Numbered from the stretch's first letter, positions 1-64,000 are shown. The stretch: 64,000 nt of DNA from the human T2T-CHM13v2.0 reference genome, Homo sapiens (GCA_009914755.4 CP068257.2:27744001-27808000); one strand, 5' to 3'. The notes: generated by a model not told the origin, from the sequence alone. Program-made: numbers and translations.

Positions 1-13239: not shown

Positions 13240-15758
13240 ATTTTAAGTTCCAGGATACGCGTGCAGAACATTCAGGTTTGTTACATAGGTATACATGTGC
13301 TATGGTGGTTTGCTGCACCTATCAACCCGTCATCTAGATACTAAGCCCCTCACGCCTTAGCTATTTATCTTGATGCTCTCCCTCCCCCTCCCCCACTCCC
13401 CAAACAGGCCCCAATGTGTGTTGTTCCCCTCCTTGTGCCCATGTGTTCTCATTGTTCAGCTCCCACTTATAAGTGAGAACATGGAGTGTTTGGTTTTCTG
13501 TTCCTGTGTTAGTTTGCTGAGGATAATGGCTTCTAGCTCTATTCATGTCCCTGCAAAGGACATGATCTCTTTTCTTTTTATGGTTGCATAGTATTCCATG
13601 GTGTATATGTACCACATTTTCTTTATCCAGTCTATCATTGATGGGCATTTTGGTTAATTCTATGTTTTTGCTGTTGTCGATAGTGCTGCAGTGAACATAC
13701 ATATGCATGTATCTTTATGATAGAATGATTTATATTCCTTTGGGTAGATATCTAATAATGGGACTGCTGAGTCACATAGTATTTCTGGTTCTAGGTCTTT
13801 GAGGAATTGTCACACTGCCTTCCACAATGGTTGAACTAATTTACATTCCCACCAACAGTGTAAAAGCATTCCTATTTCTCCACAGCTTCACCAGCACCTG
13901 TTGTTTCTTGACTTTGAGAATTGTTATTCTGACTGGTGTGAGATGCTGTCTCGTTGTGGTTTTGATTTGCATTTCTCTAGTGATGTTGAACTTTTTTCAT
14001 TTGTTTGTTGGCTGCATAAATGTCCTCTTTTGAGAAGTGTCTGTTCGTGTCCTTTGCCCAGTTTTTTTTTTTTTTTAAGTATTTATTGATCATTCTTGGG
14101 TGTTTCTCGGAGAGGGGGATGTGGCAGGGTCATAGGATAATAGTGGAGAGAAGGTCAGTAGATAAACACGTGAACAAAGGTCTCTGGTTTTCCTAGGCAG
14201 AGGTCCCTGCGGGCTTCCGCAGTGTTTGTGTCCCTGGGTACTTGAGATTAGGGAGTGGTGATGACTCTTAAGGAGCATGCTGCCTTCAAGCATCTGTTTA
14301 ACAAAGCACATCTTGCACCGCCCTTAATCCATTTAACCCTGAGTTGACACAGCACATGTTTCAGAGAGCACGGGGTTGGGAGTAAGGTTATAGATTAACA
14401 GCATCCCAAGGCAGAAGAATTTTTCTTAGTACAGAACAAAATGGAGTCTCCTATGTCTATTTCTTTCTACACAGACACAGTAACAATCTGATCTCTCTTT
14501 CTTTTCCCCACATTTCCCCCTTTTCTTTTTGACAAAACCGCCATCGTCTTCATGGCCCGTTCTCGATGGTCGCTGTCTCTTTGGAGCCGTTGGGTACACC
14601 TCCCAGATGGGGCGGCTGGGCAGAGGCGCTCCTCACTTCCCAGACGGGGTGGCCGGGCAGAGGCGCTCCTCACATCCCAGACGATGCTTTGCCCAGTTTT
14701 TAATTTTTTTTTTTTTGTAAATTTGTTTAAGTTCCTTGTAGATTCTGGATATTAGACCTTTGTCAGATGGTTAGATTGTAAGAATCTTCTCCCATTCTGT
14801 AGGTTTTTTGTTTACTCTGACAGTTTTTTTTCTGTGCAGAAGCTCTTTAGTTTAATTAGATGCCATTTATCAATTTTAGCTTTTGTTGCAGTTGCTTTTG
14901 ACGTTTTCCTCATGAAATCTTTGCCTGTGCCTATGTCCTGAATGGTATTGCCTAGATTTTTTTCTAGGGTTTTTATAGTTTGGGGTGTTAAATTTAAGTC
15001 TTTAATCCATCTTCAGTTAATTTTTGTATGAGGTACAAGGAATGGGTCCAGTTTCAATTTTCTGCATATGGCTAGCCAGTTTTCCCAGCACCATTTATTA
15101 AATAGAGAATCCTTTCTCCGTTGCTTGTTTTTGTCAGGTTTTTCGAAGATCAGATGGTTGTAGATGTACAGTCTTACTTCTGAGATCTCTATTCTGTTCC
15201 ATTGGTCTATGTGTCTGTTTTCATACCAGTACCATGCTGTTTAGGTAATTGTAACCTTGTAGTATAGTTTGAAGTCAGCTAGTGTGATGCCTCCAACTTT
15301 GTTCTTTTTGCTTAGAATTATCTTGGTTATACAGGCTCTTTTTTGGTTCCATATGAATTTTAAAGTTTTTTTTTTTTTCTAATTTTGTGAAGCATGGCAG
15401 TGGTAGTTAAATGGGAATAGTACTGAATTTACAAGTTACTTTGGGCAGCGTGACCATTTTTGTGATATTGATTCTTCCTATCCATGAGCATGGAATGTTT
15501 TTCCATTTGTTTGTGTCCTCTCTGATTTCCTTAGCAGTAGTTTGTAGTTCTCCTTAAATAGGTCCTTCACTTCCCTTGTTAGCTGTATTCCTAGATATTT
15601 TATTCTCTTTGTAGCAATTGTGAATGAGAGCTCATTCATGAGTTGGCTCTCTGCTTGTCTATTCTTGGTGTGTAGAAATGCTTGTGATTTTTGCACATTG
15701 ATTTTTTATCCTGAGACTTTGCTGAAGTTGCTTATCAGCCTAAGAAGCTTTTGGGCTG
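13240..15758 (-). mobile_element. L1PA-type 3' fragment (ORF2 3' end plus 3'UTR), moderately diverged, split by the SVA insertion
   Basis: The minus-orientation L1 3' end ttttaagttccaggatacgcgtgcagaacattcaggtttgttacataggtatacatgtgc... continues through the ORF2 C-terminal region. The L1 resumes after 14702 (gtaaatttgtttaagttccttgtagattctggatattagacctttgtcagatgg...) and ends near ttatcagcctaagaagcttttgggctg. ORF 15478..15696(-) translates as an ORF2 fragment (...[23 protein letters not shown]...). Confidence 0.9.
14062..14687 (-). mobile_element. SVA retrotransposon, 5'-truncated (poly-A, SINE-R region and a short VNTR piece), inserted into the L1 with a 15-bp TSD
   Basis: A 15-nt poly-T (the minus-strand poly-A tail) is followed by aagtatttattgatc (AATAAA signal), then SINE-R/HERV-K-derived sequence (ggagagggggatgtggcagggtcataggataatagtggagagaaggtcagtagataaacacgtgaacaaaggtctctgg...cagaggtccctgcgggcttccgcagtgtttgtgtccctgggtacttgagattagggagtggtgatgactcttaaggagcatgctgccttcaagcatctgtttaacaaagcacatcttgcaccgcccttaatccatttaaccctgagttgacacagcacatgtttcagagagcacggggttgggagtaaggttatagattaacagcatcccaaggcagaag), and VNTR-type units cctcacttcccagacggggtggccgggcagaggcgctcctcacatcccagacg. 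The TSD ctttgcccagttttt occurs at about 14052..14062 and 14688..14702. Confidence 0.85.
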
Positions 15759-16380
15759 CCCAAGCCCCCTTTTTTTTCCCTCCTTAGTCATAAAGGAAAA
15801 AACGATCTAGATTTGGCATCTTCCATAGAAAAGAGGAATAGGTATGTTTGCCTTTCTCACATGGACAGTCGAAGGCGAGTCTTTGTGGGTAGTCCCATCT
15901 AAAGTGTCTAGGAAGCTCCTGTGGACATGGTGCTGGCGTACTGAAGTGGGATCTTCTACTCCTGCTTGATTTTCTGACCTTCTGAGAGTGAGATGGTAAA
16001 AACTGAAATCTCCAGCATGGTCTGCCACTAGAACCTTCATTCTTGCCCTGCCTGCCCCACAGTGCTTAAAATATTAGAACAATATTGCTATTGCTCAAGA
16101 AAGAACCACTTCTGCTAGTGCCAGTGACTCGCTGTTTCTTGAAGGAGTTACAAGCTTTGAAAACATGCAGGAAAATGATGAGGTAGAAACATTCTGATCA
16201 CCTCAAAACAGTACCTGTTCAGTAGTGAAGCCACAGCTTTTTTTTTTTTTTGGTTATTAGCTAGGGCAGACTGATATGGACATTCAAGATGCCATTCACT
16301 TTATTTGGACAAAGCTGGGTGGACTACAGATTGATTTTCACAATTCCACTCCACCTAATTCATGATGAGAAATTCTAAAG

Positions 16381-16687
<307 letters not shown>

Positions 16688-16994
16688 TTAGGGTGTTATT
16701 TTTTGCCTGTATAAAGTGTTTTAGCAAGACTTTGGAGGGGGTGCTGTAGGGGGTGTTAACTGGGTACCCTTTAAACAGGAAAGTCCCCATGATGTCATTT
16801 CTGGATTAAAAGGTATGCATATGTAATTGACATTTCTTGAACGTTCATAATTTGCCAAGTACCATGCCCACTGCTTGATAAACATTATCTAACTTAATCT
16901 TTATAATAACCCTATGAAGTCAATGTTATATGGTTTCTATTTGCAGATGAGACACTGGCATAGGAGGGTCAAGTAACCTTCCCAAGGTCATTGA

Positions 16995-17489
<495 letters not shown>

Positions 17490-19099
17490 TAAATGCATTT
17501 GTTACAGAGCAAGTTTTCTACTCATAGGCTGCCTCTTTTAAGGGAGGCAAAGGGAGCTTCCTTTAATCATCCCATTATGAGACAATTCTTTTGACTTAAA
17601 ATTTGCTGCAACCTGTGACCTGGGAAGAGACCATCTAGGCACCACTGTTTATCTTCTACCATCTCATTTCTAGTCCAGCCACCCGGGAGTGAAGTGATCT
17701 GAATCTCTCAAATGCCAGTTGCTTCTTTTTAATCTTGTCTTCTAGGAAAACAATTTATCCTCCTATTAGCAATATAAATTCCAGTGATCTATCCTTGGAA
17801 AAGCCTATTCAAACATAAAAATACTGACTTTGATCTGATAACAACTTCATAAGTATATACTAGGATTCCAATTTAAATTTTGGCTTGTGACTTTTTGAAT
17901 CAGTTCCTTCCTCCTCTATTTCTTAATTAGTAGACCCATGAGAAATCAAAATGGATGAAAGGAAGGGGAGATATGTACAGTTGCTGAATGATAGGATAAC
18001 TTAATAGTTCTTCTTGCATTAGGGGCAGAGGAGCTGTGAAAGAGAAGGGCACACTTTCCTTAAATGCCTGCTCTGTGTCAGGAACTATATTAGATATAAC
18101 TAGTTGGTTCCACTTCAGAACACTGCTAGACCTGAACCAGGACCTACTGACTCATAAAAGTTTAGAGTTGGAAAGAATCTCAAAGGTCATTTAGTCCAGC
18201 CCTCACCCATTCGGTGAGTCCTCCAACAATATGTTATTTTGTGCTTTCTAGTCCCCTTTTGAACTGTGTATTCCCCACTGCAGCTTATTCCATGGTTAAT
18301 AATTCTAATTATCAAAAAGTTTTAGCATACATTGTATATAACTCTGTCTCCAGGTAATGTCCACCCAGGATTCCTCTTTCTATCCTCTATAGCCCAGACA
18401 GTATGATGCCTCCCTGTGGCAATCTTCCAGGTATTGAAAGTTGGACATGAAGTGGCCCACAGGGCTCCTCCAGGCCAAATGTTATCAAGATGAGTTTAGA
18501 CTTAGGGTTAGTGTGACTCGAGACTCACCAGCCACCTTCAGGGTTCCTGCAGCCCTCCACATCTCATTTTTCCCTGTGGCTCTGGGCTAAGTGTGCATAG
18601 TTGATATCATTCCATAGCCCCTTTCCTCTAAATAAATACTTCTTTAGGCATCAAGATGTATTATTATCCATATATTCACTACCATTTAAGTGTCTAAAAA
18701 GTACACATGCTTTATGTATATTAACTTTATCCCACAGAAAATCCTTGGATGATAGGTGTTAGAACTATATGAAACTGTCATCTTTATAGGTCAGAAATGG
18801 TTGAATATTAGCAATTTCAAGTGGCTTAATTATTACAAATCAGATTTGACAGATGAGAAAAATGGAGACTTGGAAATGTTGCATATATCATTCAAGCCCA
18901 CAAAGCCAGCAAGAGGAGGCTGAGGTCTACACCTGAATCTGTCTAGCTCTAAAGTGGGCTTGTCCTGCTGCACGTGCTGTTTCCATATGCATTATCTTGC
19001 AGTTGCATATGCAACATTCAAAGTAAAGATGAAGGGGTCACAGTCTTTTGGAAAGGAAAGAGGAATTTGAGACATTTACATGTTTGCTAAGTAAATCTT

Positions 19100-19492
19100 T
19101 ATTCCCCATGATGTGGTTTGGCTCTGGGTCCACACCCAAATCTCATCTCAAATTGTAATCCCCGTGTATCAAAGGAGGGACCTGTAATCCTCACGGGTTG
19201 AGGGAGGGAGATGATTGGATCATGGGGACAATTTCCTCCATGCTGTTCTCATAATAGTGAGTGAGATCTCATGAGATCTGATGGTTTTATAAGTGTTTGG
19301 AAGTTCCTCTTTTGTGCTTCTCTCTCCTGCTGCCTTGTGAAGAAGGTGACTGCTTCCCCTTCCACCATGACTGTAAGTTTTCTGAGGCCTCCCCAGCCAT
19401 GTGGAACTGTGAGTCAATTAAACCTCCTTCTTTTGTAAATTACCTGGTCTCAGGTATTTCTTTATAGTAGTGTGAAAACAGACTAATACACC
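19100..19492 (+). mobile_element. MaLR solo LTR (MST/THE1-like, diverged)
   Basis: atgatgtggtttggctctgggtccacacccaaatctcatctcaaattgtaatccc...atgagatctgatggttttataag...cctccccagccatgtggaactgtgagtcaattaaacctcc...tacctggtctcaggtatttctttatagtagtgtgaaaacagactaatac. The downstream sequence is not THE1-int-like. Confidence 0.85.
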
Positions 19493-20061
19493 CCACTTAC
19501 TATGTGTATGACCTCGAGGAATTTATTGAACCTCCCTGAGAAACAATTAGCTCATCTAAAATTGGGTTATTAATATTTAACTTGTAGTACTTGTGTGAGG
19601 ATGAAGTAGATTGATATTCTGTCAAGCTGCTGCCCAGTGCTCTTCGATGCCTGGCATGTCCTGCTCTACATAGAGTTTTAGCCCATTCACTCACTAACTC
19701 ACCTCTGTCAAAGGTAGCCCAATTTGTTTCTGTAAAGGGCCAGTACTAATAATGTAGGCTTTGTGGGCCAAGAGGAAATTTCCTCAACTCTTTGAGCGTG
19801 TGGTCTTTCTGAAAGGCTAATAGTCCTTTTTATGTTTTACTTTTAAAAATGTAAAAACTATTCTTAGCACACAGCCCATACAAAAATAGATGTCTCCAGC
19901 AGCTTCCCACTCATCTCTCTCTCTCAATATTCCTTCCTCATTCATCCAGAAAACAGGAGCTATCAGATGGGATGGGCTCCCTCTGCCATGCCTCCCTTCA
20001 TGCTGCCCACATTCTCTTTCCTGTCTCTGTTTTTAATTTTAATTTTTAATTTTACTGTTTT

Positions 20062-20339
20062 GGGACAGGGTCTGTTTCTGTCACCCAGGCTGGAGTGCAG
20101 TTGTGTGATCTTGGCTCACTGAAGCCTTGACCCCCCAACTCAAGCGATCCTCCCACCTCAGTGTCCCGAGTAGCTGGAATTACAGGTGCCCACCACCACA
20201 CCTGGCTAATTTGAAAATTTTTGTAGAGATGGGGCCTCACTCTGTTACCCAGGCTGGTCTCAAACTTCTGTGCTTAATGGTCCTCCCACCTTGGCCTCCC
20301 AAGTGCTGGGATTACAGGTGTGAGTCACCACACCTGGCC
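20062..20339 (-). mobile_element. Alu (AluS/J-like)
   Basis: gggacagggtctgtttctgtcacccaggctggagtgcagttgtgtgatcttggctcactg...ctcccaagtgctgggattacaggtgtgagtcaccacacctggcc. Confidence 0.85.
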
Positions 20340-21227
20340 TCTTTTCATCTCTGGTCACAGTGAAGGAGCTCACTGGTCTCCTGACCCAGCCAGCCCCTTC
20401 AATTGTACATTATGTCCTGTTGCCTCCCACTTATTCAGGAATATTGTTCCATCCATCCTCTTCTATCTCCTTTAAAGCACTAATATTTCTTCACTGGATC
20501 TTCCCTATCAACATGCAAACATGCTATGATTTGTCGCATTCTAAAAAATTCCCTTGACTCCACTTTCTCCTCCACCTGCCACTTCATATTTCTCCCAGCA
20601 AAACTCCATGAATGAATTAACTACATAGGCTAACTCCAATTTCACTCTTTCCATTCTTTCTTCACCATTACTCTATCAAGGTCAGTAATGACCTTCAGGT
20701 ACTCCAATGAGCAGTTCTCAGTCCCCCAGGACTGACTTTGCCACAGATGGCCACAGGGTCATTCCCTTCTTTCTCGATGAGCCCTTCACTTGCCTTCTGG
20801 GATACCAGGCTGTACTGCCTTTCCTCCTTAGTTGCTGCTGATTCCTTCTCAGCTTCATGGTCTCTTGATTTTGGAGTCCCAAGGATTAGTCCTTGCATGT
20901 CTTCTATTTTTTTAAATCTGCATTCACTCTCATAGTGATTTTGTACAACCTCATGACTTTAAGGACCATCCATATGTTGATGATTCCTATATGTATATCT
21001 CCAGCCTGACCTGTTTCCTGAACTCCGGATTTATATACCTGACTGTCCATTCAACATCTCCCTATTAGGCATGTCAAACTTAGCATGGCCATAACTCAGC
21101 TCCTTATATTCTATTTCACCACCAACAAGATTGGCTCCTCTCACAATCTTTCTCATCTCTGAAAATCACAACTCTATTCTTCCAATTACTCAGGCTAAAA
21201 CCCTGGCTTTACTCTTTTTGAAAATTA

Positions 21228-21862
21228 TTAAAATCAACTCTATGACATATATGTCCAGTAAACTGTAATGTTTAAAGTGTACAACTCAATGAGTTTGGGT
21301 ATACACCCATAATGCCATTGCCACAATTAATTTACAGAACATTTCTATCTCCCTTTGTCACCCATTCCTCCCTTCAAGTCTGTCCCCAAGAGACCACTGA
21401 TTTACTTTTCATCATGGCTAGTTTACATTTTCCGGAATTTTATATAGATGGAGTTATACAGTAGGTACTCTCGTTATGTCTCTTTTACTTAGAGTGAATA
21501 TTTTGATATTTATTCATGTGTGAAATGGTAGTTTGCTTCTTTGTGTTGTGATTAACATTTCATTATATAGACACACCACGATTTGCTTATGCATTCTTCA
21601 TGTGATGAACGTTTGACTTGCTCCCAGTTGTTGGCTATTATGATTAAAGTTGCCATGAACATTCCATAGTGGTCTTTGTGTAGGTATTTGATTTCATTTT
21701 TCTTGAGTAAATCACCTAAGAGTGGCATGTTTGGGTGGGTAGGTGCATTGTGTAGCTTCTTAAGAAACTGCCAAATAATTTTCCAAGGTGGCTGTACCAT
21801 CTTGCATTTCCACGAACAGTGGATTATAGTTCCAGTTCCTCCACATTCTCACTTGACTATAT
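21228..21862 (-). mobile_element. Old L1 (L1M-type) 3' end nested in the L2
   Basis: Reverse-complement L1M 3'UTR/ORF2 end: ...tacaactcaatgagtttgggtatacacccataatgccattgccacaattaatttacagaacatttc...ccactgatttacttttcatcatggctagtttacattttcc...ttgcttatgcattcttcatgtgatgaacgtttgacttgctcc...gtaaatcacctaagagtggcatgtttgggtgggtaggtgc...gaaactgccaaataattttccaaggtggctgtaccatcttgcatttccacgaacagtgg. Confidence 0.75.
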
Positions 21863-22109
21863 CTTTGCTCTCTTTTTCTCATGTCCAGCATCCCATTCAT
21901 TAGCAAGTTCTGTTGCCCAAACCTTCAAAATATACCTAGAATCTTATCCCTTTTCATCCTATTACTGTGACCATTTGGGTCTGAGACAGTCTCATCTCTC
22001 ATTGGATTTTTTGCAATAGCTTCCTGCTTGTACCCTTGTTTTCTTCAGTGTTCTAACACAGCAGTTGAAATAAACCTGTTAAAATATAAGCAGCTTCTAT
22101 CATTCCACT

Positions 22110-22357
22110 GTTTTATTTTATTTGAGACAAAGTCTTGCTCTTTCACCCAGGCTGTCATAACCATAGTTCACTGCAGCCTTGAACTCCTGGGCTCAAGTGA
22201 TTCTCCTGCCTTGGCCTCCCAAGTAGCTAGGACTACAAGCACATGCCACCACACCCAGTTAATTTTTAAGTTTTTGTTGTAGAGAGGTGAGTCTTGCTAT
22301 GTTGCCCAGGCTGGTCATGAATTCCTGGCTTCGAGGGATCCTCTTGTCTCAGCCTCA
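22110..22357 (-). mobile_element. Alu (AluJ-like, diverged and truncated)
   Basis: tttgagacaaagtcttgctctttcacccaggctgtcataaccatagttcactgcagccttgaactcctgggctcaagtgattctcctgccttggcctcccaagtagctaggactacaagcacatgccaccacacccagttaatttttaag... Confidence 0.8.
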
Positions 22358-23659
22358 CTCCACTGTTTATAACTCTCAGTGCCTTCCCATCTCAGAGCTG
22401 ATGCCAAGACATCCCAGTGCATATCTGGCCATCCCTCGCACTCTTTACCTTTCCACCCTCCTACTTCTCTTCCCCTCTTTTCTTTCTCTCTATGCTGTTC
22501 TTTGAACACACAAGTATGCTCCTATCTCAGGGCCTTTGCTGATGCTGTTCTAAGGCTCCCTTCTTTCCCAGATATATGTACATGACTTGCATTCTCATTT
22601 CCTTCAGAACTTTACTCCAATGACACTTTTCCTATGAAGCTTTCTGTGATTCTTCCATTTAAAATTGCACCCTCCCCACACTTTGTTTCATTTCCCTACT
22701 TTATTTTTTGTCATTACACTTATCACCATTTGGTATTCAATATATATTTGTTGATCATCTACTGTGTGCTAAGGATCATTCTAGGTCCCAGGGATGAAAA
22801 TTAAATGGAACAGTCAAAACTCTATCATGATAGAATTTGCACATATATTACTAATTTATCTTGCTTCTCAATTGTTTCCCATTCACTAGAATAAAAGCGT
22901 TGTGATAACAGGGATGCTATTGGTTTTGTTCAGTGCTGCATCGCTAGTGCCTAGAATGCCTGGCAAATAGTAGGCTCTTAACAAACACCAAGCTGTTGTC
23001 TCTTTTTTTTTCCTTTTTTTTTCCAAATAAAAAAAAGCAATCCTTGCTCCAAGTGTGGAATAGATTGCTGCAGTGTCATACTTTAGACCTTGAGGGAATC
23101 TGCAGCCTGTGAAAACTGAAGACACAATTGAATTGCTAATTAAAGATCGGAACCAGTTCAATTCTATGATCCTCTAAGGAAAGGATTTTAAGTGGTGAAG
23201 TAGTATTAATCTCACTTTCCAGACTACTTATCATGGCAGAGCAAAGTTCTCCTTAGCCCCTTCCAAGACCTTTAGACCAGCCTGAGAGCTGAGTGATGAG
23301 GCTGGCTGCTCCACCAATTGCCCCTTCCTTAGGGGACATGTCTTTTAACACTTCTTTCTAGACCAGTGCTTCCCGAAATATAGTCTCTTGACTACCTGCA
23401 TTAGCATTGATCAACTTAACCACTGAATAAGAATCTCTGGAGGTGGGCTTCTAAAAATCTTCATTTTTTACAAACTCTGGAGGTAGTTGGTTAGAATTTG
23501 AAGCTTGCAATTATTTGTTTTAAAATCTGAGTTAGTGCGTCTGGATCCAGGAGGATTAAATTACTGTACTTGATGGCAGTATGGCAGGAAGCATCCGGGG
23601 GTAAATTACAATGTCCAGGAGAGGATTAGAAGCTTTCATTAAAGCTCAACGTTAGTATT

Positions 23660-24135
23660 TTTTTGGCTATGCCCTCGTTACAAGTTGAATTTTATATTCC
23701 CCCCAAATGAAGTTCCAACTCACAGCGCCTCAGAATGTGACCTTAATTGGAAATAGGGACATTGCAGATGTGATTTGTTAAGACAAGGTCACACTGAAGT
23801 AGAGTGGGCCCTAATCGGACTGGTGTCCTCATGAAAAGATCTCCATGTGAAGAGACACAGGGAGAATGTTATGTGAAAATAAGGGATTGGAGGGATACAT
23901 CTGTAAGCCAGGGAACACCAAAAATTGACAGCAAATCCCCAGAAGTTAGGAAGAGGCAAGGGTTTTCTCTACAGATTTCAGAGGGAGCATGGTCCTGCTG
24001 ACACCTTGATTTTGGACTTCTAGCCTCCAGAACTGTGAACATTTCTGAACAACACATTTGAAAAATACATTTCTGTTGTCTTAAGTCACCAATTTTGTGG
24101 TACTTTGTTATGGCAGCCCCAGGAAACTCACAGGA
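23660..24135 (+). mobile_element. MaLR LTR, MLT1-type
   Basis: ...ccccaaatgaagttccaact...cagaatgtgaccttaattggaaatagggacattgcagatgtgatttgttaagacaaggtcacactgaagtagagtgggccctaatc...ctgctgacaccttgattttggacttctagcctccagaactgtgaacat...tttctgttgtcttaagtcaccaattttgtggtactttgttatggcagccccaggaaactcacag. Confidence 0.85.
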
Positions 24136-24934
24136 AACCTTTATGTTTCACTAACAGCTACAATGATATTGTTGAGATGGGACTGTAGATGAAAGAACAA
24201 GCAGGAGTGATAACTTCAGGGATTTTTAGAACTCAGGAAATTTTAAATGGAGGCTTGAGATTTCCCTAAAGGATAGACAGATAGACCACTGGAAGACTGG
24301 GAAACCAAGAAAAATGTCAACACCTACATGAAAGCTGATGTATGATGTAAGTGGCATTGTTAAATCAGTGAGAAAGCAATGGACTAGATAACATGTAGGA
24401 GTGGGAAAATTGGCTATCCACATGCAAAAATAAAACTAGAGCTCATATAATAATAAGAGTAATCCCTTCCACTGCACTCAGTAGGTGCTGTTCTAAAAGG
24501 TTTTGTATATTCTAATTGCAACTTTACTCTTACCTATGAGTAATATTATATATTCTAATTGCAACTTTACTCATACCTATGATTAGGTACCCATTTACAG
24601 ATTAAGAAACTGGAGTACGTGGAAGTTAAATGACAGGTTAAAAAGTGGCAGAGCTGAGAAGTGAACCCAGGTAGTCTGCCTCCGGACTCCATGCTCTCAA
24701 TCACGATGCCATGCTGCTTTGCATCTCCTAGGGATGTGAACTCAAGGTTCGTTCAACACCTGACTGTGAAAATAGAAACTCTAAAAATTTAGAAGAAAAT
24801 AAAGGATAATATCTTCAAGACTTTAGGGTAGGGAATAAAGAAAACAGAAAACATACAAATTATAGAGATAAATATTGACAACACAAACTACATAAAACAT
24901 TTTTGTTCATCAAAAGGTATTATAATAAGAAAGA

Positions 24935-25690
24935 AAAATATTTGCAGCATGTATAATCAATAGAAGATTAATATCCAGTTTATATAAGAAATTCTCTACA
25001 TCAATAAGAAAAGCACAACAAACAACATTATCAAAAAATGGTCCCCCCCAAAAAAAAGAACATGGAATCTCACAGAAATAATAAATTACAAATACTGATT
25101 TGAAGAGATTATTAACTCCACTAGTAATGTGGATAATGGTAAAAGAAATCACTGTGAGGTATAATTTGACACTCATCATACTGGCAGAAAATTTAAAGTC
25201 TGACAATACCAAATGGTTACAAGGATATAAGGCAATAACAATTCCTATGCACAGCAAGGGGGAATTTAGATTTGTGTAGCCACTTTGGAGATCAATTTTG
25301 CAATATTTAGTAAAGTTGGAAATTAATTTCCTCTGTGACTCAGCAGCTTTTACTCTAGAAATATACCCTAGGACATCTTGCCCATATTCCCAGGGAGACA
25401 GAGCCAAATGGTTTATTGTAGCAAACACTTAGAAACAGCTTCAGTAGCCATCAACAGAAATGTGGATTAACTCATGGTGGAGTGTTCATATGATAGATAC
25501 TATGTAATACTGAAAATTAATGAACTAGAGCCAAATACATTCATGAAAGAACCTCATAAACATAATGTTGCTTGAAAAAGCAAATTGAATAAAAATATAT
25601 AAAAATTTAAAACATACAAATAAGACTAAAAGTTAAAAAATAAAAGAAGAACATATAAAGGTAAAAAATATACAATACAAATACATGCAC
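24935..25690 (+). mobile_element. Old L1 (L1M/L1PB-type) 3' end with an A-rich tail
   Basis: ORF2 C-terminus/3'UTR-like sequence: ...aatggtaaaagaaatcactgtgaggtataatttgacactcatcatactggcagaaaatttaaag...aatttcctctgtgactcagcagcttttactctagaaatataccctaggacatcttgcccatattcccagggagacagagccaaatggtttattgtagcaaacacttagaaacagcttcagtagccatcaacagaaatgtggattaactcatggtggagtg..., ending in an A-rich tail. The 172-aa ORF at 24910..25428(-) is antisense to this element. Confidence 0.8.
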
Positions 25691-25704
25691 CTACTATGTA
25701 CCCA

Positions 25705-27510
25705 CTGATATGGTTTGGCTGTGTCCCCACCTAAATCTCATCTTGAATTGTAGTTCCTGTAATCCCCATGTGTCATGGGAGGGACCTGGTGGGAAGTAAT
25801 CAAATCATGGGGGTGGTTAGCCCCATGCTGTTGTCCTCATGATAGTGAGTTCTCATGAGATCTGATGGTTTTATAAGGGGCTTTTCCCCCTTTTGCTTGG
25901 TGCTTCTCCTTGCTGCCACCATGTGAAGAAGGACGTGTTTGCTTCCCCTTCTGCCGTGATTGTAAGTTTCCTGAGGCATGCCCAGACATGCTGAACTGTG
26001 AGTCAATTAAACCTCTTTCCTTTATAAATTACCCAGTCTCAGGTATGTCTTTATTAGCAGCATGAGAAGGGACTAATACAGTAAATTGGTACCAGGTAGT
26101 GGGATGCTGCTGTAAAGTGCCTGAAAATGTGGAAGTAACCTTGGAATTGGGTAACAGGCAGAGGTTGTGAAACAGGAGAGTTCCCTGACCTCCTTCACAG
26201 GACATGTGACAAGGGTGTGGCTCTCTGTTCAGCCACTGTGAGGGAGGGGGAGCACACAGAGGGGCAGAGGCAGGAACTAGGGTGAGCACTTTTGGGCTCT
26301 AGCCCCGTGGCAGTGTCTAGGGGTGGTTGTCTGTGACTCCCAAAGACCAGTGGACACATGTTACAGTGTACTCTTTTAGCCTTGCTCTCCACCGATAGCT
26401 TAAGTGTTAACCAGCTCAGTGGACTCTATGCCTTTTTGCAAGGGCAGAGGGCCAGTGTGATAGCCTTCTGGATCCTGAGCTCTTGTCTAGCATCCTGGAA
26501 GAATTGGGTCACACACAGACTTGAAGGATGAATGTGGGGGTTTTATTGAGTGGTAGAGGTGGCTCTCAGTGGGATGTATGGGGAGCTGGACAGGGGATAG
26601 AGTAGGAAGATGATGTTCCCCTGGATTATGGCTGTCCAGTTGCCAATCTCCTCTCTGACCATACCCAGCTGAACTCCTTTTGATGTTCAGATATTCCTTC
26701 TCTTCTCTCCTTCTCTGCTGTGCTATTCTGCCACTCTTCTGCTCCTCTGTTCATCTGGTTATGGAGTCTGGGGTTTGGGATTTATATGGGTACAGAATAT
26801 GGGGATGTGGTGAGCCAAAAGGCAACTTTTTGAGCATGAAAACAGAAATACCTGTTCTCAGGGCTGTGGGTATCAAGGCTTGAGGGTGGGAACTGCTCTT
26901 TTCTATCCAGTAGTTTCCTGTCTCCTGTCCCTGTCATTTGGAACAGTTTGGAGGTCTCAGAAGAAGATAGGAAAATGTGGGAAAGTTTGGAACTTCCTAG
27001 AGATTTGTTGAATGGCTTTGACCAAAATGCTGATGGTGATATGGATAATAAAGTCAAGGCTGAGATGGTCTCAGGTGGAGATGAGGAACTTGTTGGGAAC
27101 TGGAGTAAAGGTCACACTTGCTGTGCAAAGAGACTGGTGGCATTTTCCCCCTGTCCTAGAGATCTGTGGAACTTTGAATTTGAGAGAGATGGTTTAGGGT
27201 ATCTGGCAGAAGAAATTTCTAAGTGGCAAAGTGTTTAAGGGTAAGCAGAGCATAAAAGTTTAGAAAATTTGTAGCCTGACAATGTGATAGAAAATAAAAC
27301 CTCATTTTCTGGGGAGAAATTCAAGATGGCTACAGAAATTTGCGTAAGTAACAAGAAGCCAAATGTTAATCACCAGCACAATGGGGAAAATGTCTCCAGG
27401 GCATGTCAGAGACCTTTATGGCAGACCCTCCCATCACGGTCCCAGAGGCCTAGGAGGGAAAAATGGTTTCCTGGGCCCTGTCCAGGGCTCCACTGCTCTA
27501 TACAGCCAGC
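25705..27510 (+). mobile_element. THE1-family MaLR element: 5' LTR (25705..26081) plus THE1-int internal region, truncated at the Alu tail
   Basis: The LTR runs from tgatatggtttggctgtgtccccacctaaatctcatcttgaattgtagttcctgtaatccccatgtgtcatgggagggacc to ...gtcaattaaacctctttcctttataaattacccagtctcaggtatgtctttattagcagcatgagaagggactaatacag. Internal sequence follows: gtaaattggtaccaggtagtgggatgctgctgtaaagtgcctgaaaatgtggaagtaaccttggaattgggtaacaggcagaggttg...gaaaatgtgggaaagtttggaacttcctagagatttgttgaatggctttgaccaaaatgctgatggtgatatggataataaagtcaaggctgagatggtctcaggtggagatgaggaacttgttgggaactggag...aatggggaaaatgtctccagggcatgtcagag. Confidence 0.85.
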
Positions 27511-27515
27511 CTGCC

Positions 27516-27713
27516 TGCTTTCCTTCCTTCTTTCTTTTTCTTTCTTTTCTTTTCTTTTCTTTTTTTCTTCTTTTCTTTTCCTTTCTTTCTTTCTTTCTTT
27601 TTCTTTTTCCTTCCTTCCTTCCTTCCTTCCTTCCTTCCTTCCTTCCTTTCTTTCTTTCTCTCTCTCTCTTCTTTCTTTCTCCCTCTCCCTTTCTCTTTCT
27701 TTCCTTTTCTTTT
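27516..27713. repeat. ~200-bp polypyrimidine (top strand) / polypurine tract, an expanded Alu A-tail
   Basis: Mixed (CTTT)n, (CTTTT)n, (CCTT)n and (CT)n units. It includes ten tandem TTCC units (= (GGAA)10 on the minus strand) at about 27607..27646 and (CT)n at about 27658..27668. It abuts the minus-strand Alu immediately to its right. Confidence 0.9.
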
Positions 27714-27994
27714 TTGAGACAGGGTCTTGCTCTGTTGCCCAGGCACAATCACAGTGGCACAATCACAGCTCACTGATCCTTGACCTCCTTGGCCCAAGCA
27801 ATACGCCTCTTTCAGCCTCCTGAGTATCTGGGACCACTGGTGGGAGCCACCATGCCTGGCTTTCAAAAATTTTTTGTAGAGATGGGGTCTCCCTATGTTG
27901 GCCAGGCTGGTCTCAAATTCCTGAAATCAAGCAATCTTCCTGCCTCAGCCTCCCAAAGTGCTAGAATTCAGGTGTGAGCCACCACTCCTGGCCC
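27714..27994 (-). mobile_element. Alu (AluS/J-like)
   Basis: gagacagggtcttgctctgttgcccaggc...gcctctttcagcctcctgagtatctgggaccactggtgggagccaccatgcctggc...ggtctcaaattcctgaaatcaagcaatcttcctgcctcagcctcccaaagtgctagaattcaggtgtgagccaccactcctggcc. Confidence 0.85.
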
Positions 27995-27999
27995 TGGGG

Positions 28000-28052
28000 A
28001 TTACGTTTCAACATGACATTTGGAGGAGACAGACATCCAAACCATATCACTA
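28000..28052 (-). mobile_element. Short MaLR LTR 5'-terminal fragment in the opposite orientation
   Basis: The reverse complement of ggattacgtttcaacatgacatttggaggagacagacatccaaaccatatca reads tgatatggtttggatgtctgtctcctccaaatgtcatgttgaaacgtaatcc, which is similar to the MST/THE1 LTR start. Confidence 0.4.
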
Positions 28053-30605
28053 GTTGATAGGTACATAGGTACTTATATTATTCTTCATTTCCTTTTCTAT
28101 GTCTCAAATATTGCAAAATAAATTTTTATAAAGAAAAGAGATTGGGAGCCACTCGGGTGGAGAAAGTGAATCATTTGAATGTCAAATATGGGGACTATAG
28201 GTCAGAAGGGGCTGGAAGTGCCATAGTGTTTGTTCCTTCTGACTTCACTTCTCTTTTCCTATTCCAGAATAATGTTGGGAAAGAAAAAGTGTTATAAGAA
28301 TCTCTTCCTTTTCTTCTGAGATCCAGGATCCTTACAGTTCTCTCCTACAGTTTGCTCTCCTTCTTGGTTTGGATAGGCTACTGTTAGGGCAGTCAAGTTC
28401 AGAGTGAGTACTTGTTTTTGTAAAGTCACTGTGGTTTCTTATCTTTTGTGTTTTCCAAGCTGTTTCTGATTTAATATTTTCTAGTGCTCCTTTTATGCAC
28501 ATGTTTAGTGTACAAATTCTCTCAGAAATAAAGTGTGACTGATATACAGCTAATATTCCTCCTCCACACAAACAAAAGGTCTTCTAGACAAGCAACAAAT
28601 AAGAATCAATGTGCTTGGTGTCCAGAATGGCTTACAGCATATCTCTCTCTTTGGTCAGCTGAAAAGGGAGGTGGTTTTAACTCAAGTTAATAAACAGTCC
28701 TGCTATTCCTTATGCTCTAACATACACCTATGTCAACAGAAAATATGTTGGTTTTGTATGTTTTCACTTAATACTTTGCTGCAGTGAGTTTTGCCTAAAT
28801 GTCTTATTATGGTGGCTAGAGTTCTGAGTATAGAATATTACTCTTTTTGTGTTATTTCAATGATACTGTCCTCTTACCAGTATTGTAGGACCAACAGGTT
28901 TGTATGTCCACTGTGCAGTAACATACCAATTACACGAAGACAACAGTGTTTGCAGCAGAGAAAGAGTCTAATGATTGCAGGGCACTAAGTAAGGTGATGG
29001 GAGGAGACCCTCATATCCATCTCCCCGAGGAGTCCTGGGTGGGGGCTTTTAAGGGGATCATGAAGTATGAAGGGCTGGAATATTGGGGCCATTAATTGGT
29101 CAGTGTATGAGATATGAAACCATCAAGATGTAGAAACTCAGAATCACATAGGCCTCAGAATCACATAGGCTTCTTCAGGGAGTCAGCATCTTGTGGGGCC
29201 CTTCAGACCAGCTGACATCAGTAGTTTCATTGATATACAGGACCTGAAAGAATATCTCAGATGGAAAACTCAACATCTTATAATGTTCATGTTGTTATCT
29301 ATAGAGCAGGTAAGGGGAACTATAATCTTGTAATGGGTTGTAACCACCCAATGGGTTTACCTTGCCCACTGCCTAGACAGAGCCAATTTATTCAGAGGAA
29401 TTGCAAGGAAGAAAGAGTAATTCATGCAGAGCTGGCTGTACAGGAGAGCAGAGTTTTATTATTACTCAAATCAGTCTCCCTGAGCATTTGGGGATTGGAG
29501 ATTTTAAAGATAATTTGATGGGTAGGGGCTTGGGAAGTGGCGAATGAGGATTGGTCAGGTTGGAGATGGAATCATAGGGGGTCGAAGTGAAGTTTTTTTG
29601 CTGCCTTTGTTCCTGGGTGGGATGGCAGAACTGGTTGAGCCAGATTACTGGTCTGGGTGGTGTTACCTGATCCATCCACTGCAGGGTCTGCAAAATATCT
29701 CAAGCATTGATCTTAGGTTTTACAATAGTGATGCTGTCCCTAGGAGCAATGTGGGGAGGTTCAGACTCTTGGAGCCAGAGGCTCCATGACCCCTCAACCT
29801 TAATTTCTAATCTTGTAGCTAATTTGTTAGTCCTGCCAAGGCAGACTGGTCTCCAGGCAAGAAAGGGATCTTTTTGTAAAAGGGCTGTTATCAATTTTGT
29901 TTCAGAGTCCAACCATGAACTGAATTCCTTCCCAAAGTTAGTTTGGCCTATGCCCAGGAATGAACAAGGACAGCTAAATGGTTAGAAGCAAGATGGAGTC
30001 GGTTAGGTCTCATCTCTTTCCCTGTTACAATTTCCTCAGTTGTAAGTTTTGCAAAGGCAGTTTCAGGGTCTATGTGATTCTGAGGCAGTCATCACCAAAC
30101 AACCAGGAGGAAGCAGGTCAGAGAGCAGCTGGCCTAGTGATGCACGCTGAGCCTGCTGCGAGCCTGGTTTAGTTTCCTTGCTCTTCCTCCGTTCTTCCCT
30201 GATTAATTTTATAAAGTATATAGGGATGATTTTTACCAGCATCCTGTGTATCAGACTCATTAATTCATGAAGAAGGACCAAGGTGGGGGTTTGGGGGGAA
30301 GGCAAAGGAGCCTATCACTCTTTTGTTTATGATAAAACCTAGAAAACTCGTGCAAAAACTGAAAGTTTGCCTTCTCATCCCTGAAAATCTCTTTTTTATA
30401 GAAATCATTATTTTAGTTATAGTGACAGAGTAATGCTTTCTCAGGAATTTAGTATTTTTCATTGTTGTAGATTTTTTGGGTTGTTTTTGTCAGTTGTCGG
30501 TTATTGAAATCTGATCCCTCTGTTGAAATTGAATTTGGAAGCTGAAGAATGGAAAGATTTTTAATAATATTCTTAAAAATAAAAAGCTTTTTAAAGTGGC
30601 AATAA

Positions 30606-30912
30606 GGCTGGGTGCAGTGGCTCACACCTGCAATCCCAGCATTTTGGGAGACCAAGGTGGGCTGATCACTTGAGGTCAGGAGTTCAAGACCAGTGTGGCC
30701 AACATGGTGAAACTACATCTCTAGTAAAAATACAAAACTTAGCTGGGCATGGTGGTACATACTTGTAATCCCAGATACTCCAGAGGCTGAGGTAGGAGAA
30801 TTGCTCAGACCCTGGGAGGCAGAGGTTGCAGTGAGCCGAGATAATGCCATTGCGCTCCAGCCTGGGTGACAGAGTGAGACTGTCTCAAAAAAAAAAAAAA
30901 AAAAAAAAAAAA
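30606..30912 (+). mobile_element. Alu (AluS-like) with a ~27-nt poly-A
   Basis: ggctgggtgcagtggctcacacctgcaatcccagcattttgggagaccaaggtgggctgatcacttgaggtcaggagttcaagaccag...gcgctccagcctgggtgacagagtgagactgtctc followed by a(27). Confidence 0.9.
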
Positions 30913-32680
30913 GAGTGGGAATAGTAGTGAAGTATTACCTGGATATGCTAGGATTTCGATCAAGGGAAAAGGTTTCCCCCAGGGACAGTTCTCTATAAAG
31001 GTCTTGCTTAGGATGTGGTGTGGGTCGGGGGAGTTGGCCCTGGAGTCCTATTTACTGTGCATTAAAAAAATACATCAGGCACAATTCAAAGCCTTTGTCT
31101 GGTCATCAAAATCCTGTGATGCTGGAATGATGCATTTTATCACCTTGTTCTCAATCTTCTAACAGAATCCAAACACTTGACCAGCTATATGATGAATTTC
31201 TTCAGTAAACAATTTGCACCTTGCAGTCATCTGAAACAGAAGAATTTTTCTACATAATTATTTACTCCTTAAAATCATATTTATTTTCCTGAATCACTTG
31301 CATTTGCTTACTTAGCCAAGAAATGGTGAAAAAGTCCTAGTTAGATTCTAAAATGCAGTCTGTACAAATAGATATGTCGTTCTTGTTCATGCTGTATATT
31401 AATATGTAAAACAATGCCTTCCACATAATAGATGCCATTAACCACCAAAAGAAAAAAATGAATGAATGAATGTGTTCTTCATATTTATTCTCCTACAATT
31501 TCGGGATGCTGTTTTTTCTATTAATGTAACTCCAGCTAGTGGGAGATATGAAGAGCCTAGGAAATAGAAAAGAAGGAAACAGCTGGAACTCACAGGCAGG
31601 TCAGGGGACTCTAATCATCTTTCATTTTATACACACAAGATTAAAGAGTCCCTCTGAGTTTTGATTAAGGATGCACAGTTATAAGATTAAATACCAGTGA
31701 GCCAAATTAGAAAAGCTTTAACTCCAGTCTCAGGATTCATCAAAACTCTTCCTGCTACCCCCTCCCTCACATTAAGCCATCTTTACAACATGGGATTAGA
31801 GCAAACTATTTAAGACTTCATGTCCCCAGGCTCTTTGTCACCTTTGCTGTACAGCTGTCCTCATTCTGATCACAAACAATTCTCTCATCAAGAATCAAAG
31901 CTCATTTCCCCTTGAAATTTCTGTTTATATCCATGACTGAATTCATTCCAGCACCTCTACACGTATTTATTTATTTTGGCGACCTGCAGGGTCCTATATC
32001 AGGTACAACATGCACTCTTGTCTTATGCATTGTCATGAAACATATTAAAACTTAGTATGCTTGTCTGTTTTAGAAAAGACCTCTTTAATCATTCCAGTAA
32101 TTATGCAAACACTCCCACAGGGCCAACAATAAACATGTCCTTCCCTTCCTGAGAAGCCTTCTGACTGTCTCCTTGGAAGCCACACCAAAGGGATTGGACA
32201 GAACGTGCAATTAATAACTCAAATGAGGAGAGGTTAATATGGTCATCAGGCATCTGAGAAATAAAAGTGTCATTGCTTTATTAAAAGCTGTAATTCAGGT
32301 ACAAGCTTACATAGTAATGATAAGACAATTTTAAAGAAATAAATGAAAGGACCAGAAGAAAAAAAAATGTTGATCTTAACTCTAGATGAGATTTTAGATT
32401 CTGCAAACATATTTTCTTGGTTGATAAAGAATGAGATCCATTGACCTTTAAATGTATTATTTGTTGCAAGAAAATGTAGAAGTCCAAGGAAACTCTACAG
32501 GGACTTTGCTACTTGAGGTTTGATAACCTGTCCATGAGTTTCCTAAGTACAGTGAATTTTCGAGGGTCCGTTTTCATGTGGCCTCAGGAGATCAAATTTA
32601 ATCATTTAGGTTTTCCTTTCTCCTACTTGGGAGGGGTGTAGGGGCTTGAGAAGCTCAGGGCTATTTAAAAAGACCTACAT

Positions 32681-32797
32681 GGGCCAGACGTGGTGGCTCA
32701 TGCCTGTAGTCTCAGCACTTTGGGAGGATGAGTGGGGAGAATCACTTGAGCCCAGGAGTTTGAGACCAATCTAGGCAATATAGGGAGACCACTGTCT

Positions 32798-32859
<62 letters not shown>

Positions 32860-33025
32860 TAGTCATATGTGGTGTCACACACCTGTCATCCAAGCTACTC
32901 AGGAGGCTGAGGCTGGAGGATCTCTTGAGCCCAGGAATTTGAGGCTTCATTGAACCTTGATCAAGCCACTGCCCCAGCCTGGGCAACAGAACAAGACCCT
33001 GTCTCAATAAAGTAAAATAAAATGG
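32681..33025 (+). mobile_element. Alu with a (TA)n expansion (32807..32857) in the central A-rich linker
   Basis: gggccagacgtggtggctcatgcctgtagtctcagcactttgggagg...gagaccaatctaggcaatatagggagaccactgtctgtatgtgtgtata(ta)n aaattagtcatatgtggtgtcacacacctgtcatccaagctactcaggaggctgaggctggagg...cctgggcaacagaacaagaccctgtctc. Confidence 0.85.
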
Positions 33026-34621
33026 CCTATACTATCTTTTTGTTGTTGTTGTTGCCTCACTTAGTATCAAAGAAGATTAAGAGAAATGTAAAGAGCTAGA
33101 CTTTGAGCTCCTATGTAATAAGGTCCAGGTATATGAAAGAGAATAATGATGAGGCCCTGATGTACATCCCATAACGTGAGAAATGACAGTTAGAAGAACA
33201 GGGGGACTCTGTTTAGTGGTAACATGAACTCTTTAAGGAACTCTTTAAGGAAGCTGGGACAAGGGAGAGCCTTCAATTTCTCATACACAGAAGCCAATAT
33301 GGGCTGTTTATGGTTGAATGAGGAGGAGGATGGTTTGGGTTCCTTGACCTATGTCACTGAGGTACAATCTTTATTTCAAACCCTCCCAGGCCACGATGAA
33401 AAGACTCCTGGAAAACCATGAGGTGGCCCTCCCAAACCCTAAGATTGGAATGTGGTTTTCCTAGGGAAAGAAGACTCATGAGCTGTCTGGAGGTGAGCAT
33501 TGGTGGGGAAGGTCTTTAGGAGCAAGAAGAAAACCGTGGGCTTTATCCTTTAGGCTACGGAGTCATTGGAGAATTTTGGACAGAGGAATAATGAGATAGA
33601 AGTAATGTCTAGAGAATATTAATTTGATAACAGGGTACAAAATAATTTAGGAGATTTCTGGGAAGGGGGCCAGTTCAGAATCTTCTTCCCCCCATAATCT
33701 GTACGTGAGAACATGAAGTGCTGTTGGTTTATTGAGTGAGCTAAACTGAGCGGGGGTAGAACTAGGGAACGATTTAATTTTTCATCGTCTATTGCATTTA
33801 AATGTGGTCTGTTTGATCCCTTTTCCTTATCCCTGAATGAGATCTGAGGAAAATCACATAGCTTTCTTGTCCTTTTGACTTGTTAGACAAGTCCTATTTT
33901 GTTAAGAGTCACTGTGTCTGGTATTAAACAGCCCAGTCTAAATAAAAACTTCAGGCTCAGATCCAATTCTGAGCTTCTCACCTTCCCTCAACTCAGGTCT
34001 GATCTAGGCTAGGAAAGAGGTGTGGTCTTTTCTTATGCAATTCCTTTCTCCTTTGCTTCTCTTCCCAACTCCTGCTGCTGGCTCCTCCAGAACTGGGAAG
34101 CAGGGGTTAGCATGAAAGGGGGAAAGGCATTTTTACTCCGTTCATGATATTTATGGGTTTCTCTTGGCTGGTGATAATATGTGTGCTGGGCCTCCAAACG
34201 CTGGCTCATTTGTGGGGTGCAGATGGTCTGTGTGTGCTCCACGTGGGCTCTGCACAGGGTGTCAAGAGATGCAATACCCAGTTGGCCTTTTCCAAGCCTC
34301 CGGTGGTACCGTCTAGTGTGCTGCATCCCATCGAGATGGCTCAAGCTTGGCTCCCTTCCGGAGTTCACCGAACCCACCGGAAATGCATGGTTCGTTGCCG
34401 TTCCAAATGTGGGCTGCTTCCGGTGCTCCTTTCCTTCCTCCTGCCAGCCTCTCACTGTCTACATTCTCTGGCGGGAGGCAGGCACCAGCCTCTATGTTCA
34501 TATAAACCCCTAAATTCTAGCTTATCCATGTCATGCTCTCCAGAGAGCAATTCCACCGTATCCTTCTTTAGGGACTTAAGAATTGCTGCAACTGCTTAGC
34601 AAGCCCCCAGCTGAGCGTGAG

Positions 34622-35496
<875 letters not shown>

Positions 35497-37019
35497 TAAC
35501 CAGCTTACATAAAGATGTGAGTGCAAAAACTTGTGATTTACCATGACTGTTGCCATATGTCCTCAGTCTCCTCATTCCAGGACAGCTGCCCCACAAGCCA
35601 CTGCCAGGGTCTTTCACCAAGTTTGTGCCAGGGCATCTCTCTAAGTTGCTTTCTCCAAAACTGCAGGAGCCTGCTTAACGTTTTTCATGCATGACACAGA
35701 ATTTCAGGGGAGTTAACACCCTCGGAAGCAACCCTCAACTAAAGTGAGTAATACCTCCACACCCCATCACCTGGTGTGACAGTTCTAAGGAGTGTTCTGC
35801 ACAGCTTCTCACAGGTTAATCCAGTTCATTAGACACCAGTTATTGATGTTTTCTCTTTTTTGTCTCACTGTTTCTATTCCATTCTTCTGTTTTCAACGTT
35901 AACTCCTGAATAAACTATTTGCACCAAGACTTCATGTCAGAGTTTGCTTCTTAGGGAACCTAAACTAAAACAAGTTGTGCTTTATAACTTTTGCAGTGAG
36001 GTTCGATCAGCGTCTACTTCTGAGTTTTTCTTGGTTCTATGTGTAGTTTTTTGCTCATTGATTTTTGTCCCCGATTTAATCAAACATGTGTATATGATGC
36101 AAAGCTAAGTAAGACGTGGCCCCTACTCTCAAAGCGTTTACAGTCTGAGGAGTTTAAACCCATAGAAGTGTATTGTCACAGACACTGAAAGATTCTTTGA
36201 GATTCTTCTGTAACTCTTGAAATGTGAAGAAGGAAAGAAGACAAGGGCAGTACAGGGTTCTTTGAACAGTGGGATTGTGGGTAATTTGACATTGCCTTCT
36301 CCCCTTCAGCTCTGACACTGCAAACACGCAACTCCTGTACATCCCTCTTTCTGCTGTTTTCACCATGTGCTGAATGCCACCAGCCATTCGAATTAACTAT
36401 TGCATTCCAGCTAGGATCTCTGAGGCAATGTCCTCATAGTTATCACACTGGATAGAATTCCAGGTGGAATCTCTGAGAAAATATCCTAATGGTTATTGCG
36501 TTGGATAGAATGTCATGATTTCATGATTGTTTTGCTTTGAAAACAAAAACTTTTAATCTGCATAAGAGCAGGCTCAGGGAGGTGACAAAGCTGTTGCCTA
36601 ATATGCAGAGAGTGATGTATGGTTGAGAGCAGAGACTTCAAATTTTGGCCCTGCTACTCACTGGGTTTGTGGTCTTAGGCTGGTTACTTAACTTCTCTGA
36701 ACTTGAATTTATCCTGTAAAATGGAACAAAATATTAATACCTGCTGATTGAGGCTGTTAGGTGGATCAAATGAGGAGTGCCTATAGAGTTTTTAGCAGAG
36801 TGTCCAGTACATGAATAAAGGACCAAGACATTAATAAGCATGGGGATGATAATGATGATGCAAAGAAATTTAGTGTTTTCTGTGTGGTCTCAGAAGGTGG
36901 AGACAGACCTGGTGTTTGGGTGAATAGAACTAGCTGAGATTGGAATACTTCCCATGTGGTGGGTCCCCAGCAGAGCTTGGCATCACTTCTCTCTCTTAGT
37001 CAGGATATTAGAAGGGATT

Positions 37020-37773
37020 TAAGAGAGGGGCGGGATTTTCAAAAGAAGACATTTATGTGGCCAAAAAGCATATGAAAAAAGATCATCATCACTGGTCATT
37101 AGAGAAATGCAAATCAAAACTGCAATGAGATACCATGTCACGCCAGTTAGGATGGTGATCATTAAAAAGCCAGGAAACATGCTGGAGAGGATGTAGAGAA
37201 ATAGGAACACTTTTACACTGTTGGTGGGGGTGTAAATTAGTTCAATCATTGTGGAAGACAGAGTGGCGATTCCTCAAGGATCTAGAACTAGAAATACCAT
37301 TTGACCCAGCCATCCCATTACTGGGTATATACCCAAAGGATTATAAATCATGCTACTATAAAGACACATGCACGCATATGTTTACTGCAGCACTATTCAC
37401 AATAGCAAAGACTTGGAGCCAACCCAAATGCCCATCAATGTTAGACTGGATAAAGAAAATGTGGCACATATATACCATGCAAAACTATGCAGCCATAAAA
37501 AAGAATGAGTTAGCGTCCTTTGCAGGGACATGGATGAAGCTGGAAACCATCATTCTCAGCAAACTAACACAGGAACAGAAAACCAAAAACTTCATGTTCT
37601 CACTCATAAGTGGGAGTTGAACAATGAGAACATATAGGCACAGGGAGGGGAACATCATATAGATGATGGGTTGATGGGTGCAGCAAACCACTATGGCACA
37701 TGTATACCTATGTAACAAACCTGCACATTCTGCACATGTATCTTAGAACTTAAAGTATAATTAAAAAAAAAAG
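37020..37773 (+). mobile_element. L1PA-type 3' end (ORF2 C-terminus plus 3'UTR plus poly-A)
   Basis: The sequence translates to ...[28 protein letters not shown]...[122 protein letters not shown]. This is followed by the 3'UTR ...gcacagggaggggaacatcatatagatgatgggttgatgggtgcagcaaaccactatggcacatgtatacctatgtaacaaacctgcac...cttaaagtataattaaaaaaaaaa. Confidence 0.9.
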
Positions 37774-37809
37774 AACTTAAAGTATAATAATAATACTAAA
37801 AAAAAGAAA

Positions 37810-38195
37810 TTGTGGTATATATATACCATGGAATACTACTCAGCCATAAAAAGGAACAAACTAATGGCATTTGCAGCAGCCTGGATGGAACTGAAGACTA
37901 TTCTTCTGAGGGAAGTCACTCAGGAATGGAAAACCAAATATTGTATATTCTCACTCATAAGTGAGAGTTAAGCTATGAGGATACAAAGGCATAAGAATGA
38001 TAAAAAAGACTTGGGGACTCAGGGGAAAGGCTGGGAGGGGCGTGAGGGATAAAAGACTTCAAATTGGGTTCAGTGTATACTACTCTGTTGATGGGTGCAC
38101 TAAAATCTCACAAATTACTGCTGAAGAACTTATTCATGTAACCAAAGACCACCTGTTCCCCAAAAACCTATGGAAATAAAAAAATTTTTAAAAAG
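37810..38195 (+). mobile_element. Older L1 (L1PB/L1MA-type) 3' end immediately downstream, same orientation
   Basis: aaattgtggtatatatataccatggaatactactcagccataaaaaggaacaaactaatggcatttgcagcagcctggatggaactgaagactattcttctgagggaagtcactcaggaatggaaaaccaaatattgtatattctcactcataagtgagagttaagctatgaggatacaaaggcataagaatg...ggctgggaggggcgtgagggat..., ending in an A-rich tail. Confidence 0.8.
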
Positions 38196-56318: not shown

Positions 56319-57002
56319 CGATTGTCTCTAGAATTCACTGAATTGTAAACAAGGCTACATATACATTCTGGTAGCGTCCTTTCTAGATTCCTTCCATGGC
56401 TGTTCCCTACTTCTTTTGTTAGTGTTTTCTTTTTTTTCCCTCTAGTTCTGTCTATGTTGGGCACTTGCTGGGGATGCTTAGAAGTCAGCCTAAGGTCCAG
56501 TAGGTCTGGTCCTGTTGTCCCTGGACTGTGCTGGTCTTGTCTTCCTGTTTTTTATTGTTCTAGCACCCCTTTACTAACCTTTAGGCTAATGTTTAAATTG
56601 ACCTTAGTCTAAATGGCATGTTCAAAGGCGAAGTGGCCTTTATGATGTGATCATCCTTGGATTAATTTTTAGGTTATTATTTCCTCTCTCAGCCTTGATC
56701 CTTGGGGATGCCAATTTTATTTGCTGGTTCTGCTACCGGTGGAGGGTGTCCAGGTTCTCGGTGTCTTGAACATAAATTGGACAAAACGTACAAAGAAAGA
56801 AAGAATGAAGCAACTAAAGCAGAGATTTATTGAAATCAGAAACATACTCCACAAGGTAGGAGTGGGCCGAGCATACGGCTCAAGGGCCTGGTTACAGAAT
56901 TTTCTGGAGTTTAAATTCTCTCTAGAGGTTTCCATTGGTTACTTAGTGTACCATCCTATGCAGATGAAGAGGCTAAAGTGAAGTTACAAAGTTATTTACT
57001 TG

Positions 57003-57098
57003 GTGTACACCCTATGCAAAGTGGATGTGTACACCCTATGCAAAGTGGATGTGTACACCCTATGCAAAGTGGATGTGTACACCCTATGCAAAGAAGAG
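57003..57098. repeat. 24-bp minisatellite (unit gtgtacaccctatgcaaagtggat), three perfect copies plus one partial, embedded between a ~50-bp flanking duplication
   Basis: The perfect copies sit at 57003..57026, 57027..57050 and 57051..57074, with a partial copy at 57075..57098. Flanking segments at 56950..57002 and 57081..57147 share cctatgca.a.gaagagg...gaagt.agttacaaagttatttacttgg. Confidence 0.9.
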
Positions 57099-60000
57099 GA
57101 TGTTTCCTGTCATAGCTGAAGTAGAGTTACAAAGTTATTTACTTGGACTTAGAAGGCTGGGTTGGGGTTTTTCCATTTAATTTAGTTCTAGGAAGTCCTT
57201 AGGTTCCCTGCCTCCAGACCCTATTTCCTGCCTCAGTTCCTAGTTCCAATCCTTGGTTCTGGTTAAAAGTTTTCTACAGGCCACCTGAATTTTAGACGAA
57301 AGGTTCTTTCTAGCGATGTGGTGGTAAATGTTTAACAACTTGCTTTTAGAAAAAAAAGAAAAACCTGATTTGTAGCATTTGCCAATTTCTCTCGTGTAAA
57401 TACTACCACTATGGTCAATTTCAAATCCCCAGTGTGATGCCATGGAACTCAGAATTGGAATGGAATGAACGTAACTGACTCTCACTAGCTGGCTCTATCA
57501 CCCCCTTAGTCAGTTCTCTAACTCATTTGTGGAATGGAGAAAGCAACTTAATTCTTTCTTAATTTTTGCATTTTGTCATTCCCCACCCCTCCCCCCACCA
57601 TCCCTGGAAGACACACCAGGCTGATCTCATAGTTCTTCTGGTGATTTTTAGTATTAAAATATTCACTAAAGTCTAATACAATTGTTTATTCAAGTTAAAA
57701 CTTCTTCCCTATTCCAGTTTGTACTTGACCTCATCTGTAAGCCTACTGTTGAGCAGAAAAACATGTACCAGTTACCAATGCCAGGTGAAGATTCCAACTA
57801 TCTGGAGGATAGACAAGGTCATCATAATGCCAGCCACCTGTAATAGAAATCCAAACACTTATGCCCACTGTATCTTAGTATTGGAGTCGCCAAGGAAAAC
57901 GCAGTACTGTCAAGCACTGGCTGGAGCAACGCTTTTACTCACATAGAGAAGAGACAGGGTGAGATCAGCTCCAACAATGTGCATGAGTCTTGCATGGCTA
58001 GTGGGCCCCTCTGGCAGCCAATGCAGGGCAAGAGGCCTTCACATACCCATCCTGTACTGCAGTAGTAGGACGCTGACCCTTCCCCTGTGGGGCCTGAAAT
58101 ACTGAAAGCTGGGGGTGTGCTTGAGGGCCGTTGACACATATGATTAAGACTAACAGAGGAGCACACACAGAGCCTGGAACTTGGCAAGGAAGTGTTCCAG
58201 GCACAAGGCCCATTCTTATGGGGCAGAGCATGGGGACTGCCTTTCATCTCTATTTTTTTGTCTTGCTCTTTTACTCCTCCCACACCCCCGCCCTTGCTGC
58301 TTCCTGCTTCTCCGGGCTTAAAGACTGTAGTGGTGCAGCGTATTGGTGAGTGGGAGAGAAGGCCTTATTTCTCTGTTAGACTTGGTGGGTCTGGGGGTGG
58401 CAGATGTCCCTAGCTGCCTCTTTCTCTTATGGTACACTATTATGGCTTCCTTGGAGAGTCCTCCCTGAGGATCTCCAATTCCGGTTTTCTGGCAAGGAGC
58501 TTCCTCTTCCAGCTGGCTGTTTCCTGTTTCCCCTTAGATCCTGGATCTGTCTACATCTAGCCTCTTTATTCACTTTTGTCCTCTTCAACTCTAGACATAC
58601 ATCTGACACCAATAAATCCTGCCGTTTGGCTGTGTCTCAGGCAGGCTGCTACAGGTGCTCTCTCTCCTTTGGACTTTCTAAGAGTGAGGCTGGTACCATC
58701 CTGGAAGTTGAAGGGACACATGCCCTCCACCTGGTTCCCTTAAAGCCATCTTCTCTTCACTACAGGTGAGGAAGGGAAGTGCCACAACACAGAATACCAT
58801 ACACATCCTTCATCTTCAATCTCTTCAGCCTCTTGTGAACCCCAAATATCTGAGACAGGCCTCAATCAATTTAGAAAGTTTATTTTGCTAAGGTTAAGGA
58901 TGCGCCTGTGACCCAACCTCAGGAGGTCCTGATGACATGTGCCCAAAGTGGTTGGGGCACAATTGGTTTTATGCATTTTAGGGAGACATGAGACATCAAT
59001 CAATATGTGTAAGATGTACATTGGTTTGGTTTGGAAAGGCAGGACAATGCTAAGTGGGGAGGGGGCTTCCAGGTTGTAAGTATATAAGTGACAAGTGTTT
59101 GCAGTCTTTTGAGTTTCTGATTAGTTTTTCCTAAGGAGGCAATCAGATATGCATTTATCTCAGTGAGTGGAGGGATGACTTTGAGTTTATCTTAGTAGCT
59201 ATCTTTCTTAGGAATAGAATGGGAAAAAAGTTTCCCTAAGCAGTTCCCAGCTTGGCTTTTCCCTTTGGCTTAGTGATTTTGGGGTCCCGAGATTTATTTT
59301 CCTTTCACATTCCTCATGAGGATTTCCTTTCAAATAGTTCTTCCCTTTGAACAAATAATTTCATTCCTGGGGATCAGTCCTAAGGAACTAAGCCCAAATA
59401 ATAAAAAAGCTTTCTGCTCAAAGATATTCTTTTCATCTTTTTTAAAAAGCTTTTCCTAACATGTTCTGATGGGGGCAGGTGACTGGCAAAGGCTGTTAGA
59501 ACTGGTTTTAGCCACACGAAGGATCCTTGGGAGGTAATTTAGGGTCTCAGGTGAAAATATGAGGCAGGAAGGGTCACATTTTAACATCCTGCTACAAATG
59601 ATTTCTTGGATCCCACCAAAGACCGTTTATTAAGTCTGTATTCCCCACATTCTTCTCTCTGGCTAGATAATTCCCTACTGTGACTTTTTGTATCTTTACA
59701 ATTATTTTCTAGTGGCAGACTTCGGCAGCAATGCAAGTTTACCACATATACTGGCTTTCTGGTCTATCTCAACATGTCTTCCCACCACTCACTTTTTTTT
59801 TTTCTTCATTTTTGGCCCATACTGAGGGGTTGCCAGAATATTTTCTCTTATTTTTTTAAACAAATTCGGTTTTATGTCAAGATTACTAAAATTAATTTTG
59901 ACATGGTATTGCCCATGGTAATTTTGTGTATGTTACAATTCATAATAAATTAACCAGAGTATTTTTTCACAGGCTCCTACCCACTGCATATTTTTATCAT

Positions 60001-60685
60001 CTAACACATAGAAAATGTGTCAGTCTGTTAGATTCAATGCAAGTGCTCAGAGAAGTCTTTGTAACTGTACTTTAGATTTTGAGAATTCATTCATGGTTCC
60101 AATACATGGCATTTTACATGTAACATCGCAAATGGGTTTCATTTTAAGCATTCTTTAAATATGGAGCTTGTGAATTACAAAAGAATCTTTTATTTTACAC
60201 CAGAATACTTCACATCTTATGGAAACTCATCATTGATTTTATTTAAAAGAACTAGTTTTTCAAGAACACCTAAACATTTAATTATCATTAAATCAATTAA
60301 CTTGTAACCTCAGGATTATCTAACTATCAATCTGGAATGTCCAGTCAAGACAATGAAATATTAAACATATTTAAGGGGTTATAAATATGTGGAGGGAGGA
60401 ACTAAGTGACAGTATTGAAAACTTTAAATATATGGGGATTACATTATATTAATGTATTTAATTGGTATGTTTATTATATATGGATTATGATATATTATTA
60501 GAAGTTTAAATAAACACAAAAAATATTAAATTTTATAAAAGGGTAAATAATGAGGCTAAATATAAGTTAAACATAAAATATTTGATTAGCTTTTCTTCAT
60601 AACCCTATAAGTACTTAGGTTACATAGTATAATAAAATAGAATGTCCATGTGCATAAATAGCACAAATCTGCAATTAGTAGAAAT

Positions 60686-61000
60686 GACCTGAATAGGCCA
60701 GGCCCAGTGGCTCATGCCTGTAACCCCAGCACTCTGGGAGGCTGAGGTGGACAGATCACTTGGGGCCAAGAGTTTGAGACCAGCCTGGCCAACATAACGA
60801 AACCCCATTTCTACTAAAAATACAAAAATTAGCCGGACATGGAGGCACATGCCTATAATCCCAGTGACTCGGGAGGTTGAAGCACGAAAATCACGTGAGT
60901 CTGGGAGGCAGAGGTCGCAATGAGGTGACAGCGCACCATTGCATTCCAGCCTGGGTGACAGAAGGAAACTGTCTCAAAATAAATAAATAAATAAAATAAG
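60686..61000 (+). mobile_element. Alu (AluS-like) with an (AAAT)n-containing tail
   Basis: ggccaggcccagtggctcatgcctgtaaccccagcactctgggaggctgaggtggacagatcacttggggccaagagtttgagaccagcctggccaacataacgaaaccccatttctactaaaaatacaaaaattagccggacatggaggcacatgcctataatcccag...cattccagcctgggtgacagaaggaaactgtctcaaaataaataaataaataaaataag. Confidence 0.9.
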
Positions 61001-61792
61001 ATAACCTGAATAAAAATTATTTAAAAAATTTTTAAAAACTGTAAGAGATTACCTAATGCCCTAAAGTAAAACTGTAGCAAATGAAAGATGTACATTTTAT
61101 CAGGAGGTAGGGTTAAATAGTAAAAAATTATCTTTTTTCAAATTAATTTATCATTTTAATATTATAATTCAAAGTCCAGATGGGATTCTTTTGAGAGAAA
61201 CTTTGTAAAAAAAAAAATTAAGAAAAATATTTTTTTTCTTAAAATAGAATATTAATAAGTGGTGGAGAATTGTACCATATATTAAGAAGTATTATGAAGC
61301 TTGGATTCCTTAAGCAGTGTGGGCTTGATATAGGCTAATCACTAGAACCAGGTAGCTCAGATGAACTCTATGATAGGTAAGCTGCAATATATGGTAAAGG
61401 AGGCACCACAAACTAATGGTTAAAAAAGTAGTATTTAATAAGTAGTGTTGGGACAACTGGTTATCTGTTTACAAAAAAAGATATCTTTGGATTCTTACCT
61501 CTTACCATACACCCCCCAAAAATCTACAAGAATAAAAGAGACTTGAAAAAATCATATAAATTTAAAAGTTTAGAAGAAAACTATCAAATCTCTGTTTGGG
61601 GGAAGGTTTACCAACTTAAAAATAATGGAAAAACTGTAAGGACAGAGATAGATGTTAATGCTATAAAAATAATAACTTATGCCTATAAAAAAATCAAAGG
61701 GCAGATACTTTGGACATTTTTTGAATCAATTGTGAATCACATTCATTTTCTTCCTTATGAAAAGCCACAGAAATCAATACTGGAAACATTTA

Positions 61793-62426
61793 TTTATTTA
61801 TTTATTCATTATACTTTAAGTTCTAGGGTACATGTGTATAACATGCAGGTTTGTTACATATGTATATATGTGTCGTGTTGGTGTGCTGCACCCATTAACT
61901 CGTCGTTTACATTGGGTATATCTCCTAATGCTATCCCTCCCCTCTTCTCCCACCCCATGACAGGCCCCGGTGTGTGCTGTTCCCCATCCTGTGTCCAAGT
62001 GTTCTCATTGTTCAATTCTCACCTATAAGTGAGAACATGCAGTGTTTGGTTTTCTGTCCTTGCGATAGTTTTCTCAGAATGATGGTTTCCAGCTTCATCC
62101 ATGTCCCTACAAAGGACATGAACTCATCTTTTTTTATGGCTGCATAGTATTCCATGGTGTATATGTGCCACATTTTCTTAATTCAGTCTATCATTGTTGG
62201 ACTTTTGGATTGGTTCCAAGTCTTTGCTATTGTGAATAGTGCCGCAATAAACATACGCATGCATGTGTCTTTATAGCAGCATGATTTATAATCCTTTTGG
62301 TATATACCCAGTAATGGGATGGCTGGGTCAAATGGTATTTCTAGTTCTAGATCCTTGAGGAATCGCCACACTGTCTTCCACAATGGTTGAACTAGTTTAC
62401 AGTCCCACCAACAGTGTAAAAGTGTT
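61793..62426 (-). mobile_element. L1PA-type 3' end (~620 bp) with a ~16-bp TSD
   Basis: The TSD aatactggaaacattta sits at 61776..61792 and as aataatggaaacttta at 62427..62442. A (TTTA)n tail is followed by cattatactttaagttctagggtacatgtgtataacatgcaggtttgttacatatgtatatatgtgtcgtgttggtgtgctgcacccattaactcgtcgtttacattgggtatatctcctaatgctatccc...cctataagtgagaacatgcagtgtttggttttctgtccttgcgatag...ccagtaatgggatggctgggtcaaatggtatttctagttctagatccttgaggaatcgccacactgtcttccacaatggttgaactagtttacagtcccaccaacagtgtaaaagtgtt. Confidence 0.9.
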
Positions 62427-64000
62427 AATAATGGAAACTTTAAAATCATGATAGATAATGTGCAAAAATCATTGCTAGAAAATCATAAAAGATGAGCAAC
62501 AACTAATAAATGAAAATGTGGAAATATTTCAACACATGGTGATCAAGATTTGCAAATTAAGATAAGAAAAAAAGTATTTCTTCCCAGCAAATTCACAAAC
62601 ATAAGCTGTTTTTAATGAGACAACTTACTGCTAATAACTTAAGGGTATCTTGTAGAGAGGAGTGCCAATTGTTGCAAGTCTTTTGGAAAAACTTTGATAA
62701 TGTATACCAAAACCCTTCAAGTATTTCTTCCCTTTGAACTAATAACTCTATTCCTGAAAATTTATCCCAAGAAACAAAGACCAAATGAAAAACCTTTCTG
62801 TTTAGGGATATTCTTTTCTGGCTTAATGTGATAGCAAAAATTGGTAACCATTTTAACATGCCATAAAGTAAAATAGTTAAGTAAGGTCAGGAATCACCAC
62901 TCAATGAGATATTATGTAATTGTTTTGAAATACTTTGTAAAAATTTATAATAAGAGAAATGTTCATGCCATAATATTAAGAAAGCAAGGTACTTTCATTA
63001 TATGTTATGAATGTTTATATATAGGAGTTCAGAGTTCCATATACAGAATGATCACAATTACATAAAAAGGAAAAAGGAATAAAACAAAACCCCAAATTCC
63101 ATTTAGATAAATGAATAAAGAAAATCATTTCATCAAGTGTTAACATTGATATTGTTTTGGTTAGTGGGAGTACGGTTGATTTTTTGTCTCCCTTTTTTTC
63201 CTGTTGTTTTCCCTAATGAGCATATATCACTTTGAGAATGGACAAAACAAGAAAGTTTTGAAACGTAGTATACTCACACATAATGGTTTCCCTGTATTGA
63301 TCTACATAAATGTGTGATTTTATTAAGCGGAAGTCTATTAGTACAAAAATCTACTTCCTATTACAGTTTGTCACTTCAGGCAGTTATTAAGGTCTTTCCC
63401 ACCTTAAAGAATATAAACCTATTTCTTTAGTTCTGCAGCCTAAGTTAAAAGGTGAAGTAAGTGCTAACATTTCTTTTTTTAAGAAAGAGCATCAATTTCA
63501 GCACAGACTTTCCACCTAGCACTGAAAATGTCACTGGGAAATTGTAGTCCTTAACCTAAAAGCTTAAAATCTCAATTATACGGATGAATCAGTTGAGACT
63601 CATGAATAATATGAAAAGGTCTTTTAATCATAAAAAGGCCTGGACAATGAAATGAATCACTTTGAGGTTAGCTATTTTTATAGAAAATGAGATTTTTTTT
63701 TTCAAATAGTTGAAAGCGTGAATGGTGCAACTGGAAATCATTCCAACAGTGCAGGAAAAAATAGAGCTATAAATAAAATGAAGAAACAAGTAAGCAACTA
63801 GGAAACGGAAGAGCAAGCTGAAGCAGCAATAGAGGCTGAAAAACCAGCAGTGAATTCAAGACAGGAATCTGTAAGTGCACTCAAAAGATGACATAAACAG
63901 AGAGAAAAGACCCTCTTCGTAATGTGTGGACCCATGTGATTTTCAGAATCTGGTTTTATGTACTGTAAAAGAGGATTATAAGTTAGGGCCTTTGGAAAGA

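What the first reader, a model, noticed from the sequence alone, without database searches (positions are those of the whole stretch)
13240..15758. Hominid-specific SVA inserted, with a perfect 15-bp TSD, into an older L1PA fragment
A ~625-bp 5'-truncated SVA (poly-A, AATAAA, SINE-R/HERV-K-derived body and two VNTR-type units) sits antisense at 14062..14687. The direct repeat ctttgcccagttttt at 14052..14062 and 14688..14702 flanks it exactly where L1 collinearity breaks and resumes. SVAs arose only in hominoids and are mobilised in trans by L1, so this is a young insertion nested in an older one. The intact TSD and pure 15-nt poly-A suggest it is very recent and possibly polymorphic in human populations.
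Basis: partly seen in the sequence, partly recalled or inferred. Interest (0 to 1): 0.55.

Follow-up and report, generated by a model that had tools for sequence, protein, structure and literature searches.

The report
Old truncated SVA_A inside dead L1
This is an ordinary 5'-truncated SVA retrotransposon copy that L1 machinery pasted into an older dead L1 element; it belongs to the oldest SVA subfamily (SVA_A), so it is probably millions of years old, not recent.

Summary
The structure is real. A 620-625 bp insert lies antisense at 14062/14067-14686. It has a T10-15 tail, AATAAA, a SINE-R body and 2.4 VNTR units.

Removing the insert plus one 15-mer copy restores a collinear match to human L1 ORF2p residues 710-1274 (E 4e-231). 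A second L1 in the window has that site once. The pre-integration site reads TTTTT/AA, the L1 endonuclease consensus.

The body is 96% identical to the env-3'/LTR5 end of a HERV-K provirus, and it carries the SINE-R-specific ~365-bp LTR deletion.

The "very recent, possibly polymorphic" reading is not supported:
- The SINE-R differs by 9 substitutions in ~505 nt (1.8%) from the published SVA_A consensus. It differs by 7.4% plus 18 bp of indels from young-type SVAs.
- Eight of the nine differences are private or nearly private to this copy, which gives roughly 8 Myr (3-18).
- A perfect 15-bp TSD is expected about 55-70% of the time at that age.
- The 10-15 nt tail is far shorter than de novo tails of 30-78 nt.

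This is a routine repeat annotation of low interest.

The parts
13240..14051 (-). 3' part of a 5'-truncated, degenerate L1: ORF2 C-terminus (about residues 1069-1275) plus the 3'UTR. The L1 3' end lies at about 13240.
   Evidence: PDB human ORF2p match. (79-82% identity to other L1 copies in the window).
14052..14066 (.). Target-site duplication, left copy: CTTTGCCCAGTTTTT.
   Evidence: One search shows the site is single-copy in an independent L1.
14067..14076 (-). SVA poly(A) tail, read as T10 on the + strand. It is up to 15 nt if the 5 T shared with the TSD are counted.
14082..14087 (-). Polyadenylation signal AATAAA (TTTATT on the + strand).
14077..14601 (-). SINE-R module. The HERV-K env-3' region is 14513-14601. 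The LTR5 U3-R is 14077-14512. It matches the SVA_A consensus.
14182..14197 (-). Junction of the SINE-R-specific ~365-bp internal LTR5 deletion (CCTAGGAAAACCAG|AG).
14602..14686 (-). VNTR remnant: a partial B-type unit, one 37-nt unit and the terminal unit. The 5' truncation point of the SVA is at 14686.
   Evidence: 2.4 x 37 nt, 90% matches. One search gives the published repeat-unit sequences.
14687..14701 (.). Target-site duplication, right copy: CTTTGCCCAGTTTTT.
14697..14703 (+). L1 endonuclease nick site TTTTT/AA in the pre-integration sequence. The nick falls between 14701 and 14702.
   Evidence: The consensus is taken from PMC3287187.
14702..15758 (-). 5'-ward part of the same L1 (ORF2p residues about 710-1066). 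The L1 is 5'-truncated at about 15758.

Best explanation
A polyadenylated SVA_A transcript was retrotransposed in trans by L1 ORF2p (target-primed reverse transcription) into the ORF2 region of an already dead, antisense-lying L1.

The inferred steps are:
1. ORF2p endonuclease nicked the + strand at 5'-TTTTT/AA-3', between what are now 14701 and 14702.
2. The T-stretch primed on the SVA poly(A).
3. Reverse transcription ran through the SINE-R and stopped about 620 nt in, inside a VNTR unit. This produced the 5' truncation.
4. A staggered second-strand break 15 bp away produced the 15-bp duplication.

The copy belongs to the oldest SVA subfamily. It has since accumulated about 1.7% substitutions. 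It is most likely a fixed, inert relic several million years old, probably shared with other great apes. It is unlikely to be a young or polymorphic insertion.

Shown here: the anatomy, the TSD, the endonuclease motif, the HERV-K/SINE-R homology, the subfamily match and the divergence. Inferred: the order of the TPRT steps, the age in years, and fixation.
For: TSD. The exact 15-mer occurs only at the two insert boundaries.

Host L1.
- An independent L1 copy at 42640-43010 has the site once and is collinear across the join.
- With the insert and one TSD copy removed, the sequence matches human L1 ORF2p 710-1274 in order. One aligned stretch (1024-1096) runs straight across the join; E 4e-231.
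- The junction ORF matches ORF2p 1069-1095.
- The empty site reads CAGTTTTT|AATTTT, the L1 EN consensus TTTT/AA (PMC3287187).

SVA identity.
- The insert has 2.4 VNTR units, AATAAA and a T10-15 tail.
- It is 96.4% identical over 418 nt to the env-3'/LTR of a contig that Pfam shows to be a HERV-K provirus.
- It has the ~365-bp LTR deletion that other SVA copies share.

Subfamily.
- It differs by 9 substitutions in ~505 nt from the published SVA_A (= orangutan SVA_PA_1) SINE-R consensus.
- It differs from sampled group consensi as follows: intermediate SVA types 3.4-5.0%; young-type SVA 7.4% plus 18 bp of indels; HERV-K/LTR5 5.3%.
- The character matrix shows the ancestral state at essentially every subfamily-separating site.

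Age.
- Eight of the 9 differences are private or nearly private among 39-56 sampled copies: 6 non-CpG in 488 sites and 2 CpG transitions in 28.
- With 0.0015/site/Myr and a 6x rate at CpG (PMC1239904), about 1 substitution per Myr is expected. That gives about 8 Myr, with a Poisson range of roughly 3-18.

Literature.
- SVA_A dates to about 13.56 Myr (PMC3606032) and SVA_A is present in orangutan (PMC4432496).
- No polymorphic SVA_A-C insertions were found in 20 long-read genomes (PMC10681720).
- De novo SVA tails are 30-78 nt.
Against: - No orthologous locus from another individual or species could be retrieved, so presence/absence was never observed directly.
- The species of the window is not known.
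- The SVA_A consensus used was machine-read from a PDF. It contains dropped letters and two transpositions, which I discounted by comparison with the sampled copies.
- None of the ~35 sampled SVA copies was itself a clear SVA_A covering the 3' diagnostic sites. The subfamily call therefore rests on the published consensus and on outgroup polarity.
- Some 'private' substitutions may have been inherited from the source copy, which would make the age an overestimate.
Confidence: 0.87

Rival explanations
1. One reading: a very recent SVA insertion, possibly still polymorphic in human populations.
For: The TSD is a perfect 15/15 match and the homopolymer tail is pure.
Against: - The subfamily is SVA_A, not D/E/F.
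- There are 8 substitutions private or nearly private to this copy in 516 nt, including 2 CpG decays. At under 0.5 Myr about 0.5 would be expected, so P(>=8) is roughly 5e-8 if all arose after insertion.
- Two 15-mers stay identical with probability exp(-0.045 T), which is 0.68 at 8.5 Myr and 0.54 at 13.6 Myr. The perfect TSD therefore says little.
- The tail is 10-15 nt against 30-78 nt in de novo insertions.
- No polymorphic SVA_A-C were found in 20 long-read genomes.
Confidence: 0.03
2. It is an old SVA, but from another early lineage (SVA_B/C or an unnamed pre-A or early-A branch) rather than SVA_A proper.
For: At 14272 the copy has C, the state of some HERV-K/LTR5 copies, where the SVA_A consensus has G. 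PMC10681720 notes uncertainty about the A/B order and about which SVA_A consensus is in use. No second SVA_A copy was sampled for comparison.
Against: - Every other diagnostic site agrees with the published SVA_A consensus.
- This includes the 16-bp block at 14568-14583.
- It also includes four sites 3' of the deletion where all sampled later SVAs are derived.
- Distances to the intermediate groups are twice as large.
Confidence: 0.08
3. It is not an SVA but a HERV-K solo LTR5 or proviral fragment, or a processed HERV-K transcript.
For: Identity to HERV-K env-3'/LTR5 contigs is 96-97%.
Against: - 37-nt VNTR units lie upstream.
- The ~365-bp internal LTR deletion is the same as in other SVA copies.
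- The element ends in a poly(A) tail right after AATAAA, not at the LTR end.
- It has a 15-bp TSD at a TTTTT/AA site. By my own knowledge, integrase-mediated HERV-K insertion leaves a short (5-6 bp) duplication.
Confidence: 0.01
4. The 15-mer pair is a chance repeat or an internal L1 repeat, and the insert arrived by some non-TPRT route such as recombination or gene conversion.
For: The repeat is T-rich at its end and lies in a T-rich stretch of the L1.
Against: - The chance expectation is 0.03 per window.
- An independent L1 has the sequence once.
- The ORF2p alignment is contiguous only when exactly one copy is removed.
- The boundaries coincide with the poly(A) end and with the truncation point.
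Confidence: 0.01

Closest known systems
SVA_A (SINE-R-VNTR-Alu, oldest subfamily; Wang et al. 2005; Repbase/Dfam)
   Same: - The SINE-R sequence is 1.8% from the published consensus.
- It keeps the ancestral 16-bp block and shows all diagnostic states but one.
- It has VNTR units, AATAAA plus poly(A), a TSD, an L1 EN target and 5' truncation.
   Different: - It lacks the (CCCTCT)n hexamer, the Alu-like region and most of the VNTR because of 5' truncation.
- It has 8 private or nearly private substitutions.
- It has one site (14272) with the HERV-K-like C.
Young human SVA_D/E/F insertions (the polymorphic, disease-causing class)
   Same: Same architecture and the same L1-dependent insertion mechanism.
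   Different: - Substitution distance is 7.4%, plus 18 bp of indels, to the sampled young-type consensus.
- The young types have lost the 16-bp block and carry many derived SINE-R changes.
- Their de novo tails are 30-78 nt.
HERV-K (HML-2) env-3' / LTR5
   Same: It is the source of the SINE-R module: 96-97% identity over 14184-14601 to proviral contigs (L050, L064, L065, L012).
   Different: - The window element lacks about 365 bp of LTR interior.
- It lacks the LTR 3' end beyond the poly(A) site.
- It is preceded by VNTR units.
- It was inserted by L1 machinery, not by integrase.
Gibbon LAVA / PVA / FVA VNTR composites
   Same: They share a VNTR module and L1-mediated mobilisation.
   Different: Their 3' modules are L1ME5/AluSz, PTGR2 or FRAM, not SINE-R (PMC4432496). 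Here the 3' module is SINE-R.

Membership tests
SVA retrotransposon | SINE-R 3' module derived from the HERV-K env-3'/LTR5, with the internal LTR deletion. | tested here: met
   Identity is 96.4% over 418 nt to a Pfam-verified HERV-K provirus, followed by a 365-nt gap and then 109 nt of R-proximal LTR. Other SVA contigs share the same junction.
SVA retrotransposon | GC-rich VNTR of about 35-50 bp units upstream of the SINE-R. | tested here: met
   One search finds 2.4 copies of a 37-mer at 14597-14683. The units match the published B-type, A-type and terminal units.
SVA retrotransposon | 5' (CCCTCT)n hexamer and Alu-like region. | tested here: not met
   These are absent; the element starts inside a VNTR unit at 14686. 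This is as expected for a 5'-truncated copy: 3180 of 5107 reference SVAs are truncated (PMC10681720).
SVA retrotransposon | AATAAA followed by a poly(A) tail at the 3' end. | tested here: met
   TTTATT at 14082-14087 and a T-run at 14062-14076.
L1-mediated (TPRT) insertion | A 4-20 bp target-site duplication of a single-copy target sequence. | tested here: met
   The range is taken from PMC3287187.
L1-mediated (TPRT) insertion | Insertion at the 5'-TTTT/AA-3' endonuclease consensus. | tested here: met
   the empty site reads CAGTTTTT|AATTTT on the nicked strand.
SVA_A subfamily | SINE-R diagnostic positions agree with the SVA_A consensus. | tested here: met
   9 substitutions in ~505 nt; ancestral states at the subfamily-separating sites; larger distances to all other groups. 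Caveat: the consensus was machine-read from a PDF.
Young / polymorphic SVA insertion | Subfamily D-F, near-zero divergence from the source, a long poly(A) tail, and an empty allele in the population. | tested here: not met
   The subfamily is A, there are 8 private or nearly private substitutions, and the tail is 10-15 nt. The empty-allele test was not possible with these tools.
L1PA (primate L1) host element | Collinear match to L1 ORF2 and 3'UTR. | tested here: met
   ORF2p 710-1274, E 4e-231; 75% aa identity and 10 in-frame stops. One search also shows at least 5 frame changes.
L1PA (primate L1) host element | Assignment to a named L1PA subfamily by 3'UTR/ORF2 diagnostic sites. | not testable with these tools
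   No L1 subfamily consensus library was available. My reading of the 3'UTR as L1PA-like rests on memory only.

The most novel reading that the evidence does not exclude
Despite being SVA_A by sequence, the insertion might be lineage-restricted or still segregating as a presence/absence variant. Alternatively, the copy might descend from a pre-SVA_A source that retained the HERV-K state at 14272, which would make it informative about the very first SVA master copies.
Probability: 0.03. Interest if true: 0.3.

Novelty: already known. Interest (0 to 1): 0.06.

Why it matters
It matters little. A truncated SVA_A nested in an old L1 is a routine annotation that RepeatMasker would make.

The useful outcome is a correction. 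A perfect TSD and a clean short A-tail do not indicate youth. The subfamily and the copy's own substitutions place the insertion millions of years back, so it is not a good candidate for a polymorphic or disease-relevant mobile-element insertion.

As an SVA relic it could still carry KZFP-binding or enhancer-like sequence. Nothing here tests that.

Tried and rejected
- Pfam on six ORFs from the region gave nothing significant because the ORFs are degenerate or out of frame.
- A PDB search with the 115-aa ORF at 13361-13708 gave nothing. That ORF runs mostly in a non-ORF2 frame and in the 3'UTR.
- Exact-protein look-ups of two window ORFs (115 aa and 388 aa), meant to fetch the same locus from other assemblies, found nothing on record. 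Presence/absence in other genomes therefore could not be examined.
- The viral-contig scans found nothing, either for the SINE-R 19-mer or for the locus-specific left flank plus TSD.
- The metagenome scan returned 60 repeat-bearing contigs that I take to be human DNA, but none was this locus.
- Rfam has no family for this region. Its only hit in the window is snoU13, elsewhere.
- A CpG-island scan and a strict Alu 5'-end scan of the window found nothing, so the gene context was not identified.
- I considered naming the L1 subfamily from memory and dropped it as untestable.

Full report
**1. Observation**

- The exact 15-mer CTTTGCCCAGTTTTT occurs only twice in the 64-kb window, at 14052-14066 and 14687-14701. 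The chance expectation is 0.03, and no shuffle gave two matches.
- A run of 15 T lies at 14062-14076. Its first five T are also the last five bases of the left repeat copy. The A-tail is therefore 10-15 nt, and the insert is 14067-14686 or 14062-14686.
- TTTATT (AATAAA on the minus strand) lies at 14082-14087.
- Tandem Repeats Finder reports 2.4 copies of a 37-nt GC-rich unit at 14597-14683.

**2. The flanks are one L1, interrupted at one position**

- A self-comparison finds other L1 copies in the window. One of them (41988-43160) runs straight through the homologous site.
- Aligned to it, the window sequence is collinear only if the insert and one copy of the 15-mer are removed. That L1 has the site once, as CTTCGCCCACTTTTT.
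- The junction ORF at 13977-14093(-) matches human L1 ORF2p residues 1069-1095 (E 5e-7).
- I translated the insert-free reconstruction (13240-14066 + 14702-15758, reverse strand) in three frames. It matches ORF2p residues 710-1274 in order, in six frame-shifted pieces (E 4e-231). One piece (1024-1096) runs across the join with only a 3-residue gap.
- Over 559 aligned residues the identity is 75%, with 10 in-frame stops.
- The host is therefore an old, dead, 5'-truncated L1 of 1,884 bp lying antisense. I could not test the 'L1PA' subfamily label because no L1 consensus library was available.

**3. The insert is an SVA**

I had no repeat library, so I fetched related copies.
- A conserved SINE-R 19-mer found five repeat contigs that I take to be human DNA, hidden in 'bacterial' assemblies.
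- A 26-mer found 60 metagenome contigs.
- One of these, L050, is a complete HERV-K provirus by Pfam, with HERV-K_env_2, RVT_1, rve, Gag_p24 and dUTPase domains.
- The window insert is 96.4% identical over 418 nt to the env-3'/U3 end of L050. It then skips 365 nt of LTR and resumes for 109 nt up to the poly(A) site.
- The same deletion junction (CCTAGGAAAACCAG|AGACC, window 14182-14197) is present in about 30 contigs that carry VNTR arrays upstream, that is, in SVA copies.
- Together with the VNTR units, the AATAAA and the tail, this identifies a 5'-truncated SVA that starts inside a B-type VNTR unit.

**4. Mechanism**

On the + strand the reconstructed empty site reads …GTGTC CTTTGCCCAGTTTTT|AATTTTTTTTTTTTT…. 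The nick is therefore at 5'-TTTTT/AA-3'. This is the L1 endonuclease consensus listed among the hallmarks of L1-mediated SVA mobilisation, together with 4-20 bp TSDs, poly(A) tails and 5' truncation (PMC3287187).

All four hallmarks are present. The best explanation is trans-mobilisation of an SVA RNA by L1 ORF2p through target-primed reverse transcription. The order of the steps is inferred from the established model and is not observed here.

**5. Subfamily and age**

- I built a character matrix of 43 copies over 65 informative sites. It forms a graded series from HERV-K/LTR5 outgroups to the abundant young-type SVAs. The window copy keeps the ancestral state at essentially every site. These include a 16-bp block (14568-14583) that most SVAs have lost, and four sites 3' of the deletion where every other sampled SVA is derived.
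- The supplement of PMC4432496 prints the SINE-R consensus of orangutan SVA_PA_1 and states that it is identical to human SVA_A.
- Aligned to that consensus, the window copy shows 13 mismatches. Four of them are two obvious transpositions in the machine-read text. That leaves 9 substitutions in ~505 nt, or 1.8%.
- Substitution distances to my sampled group consensi:

| Group | Distance |
|---|---|
| Intermediate SVA types | 3.4-5.0% |
| HERV-K/LTR5 | 5.3% |
| Young-type SVA | 7.4% plus 18 bp of indels |

- Eight of the nine differences are private or nearly private among 39-56 sampled copies: six non-CpG changes in 488 sites and two CpG transitions in 28 CpG positions.
- With 0.0015 substitutions/site/Myr and a six-fold higher CpG rate (PMC1239904), about one substitution per Myr is expected in this segment. 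The copy is therefore roughly 8 Myr old, with a Poisson range of about 3-18. Any differences inherited from the source copy would lower this figure.
- SVA_A is dated to about 13.56 Myr (Wang et al. 2005, as cited in PMC3606032), and SVA_A elements exist in orangutan.
- In 20 long-read human genomes no polymorphic insertions of subfamilies A-C were found (PMC10681720).
Two 15-mers stay identical with probability exp(-0.045 T), which is 0.68 at 8.5 Myr and 0.54 at 13.6 Myr. A 10-15 nt tail is much shorter than the 30-78 nt tails of de novo SVA insertions.

**6. Limits**

- I could not retrieve the orthologous locus from any other genome. Exact-protein look-ups found nothing, the metagenome contigs did not include this locus, and the viral scans were empty. 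Fixation and sharing with other apes are therefore predictions, not observations.
- The species of the window is not given.
- The SVA_A consensus came from machine-read text.
- None of my sampled SVA copies was itself a clear SVA_A covering the 3' sites. This is probably because low-coverage contaminant assemblies favour high-copy young repeats.

**7. Verdict**

The structural interpretation (SVA, antisense, truncated, true TSD, nested in an older L1, L1-mediated) is supported. The claim of recency or polymorphism is not supported. This is a known kind of element and a routine annotation, of low interest.

Noticed in passing
window 11261-11364 (-): A full-length match to Rfam snoU13 (RF01210): 94 bits against a gathering score of 46, model positions 1-104. 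I did not examine whether it is a functional U13 copy or one of the dispersed U13-like pseudogenes.
   Followed up: no
window 41988-44435: A second, much better preserved L1 with an inverted 5' part. The minus-strand ORF at 42723-43292 matches ORF2p 952-1096. The plus-strand 388-aa ORF at 43269-44435 matches ORF2p 564-947 at 848 bits. This is the classic 5'-inversion ('twin priming') structure.
   Followed up: partly
L003, L005, L008, L009, L011 (GTDB genome contigs): SVA/LTR5 repeat fragments, which I take to be human DNA, sit as short contigs in assemblies labelled Chromatium weissei DSM 5161, Actinomadura cremea JCM 3308, Psychrobacter cibarius W1, Streptosporangium violaceochromogenes JCM 3281 and Campylobacter concisus. 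This looks like human DNA contamination of species-representative genomes.
   Followed up: partly
L005 71-2084; L013, L033, L035, L037 (1-1244), L067, L068: - These contigs show a hexamer, Alu-like region, VNTR and young-type SINE-R 5' part.
- That part runs into an undeleted LTR5, and where the contig reaches that far (L005, L013, L033, L037, L068) it continues to the LTR end, with no poly(A).
- The contigs are 94-98% alike.
- Where a contig extends past the element (L013), homology stops at both element ends and the flanks differ.
- They are either real SVA-LTR5 hybrid copies at several loci or short-read assembly chimeras formed through the shared repeat. This is unresolved.
   Followed up: partly
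window 15786-15839 (+): Just beyond the L1 5' end there is a polypyrimidine tract plus AG, then 54 nt open in one frame, then GTATGT. This looks like an exon with splice sites. It is judged by eye only. The host gene was not identified.
   Followed up: no
window 14702-14716: Immediately next to the insertion site, the host L1 has AA plus T13 where the other L1 copy has GATGGGGTTATTTGTTTTTTTCTT. That is a deletion of about 9 bp that left a pure T-run. This run may have made the site an especially good L1-endonuclease target.
   Followed up: no
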